Assembly (NCBI GenBank): GCA_964016885.1
Contig: OZ024742.1
Coordinates: forward strand, 102,982,001 to 103,046,000
Source: Eledone cirrhosa
Taxonomy: Eukaryota
Length of the DNA: 64,000 nucleotides
Direction of reading: 5' to 3'
The position numbers were made by a program, and so were the translations under genes. Of this stretch, positions 1-64,000 are shown one piece after another; the stretch's first letter is position 1; each line of letters starts with the position of its first letter. The notes below the pieces were generated by a model. It did no database searches and was not told the origin of the DNA. It was given only the letters and a program-made list of their open reading frames with translations.

Positions 1-9
1 GGAATTCTT

Positions 10-175
10 TCTTCATGCAGGATGCACTTCTTGTTTTGCGGAGGAAAAAGTCAATCCGGGACAAAAGAAAGGAGGGGAAATCTGCATCAGCCCCCCCCCC
101 CCCCCCTCCTCACGGGAACTCTGTCTTCATGCAGGATGCATTATTTTACGGAGGAAAACATCAGTCCGGGGACCG
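10..175. repeat. Diverged ~115-bp tandem duplication
   Basis: tcttcatgcaggatgca...ggaggaaaa..tcaRtccggg occurs at ~10-60 and ~125-170. Confidence 0.6.
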
Positions 176-687
176 AGGATATGTGAGGTCTTGAATACAA
201 CCGGCATGAAAAGAATGCGGTCGGATTACTTCTGCATTACATGTGCCACATTCAGATATATTGTTTGTGTGTCAGATAGGAGAGTGGTTAACTCATTCGA
301 TACCAACCGCTTCTGCAGCTGTAAAATAAACTCACCCATTTCAAACAGTTCCGGTTTAAGTGAAAATTTTCCACAATTATATATAAGAACATTTTGTTGT
401 TAGAAATATCTTAATAATTAAAATTATTCCAGTAATTCCCTAAAGTTCTTTTTCTTCTTCTTCTTCTTCTTCTTCTTGGGAGGGTCATGGGGGAAGAGTC
501 GTTAAACACTCCTTCCAGTGGGTCCTGTCAAAAACAACCGTCTCCTACTGACCCGGCTAGACACCCCCAAGCGAAACCACCCAACTCATGGATGTAATAC
601 AACCCTCTTGCTCGGTATTTACCCCTGGGTCACTCTGCAGTAATTAATTCAAATACAGTATTTTACATTATAGTAATATGGTAATGT

Positions 688-1000
688 AGGCGGCGAATTG
701 GCAGAGTCATTAGAACGTCGGATAGAATGCTTTATGGCATTCGTTCCGGCTCTGCTGTCTGAGTTCAAATCCCACCGAGGTCAACTTTGCGTTTCATCTT
801 TTCGAGGTCGATAAAAAAGTACCAGTCTAGTACTGGGGCGAGTCTTCTTCTATATCTATTTCTCATTCTCTCTTTCTAACTGTCTATCTTTCTCTGGAAG
901 AAATCTTCTGTACTCAGGCCTGGAGAGGCTTAAAATGTCCAAGAAACACTGTATGTCAAACGGCGCCCCTACGACACTACCAGGAGTTACGGGACAAAAA
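688..1000 (+). mobile_element. tRNA-derived SINE (octopus OR-type family)
   Basis: Head ggcggcgaattggcagagtc, B-box-like gagttcaaatcc, shared core gaggtcaactttgc.tttcatc..tcgataaaa..gtaccagt repeated many times in the window. Confidence 0.75.
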
Positions 1001-1229
1001 CAAAAACAAAAATAATGAAAGGGTTAAGACAACTGCCACAGGGACAACTTGACTGTGAAATGCCCAACCACTCAGGAAAGAAAATGTTTGATCGTAGTGG
1101 AAAAAATAGTCAAAGTAATCCAAGTTGTGTGGTTCCCTTGATCAGCTCTTGATATCTCTTCCGATATTAGGACGTTCTATTGATATATATTTATATTTTA
1201 TACAATTTTATTAAAGCGGCTAATTATAA

Positions 1230-1705
1230 CTGTTTCTACTTTAGGCACAAGGCCAGCAAATTACCCAGTGTATTACTGGTACTTTATTTTATCGACCCCG
1301 TAAGGATGAAAGGCAAAGTCAACCTCGGCGGGATTTGAACTCAGACCGTAAAGGGACGTAACTATGCTGGAAAGCATGGCGTCCGACCCTCTACCGATAC
1401 TGCCAATCCACCAACCCAAGCGGCTAATTATAACGTCAGATAGAATGTTTTGAGCTATTCGTTCCAGCCCTCTGCCGTCAGAGTTCAATTCCTGCCGTGG
1501 TCAACTTTGCTTTTCATCCTTTCGAGATCGATAAAATAAAGTACCAGTTCATTACTAGAGTCGATTCTTCCTCTGTATCTCTTTCTCACTTCTGGAAGAA
1601 ATCGGTTGTTTAGACCTGTTGAGGAATGGGTTTCACCAGGTTTAATGTGTCCAAGACGTATGTCATGATGTCGTCCCTACAACTCCACCTAGAGTTACAG
1701 CTCCA
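1230..1705. mobile_element. Two SINE copies, divergent (- 1230-1415, + 1418-1705)
   Basis: Same SINE core as 688-1000 on both strands. Confidence 0.7.
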
Positions 1706-1789
1706 TACATATATGATTATATGATTATTTTATTTTATTTTTTTACTCAATGTTAGACTCAAGGCTGAGGGATCACTTTTAGTGTCTTA

Positions 1790-2095
1790 TATTATAGGAC
1801 ACTTTCTACCAGCTCAGGCTTCGCTGCCCGCCAAGCCGAAGAGGGAAAACTGTCAAAGCATCGGCCGCTCTCTGATAGGTTTGTGGTTGAGCCTGTAGCA
1901 GTGGAGATTTCCAGCGTTCTTGCCTCGCCCGGATCACATCCCTGTTCACTGCTATCAGAGCAGAGCTGGCTACCCGCAAATGTGAGTCCTGCGAGATGGA
2001 GTGGAGGTTCCAGCACGTCTCCTTTGCCATTCTCCGGGATAATGTTTTCTACATCCTGGATCACGAGTCGGACTGACCCTTGAACAGTGAGTGAT
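1790..2095 (+). mobile_element. 3' fragment of CRE-like (RLE) non-LTR retrotransposon
   Basis: Decayed ...RFVVEPVAVEISS...CESCEMEWRFQHVSFAILRDN, homologous to the end of the 40430-43745 element. Confidence 0.75.
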
Positions 2096-2172
2096 AAATA
2101 CAGATCACACACAGTGTAAACACTAACAATTATTGTCAGATGGTGATGGGTGGTCTGCAAGCTAAGTATGTA

Positions 2173-2174
<2 letters not shown>

Positions 2175-2238
<64 letters not shown>

Positions 2239-2661
2239 CACACATTCACACACACACCTACTCACACGCACACACACACTAAACATGTATATCAATACCC
2301 ATAGACCCATGCTCACAGTCACACACGCAAACACTCACATACATATACTCACACACACACACGTATATATACAGACATATACACATATACATAGAAAGAT
2401 ACCATACTAACATTAGCCATAGACATAAAAAGTTCCATACAAACATACATACACACGCATACGTATACTCATAGATATAGATATATACATTCATAGATAT
2501 ACACACATACATACACGTACATGCATACATAGATGCACATATACATACATTGATGCACATAATGCATACATATCCATATACATACATATATACATGCATA
2601 CGTACATGAATAGATGCATATATACATACATAGATGTACATACATACACACACACACATGC

Positions 2662-2724
<63 letters not shown>

Positions 2725-2945
2725 GTTGAAAATGAACGAACAAAACAGCAATTGTTCAGTTAGATTAGGTTCACGCTACATACATACATACTTACCTACT
2801 TCCCCCTACCTCCCTACCTACCTACATACATACATACATACATACATACATACATACATACATACATACATACATACATACATACATACATACATACATA
2901 CATACATACATACATACATACATACATACCTACCTCCCTACCTAC
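2175..2945. repeat. Compound microsatellite (CA)n/(TA)n/(TG)n/(TACA)n
   Basis: Visible simple repeats. Confidence 0.95.
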
Positions 2946-2947
2946 CT

Positions 2948-3493
2948 GGTGGCTGCCAACTCGTTTTCGAGTACGGCCACTACTTTATATCCATGTAGGA
3001 GAACCCCTACCGATGCGCTGAACAAGTGTGACTTTTCAGTCCAGCCAGCGACTTGAAAACTCTGGTACAAACACTACACTTGTGACAATTATTGACACAT
3101 AGTGCTGGGCCCATGGTACCATGTGATGACAAGTGCAGAGAGATCTCCAGATATAAAACAATGCCTGTGCCGTGAAGCTTTTATAGTGAGCAAAGGCACT
3201 GCACAAAGCCAGTCCCACTCTCTTAACCAAGATGATATTTACCAAAAAGAAGAACAAGTCAACATCATTGGCTACCATCAGAGTTGCAGGTGTTATATCA
3301 GAGTTTTCCTTCTCCTAGAATTCTGCCTTGACAAAGGCTAAGGGGTCATCTCTCCCGGTGATTTTGGATGGCCATTGACTCTTAAGAGCTCCTTTGCCCT
3401 TTGGCAGGTTTTGTTTTTAGTCCTGCAGGATGTCCAAAGTCACCCTCCTCACCAAGCAACCTTGGCGGGGTTGCCAGTTTAGTCGCCAACGAC
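2948..3493 (-). mobile_element. Non-autonomous RTE-associated element (SINE-like), copy 1, 5'-truncated
   Basis: Nearly identical to 8774-9316; no long ORF; 3' end ggccgtactcgaaaacgagttggcagccacc resembles the RTE 3' end at 3776; both flanks are (TACA)n-type. Confidence 0.7.
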
Positions 3494-3775
3494 CTACATA
3501 CCTACATACATACATACATACATACCTACCTACCTACATACATACCTACATACATACATACATACATACATACCTACCTACATACATACATACATACATA
3601 CATACATACATACATACATACATACATACCTACCTACATACATACATACATACATACATACATACCTACCTACATACATACATACATACATACATACATA
3701 CATACATACATACATACATACATACATACCTACCTACCTACCTACATACATACATACATACATACATACATACAT

Positions 3776-3843
3776 GATGGCTGCCCCCTCGTTATCGAGT
3801 ATGGCCATTGCACAATAAAAAAAAATAAAAAAAATAAAAAAAA

Positions 3844-3906
<63 letters not shown>

Positions 3907-3926
3907 AATAAAAAAAAAAAAAAAAG

Positions 3927-3959
<33 letters not shown>

Positions 3960-4081
3960 TATACATATATATATATATACACATACACATACACACACAC
4001 ATACATACACATACATACATATATACACACACACATACATACACATACACTCACACATATATACACACATACATTAATAAC

Positions 4082-4130
<49 letters not shown>

Positions 4131-4209
4131 GCAATAATAATAATAACGACAACAACAATAATAATATACATATTCATATATATATACACACACACGCACG
4201 CACATAAGC

Positions 4210-4251
<42 letters not shown>

Positions 4252-5838
4252 GATAGCAACTAACAGTGCTGCGATCGAATGTGGCTTTTTAGCCCAGCCA
4301 ATGATCCAAAATGTCTTGCACAGAGTCGGCAACCAAAACATTTACTGGGAATAGTCGGCTGTGGTTGGAGTTCGTGTACTTTTGCATGTCGCTTGAGTCC
4401 TCCTGCTGATTTACATTCTCTACCACATGTTTGGCAAGCATGATGAGTAACATCTCCAACAGCAGCCTGGTAGTCAACCACTGGTCTTACTTTATGACTG
4501 CGAAGATGACTTTCGAGTCCAGCTTTGCTTAGGCAGAGTCTCGCACAGACGCTGCATGTCAGAAACATAGGAGGACCCTCGCCGTCTGGAAGTGCAACAG
4601 CAATACCCTTCCTCACGTCCCGCTTTACTTTCTCGTGTGCGATTCGAGATGCCTCAAAGGCAACTTTTCCCTCATATACAGTCTTTCTCCATTTATTACG
4701 ATCAGCAGCAATATTTTCCCATGTATCAGCAGAGATGTTAGCGTCTTTCAGAGAGGCCTTCAAGGAATCCTTATACCTCTTTTTTGGTTTATGTGGCGGT
4801 CGTTTTCCTTTAACCAACTCTCCATAGAAGAGTTGTTTTGGTATTCTAGAATCCTTCATCCTGGCAAGGTGACCACTCCAACGGAGTCGCTGCTTAAGCA
4901 CAAGAGCTTCTATACTGTCACACATAGAGCTTTCCAAAATCTCGACATCACTGATGTGGTCCCTCCAGCGAACGCCATGTATCCGTCTGAGACACATCTG
5001 ATGGAAACGCTCCAATTGCTTAAGGTGGCGTCGATATGTGACCCAGGTCTCGCAGGCATAAAGAAGACAAGAGAGTACACATGCCCTGTACACCTTTACC
5101 TTTGTCCTCCTGCATATGTCTCGCCGACCCCAGAGTCGCCTTTCTAGCTTTCCGAAAGCATCACTTGCTTTCCTAATCCTAAGTGAGATTTCACTGTCAA
5201 GGTTGCCGTATCGATTGACAGTGCTTCCCAGGTAGACAAACTGATCAACCACTCCAAGTCGTTTGCCATACACATAGATGTTTGGTTCAGTGTACTGCCT
5301 ACCAGGTGCAGGTTGGTACATGACGACGGTTTTCTTGAGACTGACAGTCAAACCCAGGGCAGTGCAAGCGTCAGAAAATACATTCAAAATGTGCTGCATA
5401 TCACTCTCTGTGTGCGCTACAAGATCGCAATCATCTGCATACAAGAGGTCTCTTATGACTGATGTAAATACTTTTGTCTTCGCAGCAAAGCGCCTGATGT
5501 TAAATATGCTGCCTGAGGTTCGATATCGGATGTAAACACCATGCTCGCAATTCCTGAATGCAATACAGAAAACCATTGCAAAGTATATGGCAAACAGGGT
5601 CGGTGCTGGAATATCCCCCTGTTTCACTCCATTTTTTACTGAGATAGGCTCCGACATGTTACCTCCGACATTAACCCAAGCCTTCATGTCGTCATGGAAA
5701 GACCTAACTAAAGCAAGGAACTTATCAGGGCAACCAAGTTTCTGGAGAACCTTCCATAATGCATCTCTGTTGACAGTATCGAAAGCCTTTGTCAGATCGA
5801 CAAAAACCTGATACAGATCCAAGCCCTGTTCAATGCAC
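3776..5838 (-). mobile_element. RTE-clade LINE, 5'-truncated, copy 1
   Basis: RT ORF plus 3' stem-loop tail and (ATGT)n; 5' junction lies in (TACA)n. Confidence 0.92.
4260..5836 (-). CDS. RTE retrotransposon ORF (RT domain, C-terminal region, three C2H2 fingers), N-terminally truncated
   Basis: VFVDLTKAFDTV, GVKQGDIPAPTLF, LLYADD, FVYLGS, RLRWSGHLARM motifs; uninterrupted for ~525 codons; the ORF-track N-terminal MYVC run is microsatellite. Confidence 0.88.
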
Positions 5839-6014
5839 ATACATACATACATACATACATACATACATACATACATACATACATACCTACCTCCCTACCT
5901 ACCTACATACATACCTACCTACATACATACATACATACATACATACATACATACATACATACATACATACATACATACATACATACATACATACATACAT
6001 ACCTACATATATAT

Positions 6015-6198
6015 GATGGCTGCCCCCTCGTTATCGAGTATGGCCATTGCACGAGGAGAAAGAAGAAAAAAAAAAATAATAATAAATAAATTAAAAAAAA
6101 AGAAGAAATATATATATACATATACATACACATATACACACACACACACACACACATACACACTCACACACATATACACACACACATACATTAATAAC

Positions 6199-6236
<38 letters not shown>

Positions 6237-6315
6237 CAATAATAATAACGACAACAACAATAATGATATACATATACATATATATATATATACACACACA
6301 CGCACACACATAAGC

Positions 6316-6353
<38 letters not shown>

Positions 6354-7360
6354 TAGCAACTAAAAGCGCTCCGATCGAATGTGGCTTTTTAGACCAGCCA
6401 ATGATCTAAAATGTCTTGCACAGAGTCGGCAACCAAAACATTCACTGGGAATAGTCGGTTGTGGTTGGAGTTTGTGTACTTTTGCATGTCGCTTGAGCCC
6501 TCCTGCTGATTTACATTCTCTACCACATGTTTGGCAAGCATGATGAGTAGCATCTCCAACAGCAGCCTGGTGGTCAACCACTGGTTTTACTTTATGACTG
6601 CGAAGATGACTTTCGAGTCCAGCTTTGCTTAGGCAGAGTCTCGCACATACGCTGCATGTCAGCACCATAGGAGGACCCTGCCGTCTGGAAGTGCAACAGC
6701 AATGCCCTTCCTCACATCCCGCTTTACTTTCTCGTATGCGATTCGAGATGCCTCAAAGGCAACTTTTCCCTCATATACAGTCTTTCCCCATTTATTACGA
6801 TCAGCAGCAATATTTTCCCATGTATCAGCAGAGATGTTAGCGTCTTTCAGAGAGGCTTTCAAGGAATCCTTATACCTCTTTTTTGGTTTATGTGGCGGTC
6901 GTTTTCCTTTAACCAACTGTCCATAAAAGAGTTGTTTTGGTATTCTAGAATCCTTCATCCTGGCAAGGTGACCACTACAACGGAGTCGTTGCTTAAGCTC
7001 AAGAGCTTCTATACTGTCACACATAGAGCTTTCCAAAATCTCGACATCACTGATGTGGTCCCTCCAGTGAACGCCATGGATCTGTCTGAGACACATCTGA
7101 TGGAAACGCTCCAATTGCTTAAGGTGGTGTCGATATGTGACCCAGGTCTCGCAGGCATAAAGAAGACAAGAGAGCACACATGCCCTGTACACCTTTACCT
7201 TTGTCCTCCTGCATATGTATCGCCGACCCCAGAGTCGCCTTTCTAGCTTTCCGAAAGCATCACTTGGGGCAGGTTGGTACATGACAACGGTTTTCTTGAG
7301 ACTGACAGTCAATCCTAGGGCAGTGCAAGCGTCAGAAAATGCATTCAAAATGTGCTGCAT
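6015..7360 (-). mobile_element. RTE-clade LINE, copy 2 (shorter, 138-bp in-frame deletion, frameshift near 6680)
   Basis: Highly similar to copy 1; QPAP-SDAFG junction lacks 46 aa; zinc-finger part is in a separate ORF (6360-6668). Confidence 0.9.
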
Positions 7361-7414
7361 ATATACATACATACATATATATATATATACATACATACAT
7401 ATATATATACATAC

Positions 7415-7449
<35 letters not shown>

Positions 7450-8131
7450 TATGTATATAAATATATATACATATATATATATACATTATATATATATCAC
7501 AGAAAAAAAAGAATCACTGTTGCGATGATTGGAATTTATTGGACATATTACAATCGTTTCTCTGACGACCAGCTCGAAGCACGATCGATGTGATGATCGA
7601 ATCCAACACCAATTACATTATATACATATACATATATATAGATTATGCATACATTATATACATATATATATATACATATATATAGATTATATATACATTA
7701 TATACATATATATATATATATACATATACATAGATTATATATACATTATATACATATATATAGATTATATATACATTATATACATATATATATACATATA
7801 TATACACTATATATATATATATATATATATACATTATATACATATATATATATATATATACATAGACTATATATACATTATATACACATATATATACATA
7901 TACATAGATTATATATACATTATATACATATATATATATATACATATACATATATAGATTATATACATATACATTATATACATATATATAGATTATATAT
8001 ACATTATATACATATATATAGATTATATATACATATATATACATATATATACATATATATATATATATGTATATGTATACATATACATTATATAATATAT
8101 ATATATATGTATATGTATACATATACATTAT

Positions 8132-8177
<46 letters not shown>

Positions 8178-8180
8178 GTA
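7360..8180. repeat. Degenerate (TA)n/TATACAT-type compound microsatellite with a ~120-bp unique island at 7497-7615
   Basis: Visible simple repeats. Confidence 0.9.
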
Positions 8181-8182
8181 CA

Positions 8183-8530
8183 TTATCATCATCATTTTAC
8201 GTCCGCTTTTCCCTGCTTACAAGGGCGGGAGGGATCCTATTCAGCACAGTATCTCTCCACTTGTCACGGTCCTTCGTCATCTCCTTGGTGAGCTTCAGCG
8301 ATCTGAGGTCTGCTCTCACCACCTCCGCCCATGTTTTTCGTGGTCTACCTCTACAACATCTTCCTTCAACTAGCATTTCCTGGCACTTCTTCACCCATCG
8401 GTCATCCTCCATGCGCATCACATGTCCATACCACCTCAGTCTCCTCTCTCGTACACTGCAATCTATCCCTCTCAGACACAATTTCTCTCTCAACACATCC
8501 ATGCTTGGTCATTCACGCACATTGGCATTG
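8183..8530 (-). mobile_element. 3' fragment of a second RTE-type LINE family with (ATG)n tail
   Basis: RERRLRWYGHVMRM...[20 protein letters not shown]...DRDKWR; tail ggacgtaaaatgatgatgat; similar tail remnants at ~9478-9590 and ~22145-22200. Confidence 0.85.
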
Positions 8531-8773
8531 CATACATACATACATACATACATACATACATACATACATACATACATACATACATACATACATACATACA
8601 TACCTACCTACCTACCTACCTACCTACCTACCTACCTACATACATACATACCTACCTACCTACCTACCTACCTGCATACATACATACATACATACATACA
8701 TACATACATACATACATACATACATACATACATACATACATACATACATACATACATACATACATACATACAT

Positions 8774-9378
8774 GGTGGCTGCCAACTCGTTTTCGAGTAC
8801 GGCCACTACTTTATATCCATGTAGGAGAAGCCCTACCGATGCGCTGAACGAGTGTGACTTTTTAGTCCAGCCAGCGACTTGAAAACTCTGGTACAAACAC
8901 TACACTTGTGACAATTATTGACACATAGTGCTGGGCCCATGGTACCATGTGACGACAAGTGCAGAGAGATTTCCAGATATAAAACAATGCCTGTGCTGTG
9001 AAGCTTTTATAGTGAGCAAAGGCACTGCACAAAGACAGTCCCACTCTCTTAACCAAGATGATATTTACCAAAAAGAAGAACATGTCAACATCATTAGATA
9101 CCATCAGAGTTGCAGGTGTTATATCAGAGTTTTCCTTCTAGAATTCTGCCTTCACAAAGGCTAAGGGATCATCTCTCCCAGTGATTTTGGATGGCCATTG
9201 ACTCTTAAGAACTCATTTGCCTTTTGACAGGTTTTGTTTTTAGTCCTGCAGGATGTCCAAAGTCACCCTCCTCACCAAGAAACCTTGGTGGGGTTGCCAG
9301 TTTAGTCGCCAACGACCCGACCATGAGACATGTTGTACTGGGATACATGTTACCAGTAGCACCAACTGGTGACCTGAC
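8774..9378 (-). mobile_element. Non-autonomous RTE-associated element (SINE-like), copy 2, longer 5' end
   Basis: Near-identical to 2948-3493 plus ~60 extra 5' nt; (ATGT)n tail. Confidence 0.7.
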
Positions 9379-9409
9379 ACATACACATATATACATACAT
9401 ACATACATT

Positions 9410-9451
<42 letters not shown>

Positions 9452-10084
9452 TTATATATATATATATATATAAATATATCATCATCATCATCGTTTTACG
9501 TCCGTTCTTCTACGCTAGGATGGGTTAGACGGGTTACCCTGTTGTTGGTAGTGTCCGGTCGGCTGACCTTGTCTTGCTCATGCGGGAACTTATATATATA
9601 TATATATACTCATTATATATATATATATACACATTATATATATATACATACATACTTACATACAACAACATACATACATACATACATACATACTTACATA
9701 CAACAACAAAAAAACGCACACTGAATGATGACCTTACCAGCTGGTAACTATCAAACCTATAAACTTTTTTCGGCCTTCAATAGCAGCATATGAATTACTG
9801 ACAGATAAATAAACATACTGTATGAAATATTTAAGTATCAATCAAAAGTTCACAGTCATTTCTACTGAATGACCAGTCCAATGTTTGGTCAAGAAGGGGT
9901 CTACATTTGCTTCAGCTGTTAACAATAACCTGATTAAATTTCAATGAAGCATGAAAAAGTTGGAGTGGTGTTTGAAAATATTCTATGTCAGACATATACA
10001 TGGCTGTGCGTGGTTAAAGATTTCGCTTCGCATACACGTGACTCCAAACTCGATACTACTGTACCTTGGGCATATATTTTCTAC

Positions 10085-10515
10085 TTAAAAATATATATAT
10101 GAACCCGTAACTCCTGACTTACAAGGGCGCCGTAGTGACATTTGGTGGAGCCCGTCTCTTCCCCAGGTCTGATTACAGATGCTTTCTTCCAGAGAAGTGA
10201 TAGGGGGAAGTGAGAAAAAGATATAGAGGTTGAATCGATCCCATACTAGACTGAGTTTTTTTCTATCGACTTGGAAAGTAGAAATGATAGTAACTCCTGA
10301 TGGAATCATAGGGGTGCCGTATTGGACATACATCGTGTTTTGGACATTTAAAACCTGTCGGAGCCCATTCCCACTCCAAGTCTAAATACAGTCGATTTCT
10401 TCCAGAGAGTGACAAAGATGAAGCGAAAAAGAGATATAAAGGAAAGATTGACTCTAGAACTTGACTCGAAAGCATATTATCCAACGTTCTAACAATTCAG
10501 CCAATTTGCCACCGT
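10085..10515 (-). mobile_element. SINE with internally duplicated 3' part
   Basis: Reverse complement of the 688-1000 family tail (gtaactcctg, tttcttccagaga, tcgac) present twice. Confidence 0.6.
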
Positions 10516-10669
10516 ATCTCTGCTACTCTAACCCAATACTGCGCATCAGACTTCTCATATTGGACGCTTTTGCTTATCCCAAATTAGCGACCTTCCATTC
10601 AGGATGTAATAAATTATGACGATATATTGAAAATATATCCGTTCTTGAATCATTAAATTGTTTTAAAAT

Positions 10670-10997
10670 CCCCGGACTACACTCCTACGCATTGCTATCG
10701 GATCTGGATGTCCGCATGTGCGGGCCTCGCGAGGTGGAGTGGCTGTACCAACGCGTCTCCATCGCCGACCCTCGGGGCAATTTCCTATCCATCCTGTCGG
10801 CCAGGACTACGAGGCGGTCGACGTATTATGGTAAGAGTAGGGTGGCAGTCTCCAGTCGGGTTAATAAAGCTGACACAGCTAAACAGTTCAGCAGCTTTTT
10901 GTTTTATCAATAGTTGTGTCTTATTTATGGAGCTTTTGCGGTCTTGTCCACGGGGCACAGCCCTTCTGCCTCCATGCCATAGGCCCAAAGCCCAATC

Positions 10998-11000
<3 letters not shown>
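10670..11000 (+). mobile_element. 3' fragments of CRE-like element (family B)
   Basis: CGPREVEWLYQRVSIADPRGN; tail gcttttgcggtcttgtcc...cccaaagcccaatca shared with 18672-19200 and 35420-36000. Confidence 0.7.
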
Positions 11001-11072
<72 letters not shown>

Positions 11073-11219
11073 GCAGAACACTGGTGGGTTGTATCCGCAG
11101 TATGGGACGAGTTTGGTGGAAGATTATCTCATTTAAACCGAGCTGATGATCCATTTGAGGTGAAACAAATTGTTCTCGGAAATGGTGTACTAACTTGTGG
11201 AATTGTGGAACTACTTATA

Positions 11220-11274
<55 letters not shown>

Positions 11275-11276
<2 letters not shown>

Positions 11277-11462
11277 TGTTTCTACTTTTGGCACAAGGCC
11301 AGCAATTATCCCAGTGTATTACTGGTGCTTTATTTTATCGACCCCGTAAGGATGAAATGCAAAGTTAACCTCGGCGGGATTTGAACTCAGACCATAAAGG
11401 GCCGCAACTCTTTGCTGCAAAACATAGCGTCCGACCCTCTATCAATACTGCCAATCCACCGC

Positions 11463-11499
<37 letters not shown>

Positions 11500-12060
11500 T
11501 GTTTCTACTTTTGGCACAAGGCCAGCAATTACTCAGTACATTACTGGTACTTTATTTTTATCGACCCCGTAAGGATGAAAGGTAAAGTCAACCTCGGCGG
11601 GATTTGAACTCAGATCGTAAAGGGACGTAACTATGGTGGAAAGCGTCCGACCCTCTACCGATACTGCCAATCCACCGCCTAATCCACCACCTAATAATAA
11701 TAATAATAATGTTATTACTACCACAGAGGTCCGACGAGCTTTTGATTCCAGGGTCGGGCTAGATCGATACAGATCGAACCGTGAGCTGATCAGTAGCGAA
11801 ACGCACATCACCAACCAATAAACGTAATGAAGGAGTAACCATTCATCCTTGTATTATTATATTACACTCTCGGACGCCATGCTTTGCAGCATAGAGTTAC
11901 GGCCCTTTAAGATCTGAGTTCAAATTCCGACGAGGTTAACTTTGCCTTTCATCCTTACAGAGTCGATAAAATAAAGTACCAGTCACGCACTGGGGTCGAT
12001 TTAATCGTCTTTCCCATCCCCCAAAATTACTGGCCTTGTGCCTATATAAGGAATCATTAT
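11275..12060. mobile_element. Cluster of three SINE copies with (TAA)n tails
   Basis: - strand 11275-11460 and 11500-11690; + strand 11870-12060. Confidence 0.75.
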
Positions 12061-12131
12061 ATTACACTCTGTCTAACCTAAGCATCGGGTGCTCACCCGG
12101 GTGAACCTATAGTAATTCCTCGTTACACTCC

Positions 12132-12233
<102 letters not shown>

Positions 12234-12237
12234 AATG

Positions 12238-12268
<31 letters not shown>

Positions 12269-12269
12269 C

Positions 12270-13289
<1,020 letters not shown>

Positions 13290-13304
<15 letters not shown>

Positions 13305-13608
13305 GAGGATGTCTGTCTGTGTGTCTGTTTCCCTAAAACTCGAGAACTACCCAACCGTTTTTTTTCAAACTTTATATATCCTATTTATCGTCCTATTGAG
13401 TGTTCTGAGCAAAAAACATTTCAAATCTTCAATGCCCTAGGGACCGCATTAGACGATTTAGTGATCTCTTTCTCTTTCTCTTAGTCTTTCTCTTTTTAGA
13501 TAGATATATAGATATGACGTCGCGCCTTCATAATATCTGTCTGTATGCCTGGCTGTCTGCATTACGACATTATGACGCGATCAGTGTGTGTGCGTATATG
13601 TATATATA

Positions 13609-13640
<32 letters not shown>

Positions 13641-14151
13641 TCTTATGCCAGGGAACGTCTTCACGAACCAAAGTATCGTCTTCCTGTTTTCCTTCGGTTG
13701 CAACGTTTTTCGAAATATTTACATCTGCGTTCATAGATTGATTTTTTTAGTTTAAGAAGATCCCGTTAAGGTTGAAAGCAGCGATTCTTTGCTTAAACAT
13801 TAATATGTTATTTTAATATAGATATTCGTCTACAGATATTTTTTCATACACAAAAACAAAATATAAACAAACAAGGCCAACGATTACATCAGTTACTCTT
13901 AGTGTACTTCATACTGCTTTTAGGTAAAAGATCCCGTTAAGGGTGAAAGCAGTGATTCTTTGCCTAAACTTTAATCTGTTATGTTAATATATATATATAT
14001 ATAAAATTATATATTCGTGTACAGATATTTTTGCATACACAATAACAAAATAAAACAAACGTATTTATTTCACGAGGCTCGATAAGGATAAACATATCAA
14101 ATATATAAAACCCTAGAGCAAATCCCGAGCAACGCCGGGCAATTCTGCTAG
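13290..14151 (+). mobile_element. Non-autonomous Helitron containing family-B fragments
   Basis: 5' tatataaaacagaggatgtctgtctgtgtg as in the 48383 element; 3' hairpin cccgagcaacgccggg followed by CTAG|T. Confidence 0.7.
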
Positions 14152-14469
14152 TATATATATTTATATATATATCATTTATTTTATATATATATTTATATAT
14201 ATATATCATTTATTTTTATTATTTATCATTTATATTATCATTTATTTTGTTTGACCTGTTTAGCTTGATTTGTTTTGGGGCTTAGGTGGTTAATGCCTTC
14301 TTGACCACTTTTTCAGTTTGTATGGCGTTTTAACATATTCTTTAGCTCTAATTTTCTTAACTATTGGAGCGCTTGCCAGCATTTCTACGATTTTGCGTTT
14401 CGTTTCGCTTTTTCTACCAGCCGAAATACGATTCTCGCTGAATTTATATTTATATATATTTATATATAT

Positions 14470-16060
14470 AGGAAAAAGTAATATAATTAAATTTTGATTA
14501 ACTTCGGGTTGATGAAAATCTTAAGTCTTTTCTTTCTCATGTTTGCAGACATTTTAAATATGATATTATACTATAATATAGATCCTTAAATTTTTAAATT
14601 ATATAGCTTAGATATTTGACACTTATAGGATCGCAAACCATTCATTTATTTATTTTGAATCTGTGTTTTATGTTTTAGGATTCATGAAGTTTGATTTGTA
14701 TATTTATAGAATATATGTATTACATGATCCTAGCTGAATAATTTTTAAAATATAATAATTGACGTAAAACTTTATTTTTAACACTATTAACAGTAATTAT
14801 ATTTATTATATTATATATAACTGACTAATATCGTCTTAAACTTTAAACAATGTACTCTTTGTATAAATTTAGACAAATGCGTATATCTAGTTTAATAATA
14901 TCCTTTTTAAGTATACTTATAAGGCCTTTGGATACTTAAGGGCCTTCTAATTTTAATTTAAAATTGTTAAAGTTATAATTGTAATTACTTTCTAAATTAT
15001 ATAATGATTATCTCTTTAATATAAAATTTTTTTAATATAATTTAATTTGGATTACCTTCGGGATGAAGAAAATATTAAGTCTCTTCTTTCTCATGTTTGC
15101 AAATACTTTAAATATGATATTATACTATAATATAAATACTTATAAATCTTATAGCCTGAAATATTATGCCTTTAGATTTATTCACTATTTTGAACTAACA
15201 TAAAGATTCGAAATTTAACGGTCATCCGAATACGATGGGATATATATAATTGATTAATAGACTATTTCTAATTAACTTAAGGATTCGAAAATAAACCCTC
15301 ATATAACTACACCCAGATATATTTGATATTTTGATTGATTGATTATTTCTAGATAATTTAACGATTCGAAATTATTCATTCAGAAAGCTATGCCCAAATA
15401 TATATTTATTTATATATATATTTTTGCATCATCTAACTATACGCTATTTATCCACGACAATACAAATCTCCCTCCCTATGCTTTATACTATAAAAATTAT
15501 GTTCTCCTCGTCTCTCTATCCTTAATCAATTTTCTTTTGCTTTCGTACATAAGATATTTCTATACTTCTAATCACTCTCTTTTTCCTCATCTGTTTCTCT
15601 CTCTGTCTTTCACTTCTTCTTTCTTCAATAATTTAAATTATTTAAATCTCTAACAGATATGTAAGTTTGTATTATATTAGTAGTTGTTTATTATTATGTA
15701 TCTTTATAAGCTTTCTCACACGCACCCTCTGTATTATATGTAATTTTTTCATGTCTCAATCTTAAGGTATATAAATATTGAGTTTTGTCCTATCTTATTC
15801 ACTGCCATGACTGAATTTTAACCATCTACTTAGTCAGAGTATGTCATGCATCATCTTATTTTATCTGATGAGGACTTACTGTTGAAGATAGCTCAGTACC
15901 TCTGAAATATGTATAATCAAATATACTTGATCATACGACTGTCTATTTTTGTTAATATTTTGAATTAATATTAATAACTCCGGAAAACCAATACTGTGGA
16001 GTGCTTCTAATTTATTGTAAAACTTTATTCTTTGATTTATTCATTGAACTTTGTTTAACC
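14470..16060 (+). mobile_element. AT-rich decayed element with internal direct repeat and HHR-like pLTR end
   Basis: cttcggg.tga.gaaaat.ttaagtct..tctttctcatgtttgca repeated at ~14502 and ~15056; CTGATGA(15865)...GAAATATGTATA related to the 21171-21235 HHR; flanked by (TA)n. Confidence 0.5.
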
Positions 16061-16062
16061 TT

Positions 16063-16117
<55 letters not shown>

Positions 16118-16149
16118 CTATATCTGTATAAATACAGAGTATATATTAT

Positions 16150-16360
16150 GTCCTTGAGCATGACACTTTATTTCATATTACTCAATCCAGTCAAATACCT
16201 GTAATTTAAAGAGCCAGCTTTGTCACACACTTACTCTCAATCTCCCTGAGAACTATGTTAAGAGTATGCGTGTCTGTGGAATGCTCAGTCACTTACTCGT
16301 TAATTTCAGGAGTAGATTATTTCACTGATCAAATCAAATCGTCGTCAGAATCGATGAAGC
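16150..16360 (-). mobile_element. SINE (second cephalopod family, same as 38660-38950)
   Basis: tacctgtaattt...tgtcacac...aatctccctgagaactatgttaag...gtggaatgctcag shared with 38660, 46930, 53980 and 59500 regions; orientation approximate. Confidence 0.45.
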
Positions 16361-16364
16361 TCTA

Positions 16365-16761
16365 ACACACACACTCATACATATACACACATACATATAT
16401 ACACACACGCATACATATATACACACACACATATATACACACACACATGCATACCTACACACATACACACGCATACATATGCACACACACACACGCATAC
16501 ATATACACACACGCGTAAACATATGCACACACACGCGTATATATATGCACACACACGCGTATACATATATACACACACACACACGCATACTTATACACAC
16601 ACACATACATATGCACACACACGTATACCTATATACACACACATACATGCGCATACATATACACACACACATACATGCGCATACATATACACACGCATAC
16701 CTATACACACACGCACATACCTACACACACACGCATACATACACACACACACATACATATT

Positions 16762-16797
<36 letters not shown>

Positions 16798-17045
16798 TAT
16801 ACACATGCATACCTATACACACACACGCATACCTACACACGACACATACATACATACACACACACGCATACATATGCATACACACACGCATACATATACA
16901 CACACATACATACACACACATACGAGCGCATACCTATACACACACACGCATACATATGCACACACACGTATACATATACACACACACACGCACGCATACC
17001 TATACACACACACGCATACCTACACACACACACATATACACACAC
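16365..17045. repeat. Degenerate (CA)n/CATA/CGCA microsatellite
   Basis: Visible simple repeats. Confidence 0.95.
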
Positions 17046-17499
17046 CTGCTTTTAATTATTCACAGGTAACACGCATGTGTATCGTTCTCTCTTTTTTTGA
17101 CCTCGACTAGTTTTGAACTCAAAATTCAATGGACCGTAACTAAATACTAAATGTACCTCATTAATTTTGACTGACAATCTAACGATTCTGTCAGTCTGCC
17201 GAACCTAACACGACATGGACAAATGGGGCGGTGAGTGGGTGATGTTTTAACTTTTCCTTTCATTTTCCTGGGATCGATAGAATAAGCACCTGTGAAGTAC
17301 AGCGGCTAATTTAATATTTCTATATAGCTTCCTTCGTGTGAAAGGAATTAAAATAGATTATTCTAAGTGTGACATATATTCGTTTTAGCGTGGATTTTTT
17401 TAAAATTTCAGCCTCAAACACCCTCTTCTTTAGAAACCAGTTTTCGGATTTTTTTTTGTTTTTAACATCATTGATGTAGTAGATGAAAAAAATGAAATG

Positions 17500-18265
17500 G
17501 AAATAATTATTTCTACTTTTGGTACAAGGCCAGCAATTATCCCAGTGTATTACTGGTACTTTGTTTTATCGACCCTGTAAGGATGAAAGGTAAAGTTAAC
17601 CTCGGCGGGATTCGAACTCAAACTCTAAAGGGCCGTAACTCTATGCTGCAAAGCATGGCGTCCGACCCTCTACTGATACTGCCAATAATAATGATTTCTA
17701 GTATAGGCACAAGGCCAGTAATTTGGGGTCAGGGGAAAGTCGACCCCAGTACGTTTCTGGTGCTTTATTTTATCGACCCCGTGAGGATGAAAAGCAAAGT
17801 TAATCTCGGCGGGATTTGAACTCAAACCGTAAAGAGCCGTAACTCTAAGCTGCAAAGCATGGCGTCCGACCCTCTACCGATACTACCAATAATAATAATA
17901 ATAATAATTCTTTCTAGCATTAACACAAGGCCAGCAATTTGAGGGAAGAGGAAAGTTGATTATATCAACCCAGTATCTTCTTCTGTTCCCGTAACTCCCG
18001 ATAGAGTTATAGGGGTGCCTTTCTTGGGCATTTTAAAGCCTGAGTACAGCAGATTTCTTCCAGAGAAAGCTAGAAAGTGAGAAAGAGGAAATGAGAAATA
18101 GATATAGAGGAAGAATCGACTCCAGTACTTGACTGGTACTTTTTATCGACCTCGAAAGGATGAAAGGCAAAGTTGACCTCGGTGGCATTTGAACTCAGAG
18201 AGCCTGGACAAATACCGCAACGCATTCTATCCAACGTTCTAACCACTCTGCCAATTCGTCCCCTA
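17500..18265 (-). mobile_element. Cluster of three to four SINE copies
   Basis: Repeated ggcacaaggccagcaatt...tttatcgacccc..aggatgaaagg.aaagttaacctcggcgggatttgaactca. Confidence 0.75.
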
Positions 18266-18339
18266 TCAACCTAGTATGTTTTTTTTTTATTTACTTACCC
18301 AAGCAAAGCAATAAAGTCACTACAATGCAAGGGGTTACT

Positions 18340-18550
18340 GAGAAGGAAAAAAAAACATAATTCTAGAATGACGATTGATATTGCTTTTGAATTTTTTGCA
18401 AATTGTAAGTGGCCAGGAAAGAAGCCGGAAGAGAATTCCAGAGGCAAGTTGTGTGAGGGAAGAAACTATCAGAATAAAATTTCCGATTGCGTTTTGGAAT
18501 TTCACGTTCAACTGTGAATGGATGAAACCGACAATCTGGTGCTCCGTCTA
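18340..18550 (-). mobile_element. 3' fragment of CR1/Jockey-group LINE
   Basis: Minus-strand translation HPFTVEREIPKRNRKFYSDSFFPHTTCLWNSLP, the typical SFFPRTxxxWNxLP terminus. Confidence 0.65.
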
Positions 18551-18671
18551 AACTTGTGAAAATAAGGCAACAAGAACTGTATCCGATGCTCTCATGGTTC
18601 TGTCAATACATTGCCCTAAAAATATTTGTTTTTTTTTAAATAAAAAATGATGTTGTTTTAGTTTCAATTTG

Positions 18672-19200
18672 AATACAGTTGGCTTTCCATCACAACTGGA
18701 GCCAGCATGCCTTGACCGCAGAGATGGCAAGTGTCCCGATGGAATCACCCTCTACCCATTTAAAGGAGGTAGATCCCTCATCAGGGGTGTCACCTGTTGC
18801 GACAGGTTCTCCGCCTCCAACTTAGTCGCGTCGGCCACAAACCCCGGTACTGCGACTCCCCTTGCAGAGGAAAGGAAAATAAACAAATACCGGGGATTGT
18901 CCGGCCGATTCCTCTTCGCACCGGTCGCCGTCGAGATCTCAGGCATACTTGGACCCCCGTCCAGACGAGCTCCTCCACAAAATCGGAACGTCGGCGGCCC
19001 GTCTGAGTAAGGAGCCTCGCGAGGTGGGTTGTCTGTTGCAGCGGGTATCGTTGGCCATTGTCCGTGGGAATGCTTTTGCGGTCTTGTCCCCAGGGCGCAG
19101 CCCCTTTACTGCTCAACCATCCTCCCCCTAGAACCCAATCATCCTCCCCCTTCTTCTGTGACACTAAAGTATTTGCCATTCCTTCGCCTTTCCGTTTCTT
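18672..19200 (+). mobile_element. CRE-like RLE domain fragment (family B)
   Basis: GFPSQLEPACLDRRDGKCPDGITLYPFKGGRSL...KINKYRGLSGRFLFAPVAVEISG...LQRVSLAIVRGNA. Confidence 0.85.
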
Positions 19201-19748
19201 TTTCTTTTTCCCTTTTTTCTTTATATTTTCTCATTTTATATTCCATTCTTCTCAATGTAAATTTTCTTTTTTTTCTTTTTCTATTGAACTGTATCTACAT
19301 GATATATTCCACAAAAGAAAAAAATCTTCTCCATTTATTAAAGATGAAATTATAAATGCCAATAAAATATATTTATACACTTCAATAGCAATAAATATAT
19401 AAATAATAAGAGCTACTGCTGTAAAACTCTTAACCTTAACCCATTTCTGATTTTAAAGATGTACTGTATAAAGAAGACATCTGCTGATCCACCCGAAGAC
19501 CAAAGTCTAGCAACAGACCTGCCTAAGTCGCCGGTGCCTTCAGCTAGGTTCAAAACATAGAAATCTGATTTTTTTGTTGTAATTATGTAATGATAAAATT
19601 TTATAATTCATGAAAACTTAACTAGTCCTTTATTTTATCTCCTCCAAAAGGATGAAATGCAAAGTTGACCTCGGCTGGATTTGAACTCAGATGTTAAAAG
19701 CCTGAACTAAATGTTACGAGCATTCAAACGAAAATCTAGAATCTAAAA

Positions 19749-20092
19749 CAAAGGTTCTCAAAGTGGGTGCTACCCCGGCGTTGAAAAGGTCCAGGGGGGC
19801 GCTGGGACCTAAGGGTGCGGTACAGATGATACAATAGTATATTAAATATCAAATGCATATTATATATAAATATCAAATACATATTATATATAAATATTGT
19901 AAAATAAAAAAATATATATATTTATTCATAGTATATATTATATTATTTATATATGAATTAGCGATTTTTTTAATCATATATTATTTACAATTTGCATGTA
20001 GGCAGGTCATTCTGGAAATAGGGATGGCGGTGCGCTGAGGGTATTACGTGGCCACGAGGGGGGCAGTAATCTAAAAAGTTTCAGAACCTCTG
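19749..20092. mobile_element. hAT (Charlie-like) MITE
   Basis: TIRs caaaggttctcaaa / tttcagaacctctg; 8-bp TSD atctaaaa / atctaaag. Confidence 0.8.
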
Positions 20093-20412
20093 ATCTAAAG
20101 CAACATCAGTTGCATCCTTGAAAAGTCCTGCCCTCACCCTAACTAATGGGTTATTTTCTAGAACGGTACATTAATGTTTCAACGAGAATTGGCTGCTGTT
20201 TCTAGCATGACAAGCGACCACATAGACATTCCTTCTTTAGCTGGTATGTTATTTATTTAAGTGATGGCGAGACTGGTGGTTGTCATATTTAATGAGGTGA
20301 GTGATATCAGTTCAAAAAGACTATGTATGCACTTATATGGCATATGTATAAGTACATGTACTTAGACTGATCTATTTAGAGAACTTTGTGCAACTGTCTC
20401 AGTTGTAGTAAT

Positions 20413-20592
<180 letters not shown>

Positions 20593-20594
20593 TG

Positions 20595-20837
20595 ATCATG
20601 CTTTATTTTTATTTTTTATCTTTATTTGTTATTTTTTCATTCGCACCGTTTCCTTTCGCTATATGTCTCTCCACCACTCCCCTACACACCTTTTGAACTC
20701 TGTTCCCACACACTTCTCACCTGAGAAAGGGCTTATGCCCGAAACGTCGTCCCCCACCTACCCCCACTCTCCTGAGCGTGAAATTAATAAACATTTATTG
20801 TACTGCCTCTCTGTTTTGTCCCTGTTCAAATTTTTCC

Positions 20838-20840
<3 letters not shown>
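20595..20840 (+). mobile_element. pLTR-like element with degenerate HHR (family C) in (TA)n
   Basis: CTGAGAAA-GGGC-TTAT-GCCC-GAAAC-GTC-GTC at 20721-20751 then AATAAA; tail repeated at 21520-21608 (+) and ~31855-31930 (-). Confidence 0.55.
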
Positions 20841-20884
<44 letters not shown>

Positions 20885-20955
20885 CTTGCTGAGTGCTTTA
20901 TATCAGTTATAAAACTTTTAAGCTTGCTGAATACCAACAAATTAAATATAACTTT

Positions 20956-21022
<67 letters not shown>

Positions 21023-21068
21023 TATAATATATAATATATATAATATATATAATATATATATATAATAT

Positions 21069-21111
<43 letters not shown>

Positions 21112-21170
21112 TTATATATATATATGTGTATATATTAAAATATAAGTATTAATAAAATAGATGTTCTTTT

Positions 21171-21235
21171 GATCATTTTATTATACATATTTCGGATGTA
21201 CAACAGTACGTCCTCATCAGACAAAATATAATGAT
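21171..21235 (-). ncRNA. Type I hammerhead ribozyme (family D)
   Basis: AUUUUGU-CUGAUGA-GGAcGUAC-UGUU-GUACaUCC-GAAA-UAUGUAUA-AUAAAAU: complete core with stems I, II and minimal III. Confidence 0.75.
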
Positions 21236-21303
21236 ACATGACATACCCTGAGATGTTAAATGGTTAAGATTTAATCATTGAATATTGTTTAACAACTTAA
21301 TAC

Positions 21304-21349
<46 letters not shown>

Positions 21350-21419
21350 TAAATTATGTCCTTAGAATTATTAGATAAAATATATACAATTTCCTCTCCC
21401 AATTAGCATAATTAACCAT

Positions 21420-21518
<99 letters not shown>

Positions 21519-21605
21519 TTCCCACCACCACCCCACTCTCCAGAGCGTGAAATTAATAAACATTCGTTGTACTGCCTCTCTGTTTTGTTCCTGTTCAAAT
21601 TTTCC

Positions 21606-21654
<49 letters not shown>

Positions 21655-21658
<4 letters not shown>

Positions 21659-22140
21659 TAAAATAACAGATTAAAGTTTAAGCAAAGAATCACTGCTTTC
21701 ACCCTTAACGGGATCTTCTGAAACTAACAAAGTCAATATGTGAACGCAGAAGTGAATATTTCAAAAAACGTTGCAACCGGAGGAAGACAGGAAGACGATA
21801 CTTTGGTTCGTGGAAACGTTCCCTGGCAAAGAACGGGAAAAAACGAATATAATACGTCATTAATAGGAGCGGTGAAAAACAATTACACGCAAAGACAAAA
21901 CCACGTTTATGGTATAAAAGAAGTCGTAGACTAATATTCTATTAGGTGGTTCATAGAGACGTTCTCTGGCAATGAACGAAAAAAACGAAGATAATACGTC
22001 ATATGTGGAGCGTGGAGAACAATTGAACGCAAAGACAAAACCATGTAAATGTTTGCTCTACGGTTCTTATATATTTGATATATATTTATCCTTATCGAGC
22101 CCTCTCTGGATTTTAGTCTTAAAATTTATTATTATTACTA
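21655..22140. mobile_element. Family-B fold-back variant with internal ~140-bp tandem repeat
   Basis: Antisense family-B HHR-like region 21655-21810, duplicated ggttcRtRga.acgttc.ctggcaa block, then sense family-B tail; both ends in (TA)n. Confidence 0.6.
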
Positions 22141-22662
22141 TATATATATCATTATCATCATTATTTAACGTTTGTTTTTTCCTACGAGCAAGGGTTCGTC
22201 TGACCATTACACATTTATTACTGAAACGGAGTTTCTCACCTCTCAGACAAACCAGAGGCTTGCTTCTCATATATATAGTGGTTAGATCGTTGAGCAAGAC
22301 ACTTTATTTGTTCCAGTTCAGTGAGCTGTAGAAATGAGTTGAAACGTCACAGGTGCCAAACTGTATCGGCCATTGCCTTTCTTTTGGACAACATCGGTGG
22401 CGTGGGGGGGGGGGGATTGGTATGCATGGGCGACTGCTGGTCATCCACAAACAACTTGCCTAGACTTGTAACTAGGAGGGAAATTTTCTAGGTGCAAATC
22501 CTATTCATTCCTGGCAGAAAGGGGTCTTCGCTCGCTTCACGCTATTTTTCTTGTCCCAATAACTTTATTTAGTTATTGCTCGCACCAACCAGAGGTATAT
22601 GATTTTTAAAGCGATGAAATACCAATGAAGGTTGGAAGATCACTGATGAAGGACTAATTTTA

Positions 22663-24483
<1,821 letters not shown>

Positions 24484-24784
24484 CGATGACCCAGGAATTT
24501 TGTGTCCTTCATTTGTATTTTTATTTTCAAAATACTTTTTTAAGGTTTCCTCTTAAAAAAATTGTTTTTCATTTTGTCTTGTTTTCGTTCATTTTCTTTG
24601 TTGATTTTCCTAAGTTTATATATATACATATATATGAAAAATTCGGGACCCCGACGGCTGAGCTCCACCCGTTTAAACAGCTAGATCCGAGTTCGGATCT
24701 AGCAAAATAAAAAAACAATTTTTTTAAGAGGAAACCTTAAAAAAGTATTTTTTGAAAATAAAAATACAAGGACACAAAATTCCT

Positions 24785-24847
<63 letters not shown>

Positions 24848-24850
<3 letters not shown>

Positions 24851-25058
24851 ATAATAGTAATAATAATAAAATTGAAGACTAAAATCCAAAGAGGGCTCGA
24901 TAAGGAAAATATATATCAAATATATAAGAACCGTAGAGCAAATATTTATTAAAATAACAGATTAAAGTTTAAGCAAAGAATCGCTGCTTTCAGAAGATCC
25001 CGTTAAGGGTGAAAGCAGCGATTCTTTGCTTAAACTTTAATCTGTTATTTTAATAAAT
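24848..25058. mobile_element. Family-B fold-back copy
   Basis: Antisense arm switches to sense arm at tttc microhomology inside the HHR-like motif (~24990). Confidence 0.7.
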
Positions 25059-25352
25059 ATATATATATATATATATATTGTTGTTTACATGATGTGAAAA
25101 GAAAGGGATTTCCACTGCCTCATTACAAAAGCTCTCAACTAGTGTATTTAGCAAAAGATAACTGAACCGTTATCAATCGCATATATGAAACTAGAAGAAT
25201 AATATTATATTAATTCCTGGAGTATTAATAATAAAGGTGAGAAGAATAACACGGATCGGCTTTATATATATATATTATTAATACAGATTAACATTTTCAG
25301 CAAACAATTCCTGCTTTCCCTCTCAAGCAGGATGTTTACCACTATACTACTG

Positions 25353-25421
<69 letters not shown>

Positions 25422-25616
25422 TATAATGGATCTAACATCAAAGTCCGGTTAGGGCATTCCAGCCTGCTGTTTGAGGTCTTATCACCTGCACCAAATACGG
25501 ATTGATTTGTAAATCAGCAGCTGGAAAGACTATTGAACCCTCATACGTCGAATCGACGGGAGAATCCATCACATATATACAAACCACAAGTGTAAGTCAA
25601 CAGGTTAAAATCAACT

Positions 25617-25704
<88 letters not shown>

Positions 25705-25709
<5 letters not shown>

Positions 25710-27120
25710 TTTGAGTATATGTTGGTTGTATACCAACACCTCAATATGCAGATTGAAGCACTCGACGAGCACTCTCCAGAACATGTAGACACCTCTCGGC
25801 CAGACCTCCCTCAAGCTATATGGGCAGTACCAACACCATAGGTTGGCAACTCCCCTCAAGCCATAGGGACCAACCCAGGCTGAGCAGACACCATGACAGC
25901 CTAGAGATTGATTCTGACACAGCCTTTATAATTTAGCCAACATCTTTATAACACACACACATTTTACTTTACTTGATTTTTGATTTTTGATTTCTCATTA
26001 TTCATTTGTTATTTGTTTTCTGTTTTCTTCACTTTATCACCTTATATTTATATTTAAGTTGAGATTGGTTATAACACACACATTTTATTTGACTATCCTA
26101 TTTCGCTTTATTCTTTTACCATCTTGTTCCTCCTACCACTTTATCCAACATATTTCTGACCTTGAGATTGGTTATAGCACACACACATTTTATCTTATTT
26201 TATTTGAATCTTCATTTTATTTTCACTTTTCATTTTCATTTTTCATTTCCCATTTTCATTTTTCATTACTTTTTCATTAATTTTTCATTTATTCTCTATT
26301 TATTATTTATTTTCTGTTTTCTTCATTTTATTGCCTTCTATTTCTTCATATACATGGCAGAACCCCCACCACCACGGGAGATGGTGGCAGGAGGGATGAA
26401 GAAACACACACACAGATACTTCTAAATTGTCAGCAGCAGCAAGACATAAGCTGACCACAACACCAACAACACTACCAAAATAAGGGTAGAGGTCAGATGT
26501 ACTTAACAATAGCAAACACAAACACTACAGGGAGCCTCACCCCAGAAAGAATTTCTATAGACTTTGGACTGAGGAATGCTCTCAAAACAGACCAATGGGA
26601 AGAGTGACCTTACAAATCTTTATAACATTGAGATGGGTATAACACACACACACACATTTTATTCGATTATTTTATTTTATTTTGTTCCTTTACCATCTTA
26701 TTCCTTCTACCACTTTATCATTTTTTTTAGCTGACTCCAACAACAACACCACTACCAACATAAGAATAGAGGTCAGATGTACCTAACAATAACAAGAACA
26801 ACAACTACAGATTGGCTTGCCTCAGAACGAATTTCTATAGACTTTTGACTGAGTAATGTTCTAACAACTGACCAATGAGAGAAGAGGCCCTTTGACGCTG
26901 AAATTCGTTTGTTTAAATTCATATGATTCCAGTTCCTCAGTGAACCCAACCAGGAACTGGGCATATCAGAGTATTGACAAAGTTTTACACCTCAACAACA
27001 TGTGTACTCGTCTCTACCACACTAATTCGGACTGAAGAGGTCACAGCCAAAGATGGCTGTCACCGAAATATATATAGCAGTAATAAACGAAGCCAAATTT
27101 TAAACATTTGACTTATTTAT
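25705..27120 (+). mobile_element. Decayed Penelope-like element 3' part with internal duplications and HHR (family E)
   Basis: Stop-ridden GIY-YIG-like terminus ISIDF*LSNVLTTDQ*EKRPFDAEIRL...PNQELGISEY* (26770-27025, partly duplicated at 26445-26610); HHR at 27032 then AATAAA. Confidence 0.5.
27025..27080 (+). ncRNA. Hammerhead ribozyme motif (family E), stem I degenerate
   Basis: CUGAAGA-GGUcACAGCCA-AAGA-UGGCUGUcACC-GAAA-UAUAUAUA. Confidence 0.6.
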
Positions 27121-27329
27121 TTTATTTTATTTTATATATATATATATATCATCATAGAGAGAGAAGTACATATACAGATATGTGTTCAATCATATGGTTT
27201 TTGATCCCCTATGATTGAATACATATCTCTGTGTACTTCTCTCGATATGCTGATTTATAAAGAGCCCGGAATCTATACCTTGAGCTCATTAAATCATAGA
27301 CAATGAATGTGAGTCTTTAACTCCATTCA

Positions 27330-29997
27330 GTACTGTGAATCAGTCACCGTGCACAACAAAGCCAATGACCTAATAGTAGTTGGATCGATAGGCCACCCCA
27401 AACACCCATACTGCGCTTTAAAGAATGCCTCAACAGCATTAAGTGCTTTATTCAACAGTGCCATTCTGGTAACATATTCATGATGGGTGGCTTTAATCTA
27501 CCCTGTGTTGATTGGTCTACAAACAGTTTGAAACCAGGCACTCCCACCTCAACTGCTGACATAGAAGCAGTAGAGTCATTTCTCGACTTTATGAATGAGT
27601 TTTTCGTGTCCCAACTTGTCCTTGCACCAAGATATCAGAACATTTTGGACCTAATGTTTAGTAACCACACTAACACTATACATAATATTACAGTAGAAAA
27701 AACCCTTCTCTCAGATCATGGCATGGTTCTTTGTAACCTGAGATTCCACCAGCCGAAAGCTAATCCTAGGGATCTCTTTCCAGCCCACCTATTTGATAAC
27801 ATGGATCTCTATAATGCCAACTGGGATGCAATCATGAATGAGTTATCACATGTTGACTGATCTTTTACACACGTACACATCTCCACCAACATCAAAACAT
27901 CTTGGCAGATCTTTGTAGACACTGTCACAAGTATATGTACAAAACACACCCCACCAAGACCTGTGACTAAAACTAAGTGCAGAATCCCTCAAAACAGAAA
28001 AACTATTATCAGAAAAATAAAAAGAACAAACAAAAGAATTATCAAACTAAAATACTGCCAATAGCAACACACACATTCGGCTGCTATCGCACTGCTCGAA
28101 TCAAAGAAATATAGCCTCCAACAATGCATGAAGACCACCATCAATAACCGAAGAACAGCTGAGGAGAAATGGGCGAAAGAAACACATGGTCACTGTCTCC
28201 ACTGTTGGCCCTCTAATTAATGAAAACGGCACTCTCTAAGATAATGCCAAAACTATGGGTGAGATACTGCAGAAACAATACTGCTCTGTTTTCAGCAATC
28301 CTGATATGGTCGATCTGGGCTGTATCAGTGATGTTAATCTCCGACACACTATATCGGACATAACGTTTGGCGCTCCTAGCGGCAATAAACGAAATTAAAC
28401 ACAATTCAGCAGTAGACCCCCGATAGGTTCCCTGCTTGTGCTCTGAAGATGTGTCGACACAACTTGCATTTCTTCTTGCTCATCTGTGGAGGAACTCACT
28501 GGATGCTGGCTATATTCCTGAAAACTTTTTGTCCTAGTCTGTTGTCCCAGTTTTCAAAAAAGGAAACAAGTCCCTTGACTACCGTCCGATCGCACTCACC
28601 TCTCATATCATCAAGGTATTTGAGAGGGTTGTGAGATCATGAATATCCCACTTTCTTGAAAGCAACAGACTACTGAACTCCAACCATCATGGGTTCCGTA
28701 ATGGAAGGGACTGCCTAACGCAGCTCCTGCATCACTTTGATGACATTTTGAGAGCATTGGGACAAGGCTCCAACACTGATGTCATCTACTTTGATTTCAG
28801 CAAGGCCTTTGTCAGGGTTGATTACAAGATTCTATTGAAAAAACTATCCAACATTGGTGTCTTTGGAAAGTTACTGCAATGGATCAAGTGTTTCCTGACA
28901 GACAGAGCCCAACATGTTGTAGTCGAAGGAGTAAAATCAATTCCAGCTAAAGTCAGTAGTGGCGTTCCGAAAGGCACTATGTTGGGCCCACTTCTTTTCA
29001 TCATCTACATTAATGACATTACTGACATCATCAAGCACAGCAACATGAGAATCTTTGCAGATGATTCCAAGCTCCAGATGGTCATCAATGAAGTGGGTGA
29101 CTGGACATGCCTTCAGTCAGACCTACTGGCTACTATCCAATGGGTGAAAAGAACAATATGTTACTGAACGAGGATAAATTTGTGTTAATCCACTTTGGAA
29201 AAGAGAATGCCCTGAAACTCCCATACTCCCTTCCTTCAGGTGAAACTCTCATGGCATCCAACAACATCAGAGGCTTGGGAGTAATTGAGGACAACATAAG
29301 CTGAGCCACTCATATAAACAGCAAAGTTGACATGGTCCGTAGAATGTGTTCCTGGATTCTCAGAACTTTCCAGTCGAGAGATATCCACACCATTATCCTT
29401 CTCTTCTCCACTTTTTCCCACACCCCACCTTGAATACTGTTGTCCACTGTGGTCTCCCCACACGAAACAAAGTATCATGAAAGTTGAAGCACCCCAAAGG
29501 TCAATTACAAAAAAGATAGATGGCATGATAGGCCTTGACTATTGGGGTTGACTAGAAAAGCTCAAACTTTATTCTTTCCAACGTCACTGTGAGCGCTACA
29601 ACATCTGCATGATGTGAAAAATATTCCATTGCCCAAATGATGTTGGCATCACCTTTAAAGTACACCAAAAGCTTGGGCACTATGCTATCCGACCACAACA
29701 CAAATCACTCTCGCATCTCATAACAACAATACGGCACAATTATTTCACCTCAATTGGCCCCGCTCTCTTTAACATTACACCAAAAACACATTAAAACAGA
29801 AACAGACCTCATAAAGTTTAAGAAATCTTTGGACAAATTCCTTCAAGAAATCCCGGATATGTCTCCGTAAATAAAAACTTACTACTTGAGTGGGCCATGG
29901 TATCCAAATCCTGATTTGAAAGACTTCGCCGGGTGGTGCTATTAAGTTAGACATGTACTGGGCCAATACTGGCCGAAAACTATTAAAGTTGTCAAGT
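27330..29997 (+). mobile_element. CR1-group LINE, decayed (APE endonuclease and RT), many stops and frameshifts
   Basis: MGGFNLPCVDW, NILDLMFSN (EN); YFDFSKAF, GVPKGTMLGP, IFADD (RT); PHLEYCCPLWSP; the 3' end recurs on - at ~37945-38020. Confidence 0.9.
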
Positions 29998-30048
29998 ATA
30001 TATATATAATCAATATATATATATATATATATATAATCAATATATATA

Positions 30049-30107
30049 TACATTGAGTTCTTCATACGTCTTAGACCCTACCATTAATTGGTGGATTTAT
30101 CTGTGTG

Positions 30108-30157
<50 letters not shown>

Positions 30158-30210
30158 GATAAATCCACCAATTAATGGTAGGGTCTAAGCTGTATGAAGA
30201 ACTCAATGTA
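30049..30210. repeat. Inverted repeat (~65-bp arms) around a (TA)n spacer
   Basis: cattgagttcttcatac.tcttagaccctaccattaattggtggatttatctgtgtgtgt / reverse complement at 30149-30210. Confidence 0.8.
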
Positions 30211-30512
30211 ATCCGTATGTAGAAGATGTCGTGAAGCAAAGTTTAAAATACAAAATTTCAACGATATAATTCATTGAATACAGAGTCAAAAATACAAATA
30301 GTGAAAACAATGAAATTAAACAAAAAACGGTTAATTCATAGTAAAACTCATTATTTTACGATCGTTTCTGGGGGGTAGTTCACCGTATGTCCATTCTATT
30401 ATGTCAGATGTAAAATATATTACAAATTATCATAGTAAGAAAATATACATACCTCTTCACTACCCGCCGTCTTCAGATATTATTATTGGCAACATGACCC
30501 TCCCAAAGCATC

Positions 30513-30551
<39 letters not shown>

Positions 30552-30716
30552 AATTTATATCTAGTAACATATATATACATACAAATGCATATCGATGCTA
30601 GCAAATATATAGGTTTTGTCTTAATAACATTGTGGTTCAATGCATGGGGTTGCAGAACAATAATATAAGAGACGTAAAATAAGAAAATTATAAAATTAAC
30701 TTACTTACTAAAATAT

Positions 30717-30800
30717 CACTTCCAACTAATTAGTTTCTGGAATAGAGTAGATACATCTTCCGAAGAAGGTGTAAAGAAACATCCCGTCATCAGGAAAGTC
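30717..30800 (-). ncRNA. Type I hammerhead ribozyme (family F, left arm)
   Basis: Reverse complement of 31188-31270 with a few substitutions. Confidence 0.75.
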
Positions 30801-31187
30801 AATTCTCATATAAGTTCCAGGCAAAGCGAGGACACTGGAAGCTTATTAAAAATAAATCAGTGAATAGGAAATAGCAAAGCGTGGACTTACTTCCTAGCCA
30901 TTGAGAAAATCACTGCCTCTGTGTCTGTGGCAAATTCAAAAAGAATCGAACACGTGACATCGAGGTCAATCGGTGGAAAGTGGGTTGTTAATAAGACAGC
31001 GGCTAGCCTGCTACCGTAGCAGCAGTCTTGGCCAGTATTGCTCGACAAATATTTTGGAGATAATAATAAAGAATTTATATCTAGGAACATATATATACAT
31101 ACAGATGCATATCGATGCTAGCAAATATATAGGTTTTGTCTTAATAACATTGTGTCCTCGCTTTGCCTGGAACTTATATGAGAATTG

Positions 31188-31270
31188 ACTTTCCTGATGA
31201 CGGGATGTTTCTCTACACCTTCTTCGGAAGATGTATCTACTCCATTCCAGAAACTAATTAGTTGGAAGTG
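31188..31270 (+). ncRNA. Type I hammerhead ribozyme (family F, right arm)
   Basis: ACUUUC-CUGAUGA-cGGGAUG...UACAcCUUC-UUCG-GAAGaUGUA...CAUUCCa-GAAAC-UAAUUA-GUU^GGAAGU. Confidence 0.8.
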
Positions 31271-31819
31271 ATATTTTAGTAAGTAAGTTAATTTTATAAT
31301 TTTCTTATCTTACGTCTCTTATATTATTGTTCTGCAACCCCATGCATTGAACCACAATGTTATTAAGACAAAACCTATATATTTGCTAGCATCGATATGC
31401 ATTTGTATGTATATATATGTTACTAGATATAAATTCTTTATAATTATCTCCAAAATATTTGTCGAGCAATACTGGCCATGACTGCTGCTACGGTAGCAGG
31501 CTAGCCGCTGTCTTATTAACAACCCACTTTCCACCGATTGACCTCGATGTCACGTGTTCGATTCTTTTTGAATTTGCCACAGACACAGAGGCAGTGATTT
31601 TCTCAATGGCTAGGAAGTAAGTCCACGCTTTGCTATTTCCTATTCACTGATTTATTTTTAATAAGCTTCCAGTGTCCTCGCTTTGCCTGTCAAGCTATTT
31701 AAACGTAATGTTATTACTCTAAAGACCTACCCCCCATTGAGTGCTTTGCTACTCATTCCTTATTGTAGGTCGACTTTGCTTGGCTACAGCCAAGGCTTCG
31801 ATTTTACTAAGCGTCCACT

Positions 31820-31855
<36 letters not shown>

Positions 31856-32208
31856 GAAAAATTGAACAGGGACAGAACAGAGAGGCAGTACGATACAGAC
31901 AATGTATGTATTGAGTGAAGTGAAGCGTGACGTTAGTATACACAACGGGTTATTTTTATTTTTATTTCATCCTCGTATGTGTGGTGGCAGTAGATGTATT
32001 ACTCATGACAGGCCTGGACATGTAAATTGCTGTTGTTTTGCTTTGCTAATTCCTGCCTGTCCCAAACCCTCGTTGCTTGCATGAAACAAAACCACCAATT
32101 TTAAATAGTTCCTATTTTAATTAAAATATGATATATAAACACCATATATTAAGTCACTATCCAGAGCTTCCGTTACGCTTTTGGGATAAGATGGTGCTTC
32201 GGTATATA

Positions 32209-32366
32209 CAGTGAAATTCTGATGTAACGAAATTCACGGGGTATTGAAAAGATTCGTAGTAACGAAAAATTCTTTATAACGAGATTAACCTAGCAAATCG
32301 AGCTTGTGGCCAGAGATTGAACATTTTTTCATTATAATGGTATTCGTTCTAACGGAATTTTACCTG
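32209..32366. mobile_element. pogo/Tigger-type MITE
   Basis: TA|cagtgaaattctgatgtaacgaa ... ttcgttctaacggaattttacctg|TA. Confidence 0.65.
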
Positions 32367-32379
32367 TATACTACTCATG

Positions 32380-33170
32380 GATTGGCAATATCGGTAGAGG
32401 GTTGGACACTATGCTTTCCAGCATAGAGTTACGTCTCTTTACACTGGGTTCAAATCCCGCTGAGGTTAACTTTTCCTTTCATCTTTACGGGATCGATAAA
32501 ATAAAGTACCTGTAATGCACTGGAATAATTGCTGTTCTTGCGCCAAAAGTAGAAACAATTATTATTATTAAGGTCGGACGCCATGCTTTGACGTATAGAG
32601 TTACGGCCCTTGCCATTCTGAGTTCAAATCCCGCCAAGGTTAACTTTGCCTTTCATCCTTACGGGGTCGATAAAATACCAGTAATGCACTGGATATTTGC
32701 TGGCCTTGTGCCTAACATAGAAACAATTATTATTAGCGCACGCTTCTTTTTTTTATCACCAATATGAGACTAAGAAAGACATTAAAAACATGATTATACT
32801 AACATATTTAGAGTCATTAGAAAATCTGTGTAGTAAAACCAAAGCACATATTGAAACAAATTATTAAAGGGACTTAAGCCGGAAGGTTTGCTATTTTAGT
32901 AATGAAATAATTGATAACTTTAGTAAATCTCTCAACATTCTTAGTGAATTAAATGAAATGCAGTTGGCAGTATCGGTAGAGCGTTTGACAACATGCTGTA
33001 TGGCATAGGATTACGGCCCTTTACTATCTGAGTTCAAATCCTGCCGAAGTTAGCTTTGCCTTTCATCCTTACGGGGTCGATAAAATAAAGAACCAGTAAT
33101 ACACTGGGTCTATTTAATCGACCCCCCCCCCAAAAAAAAAAATGTGTAGCCTATGCCTATAGTAGAAATC
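32380..33170 (+). mobile_element. Three SINE copies
   Basis: Core gttcaaatccc..Raggttaactttgcctttcatcctt repeated; more copies at 33570-33900 (+), 34410-34830 (-), 36370-36490 (-) and 39310-39480 (-). Confidence 0.75.
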
Positions 33171-34859
33171 ATTATTGATATGGTGATGGAAGGGTTAAAG
33201 AATATAAAAAAGGCGGTTAGAACGTTCTCGATGTAGGCTTGCCTGTGGTTAACCCCCCCCCCCCCCCCCTCCACGAATATTGAAAAGCTAAGTAAACCCT
33301 GAATGGGGTAGACTCTGCACTTGGGCTGGACACTATATCTCAGCTGCACCCCTCGGACAAGTGGGCGAAAGTATTACCGTGAAGAACAGCCAGCGACACC
33401 TGTTGCACGAGCCATTCCACCTCACGTGGCAAACACTACACCTTTGGCTGGACTGTATATCTCAGTTGCCCTCCACCTCACCCACCCCAGAAAAAAAAAC
33501 AACGACACTCGATGCATCAGCTAATTGAACTCCAATTATTGAGGAATGAGACTACTACCAACCGTTTTACAGGCCTTAGACTTCTGAGTTTAAATTCCGC
33601 CAGGATCAACTTTACTTTTTTATCCTTCCGGTTAGAAGGAACAATAAAATTAAGTCCCAGTCAAATACTGAGTTCAACATAATCGGCTTATCCCAGACCT
33701 CACAAATTTCTGGCCTTATGTCTAGATTAGAAATAATTATCATTTATTTATTTATTCATAATGACATGCATCTGAATGAGAGAATAACAATATGCCGAGG
33801 TTAACTTTGCCTTTCATCCTTACGGGGTCGATAAAATAAAGTACCAGTAATGCACTGAGTTATTGCTGGCCTTGTGCCAAAAGTAGAAACAATTATTATT
33901 ACTGCTATTTCTGTAGGGCATGTCTGGACACGATAATAGCCTGCCACTTAAGCCACTGACCATTAAAGCTTTTAACCTTTGACCTCACTAAACACTATTG
34001 CTATTGCTACAACAGCTGTTATATATCATCAACAACAACACTACTACCATTACTATGTTTGACCTTAGGTCAAACGTGATTGAACAAACCAATGATGAAA
34101 GGCTTTCCAGCCATGACCATCTAGTCTGTTTCCTACGTATAAAGAAACCATGGTTATATTATCAAACGTTTCCTTTTTTTTTTTTTAAGAGTAGGAAGTG
34201 ATTTGAGCGAAATTTGGCTGCTACTTCTGACAGGTTGAACGATCACGTAGGTGTTCTCTAGTTGGCTTTACTACTCCGTAGTTTGAATGGTGTGTATGCG
34301 CGTGTTGCTGATGCTAGTGAGGCGACAACATGTGTGTGTGTGCGTGTGCGTACGTGCATGCGTGTGTATGTGCGTATTGTTTATCTGTATATCTCTATCG
34401 ATATAAATTAATTGTTTCTACTTTTGGCACAAGGCCAGCAATTACCCAGTGTATTACTGGTACTTTATTTTATCAACCCCATAAGGATGAAAGGCAAAGT
34501 TAACCTCGGCGGGATTTGAACTCAGAATGGCAAGGGCCGTAACTCTATGCGTCAAAGCATGGCGTCCGACCCTCTACCGATACTGCCAATCCACTGGCCA
34601 TTTATATCTATCGATATAAATTAATTTATATCTATCGATATAAATTAATGTTTGTTTTTTATTCTTTTTCGCCTTGATTATATATTTTTGTGTATTAAAT
34701 AAATATATACATATATATTAGGTTTGAACATACTTGTTTCTACTTTAGGCACAAGGCCAGCAATTACCCAGTGCATTATTGGTACTTTATTTTATCGACC
34801 ACGTAAGGATGAAAGGCAAAGTCAACTAATGGAATCATATTCCAAATGTCACTGGCTCC

Positions 34860-35165
34860 GTCTTTCTCGCCATCCTCATCTCTCACTATTATAAGCAAAT
34901 GGGGGCCCATGCGTTGGCCACTCCGCGGCCCCGGCCCCGGCGGTCAGAATAGAGACGGCGTTTCCCCGGTGCATGATGAGGGAGACGCATTGGAAGAGCC
35001 ATTTCAGCTCGCAAGGCTCACACATGCGGGTAGCCAACCCCGTGCCGATAGTGATGAGTAGGGAGGTGGTCCTAGGGTCAAGGATACCAGAAGTCGCCAC
35101 TGCTACGGGCTCGACCGCACACCTGTCGGTGAGCGGTCGATATATGAATGTGATTGTATTTGCTT
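34860..35165 (-). mobile_element. CRE-like 3' fragment
   Basis: YRPLTDRCAVEPVAVATSGILDPRTTSLL...CELKWLFQCVSLIMHRGNA. Confidence 0.8.
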
Positions 35166-35419
35166 GGATTGGTGGTGAGGGTGGAGTGTAGTCGTTGACA
35201 AAAATAAACAAAAACAAACTTAAATACCATTTTTTAAATGTGAGGAGTCCGAAACGCAGAAAATAACTAATAACTGTCGATCACTATAGATAATTTACCC
35301 AATGTTCTGAACTATTATCTATAGTGGTCGAGTGTAATCACAGTTATTTTCTGCATTTAGGACGCTCACATTTTCAAATTTCAAACACTAGTGCTTCGAC
35401 AAGTTCGGCCAGCACTCTC

Positions 35420-36000
35420 TGTCTTGTCGTCAGAACGCAGGCGGGTTTCCCCGACACGCCGCTATCAACGACATATTGAGAAAAAGCCTAGACGCAGCTG
35501 GCTTTCCATCTCAACTGGAGCCACCGCGGCCTAGACCGCAGAGATGTCAAGTGCTCCGACGGAATCACCCTCTTCCCATTCGAAGGACGTAGATCCCTCA
35601 TCTGGGACGCCACCTGCTGCGACAGGTTCTACGCCTCCAAAAAGTCGCTTCGGTCACAAACCCCTGCATCGCAGAAGAACGTAAAATAAACCAATACCGG
35701 GGTTTGTCCGGTCGCCGTCGAGACCTCAGGCGTTCTTGGATCCCGTACTGTCGAGCTCCTCCGCAAGATCAGAGCGTCGGTGACCTGTCTGAAGAGGGAG
35801 CCCCGCAAGGCTGGATGGCTGTTGCTGCGTGTGTCACTGGCCATCGTCCGGAGGAATGCTTTTGCCGTCTTGTCCGCGGAGCACAGCACTTCTGCCCTCT
35901 TACCCTAGGCCCAAAACCCAAACACCCCCTTCACCCTTCTCCTCTCTTCTGCGACACCAGAACTCTTGCCATCTCCTCCTTTTCCCGATTTTTTTCTTCT
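35420..36000 (+). mobile_element. CRE-like RLE fragment (family B)
   Basis: LSCRQNAGGFPRHAAINDILRKSLDAAGFPSQLEP...DGITLFPFEGRRSLIWDATCCD; same tail as 18672-19200. Confidence 0.8.
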
Positions 36001-37162
36001 CTCTTTCTCTCCTCTTTTTTTCTTTCTATATTTCCCTATTCTTTCTTTCCTTATATTTCCTCTTCATTTTTGTTATTTCTATATTGAAAATAAACATGTA
36101 TATTGCCAACAAAAGAGAGTTATGCCAAACAAATAAGAAAAAAAATTCATAAAGGTTATTTAAATACTAGTTGTTTAAGCACACGTTTGCTTCAAGGAAA
36201 TCTATGATCAAACTATCAAAAGCATTCTACTTGCGACCATTTGTTCAAATTTTAATATATTAATATATCTACATTTTCGAATGTTGTTTTGAGAGTAATT
36301 TGGCTGCTATTTCTAGCAGGTCGAGTGACCACGTACACGTTTGCGGTAGTCGAATCACTCAAGAATGTTTTCTTTTAGGCACAAGGCTAGCAATTTCTAG
36401 ATAGAGGCAAAGTCGATTAAATCAACCCCAGTACTTTATTTTATCGACCCCGGAATGATATACGGCAAAGTTGACTGCGACTGGATTTCAAATCATCGCT
36501 AATCGCCCCCTTTCACAACATGCGCTCCCTACCCCGAGAACAAATAAACAATGAGAGGCATTAATGTTACAACATCCCGTTAGTAGTTCTGTGTGTGTAT
36601 ATGTTTTTTAAAAATATATTACGTTTCTGTATGTGTGTGTTTTGTTTATATAAACGTATGTGCATTTGGGTCAGTCTCCTATCACTTCTATACGTCTTAG
36701 CTTCTTATGTAACATGTGTATATCCGTGTTCGTATGTTCGTTCACCTTTCTTTTAAACAGCTGATTGAAGTGCTATTTTATATATATGTATGTGTATATG
36801 TGTGTCTATTAGTTAACTGACCTACCTATCAGCTGCTTATATGTGTATGAGGGAGCGATGCATATTCAATGGAATCGCTTATTGTGATCAGCCTGTCATA
36901 AAACTTTTTTCGATAACAATAACCGGCTGGCAATAAAGAGTTTGGGACCCGCTAATTTTGATAACAACAACAACAACCGTGATGTTAATAAGTGACCCGT
37001 ACTGTGCGTATATGAGGGGTGTGTGTGTGTGTGTGTGTGTGTGTATACACACGTTTCTTATATAATAATAATAATAATGAAATTATTGTGTAAAGTGCTC
37101 AGGTGCACTACAACCCGTCAATATAGTACATAGAATAATACACAAATGCCAGGGAAGTACAT

Positions 37163-37253
<91 letters not shown>

Positions 37254-37660
37254 GAAAAGTATAGAAATTATTATGAGCAAGAAGCACACAGTATTCCATA
37301 ATATATAAGTGGCTATAGCGTCAACATGGGAAAATAGTTAACGTAAGATATGGGGAAAATAATTCAAACTGAATTCAAAAAGAATCAGGATATAGATTCA
37401 TCCAACAGAATTTAGTGAAATCCAGGGAAAAATCAGTAGAGCCTTAACTCATGATAAAATAAAGTTTAAAATACTCATCCTTCAATTTGGAAAAACTACA
37501 AATGCTCTGTATAGTCTTGAAAAGACTATTTCACGAAACTTTCAGTGGGGATGGTCACGGTTGGACCGATCATTAACAGAGCTCAACACGATAACCAAAA
37601 TCTCACTGATTATAATATGCCAAAAAGGGAATTTAAAAGCAGGCTAGTTCGACATCATGC

Positions 37661-37717
<57 letters not shown>

Positions 37718-37719
<2 letters not shown>

Positions 37720-37900
37720 TTTATCCCGGGTTCAATCGGGGGTAACCACAGTAGGTAAGGTACTCAATACAAAGCTGAGTATAAATATTTAATATAGAAA
37801 AGGCTTCTACAGGACTAGAACTGTTTCATTCAGGAGAAATCATCAGGAAGCCCTGATGATTTCTCCCGAATGAAACAGTTCTAGTCTTTTCTATATTAAA
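37718..37900. mobile_element. Family-A fold-back HHR-like element in (TA)n
   Basis: CTGATGA(37853)-TTTCTCCCGAAT-GAAAC-AGTTCTA-GTC with inverted copy immediately 5'. Confidence 0.7.
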
Positions 37901-38159
37901 TATATATATACTGTTGACTTACACTTTTTGTTTATATATATATTAAAAACTTTGATAACTTTGATAGGTTTCGGCCAGTATTGGCCCAGATCATGCCTAT
38001 CTTAATAGCTCCACCTGGTGATACATGTAGTACAGTATATATACATGTATATATTACATGTGTGTGTGTGTTATTGACTTTTCACTTTTCTCTCATTCAA
38101 ACGAGAAATGAGGTAAATGTCCGAACGAAGAAATTGAAATTAAATGCAACTAATAATAA

Positions 38160-38600
38160 CATGAAGGTGGTGGTGGTGGAAGTAGTGGTGGTGGTTGTTG
38201 CAGTGATGGCAGCTGCAGTGATGGTGATGGTTGCAGTGATGGTGGTTGTTGCAGTGATGGCAGCTGCAGTGATGGTGATGGTTGCAGTGATGGTGGTTGT
38301 TGCAGTGATGGTGGTTGCATTGGTGGTGGTGTTGGTGGTTGTGGTGGTGGTGGTGATGGTGGTGGTTGTGGTGGTTGTGGTAGTTGCATTGGTGGTGGTG
38401 GTGGTTGCAGTGATGGTGGTTGCATTGGTGGTGGTGTTGTTGTTTGTGGTGGTGGTGATGGTGGGGGTTGTGGTGGTTGTGGTGGTGGTTGTTGCAGTGA
38501 TGGTGGTTGCATTGGTGGTGGTGTTGGTGGTGGTGGTGGTGGTGGTGATGGTGGTGGTTGTTGCATTGGTGATGGTGGTAGTGGTGGTGATGGTGGTGGT
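38160..38600. repeat. Degenerate (GTG/GTT/ATG) trinucleotide repeat with higher-order units
   Basis: Recurring gttgcagtgatggtggttg blocks. Confidence 0.9.
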
Positions 38601-38659
38601 AGATGTATTGATGTCGCAATGGTAGTAGTGACATGTGGTGCAATATTAATGACAATGAA

Positions 38660-38950
38660 GGCACGTGGCTTAGTGGGTAAGACGTTCAACTCACGATCGT
38701 CAAGTCGTGAGTTCGATTATAAGAGAGGGTGATTCCTTTCATGTTGCAACACTCAACTCAGCTGGTAAAAATGAGTTGTACCTGTAATTCGATGGACCCA
38801 GCATTGTCGCATCCTATGTTATGTTGAATCTTTTAAAACTACGTTAAGGTTACACGTTTATATGAAATGTTCAGCCATTTGCAAGTTAATTTCCCGAGCA
38901 GGCTGTTCTAATTAACTAGAACATTCGTCGTCGGAACCGACGGAGGTCCA
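38660..38950 (+). mobile_element. tRNA-headed SINE (second family)
   Basis: A-box gtggcttagtggg and B-box gagttcgatt; body shared with the 16150, 46930, 53980 and 59500 regions. Confidence 0.65.
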
Positions 38951-40429
38951 ACACACATACATTATTGGTGGTGGTGGTGGTGGTGTGGTAGCGGTGATGT
39001 TGGTATAGTCGTATTAGTGGTAGGAATTATGATGTGTTATTCTTTAGCCCTAAATCAGCCCTGATCAAGAAACCCTGTTGATCAAAGGCTCTCCAGCCGT
39101 TAACATAATGCCTTTCTTTTCCTCTGTCCTGGAAACCCAGGATCACATTACCTAATGTATCCTCTTCTTTTAAAACGATAGGGTGTGATTTGATGGAGAT
39201 GGGGCTGCTATTTTTAGCATGCTGAGAGCCTATAAAAATCTGTTATAATGAGCGAGGGGGGTACATTATTGCTGCTTAAAAATAAAATAAGGATACTTTA
39301 ATTATTGATTTCTAATTTAGGCACAAGGCCAGTAAATGTGTGTGGAAGGGGCGGGGTGATTAAATCAAACCCATTTCTTGATTGATACTTTATTTTATCG
39401 ACCCTTGGCGAAATTTGAACTCAGAATATAAAGAGTCAGAACAAATACAATGCTATTTCATCCGACGCTCTATCAATTCGTTAAAATTCATTGTCATACA
39501 AATTATATCAAATCTTTGTTAACGGAGCTAAGATTTATTCAATTTCTTTTTTTTTTCTTTTCAGTGAGTTTTTAGAAACTTTATGAACGGAGGAGATATC
39601 AACTTTGAGTGGGCGCTTTCTTGCTTTCTTGTTGCCTCCCAATACGTGGGCCGTGAGTAGAGTTTGAGCGTTATTGTTTACTATGTTGAGAGAAAAAGGC
39701 TTTGTCATAAAAGTTGTGCTAAAAAGTTCACCTTTCCACACGACACATGTCGAACTATAATATTCTTTTGATTTACATATTTAACTAACATTCCAAAGTT
39801 TGTTTTGATTGTCAACTAGGAAGTGAGAAAGCTATATATATATATATGTATGTATATGTATGTATGTGTAGATAGATAAATAGAGAGGGGGAGAGAAAGA
39901 GAGAGTGAGAGAGAGCTATATATATATGTAGGTATGTGTAGATAGATAAATAGAGAAAGAGAGAGAGAACGACAGGGAGAACGTGGAAAGACACTAACGC
40001 TCTCATACAATCTCGACCACCAATTCACTGCCAAATAATTTGAATCGGATTAGACAGAGAGAAAGAAAAAACCAAAAAAAAAAAAAGAAAAAATAGAGAA
40101 CATATTTATTTGCCGTTGTGCTGCCAAATGATGCCGAAAGCCACTGATCCGCATCTCCGGTGAAGAAGGTGACAGCAACAGGATAATAACATCGACCCCG
40201 CATCTTCGGTAAAAGAAGGCACTCGAGCCTCAGCATACTGCCTGGCAGTCCGAACTGGTAGCAGTTTCATCTACCACCACCATTAACAAGAGGAAGGCAA
40301 CGACAACAACTGTGACATTAACAACAACAACACATATGTGTATACATCAACATCTCACCAGCAATCTACCATTAACAAAAGGTAGCCAACTCCAGCATCT
40401 GTGACAAGAACAACAACACATATGTTTTC

Positions 40430-43400
40430 AGAATTGAATGACTCACCCCCAGCCACAAGATCCTATGAGAAACTGGTAACAAGCTCGCATGTGTGCGTCC
40501 TGAACTCTGGGTCTTTCCCCTGGGAATTCTCTCTTCCCCCCACCTGGGGGGGGGGGGGGTTGTACATTCATCCATTTACTAACATTCTACCTTCTTGTGT
40601 GTCCACCTCCATGCACCCCTTCTTTTCTCTCTTGTCCTCTGACGCCTCTATATCTGATGTAGGTGAGCTATGAGGCCCTCTTACCAGCACTTTCCCTTCC
40701 ACCCACACACGCCAGCCACTCACCTCTGATGCTGCTCGATGCTCCAGTCCCCGGCCCCACGCTCCATCCCCCATCCCCCAAGCCGACACCTGCAGCACTT
40801 GCAGCACCACTAACAGACGGAAGAGGGCGGGGTGCGGCTGCTTCCACCACCTCACCTGTGTTGGCTTGACACGTCTTCGCAGCGTGGAGATGCAGGAACT
40901 GCCTCTTCCCCTCGTCTGCCCAGCCACGGCCGTCTGGCACACCACCAGATGAGACAGCGAGCTTGCCTGGCCCCAAGCCTCGCTGGTCAACATCGCTCGG
41001 TTCAGGCGGCTCCAGAAGATCCCACTCAGGATCCCGAAAGCAGCCCGGGTGCCGGTAGCCGATGCCCTCGCTTCCTCGATTGAAGGCGCCCTGGACTCCA
41101 ATCGAGCCAGTGACTGGGAGCGACTCTTTTATTTCGCCCCACTCGCCCTCGGCCTTCCCAGCTCTGGCGCTGACCGGGGCGGCCGGTCGACAGCAGCCTT
41201 CGTCAAGGCCAGTGTTTCGTCCTTTGGGCAAACGCCCATTCCAAGCGTGCACAGGGACCCCACACACCCACCCTCGGGTACCCCCAATCCTCCACCACTG
41301 AGGCCAGCGCCAAGCGTTTGCGAGACCGCGTAAATGCTAAACTAATCATGGGTGATGTCTCAGCCGCAATCAGAGTGGTTGCCTCAGAGGACACTGTCCT
41401 CCAGCCCACCGAGGAGTTCCTGGCTGCCCTGCGACTCAAACACCCTGAGCCACCCGCTGATCTCAGACCCATACCCCCACCCGACCCAACTTACTCCTTG
41501 TGGCTTCCGACGCAGACATCATGTCTGCCATCAAGTCCTTCCCAGCTAGCAGCAGCGGAAGTGCTGATGGTCTCCGACCAGGCCACCTCAAGGAATTGCT
41601 ATGCTCCCTCTCCGCTGAGGCCGGGCGCCGCCTTCTGAGTGCAATTGTGGGGCTCACGAATAGGCTCATCCATGGCACCCTGGACCCTCATGCCCGAAGC
41701 CTCTTTTTTCGGCTAGCCTCACCGCTCTCAGAAAGAAAGAGTGTGACATACGCCCCATCGCTGTGGGCAATGTCTTCCAGAGGCTGTCTGCCAAGGTGGT
41801 CTGCAGGTCCATAACACCCGACCTGGGTGAGGAGTTCCGTCCGGTTCAACTGGGTGACAGGGTGTCCGGTGGCTGTGAGTGGGCCGCACATGCAACCAAG
41901 CAGTTCTTCAACAGCTGCCCACCGGAACCAGCATCAGGGACTCCAGGCACCTCATTGTCAAGCTTGACATGAGGAATGCCTTCACCTGCTTGCGCCGGGA
42001 CCATCTGCTCGATATCTGCCTCAGCCGAGCCCCCCTCTGCCTACCCGCTGGCCTACCTGTCGTATGGAGCCCCGAGCTGCTGATACGGTCATACCTTCAG
42101 CTACTAGGGTCCAACAAGGCGACCCTTTGGGACCCTCCTGTTTGCCCTTGGTATAGACCACAACGCCCGGAGTATCACGGCCCCTCTCAACGTTTGGTAT
42201 CTGGATGATGCTACGTTGGGCGGGCCCGTACAGACTGTCTGCCATGACCTACAATCGGTGGCTCCTGCCCTGGCGGGAATCGGCCTCCAGGCAAAGTCGG
42301 AGGTGGTGAATGTCAGCAACGATGCTGAGAGCTTTGCAGCCTCCGTCTCGGACGTGCGGTCCATTCTCCACCAGGTACAGGTGACCCCCAAAGAGGATGT
42401 CCTCATCCTCGGGTCACCGATCCACCCGCCGGCTATCCGCTCCACCAGCAGGTCTAGGTTTCAACAACTCCAGAATCTAACGAGCCGATTGGGCCTGATC
42501 GACGGCCACCCAGCTCTCTTTCTGTTGAGGAACTGCTTCGCTATGCCGAAGCTCCTCTACACCCTCCGCAGCGCTTCGTGCTACACCCACACATCTCTCC
42601 TCGCTGACCTCGATACTTGTATCCGAGCAGAAGCTGAGGAGATATGCAACGTCAAGTTTGACGACATTGGATGGCAACAGGCCACTTTACCTGTCAGGTA
42701 TGGCGGCCTTGGCCTCCGGTCCCCGATCTCGCTGGCTTTGCCGGCGTATCTTTCGTCGGTAACCTCGTGCCGCGTCCTCGTCAGCAGGGTTCTTCAAAAC
42801 ACAATAGAACCCTCTGTGTTCAGAGAACGTGAGGCCGCATGTGAGACGTGGGACCGGCTGGGACTTAGCCCAGTAGACGTCCCTCCTTTTCCCCTTGTTG
42901 ACGTCACGTCCCCCCAAAGCACTTGGGATGCCATCCAGCGCAGCCTGGCCTCAGACAGGCTCACGCGCCAGCTCGACCAGCACCGCCTTGCTTGCTTTCG
43001 TGCGGCCTCGAAACCCCACAGTGGTGCCTGGCTCCATGCCCTGCCCTCCTTCTCCACTGGCACGCAGCTAGACAACAATAGCCTGCGCATCGGCGTTTCC
43101 TTGAGGCTCGGCCTCCGGATCTGCGAGCCACACCAATGTCGCTGCGGATCCACCGTGGACTCTTTCAGCCTCCACCCGCTTTCTTGTCGTCACAGTGCCT
43201 GCCGCCTTCAACGCCATGCTGCCATCAACGAGATCATAAAGCATAGCTTGAACGCTGCGGGCTTCCCTTCCCGGCTCGAGCCGGTGGGGCTGGACCAAGG
43301 GGACGGCAAAAGGCCAGATGGCATGACCATCTTCCCGTTCCGCGGTGGCAAACCCCTCGTCTGGGATGCTACTTGCACCGACACTTTCTGCAGCCGCAAC

Positions 43401-43745
43401 CTGGTGTAGTCTTCCACTAACCCAGGTTCTGCTGCACGTCGGGCTGAGGAGGCCAAGCTCCTCAAATACCGGTCGCTCTCCGACAGGTTTGCGGTTGTAC
43501 CCCTGGCAGTGGAGATTTCTGGTTTCCTCGGCCCCAGGGCTACCTCCCTACTTACCACCATAGGCGCTGAGCTGGCCAGCCGCAGGTGTGAGCTCCGCGA
43601 GTTGGAGTGGCTTTTCCAGCGCGTCTCCCTTGCCGTCCTCCGCGGGAACGCCTTCTCCACCTGTCCGCCGGGGCTGTGGGAGGGCCCCATCGCGTAACAT
43701 TCCATATTTAGTTATCCGAAACACAAAACCTGTTTATTTAGTCAC
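40430..43745 (+). mobile_element. Near-full-length CRE-like (RLE) non-LTR retrotransposon, frameshifted
   Basis: RIPKAAR...W..LF.FA, IVKLDMRNAF, VQQGDPLGP, WYLDDATLGG, CRCG..HPLSC, RHAAINEII, RPDG...WDATC, KY...PLAVEISG, QRVSLAVLRGN; premature TAG at 43407; followed by (TATG)n; 5' boundary uncertain. Confidence 0.88.
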
Positions 43746-43990
43746 TATATATAAGTGTTGAGAATGTCTTGTGTGTATTTATGTATCTACCTATGTGAGT
43801 TTTATATGTATGTATGTATGCATGCATGCCTGTATGTATGTGTGTACGTATGTATGTATGCATGTTTGTATGTGTGTACGTATGTATGTATGTATGTATG
43901 TATGTATGTATGTATGTATGTATGCATGCATGCATGCATGCATGTATGTATGTGTGTATGTACGTATGCAAGTATGCATGCATGTATGTA

Positions 43991-44165
43991 CAGACCTGTC
44001 AACTCTCCTCGTCTGATGGGGAGATCTCCCACCCACTTTGGGGTGGGTGAGATGTCTTCTATTGTGAAAAAGGGTATAGCTTTCATTGTGTAAAATATCC
44101 CCATTTTGCCTCATTTTCCTCATTTATGGTACTCCTGTTTGGATTTTTAGAGGTTGGCAGGTCTG
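43991..44165. mobile_element. MITE with 13-bp TIRs inserted in (TATG)n
   Basis: cagacctgtcaac / gttggcaggtctg. Confidence 0.65.
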
Positions 44166-44337
44166 ATGTATGTATGCAAATATGCATGTATGTATGTATG
44201 CATGTATGTATGTATCTATGAAAGTATGTATGTATGTATATATATGTATGAAAGTATGTATGTATGTATGTATGTATGTATGTATGTATGTATGTATGTA
44301 TGTATGTATGTATGTATGTATGTATGTATGTATGTAT

Positions 44338-44790
44338 GTTATCTCTTTCTCTTAATTTCGAGTATATTTTTTTGACCGGCCACCTTCCTGGTGGCAAGGT
44401 TGTAAAAGAAAAGAAATTGTCATCCCTTGAATCGCAAGAATGTTTTGCAAATTTTGAAGGTGCCAGCTATCGCAGCCATTTGTAGACTATGAATTAGGGA
44501 GCTGCGCTCTTTGTCCGCAAATCCAAGTTCAGTCATACTTTGGTCCAAACGGGTTGGTATATAACCCGTAGCTCCAATAATGATGGGTATGAAGCTAAAG
44601 GTGTATCTTGGATACTGGATTTGTAAACTCCTCATCAATGGTCAGTAGATGTCCTCCTTCTCCTGTATTTTTCTGACAACGTTTACATCAAGTGGGCAGC
44701 TGATCGACACAATAGAACACGTTTTCAATGTGTGGTCCCAAACAACAATATCAGGTCGGTTGTGCTTTAATTTGGTGGCAGTTTTTATTT
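44338..44790 (-). mobile_element. 3' fragment of R4/Dong-like RLE non-LTR retrotransposon
   Basis: KLKHNRPDIVVWD...SISCPLDVNVVRKIQEKEDIY...IPIIIGATG...GTFKICKTFL; short 3' UTR runs directly into (CATA)n. Confidence 0.8.
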
Positions 44791-45586
44791 TCAGTTTTTA
44801 TTTTCAGGTTCCACCAGTATACCTTAGTGCCATCTGTCTCAATATATTCTTCCTATGTATGTATGCAAGTATGTATGTATATATGTATGTATGCAAGTAT
44901 GTATGTATGCAAGTATGTATGTGTATGTAAGGATTTTCTTGAGTATATATACATATAAGTTTGTTTTATTGTGTATGCATGTATATTCGTGTGTTATCGT
45001 ATATGCAAGTAGATGAGTATGTGTTATTGTGTATGCAAGTATGTGTGTGTTTATTCAGTTTTTATTTTCAGTCATTCAAAGAAAACTATCTTCTGAGAAA
45101 GAGACAGAGAGGGGGGGGGGGGCAGAAAGAGATAAATAGAGTGAGAGAGAGAGGGATGAGGGGGTGGACTGGCGAGGAAGATAGTACACGATACATTCCA
45201 TTCTTTGGTCACCACAAGGTCAGATCCGGCATCAAAGTAAATTAGTCGTGCTCTGTCTGTGGCAGGAAAAGTTATTTCACAAAGAATTCAGTAATAATAT
45301 ATATTACAATTTGATTGGTTGTGAGAAGTGAAAATTCCAGCTTATATATATTTATATGTGTGAGTGTGTGTGTAAATTTATATATATATATATTTATAGA
45401 TATGTATGTGTATGTGTATATGTATGTATATATATTTATAGATATGCGTATGAGTGTGTGTGTAAATATATCTATATATTTATAAATGAAGTGATTCCGT
45501 CGGAAAGGTCCATGAAAAAAGAGTGCTCTATGTATATATAAATATGTATATATATATATATAAATGTATGTGTGTGCATGTATATA

Positions 45587-45623
<37 letters not shown>

Positions 45624-46141
45624 GTGTTTTTATGTATGGATATATATATATATACATGTATGTGTGTGTATATGTGTCTCTGTGTATATATGTGCGTGTA
45701 TATGTGTATATATATGTGTGTGTATATGTGAGTGTGTGTTGTTATATATTCTTATTTATTACCCCCCCCCCCTTTTTTTTTGTTTTCCTCCAGCCTCACT
45801 TTCATATCTGTTATATTTTTGTTTTTCAAATCCACTGTCAATAAAGAAACCAGGATTTTTTCCTCCTGATGAATGAAAGCAATGTTGGTTGCTTTCAAGA
45901 ACCCACTGGTAAATGAAATAATTATGTTATGTTTTTTATTACATAACTATATATATTTATAGGAAAATGTTTAACCTATTTCAGTCCAGAAATAGCCGTC
46001 GAAACAGCTTGAGCTCTGCCGTCGTGGTTAAACATTTTCCTATTACCCATTCTACTACCCTAAGTATTGAGTACTCTGGTGCGTTATGGTCCATCTAGTT
46101 CCTTACCACACCTCCTTCGTTATATATTTATAGATATGTAT

Positions 46142-46236
<95 letters not shown>

Positions 46237-46369
46237 CGTCTCAGTGTGTTTAACCTTTAACGTTTGTTATAGCTCTGGTTCATCTGAATCATTGAGTACT
46301 TGCCACACATCTCGGAGGTTGTTTTTCGTTATTTCGTGGGCCGAAATGCGATTCTCGATAATTTATATT

Positions 46370-46423
<54 letters not shown>

Positions 46424-46474
46424 TAAAAGATCGGAGGCCTTTTTCAGTTGATTCGTTGATTCAGGTTTATTTAA

Positions 46475-46540
46475 AACTCCGTTATACATATTTCAATGAG
46501 GATTATCAGTTACGATAGCCCGAGCTCTTCAGACGGCAAA
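46475..46540 (-). ncRNA. Type I hammerhead ribozyme (family G)
   Basis: CCGU-CUGAAGA-...GGGCUAUCG-UAAC-UGAUAAUCC...-GAAA-UAUGUAUA^ACGG then AAUAAA; adjacent to (TA)n. Confidence 0.65.
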
Positions 46541-47399
46541 ACCTAAAATAAACATTGAAAGTTCCTAAGAAACCTTTAAATTTTGAAATTTAAAAGTTTT
46601 TTCCCCGAAAAAAATTTTCCATTCATGAGACAGGAGGTCGGCCGAACGCGTAATGTTGTTTCTTAGACGGCCGGCCTCTGCGTACAGAAAAGAAAATCTT
46701 TTTCGGGGAAATTATTGGATTTTTCCAACAGATCACAGATCAACTCATATTGAGCTGAAAAAAACCTTTGTTGTGCTTGAGCAGGAGGCACTTTGGCTGG
46801 TTGCTATTGGCTAACAACAGATCACAGGTCAATTCTTATTGAGCTGACCTATCACATAGAATTAAACTTTTACTAATTAAACTTTAATCGAATTAAACTT
46901 TTATTAATTTAGTGTATGGAATGGATCTGCGTCGATTTCGACGACCAATGTCCGAGTTGTTCGATCTACAGAACAACCTGGTCATGAAATTACCGTGTAA
47001 ATGGCCGAGCATTCCACAGACACGTGACCATTAACGTAATGCAAAGGGAGATTTAGCATAACACTGTTATGAATTACAAGTATAGTCCATTCGATGGGCT
47101 TCCAAACAGTTTCCATCTACCAATTTTGCACATAAGACTAGGGTTGACGTGATGCTATGGTAAATAAAATTTGCCCAAGATGTCACGCAGTATGATCGAA
47201 ACCGTGTCCGTAAAGATTGCGAAACGAACCTCTTAACAATTCAGCTATGGTGTCTCCTATATTGTCAATGTAATCAAGAAAAATAACACCAACAACAATA
47301 ACAAAAATCAGTGTGGGAAATATTAGAGGAAGTTTTCACTTTACTGAGTTTAAGGAAAAAGAAAGGGAGGGAAATAAAGAAATTCGGAGCAAGAGTAAA

Positions 47400-47866
<467 letters not shown>

Positions 47867-47955
47867 GTAGGAGGTGAGTTTTATTGTAGTACAATAAAGC
47901 AATGCAGATATCGGATAAGAAGCACTCTACAATTTGTAGGACTGGAGTATACATA

Positions 47956-47991
<36 letters not shown>

Positions 47992-48382
47992 ATAGATATA
48001 TATAAAACTGAGGATGTCTGTCTGTGTGTGTGAATGAGTTTGAATTCCTAAAACTAGAGAACCACCCAACCGACTGTTTTCAAACTTTACGCATGTAATA
48101 CTTGTTTCAGGGAGTGTTCTGAGAAAAATATATCATGTAAAAAATATATCACGTAATAGAGAGCCAGACTAGATATTTAATAGCTGTTTAACTTCGTGTC
48201 TGATAGGTTTTTATTCAAATTGTGACGGTGTCGACTTCAACATTGACTTCGTTCCCGTAAGATAGATAAAAACGGAATGTTCAACTCGTCACTACTTGTA
48301 TGTTCATAGGTCTGAATCGATCACCCGGTTGAAAACCACTATCTGGCTCTTGGGTGTCTTTAACCCTTTAGCATTCCCATTA

Positions 48383-48691
48383 TCTATATATATAAAACTG
48401 AGGATGTCTGTCTGTGTGTGTGTGTGAGTTTGAATCCCTAAAACTCGAGAACCACCCAACCGACTATTTTCAAACTTTACACATGTAATACTTATGTTTC
48501 AGGGAGTGTTCTGAGCAAAACAAATTTCAAATTTTCAATGCCCTAGGGACTGCATTAGGCGATTTAGTAATCTCTCTATATAATTCTTAGTCTTTCTCTT
48601 TTTAGATAGATACATACATATAACGTCGCGCCCTTATAATATCTGTCTGTATGTCTGGCTGTCTGCATTACATCACTTCCCTGAGGATGTC

Positions 48692-48771
<80 letters not shown>

Positions 48772-49320
48772 TTTGAATACCTAAAACTCGAGAAGTACCC
48801 AGCCGATTTTTTTCAAACTTTACATGTGTATTACTTATGTTTCAGGGAGTGTTATGCACATAAAAAATTCAACTTTTTGATCTCCTAGGGCCCGCATTAG
48901 GTGAAAAACTGCGTTTTTTAAGGTTTTTAGGGGTTTTTTGAGGCGTTACGTCAGAGCGATTTCCTTGAAATTGTAACTATGTATTAGTCAGTCTCTTCTT
49001 CATACCGTGAGCAAAGAAAATCCAACTTTTTTATGGCCTATGGCCTGCAGGGCTTTGTGGAGGCGTTACGTCTAGCCGATTTTCCCGAAATTTCAAGGCA
49101 TATTATGCACATAAAAAAAATTTATTTTATGATCCCCTAGGTGAAAACCTGCATTTTTCCTGCTTCATCGAGGAAAATCTTAAAGATTATCCAGCCATCA
49201 GAGTATTCGGTTTATTTTCTTTACATATTATCCACGCATGCAGTTTTTCCACGATTAGGTCTGTTGGCGGCCCGCGTTCCAAAATACCTTATCCCGTGCA
49301 ACGCCGGGTACCACTGCTAG
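48383..49320 (+). mobile_element. Non-autonomous Helitron
   Basis: A|TC 5' end, internal duplication of the 5' block, 3' hairpin cccgtgcaacgccggg and CTAG|T; a further 5' fragment at ~47995-48130. Confidence 0.8.
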
Positions 49321-49380
49321 TATATATATATAATAAGGAAGTACAAAGTTGTTTAGATGTTAAAGTCCTTTATTGATAAG

Positions 49381-49457
49381 GCCGTGATACATATTTCGAT
49401 GATGACAGTGACCACGCGATTCTGCGTAGTATCCAAAGTATGATCTCATCGGACAGC
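49381..49457 (-). ncRNA. Hammerhead ribozyme motif with U4C core (family H)
   Basis: GCUGU-CCGAUGA-GAU...AUC-GAAA-UAUGUAUC^ACGGC then AAUAAA. Confidence 0.6.
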
Positions 49458-50207
49458 TTCCTACATAATAAGGTTACAATGAGGAGGTAATCCAAAATTG
49501 AAGTGCAATGAGAACGGACAAACACGATGTTCATGAAACGAATGCCCGTTCCCCTGTCATATACATATGGGTCTGTAGTGTATATATATATATATATGTG
49601 ATTTCCGTATAACAAATAAAGGAAAAGGCGCGCTCTATGTTAAGTACAAAGCCGAAATACATCATGAGTAAAGGGAAGCCTGTAAGAGACTGTACATGTG
49701 AGGAAGAAACAAAGTCTTTATACATAAACGTGAATGTGATAAACGAGCTTTTAAACAGTTTCCATCCACCCAATTTTGCTCATAAGACTTGGGTCAACTT
49801 GATGATATGGTAAATAATACTTGCCCTGACGCAACGACTCAGTGGGATCGAACCTGGAGCCTAATGATTGCGAAGCGAACTTTTTAACCATCCGACCATG
49901 CTTCGTCCACGACCCCAAAATATAGACCTGTGGAAATGTACCATGAGATGTGCAGTTGAAATACCGCAGCAGAAACCTAAAAAATTGGTTTCATATTTAG
50001 ACAGATATATTTTTTAAACCGAGGTCGGGTCATTCTTAATTGAGCAGATCTATGATGAGAGGCGTTACAGTCGTGAACATTCCGTCTTTTTTTTTTCCAT
50101 GCATAACAATGCTGCCTGATAAGTACTGTTAAATGTAGATATGAGGGAAATTTCTTGCCTATTATTTCTAGCATATTGAACAACCACGCTGAGGCTTCAT
50201 CGTTAGC

Positions 50208-50397
50208 TCGTAGCCGAAAAGTTCATAGGCTGACCAAGATACTCTCATCGAATGATCAAATGTGGTTTACTCTTCAATATAGTCTCTGGAAAGAAACAAT
50301 GCAGTTATTAATAAGAAGAGTTGGAATTCGTGCAAGATTTCACAGCACTGGGATCACTCCTTCATAGTCAGCTAATGAACTTTTCAGCCTACCCTCG
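50208..50397. mobile_element. Tc1/mariner-type MITE (diverged copy)
   Basis: Same sequence as 63462-63648. Confidence 0.7.
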
Positions 50398-50886
50398 TAA
50401 AATGAGATTATGTGAAGTACTTGCCTTTCCCGCTGATTGTGATGACGAGCTGGGGTACCGCCCGTAGGCTGTTTCCTTGGAAGTTCTAATGTTAAATGCC
50501 CCAGTCTTGGCCCGTCATAAGGTAGTTGAAGTAGTGGTGGGGTACTGGATGGCATTGTGCCTCTATTTTTCAATGGTGCACTCTCCACCAATCCACCGCT
50601 CTGGACTGGTATTTTATGTGTGGGAGTATACCCGTAACTCTTAGTGCAGACACGGGCAACTTTTTTGAGCAGTAGGCCGCATAGGATGTGGCTCATCATA
50701 AGGCGGGCCGCACTGCTAAAAAATTCAAAGCAATTTTGAAATTAGGCGTGCCGTTCAGAAAGCCAACAAGGACCACAGTTTGCCCATGAGAATCCTAGTG
50801 GAATTGTAAGGGCAGCGTAGTGACATACAATATTTAAAACTTGCGAGGAGCCCATCTCTTCTCCAGGTCTGAACACAGCTCAGTGA

Positions 50887-50968
<82 letters not shown>

Positions 50969-52856
50969 TTGGTACTTTTTTTTTTATCGTTCTCGAAAGG
51001 ATGAAAGGCAAAGTATTCTATCCGATGTTGTAACGAATCTGCCAAGGCAGAAGAGAAGAAACTTTTCAGAAGTGTCTAACATTGCTATACCAGTGACGTG
51101 GGTCCTGGATAGTGTTAGGGACCGATCCTCCTGTGTGGGAGCCCATGTGCAGGCCACCTCGTGAACGCAGTGGTCAGGATGAGGAAAACTATTGTCTCGG
51201 GAGAGAGCGAGGGAGACTGGTTGGAATAGCTTTTCCAATTGACGGGCCGATCTCCTGTGGGTGGCCAACTCCGCCCCGATAGTAATGCATAGGGAGAGCG
51301 ATCATACTTAACGACTCTGAAAAATTGAAAAGCATAGTTGACTCCGGTGGAAATTGAACTCAAATCGTAGAGAACGGGGTGCAAATAGTCAATTCGCCGC
51401 TTTTAATTGATGATTGTGAAAATCTTCAATATTGACTCAACGAATTTAATTTATTAATCTTGTTAATACAGTAATAGTGATGATGCCCACCCGTAATATC
51501 AGCAGTTGCTGACATCCATATATTGTTTATCATTGAAAAGTCTTATTTCTTTCGTTCGTTTTCTCTCTCTCTCTTTCTCTCGCTCTTTCTATTGTCTGTT
51601 CCTCTTTCCGATTACGTAGGCTTCCTTTATAGTTCTTTGTTGTTACACACACACACTTACTTTACTTATACATACTTATACACTCAGACTTGTTCTCATG
51701 TATGACCATACACATATTCAATGTGCATACATACTGATGCATGCATAAAAGAATGCAAATATATGTATATTTAAACGCATACAAGCATACAGACGCACAC
51801 GCAAACACAGACACACACATATATATATGCGCTCAGAAACAATTACATCGAGGGTATGCATATATACAAACACACGCATATACGCAGATGTTGCTATGCA
51901 TGGTTTGATATAAACAACTTTAGTGAGTGTTTGTGTGTGTATATATGTGTGTGTGTGTATGTGTGTGCGTGAGTGTGTACGGACACGTGGAAAGCTTGCT
52001 CTGTTACAACACCGTCAATTTACAACTTTAATGGAAATTAATTGTTTCGTAAACATTTAAGTTCATACCCCTGATAAACATTGTTTTATCATTATAGTTT
52101 ATGACAATTATACAAATCTCTCTCTATCTCTTTCTTTCACACACGTGTGCTTGTGTATCTGTGTGTACGCGCACTTGTGACTGTGTGTGTGTGTGTGTGT
52201 GTGAAAGAGAGAGTGAGTGCGTTAATATGTGTCTATACATGTCTGCATATGTGTTTGTGTCTGTATGTACATTTTAGAACAAAAGAATATGCGTAAAGAA
52301 GGATAAAGAAACGATAGCACTCAATACAATACAAGATGTGTAGTTATACGTTATTCGAAGCTGAAAATACCACCGCCAACTACTCTTGGGTTCCAAATAA
52401 TGGGGGTGAGGTGGGGTGGAAATCGATAATGTTTCTACGTTGTCTCCGTTGATTTTTTTTTTTTTATCCAGAATTAGTCGTTTAGTTTACATATTGAAAC
52501 CCCAACCCATCCTAATTATTTTATAAGGTATGGGATTTCTAGTAATGTACTTGTTTGCCATGCATAATGTTTTTTAATGTATAAAGAAAATTAAAATAAA
52601 ATTACGCCGGAGATAAGGTAGCAAAATTTAAGATTATTTGAGATTATTTGAGACCCAAAAGTACTTCAACAATGTGTGTGTACATGTATGAGTGGGTTTG
52701 ACATTATCTGTGATATAGGAAGATACACACAGAGCGGAACATTTAGATTGCATTGTTTACATTCCGTCTACCACTTTCCAAAGATCGCTTTACTAATGAT
52801 TCCGTGTTTCTAGTTTTCAGTTTCCGATCATTGCACATTCATCTGAAAATCGTGTG

Positions 52857-52952
<96 letters not shown>

Positions 52953-53304
52953 AAAAAGTGAGGTAAAGTTCTATACAAAACAAAGGTTATAGTTAAAGAA
53001 GTGAAGGTGAAAATGCACAGAAGTATATTTAAAGATTATGTTTTCTTTAATCCGACAGAAAACTCCCATATATTCGAACTGCTCACAAGAATACATGAAA
53101 AAAACATTAAAAAAAAATATTCAATATTCAATATCTAAAATTTGATAAGGTTGTTTGTTATACCAATCGAAACCAGTTATATTTAATGCAACAATTATAT
53201 AATTATACATTCTGTCGAGTTAAAGAAAGGATAATCTTTAAATATACTTTTGTACATTATCAATTTCATTTTTTAACTATACAAATATACAATAAACGCA
53301 CACA

Positions 53305-53494
53305 CAAGGTCGTCTGAAAAGTTCATAGGCTGTCCAAGATACGCTCATGGAATGACCAAATGAGGTGTATTTTTTTACATAGTCCCTGGAAAGAAACTGA
53401 TTAATAAGAATAGTTAAAATTAATGCATGCAAGATTTCACAGGTTTAACATCACTTCTTTATAGTCAGCCTATAGACCTTTCAGCCGAACCTCG
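53305..53494. mobile_element. Tc1/mariner-type MITE
   Basis: Same sequence as 63462-63648. Confidence 0.7.
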
Positions 53495-54624
53495 TATATG
53501 TGTGTGTGTGGAGCTTTCTGATGTTTTCAAACGAATGAAACAGTGCTAGCCGTGTAGAAGTCATTTACATCTGAAATAAATAACGTACCTTCTCTATTTA
53601 ATGTATTGAGTACCTTATTTAATTATTCCTTTACAGAAAATTATTCCCCCACCCTCTCTTTCTGCATATATATATATATGGTCCTCTGTTAGTCGCTAAA
53701 CAAAGGAGATGCGCTATTGATGGATCGGAAGCAAAACAATACCACGTGATGTGAGGATCCTGCGGCGGAAACAACCAGCAAAACAAAACAATGAGTTACA
53801 AGGCCAAACACACAATAAAGGGAGATGTTAATAGTTTTATATTACAGAGATTTTTATTGTGATGCGACGTTGTGATGTTAATGCACCTCCCAATAAAGTC
53901 AGTGTAGAATGGAAATAACTCGGTTTGCAGCAGTGTCGATCAGTCTTAGATTTCCTGGGGTGGGTTTCCGTCTGTTACAGCGGCGAATGTTCCAGTTGAT
54001 TCGATCAACGGAACATTCTGCTCATGAAATTAGCGAGCACATGTACCCTTAACGTAATTCTCAGGGAGATTCAGCGTGGTACAAGATGTGACATAGCTGA
54101 CCCTTCAAATTACTGGTACAACTCTTTTTGGGTGACTGAATGGACTGAAGCAACGTGAAATAAAGTGTTTTGTTTATGCACTGAGATTCGAACTCATGAC
54201 CTTACGATCGTGAGCCGAACATCATATTCAGGTAGAGTCAACCAAGCAATCGTAAGAACCAAGAAACCAGCACTACAGACACCACTACTTGTAGTATAAG
54301 TATCGCAGTCACCCTTTTATAGAATTCTGAGGAATCTTTGAATTTTGCCCTGCATTTTCATCATGCATACGCATGCATACACACATACATCCACGCATAC
54401 ATACATAAACACGCACGCATACATATTTAGGTATAAACTTAAATCCTATGCTTACAATCCGCGTATAACTTTTTGAAGGATGACTCAATAACGTATAAAA
54501 AATGGAATGCTAAACTCAAAGATCGGCCTATACTATTTGAAGAAGGTTAAGTTCTCATCGATTCGAGTCCCCAAATCTTGTTTCTATTTCCAGAAATGTG
54601 TGTGTATGTATATGTATGTGTGTG

Positions 54625-54675
<51 letters not shown>

Positions 54676-54838
54676 ATGTATATGTGTGTGTGTGTGTGTA
54701 TGTATATATGTGTGTGTGTGTGTATGTATATATATATATATGCGTGTGTGTGTATGTATATATATATATGTGTGTGTGTGTATGTATATATATATATGTG
54801 TGTGTGTATGTATATATATATATATGTGTGTGTGTGTG

Positions 54839-54881
<43 letters not shown>

Positions 54882-56074
54882 ATGCATAAAACATACATGA
54901 AATACCAGGAATTTCCTTTTTTTAAGCTTTGCCCAGTTATAGCCATTTCAGTTAATTTATGCCGCAAATGACAATGGACAGGGCATGACTATCACAACAT
55001 ATATAATCCCCTCATAAATGCACATACAATAAATCTTATGCCATGTGTCCTTTGCAAGAAATTATGACGTACATAACAGACAAACAAAACCTGTGATTGA
55101 TAGTTTAAGACTAAGTAGCAAGAAAAAATATCAAAAATTAAAACTAAGTCAAAACTAGTGATAAGAGAAATAAAATTGTAATTCTGCGAAGAGACCAGGC
55201 CAAAACACAAGAACCCTTATCTTTTTATTTCATAAAGTTATTCGCACTTAAAAAGTAACTATGTGCATTTGACAGCTATAGCTAGATAGATTTAACTAGT
55301 AAACGGCAGTTTTTCTTTGTACCAACTAGTTTCTGTTTGGAGTGCGCGCACGCGCGTAACTAACATGCTGGCTATGTTTTACAGTACAACAATCAAGTTT
55401 AATATATAATCAATGTATATATGAATGAAAATATGTGTTTGCAGAGAAAATATTTAGTTTTATAACCCTTCAATATATGTTATTTATATGCAAAGACAGT
55501 AGCAATTCTTGAATACAACAATGTTTCTTAAAAACAAGAGAAAGAAAGTAACTGTTTTTCTACTTTTGGCACAAGGCCAGCAATAACTCAGTACATTACT
55601 GGTACAAGAGAAAGACAGTAATGTTTCGAAATATAGTCAGTTCATGCATGTGTGTACGTATGTATGTACGTATCGATGTGTGTACGTATGTGCATTGTGT
55701 TTAACTCTCTGTGGGTGCGTGTGTGTACGTATCTGCTAAGCTGCTTGTTTTTTACTGTATAATGATTACGGAAATTCTGTGAATATGCATGAACATGTAT
55801 TAACTTCCGATCCTTACAGAACTACGTGTATATACATTTTTTTATGTTACCGACTACCTATATATTAAATATTAAATACTGCATCTATATATTGTATATA
55901 TACTGTATATCTATGCGTAACTAAGCTTGTTTTTATTTTAATTTTATTTTTTTTATACAGTTAACGGCACACAGTGTCGTAATAGGTACACACACTACTT
56001 AACGACACACAGTCTTTTAATACGTACACACACTCACTTGAATATGTATCACGAGAGATATGTACACACGCAAA

Positions 56075-56145
56075 GTAAACTGACCAATCAGAAGTCAGCA
56101 ATACAAAACTCGTATATAAACAGCCGCTCTATCCTCTTCATTGTC
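56075..56145 (+). promoter_or_regulatory. GADD45 core promoter: CCAAT box, TATA box, Inr
   Basis: GACCAATCA (CCAAT 56084-56088), TATATAAA 56113-56120 and Inr-like TCATT 56138-56142 at canonical spacing; forkhead-like GTAAAC at 56075. Confidence 0.75.
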
Positions 56146-56325
56146 AAACAGTTCTCTCTTGTCTTACTGTAAGCACATTGCTACTACTACTTCGCTCTAC
56201 ATCTGCGTGATTGCTTTGTTATAACAAACTCGGATATTTTCAATCAACTGTTCCTTTTTATCATCTGGATATTATATACACACACATACATATACATTTT
56301 GTGCATTGCCATCTTTCATACCATT

Positions 56326-56372
56326 ATGATTTTGCCCGAAGATCGTGAAAATACTATACAGTCGTCAGAAAG
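56326..56372 (+). CDS. GADD45: GADD45 coding exon 1 (MILPEDRENTIQSSE, phase-2 donor AG|gtaatt)
   Basis: ATG at 56326 downstream of TATA/Inr; donor gtaatt at 56373; frame joins exon 2. Confidence 0.8.
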
Positions 56373-56788
56373 GTAATTATCATTGGTTTTTCCCCATCGT
56401 TTCTTTGTTTTCTGAACATTCCATGTATAAAGTCTTCTGCTTGTATAGGCATACAGGCAATGTTTTAGGATTAATTTATAAGTTAATTATATATACTTTT
56501 TATTATGCAACATAAGCTGATTCTGTAGTATGCACATAACTATATATATTGACTTTACTGTGCATTATTATAAATTGTGCATTGTATAGATAAGTTTGCT
56601 GGAAAGTTCGAAGAAAAAAAAATCCGAAGAGCTATTTTTTATGTAGGTGGTGGGAAAAGCTAGTGTGGATGGTCTCGCTGAAACAATGGGCTGGTCTCCT
56701 TTCAGTGCAAAAGCGAACAATGCAATGAATGTAATATTTTTAGAATTTCTTTTGTTATAAGTGAGGGTCGATTATATTTGTTATATAA

Positions 56789-56831
<43 letters not shown>

Positions 56832-59800
56832 GCTTCAATGCATGCAGTTAATCGTTATAGTAGTGAGCTTGGATGTTGACCGGCCTTTGTTTAGAATATT
56901 TAGCAAGTATCGTATCGCTTTATAACTTTGTCCTTCCAATGTCCACGTGTATCGATTGAATTAATCCTGTACTCCAGTCAGTGTTTGTTCTCTGAGAACT
57001 TTCCAGTTTGTGTCTGTGTGTTCGTGCACTGATCTTGTTGCGTCATATGGTGCAATAGTCGGCCAAGATTTCGTTCTCGGTTTGGGACTTACACACACAC
57101 ACCTACGCGTGTGCCACGATGGACTATTAACTAACCAGTTTGGATTCGTGGGATACAGGGTTCGAATGTTAACTAGATTTTATGTCTTAGTTGACATTGT
57201 TTAAAATTCAATTCATCGTATGCAAAAAAAGAAAAAGCTTCTTAAATATCAAAGGATCCTTTTAGTATATACTTTTGTCATTAATGCTTATTCTTCATAT
57301 TTACAAAGGTCGTAGTGTTTTTTTAGTTTATGGAATTTATTTGATATCGGGTATTAAACGGAATTCTTTTTGTTAGGTTAAAGTGCGTGTGTGCAACGGT
57401 GTATAATTTTATATAACGTTAATAAAATTTTAATATTGTTCCGTTAGAAAATAATAATGTCAACTTGCAAAAGTTAAATCTAGAAGTAGCTGGATTAAAA
57501 GTTTAAATGTGCGGAATTAATTTGCATTAAACGGTCTCTGTTAGTCGGGGATTTCCTGGAAAGCTCGGGAATTTCAAATACATGTGATCGTAACATGTGT
57601 TAGATTTTTATCAGTTGGAATTAGGGTCAAATATCCTCATACCATTTATATTTATTTTATGAAATTTTAGATTATAAATAACAATTTTATTTATTATTGA
57701 CCGATAAGAATCGACTTTTTTATTTATTTATTTATTTATTTTTTAAAAATTACTTTTAGTTCAGTTGAACCGGTGAAAGCGATTATATTTGTCTTACGGA
57801 TTAGGAAAAAATATTTGTCGACACAAACATCTAGGTAGTACAGAATATGATGCTAGTTATTGACCCTTCTGAATGGGTAACTTTAATTTTGAACTGTTTG
57901 TATTTTTGTTTGTAGGGTGTCGTGTGACGGCAAACTTCGTCACCAGACTTGTGTGATATGTACTGTACTAGTTTCGTCATAAGTTCAAAAAACGACATTC
58001 CTATCTTTTGGTTTATAATAAATTACATAGACTGATCTTTCTTCTTTTTTTTTTCCTTTGAACCCCGTTATTAAAACGATCGTATTAATAGTAAAATAGG
58101 AAACGCTGTAAGCTCTGTCACCCCCCCCCCCCCCCATTTGTTTTACATAAACAATTGTATACTCGCTTTTTTTTTTTTTTTTTTTTTTTTTTCTGTCAAT
58201 TTTTAGCTCTTATTTTCGATTACCTGTAATGTTTTTATTTCTATTTTGTCCACAGAAGCATGGATATCGGCCAGGCTTTGAGCGAATTGATCCTTAAATC
58301 TAGCTCAGAGGGCAGACTGACCTGCGGTGTGGCGAGTTCGGTGAAGTTGTTAGAAATGTAAGTTTTAATTTTATTTGATATTACTTTTTTAAATACGAAA
58401 TAATAAAAAACGCAATTTTAAATTTGTTTTTACCGCATAAAATGTTGAATTCATTGCCAAGATATTTGTTAGTGGCTGGCTATTTATAGATGTTTTTTTG
58501 TTGACAGCTTTATTTAGCTCCTAGACAAAAACAAGTTTGCTCTGGAATTTTTTTTATAAGTAAATAAAAATTCTCGTGACACTTCATGTACTTGTAGGAT
58601 AACAGGTTACCCTGAGAACTTCTGCACGTGTTATACGTGGACGGCTGTTAATAGATGTTCTTACCACGTGCACATTTTTTTCTTTTTTTTTTTCTGTCCT
58701 TTCTGTGGTACAGATTTAAATTTTGTATCAGTTGGTGGTTAACTGATATTTATTCGTAACTCCCGATGGCGTTGTCTTGGGCACTTTACACCTGGCGGGC
58801 CCATCAAGAGGTTGCACTAGTTGGCTATGCTCCCTTACTTTTCGATGGTGCACTCTCAGATTTAGAAACAAATGCTGTGATATACTTATTGCGAATTAGA
58901 ATGCTTACCTAAAATCTTCTAAAGCCGCCTTTGAATATTGGACTGGTACCGCGAAATTGACCTCACGTGTGCAGTGAGTTGGAACGAATACAGCAAGTCA
59001 TGTACTTAATGACTGCTAATTCGCCACATATACTGACTGATTCATAAATTTTATTGGAAAAAAAAAAAATAGGGCTAAATAAGCCAGCCCTTACAGATTT
59101 ATGCCTTCATATTAGTTCTAATTTTAGTAATTATATTTTCTTAGTGCTTTTAACGAACGTTTTCTAACAAACAATTCAACTTTTCTATTTTCTACAGGGG
59201 TCCAAATTTTATTCTACTTTGCATCCTGCCAGTAGATCGGAACCAATCTGTCATGGTCAGCATTCAACAAACATTGGTGGAAGCGTTTTGTCGTGATAAC
59301 GATATAAATCTTGTAAAAGTAGACAGTACTGAGAAATTGTCAGCGCTTGTCAGATATGATGATGACCTAAATGACAACGAACAAGATTATAGGGATTATT
59401 GCTGTGTTCTTGTACAGGTGAGAATTTACCTAAATTTGTTTTTAACCAATATTAGCTTAGTTAGGGTATTCTGCTCAATTGTAAAAGTCGTGAATTTTGT
59501 TCTGGTGGTACCTTGTTTTTGAGCAAGATACGATATTTCACGTGGCTCCAGTTCATTCAGTTGGTAAAAAGGATTTGTACCTGTTATTCAAAGGACTAAC
59601 CTTGTCACACTGTGTGGTGAATGTATTTGGAATATTCAGCCACTTGCATGTTAATTTCAGAACTGATGGGAGTTCAAGGACCGGCTCACTGCTTTGAGCC
59701 CATTCTATCTTGTATGGCTAAAAATGTTTGGCATCAATATTGTTGAATATTTGAAGCTAACAGCATTGTTTTATATTTCAAATCTATTTTGGAATAAAAT

Positions 59801-60178
59801 TAACATTTTCATTACCATATTTCTAATGAATTGCGCTGATTTGAGAATTTACTAAAATTATTTCATTAAGATATTTTCAAAAGGTTCTAAACCCAATTTA
59901 TGGTTATATTTTAATTTACATCGGGACACTTTATAATGGTAGTTCTGTTTCATAGAACCAAAGGTGGGTTGGTATCTAAAGGGTTTATCTATGTATATAC
60001 AATGAGGTTCTGACTAGAAGCTGATTGTTTCAATTTTTCTATTCTCTTTTATCAGGCTCCAAGCTCTTGTTCCGAAAAATGTGAATTCCACAAGTTGAGC
60101 CAATCAATTGTGGATTATTGCAACTCTGTCTGTGAAGACTGGGATACAGAGCAGTCCATTATTGAACTGCCTGGCTGA
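56326..60178 (+). CDS. GADD45: GADD45-family protein (growth arrest and DNA-damage-inducible, L7Ae/Gadd45 fold), 4 coding exons, 163 aa
   Basis: Manual splice join(56326..56372,58256..58357,59198..59417,60056..60178) = 492 nt, all introns GT..AG, open frame: MILPEDRENTIQSSERSMDIGQALSELILKSSSEGRLTCGVASSVKLLEMGPNFILLCILPVDRNQSVMVSIQQTLVEAFCRDNDINLVKVDSTEKLSALVRYDDDLNDNEQDYRDYCCVLVQAPSSCSEKCEFHKLSQSIVDYCNSVCEDWDTEQSIIELPG*. Motifs LTxGVxxxxKLL, TLVEAFCxDNDINLVKV, DxxCVLV and C-terminal IxLP match GADD45 hallmarks. Confidence 0.92.
58256..58357 (+). CDS. GADD45: GADD45 coding exon 2 (102 nt)
   Basis: Acceptor ttttgtccacag, donor gtaagt; encodes SMDIGQALSELILKSSSEGRLTCGVASSVKLLE. Confidence 0.9.
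59198..59417 (+). CDS. GADD45: GADD45 coding exon 3
   Basis: Acceptor ttttctacag, donor gtgaga; includes ORF-track peptide MVSIQQTLVEAFCRDNDINLVKVDS...CCVLVQ. Confidence 0.93.
60056..60178 (+). CDS. GADD45: GADD45 coding exon 4 with TGA stop
   Basis: Acceptor ctcttttatcag; encodes APSS...DYCNSVCEDWDTEQSIIELPG*. Confidence 0.88.
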   Translation, partial: APSSCSEKCEFHKLSQSIVDYCNSVCEDWDTEQSIIELPG

Positions 60179-62929
60179 TTTAATAACCAAATTACTCCAA
60201 AACTACATTGCCTGTAAGTATTCTTGGCTTCTTTGAATTAGTCATTCCATTTGCTTATGAAGTGTAAATAACTTATGATAAATTGGTAGTTTAACATCAT
60301 ATGCTACATTAAACTGCATTAGCATGGCAGGTTTTTAAAAGTACAAAACAGCACTGACTGCATTATATTAAGTCTTTACTCTGATACTACACATTTTTCA
60401 ATCTATCAACTAGTAACGATATGTTTCTAAGGAAACGATCTGGTGGGAGTTGACATTGAATGCTTGAAGAATAATTTAGTTCATTTCTGTAACTGTCTGT
60501 CAAAATGAAGTATAAAAATGGATATAATATTTCGTGTTTGTTCAAAATTGAGTTTTGTATATTCAATTAACTTTATGGAAACATTTTAAAATATATATAT
60601 TTTTTTTTTGTTACAGGGAAAGGCACTCTATAGAGCTGAAAGAGCGGGTTCTTACTGTCTCTTGACTTGTTCTGCTCCACCCCAGGGGGGCCGGTACTGT
60701 CTGCTGTCTTTGAAGTTCTGGCTATTTGGTACAAGACCGAATAAAAAAAACAAAAAAAAAACAGAATCCCTTACCAAAGCAAGTGACAACGCCAGAGTCT
60801 CAAGTACTGAAAGAATCTTTGGACTAATCCTCAATGGAACAATGCTATATTTGGCTGGTACCAGCAATATTCTGTTGCTATAGAACTGCATATACCTTTT
60901 GAGTTTAGGGGTGATCTGTTCCTTTAAGGATCATGTCCAAGATCTAAGATGAGTTCGTGAATAAGTTTCCTACTTTGAACTGAAGCAATGAAGACATTTT
61001 TTAAAGACTTATAACTAGAAACCTAGCATATTTTTGTCTTGATATATCTCAACTTAAAAGAAAGACATTTTGTATTCATGTTATTGTAGGCATGTTTACA
61101 CCATTTGGAGTATTTGGTTTTGAATAAATTTTTTCAAATTTCACAAATATTTTTCTTTTGTTGTGTGAATATGCTGAAGGATATATATTGATTGATGTGG
61201 CACAAAGGCTGTGAGGTTATGATACTGTATTCGCATGAGCAAAGCTTAAAGAAACCCGTGTTGTACTTGAGCAAGAGGTGCTTTGGCTGGTTGCTATTGG
61301 CTAACGGATCACACTTGTCTGTTTTTCAGGAAGCATATCTAGGAGATTTAGCTGCTAATTCTAGCAGGTCAAGTAACTGCATAGTCTCCTCATTGGTTTC
61401 CTTCGAGCTCCACCCAACTTTGTAAGCGAATGAGGTCTGGAATTTTGACAATCAACTGTTATTATATATGGGGATGGAGACATATTTCCATAATGGTTTA
61501 TATGGTACAAGGACACGTTTTGATGACTTGTATGCAAAAGTGAGTTGTCTACTAGAAGCAGCTACCAACATTTTCAATTCTCATTAGTGCATTGTCTGAA
61601 AAGAAAAAAGTGACAGGATGGCTGTGGCTTTTATGCCTTTGATCATAAGGTGCATTCAATCAGGGTTGATTTGGAGTTCTCCTTCCCAGAAGGATAAGAC
61701 AAAGTAATATAATAAAAGATAAATAGCAGCTATTGAAGTTTGCTGTTCTCAAATTTGTACAAATGTGAGACAGCTCCCTTTTAGCCAGCAGCGTAACGGT
61801 TCTGGGTGAAATCATTTAACATCTATTTTTTTTTTTTTTCCCTCCTGCTAGTGAGAATTTAGGTTGCCACAGTCCAAGTCAATGCTTGTTTACATATATG
61901 TTCCTACTGGGTGCATTTTATTGTAAAACCAGCACTGGAGAAGTTGTCATGTCTTTGACATACCTTAAGAGTCCTCTCAATCCTTAGTTTGCCAAATTTT
62001 CTAGGATTGGAATCCCTTATGGAAATATCTTTGTTAGTTAAGGAAATGGCTAATCAAAACGTTCTTGCTGGCATCCTTGATACTATTGATTCACAGAAGT
62101 GCATAAGGCACATAACACTGCATTAATGTAAACAAAGGTCAAGCAAGCCATATAACATTGAATAAATACAAGTTGAGTACATAATTAGTTGACATTTTGC
62201 ATAGGGATACCTCTTTGTAAGTATAATGTAACGGGCTTTATCTGCACACAAATATGTTGAAAAAGTTACTGTAATATAAAAGATATGGATGTTTTACCCG
62301 AGATATTTAAAAAAAATTCCACGGCTACTTTTAAGAAGCTCAACATAAAGGGATACAACATTCCTGGTCAAAGTGAAGATTGCAGACAACTTTAAAGAAA
62401 CGTATTCAAATAGTGAATTCCTGAGATTTAGATTTATTTTAGATAATAAAATTGGGAAGACGGAAACTGTTTTGAAGGCTGTTTCAAGCTGAATCTCCCT
62501 GGGAACTATGTTAAGGGTGTACGCTTCTGTGGAATGCATGGTCACTTCCATGTTAATTTCATGAGTAGTGTTTCCTTGTTCGAACAATTAGAACGCTCAT
62601 TGAAACCCTTCGGTCTCAATTCTGTGTTAATAAAACCGAGAACGGCTGCTATTACGCATTACCTATGTGAATATTTGCTCCTTAATTCTGTTTATTTATA
62701 CAAATAAACTTAATGTTGTTACAATATGCTTCACAATCATGATTCTGGGTTCATTCCCACAGTACATCTTGGCCAAGTATCTTCTACTTTAGTCTCTGGT
62801 CAACAATGTCTTGTGTGTGAAATATGCCTATCGGATGCGCTGTACCTGTTTTGTTGGACATTACTCTTAATCCATTACCTGGTTCAACACGTTTAGTAAA
62901 GTCCCCTCTGTTGGCTTTTAGACCGAGAT

Positions 62930-64000
62930 TGATGCAGGAGGAAACCACACCACATTAAAGAATATTTTGGGGGCTTCTTGGAGTCTTGGACATTTTAGAA
63001 CCTTCCCTGCCAATTTCAAAAGAAAAGAGATATAGAGGAAGAATCAACCTCAAAAAGACAAAGTTAACCGGAGCAGGATTTGAATTGAGTACAAAGAGCC
63101 GGAGCGAATACTGCAAAGCATTCTATCTGATGTTATAATGACGCTGCCAATTTGCTACCTTACACTTTCTATTGATAAAGCCATTAAAAAAAATTTAACA
63201 GCTGCCAGAAGATTTTGAGTAATGGCCAGAATTAAAACATTGGTTATATCATTGTGGTATTTGTTCTGGCTCTTCACTTTCTGAGTTCAAATCCTGTCGA
63301 TGTCCACTTTGCTGCTTTTCATCCTTATGGGGTCGATAAAATAAAGTACCAGTAACACACTGAGGTTGATTTAATCGACTTTCCCTGCCCTCAAAATGGT
63401 TGGCCTGTGTCTAAATCAGAAACTATTATTCTGTAGCAGCATTATAGAGAAACAATTTATACGAGGGTCGGCTGAAAAGTTCATAGGCTGACCAAGATAC
63501 TCATGGAATGATCAAATGAGGTTTATTTTTCAACATAGTCCTTGAAAAGAAACTACAATTATTAATAAGAGTTCAATTTAATGCATGCAAGATTCACAGC
63601 TCTAGCATCACTCCATAGTCAGACTATGAATTTTTCAGCTGACCCTCGTATATCAACTTTCTGTTAGAAGTAAAATGGAGCAGAGGTTATTCAAATTATT
63701 TTCCTAAAATACAGCACAATGCAGTGATTTTTGCAGAGTCGTTAGAGCGTCGGATTAAAGATACCTCAGTATTTATTCCAACTCACTGCGCTCTGAGGTC
63801 AATTTTACCTTTCATCCTTTCAAAGTCGGTAAATAAAGTGCCAGTCAATTCTTCCTTTATCGCATTCTCTCTCTCTCGCCCCGAAAGAAATCAACTGTAT
63901 TCCAGCCTAATGAGTGATGTGCTTCAAGTTAAAATGCCCAAGAAACACTGTATCAGGACGGCTCCTTTTCAATTCTACCAGGAGTTGACAGCTCCTTACT
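62930..64000. mobile_element. SINE copies (- ~62930-63160, + ~63240-63430, + ~63720-64000)
   Basis: Same core as 688-1000. Confidence 0.6.
63462..63648. mobile_element. Tc1/mariner-type MITE
   Basis: TA|cgagggtcggctgaaaagttcataggctgac ... gtcagactatgaatttttcagctgaccctcg|TA, ~31-bp TIRs. Confidence 0.85.

Follow-up and report, generated by a model that had tools for sequence, protein, structure and literature searches.

Introduction

Non-LTR retrozymes are known from coral, mussel and axolotl, in which their circular RNAs have been demonstrated, and Penelope-like elements (PLEs) were considered 'a strong candidate' for their mobilisation (Cervera and de la Pena 2020, PMC7229834). Retrozymes were also proposed to be non-autonomous PLE derivatives, with the mechanism of their movement still to be worked out (Li, Clavereau and Pollet 2026, bioRxiv 10.64898/2026.07.22.740005). 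PLE insertions include inverted 5'-truncated copies, often bear a tail at one end only and use (TA)n targets (PMC8557442). The PLE of the anole nicks and extends both strands, possesses two internal start sites of the reverse transcriptase (RT) that define the tail, and is predicted to act as a dimer; its hammerhead ribozyme (HHR) is dispensable in vitro, and no HHR cutting was seen in RNA-seq (PMC11167929). In the HHRs of PLEs, A9 is followed by an additional nucleotide and helix III is palindromic, and opposite-strand HHR pairs 100-700 bp apart, together with a circular-template model, were already presented in PMC4209133. Statements on these five sources, here and below, refer to the accessible portions of their texts. 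A full-text literature search, with most subscription papers outside its range, returned neither a retrozyme from a cephalopod nor a pairing rule backed by counts, nor insertions ending at an HHR cut.

Here we describe a fold-back locus found in a 64,000-nt stretch of the Eledone cirrhosa genome (hereafter the window). With a probability of roughly 0.85, the locus represents one insertion of a non-coding HHR repeat, likely a non-autonomous PLE (i.e., a non-LTR retrozyme), twin-primed on one RNA. We are quite confident that the family is of this known kind, with unusually clear mechanistic footprints. The copy in the window is less special than first proposed, and it is the family that provides countable evidence on integration and cleavage in vivo.

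Organisation of the fold-back locus

The locus starts in an (AT)n microsatellite at its left end (window 30516..30548), which is the target site and has counterparts at nearly all ends of the family. The left arm (30546..31154, minus strand, 609 nt) comprises U202-520 followed by U1-291, where U denotes the 520-nt reference unit taken from window 31152-31671, and its 3' end coincides with a fixed family end, e2. The right arm (31152..31689, plus strand, 538 nt) comprises U1-520 followed by U1-18, and its 3' end is atypical. The two arms meet 5'-to-5' at 31152..31154 through a 3-nt GTG microhomology, are 98-99% complementary over 337 and 296 nt, and are distinguished from each other at 7 positions. 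The direct repeats at 30546/31066 and 31152/31672 are both spaced by 520. The first-pass annotation had described a fold-back dimer of a non-coding 520-nt unit joined 5'-to-5' at gtg, and in these respects its description stands; the longest stop-free stretch in U is 76 codons.

A conserved hairpin followed by the other fixed end of the family, e1 (U173 = 31324), lies inside the right arm at 31276..31324 (plus strand). A 120-nt 'tail' extends from e1 to e2 (31325..31444, plus strand; U291-293 = 31442-31444). Beyond the right arm, 131 nt of a second repeat, 'family B', replace the expected e1 end (31690..31820, plus strand), and the locus terminates in another (AT)n microsatellite (31821..31853).

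We rejected the possibility of an assembly artefact because dozens of loci carry fold-backs, each with different junctions. No RNA data set is listed among the public runs that carry the sequence. Among the contigs of four public runs (library kind unspecified), no piece covers the whole locus; these contigs have loose ends running into (AT)n at e1 (positions 31324 and 30663), and 9 of the 15 joints listed resume at U116-125.

Two fixed 3' ends

We parsed 66 non-redundant loci, consisting of 26 best hits (30 minus four duplicates, a set biased to long arms) and 40 loci taken in order along one contig (C1) from its first 100 motif matches. As many as 104 of the 123 arms stop at e1 (54 arms) or e2 (50 arms) and then enter (AT)n; in the position-sampled set of 40 loci, 26 of which are divergent two-arm insertions, 61/71 arms end at the fixed sites. 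The 5' ends of the arms are dispersed over the entire unit. The 44 family junctions comprise 27 overlaps of 1-6 nt, two blunt joins and 15 with inserted or unaligned bases. A conserved hairpin lies about 10 nt upstream of both e1 and e2, and each of these ends finishes in a short UA-rich stretch with the potential to base-pair to a nicked (TA)n strand.

The arms had been interpreted at first as circularly permuted, each running slightly more than one turn. The latter is true of both arms in the window, but not of the family, where the position-sampled arms have a median length of 341 nt and only 21/71 are longer than 520. The former is not borne out, as the tabulated 3' termini cluster at two sites and only the 5' ends vary. 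The variation at the 5' ends reflects ordinary truncation, and arms that are inverted and 5'-truncated are no sign of circular permutation, because they belong to the usual layout of PLEs (PMC8557442). It is thus very improbable that every arm was copied from a circular RNA with free permutation and slightly beyond full length, an idea refuted as it was stated: the over-length window arms and the spread of 5' ends would suit it, but the 3' ends are fixed, the typical arm is shorter than a turn, and the odd right end of the window copy is a chimera.

The insertions display the characteristics of PLE-type integration, namely 5' truncation, partial tandems, an inverted 5'-truncated copy and two fixed 3' ends in (AT)n. 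They share with published PLE insertions the inverted 5'-truncated arm, the two fixed 3' ends, the tail at one end, the (TA)n target, an HHR upstream of the start sites, the palindromic stem III and the extra nucleotide after A9 (PMC8557442; PMC11167929; PMC4209133). They differ in having no ORF, a tail of 120 nt rather than 30-40, an extra A before G12 and a GUU cleavage site.

One-of-each pairing of e1 and e2

In 43 divergent loci (two complex loci were skipped), both outer ends are canonical in 33, and 32 of these combine e1 with e2; e2+e2 occurs once (locus L056) and e1+e1 never (p=8e-9). The other 10 loci, the window copy included, have one atypical end. In the sister subfamilies, all 30 pairs called by a classifier among 52 loci were e1+e2, although about two of the 30 calls are doubtful, as the classifier makes some false e2 calls, and one duplicates a locus of the 33-locus count. 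Either fixed site can occupy either side of the fold-back. The pairing is strict here, whereas the start sites of the anole PLE were used in vitro without strand difference (PMC11167929).

The two arms of a locus differ at 39 of 806 diagnostic sites (38 two-arm loci), as opposed to medians of 14-78% for arms of other loci. Thus, both arms likely originate from one template or one source locus, and one template was likely read twice, as judged from these diagnostic sites. At L066, the arms (U83-173 and U186-291) do not overlap, each having its own fixed end. Arms therefore need not overlap, and one arm is not a copy of the other.

In LINE-1 twin priming, two primers act on one RNA and the cDNAs are joined via microhomology, resulting in an inversion; the position of the second priming event varies, and there is hardly any overlap between the arms. 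The insertions described here resemble such products in having two primers per RNA, a microhomology join and an inversion, but differ in that priming takes place at two fixed internal sites, the overlap of the arms extends over hundreds of nucleotides, and either site can lie on either side. LINE fragments are present in the window and some of the unit arrays expanded after insertion, so that mobilisation by a LINE (RTE or CR1/L2) with L1-style twin priming, or a DNA-level satellite with inverted duplications, deserves consideration. Both are very unlikely: the two ends of the family are internal and fixed, a LINE tail of poly(A) or short repeats is missing, and a duplication at the DNA level cannot generate non-overlapping arms each with its own fixed end, as found at L066.

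The hammerhead ribozyme

Type I hammerheads are predicted in the left arm (30718..30799, minus strand, with the cut between 30724 and 30723) and in the right arm (31188..31269, plus strand, cut at 31263/31264), both backed by covariation across the family. The right-arm HHR is composed of a 6-bp stem I, CUGAUGA, a 49-nt stem II region capped by C(UUCG)G, GAAA, and a 2-bp stem III with the palindromic loop UAAUUA, followed by the triplet GUU (31261-31263). Its core lies at 31194-31200 and 31250-31253. It is atypical in carrying an unpaired C after A9 (31201) and an unpaired A before G12 (31249); as both flank the base of stem II, the G-C pair of this stem is found one step out. The extra A is not among the traits given for PLE HHRs in the accessible text of PMC4209133.

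The HHR had been called well-formed, which holds for the core, the three stems and the cap; the HHR also covaries. The extra C and A and the GUU triplet depart from a well-formed type I HHR, the active fold lies 3.7-3.9 kcal/mol above the local minimum free energy, and the locus has no Rfam hit that reaches the gathering scores. Folded on its own, the motif is not more stable than shuffled sequences (z -0.1 to -0.7), single-sequence folding being uninformative here. Across 17 diverse HHR rows, one of which is a false match, 11 of 22 pairs show double-sided change, with the shuffle control inflated by the kinship of the sequences, and 85% of cells pair against 33-46% in slid controls. In alignment A3, the HHR row of L127 is false and stem I is truncated in four rows. 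In the unselected half of the core (CUGA-GA), variants occupy 5/375 cells, compared with 934/22,103 outside the HHR; at the free position N7 they occupy 15/62.

We noticed several further, unrelated type I HHR families (L018:1091, L062:2601 and 3014, L116:1182, L179:2339, L188:1266 and others), of which many are arranged as inverted pairs and several have one unpaired base at each side of stem II. The genome seems to be rich in retrozyme-like or PLE hammerheads. Directly after the HHR, at window 31276-31286 (U125-135), U carries an invariant GTAAGT resembling a splice donor, and a branch-point-like CTGA with an AG is located near U490-U1 (window 31640-31672). An intron within U is speculative, because the AG is missing from 4 of 13 aligned units and the GTAAGT donor doubles as one strand of the e1 hairpin.

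Family size, subfamilies and arrays

A gapped HHR pattern has 10,376 exact matches in the 3.0-Gb genome of the species, and an exact 21-mer of the HHR occurs 2,510 times (control, 0 in each case). A similarity search of the same genome gave 2,250 first-look candidates, and many of the best 40 scored are 96-99% identical. Unit lengths range over 507-560 nt among subfamilies (complete units 518-558 nt, and others of about 507-511 nt), with tandem units of 522, 542, 558 and 518 nt found head to tail. The complete units are 68-89% identical to the window type, and identity across subfamilies is 68-90%. Their conservation extends over the whole unit, and compensatory changes occur in several of its hairpins (15/114 predicted pairs). 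Folding of the complete unit is much stronger than that of shuffled sequences (z -5.3 as linear, -4.5 as circular RNA). A search with a short-stem-II HHR pattern detected relatives and one probable chance match.

Like the metazoan non-LTR retrozymes of PMC7229834 and the 2026 preprint, the family consists of short, non-coding tandem units of low GC (36% in U) with highly self-paired RNA and one type I HHR each, and occurs in thousands of copies, from monomers to multimers, together with PLEs. Its units of 507-560 nt are longer than the invertebrate examples of about 170-400 nt (PMC7229834), the range in the preprint being 51-972. Fixed dual 3' ends, fold-backs, microsatellite targeting and 5' ends at the cut are found here and are not described for retrozymes in the accessible text of either source, which also names no cephalopod; conversely, circles were demonstrated for the retrozymes of PMC7229834, whereas for the present family they are hypothetical. 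It does not belong to the plant-type LTR retrozymes, which carry a type III HHR in two LTRs and have a 4-bp TSD, as the HHR is of type I and no LTRs are present: insertions end at fixed sites in (AT)n. The multicopy head-to-tail insertions also recall the Chlamys MRC1 elements, which are non-autonomous PLE derivatives (PMC8557442). In that type, however, the 3' end generally resembles that of an autonomous family, and the clade of these elements lacks canonical HHRs; no such partner was found here.

Head-to-tail arrays contain 11 to at least 15 complete units without any ORF. Arrays of up to at least 15 units were seen at L146 and L148-L153, where some fold-backs are multi-turn on both arms, and higher-order duplications are present in the long arrays L146, L150 and L151. 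Unit trees within arrays, computed with L011 left out (an anchor artefact), are mixed, with higher-order repeats. These retrozyme arrays with higher-order duplications are a case of satellite birth from an element. A 3.6-kb gap in HHR matches on another contig (C2) was found to be an array whose HHRs are mutated.

Relationship to coding Penelope-like elements

The genome harbours a young coding PLE with RT and GIY-YIG domains, represented by dozens of ORFs that are 99-100% identical (L071-L100, L219-L238) and, read by eye, have a CxxC linker. This element has two fixed ends about 66 nt apart, and one of each was present in all 11 two-ended loci among the 20 fetched. A scan of 12 of its loci detected no canonical HHR, and the element has no similarity to U beyond the microsatellite. 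As the same one-of-each geometry recurs despite unlike sequences, the geometry of the retrozyme is tied to PLE enzymes. The earlier suggestion of mobilisation by PLE-type enzymes is supported by this shared geometry, by the covariation of the HHR and by the lack of a contiguous ORF in every copy examined. With the integration signature of PLEs present in both the family and the coding PLE, retrozymes are linked to PLE enzymes by mechanism, beyond co-occurrence or sequence.

Among the roughly 40 best DNA candidates scored per search, none was a coding PLE with sequence in common with the unit. The C-rich PLE beside L160, the one other coding family with an end that was read, was rejected as a partner; it bears its own terminal repeat, and its end looks unrelated by eye. 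If the arms were 5'-truncated pseudo-LTR remnants of a coding PLE, there would be no independent family. The layout of tandem and inverted copies, tail and HHR does match the pseudo-LTRs of PLEs. Nevertheless, this explanation is largely refuted and can be kept only as an outside chance: units run head to tail without ORFs for up to at least 15 turns, the unit is conserved over its whole length across the subfamilies, no ORF lies inside or contiguous with any examined unit, and PLE ORFs located nearby are set apart by microsatellite runs or wrongly oriented.

A probable cleavage footprint and the RNA template

The subfamily of the window shows no enrichment of 5' ends at the predicted cut, with five matches (three events) there as against seven (five loci) at a control position, U99. 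In two sister types, 32 matches (29 loci) start exactly at the cut, an excess that, set against an upper-bound denominator in place of a matched control, gives p=0.002-0.085. We fetched 25 of these matches (24 loci), of which 23 are fold-back junctions and a single one employs microhomology in stem I. In 7 of the 24 loci, the two arms both terminate within 1 nt of the cut, compared with 3 of 44 same-point junctions elsewhere (p=0.027). In three of these seven symmetric loci neither arm goes beyond the first unit, in three the e1 arm is longer by one turn, and one is ambiguous. The ends at the cut probably reflect an RT running off a 5' end made by the ribozyme, and would then be a trace of in vivo self-cleavage; an RT stalled by the palindromic stem III would yield the same end position. 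Some insertions look like copies of a linear RNA whose 5' end is the HHR cut. Such ends bear on whether PLE-type hammerheads cut in vivo.

Because only ~1% of HHR copies have an end at the cut, the usual template must be uninterrupted at this site, as either a ligated circle or a multimer left uncut. The divergence of successive turns is 1.27% within arms and 1.91% between arms, and that of same-position copies 1.55%, differences that are not significant (p=0.18); the low turn-to-turn divergence fits a circle, and young sources as well. Junction reads cannot decide on circularity, because genomic tandems hold the same junction, nor are multimers a proof of rolling-circle copying, given the higher-order duplications in long arrays. 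We consider it an even bet that the main template is circular.

A substantial, though lesser, share of our belief goes to the same element and enzyme working from a template that is only linear, mostly as uncut multimer, with circles irrelevant to transposition. Long source arrays exist for such a template, the three symmetric loci with both arms in the first unit after the cut and the three with the longer e1 arm are each compatible with a linear RNA beginning at the cut, a few variants are common to units of opposite arms, and unprocessed RNA serves the anole PLE as template in vitro (PMC11167929). Against it, the divergence between successive turns does not exceed that of same-position copies, which is what a single circle predicts, the HHR has been conserved although it is almost always read through, and the retrozymes of coral, mussel and axolotl accumulate as circles (PMC7229834).

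One observation concerning the cut site comes from L209-L211, where an insertion skips the whole HHR and the join lies exactly at the cut. We dismissed these loci as an HHR-less sub-lineage, since they represent a single duplicated event.

A model of integration

For the insertion considered here as a twin-primed, non-autonomous PLE, we propose the following course. Tandem copies would be transcribed, and the HHR, probably dimeric via its palindromic stem III, would cut slowly at GUU, as the 5' ends in the sister subfamilies suggest. The template would be a re-ligated circle or, with about equal probability, a mostly uncut multimer; the great majority of arms do read through the cut site. Copying was probably carried out by a PLE reverse transcriptase-endonuclease acting as a dimer. 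From the observed fixed ends and their pairing, we infer that this enzyme nicks both (AT)n strands, so that the 3' end on one strand starts at e1 and that on the other strand at e2 (twin priming). The two cDNAs would halt at variable points and be joined by the microhomology or short inserts seen at the junctions, producing the fold-back. In the dimer, one protomer may serve each start site, which would be a simple account of inverted PLE insertions with a tail at one end.

It is attractive to speculate further that an asymmetric PLE dimer reads one ribozyme-processed circle from two non-equivalent sites, that obligate e1+e2 pairing is a rule for PLE integration at large, and that the family is an RNA-circle replicon of ~10,000 copies. 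We hold this extended version tentatively, at slightly below even odds. If it is true, the insertions record both the pairing rule and ribozyme cleavage in vivo. A 520-nt RNA with two mapped start sites offers a compact substrate for in vitro work.

The atypical right end and family B

The segment at 31690-31820 is the 3'-terminal 131 nt of family B, an abundant repeat (1,597 candidates) with a fixed end in (AT)n, and is fused to U18 via a TG microhomology. The right end of the window copy is therefore a chimera with another repeat, and termination at U18 is coincidental to this copy. The 131 nt may have been acquired in place of e1 by a template switch, with a cDNA begun on family B RNA and then continued on U, or by a later insertion deleting U19-173. 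Family B is tandem and non-coding, with a unit of about 620-630 nt (L178-L206), in which no PLE ORF and no canonical HHR were found. Judging from these features, it is possibly an HHR-less non-autonomous PLE.

Other repeats and frames in the window

A frame at window 59154-59522 gave no Pfam hit, and presumably resembles an exon of the GADD45 family. LINE-type remnants are located at window 4260-5894, 27369-29167 and 42108-43409, and comprise an RT with C2H2 fingers, endonuclease and RT fragments, and a 433-aa RT-like frame without a Pfam hit. About 340 nt to the left of the retrozyme fold-back, an 81-bp perfect fold-back is centred on an (AT)n run (window 30049-30210). A SINE-like repeat of about 190 nt, with many copies also found elsewhere in the window, occurs at positions 32378-32737, 32964-33109, 33794-33909 and 34409-34594.
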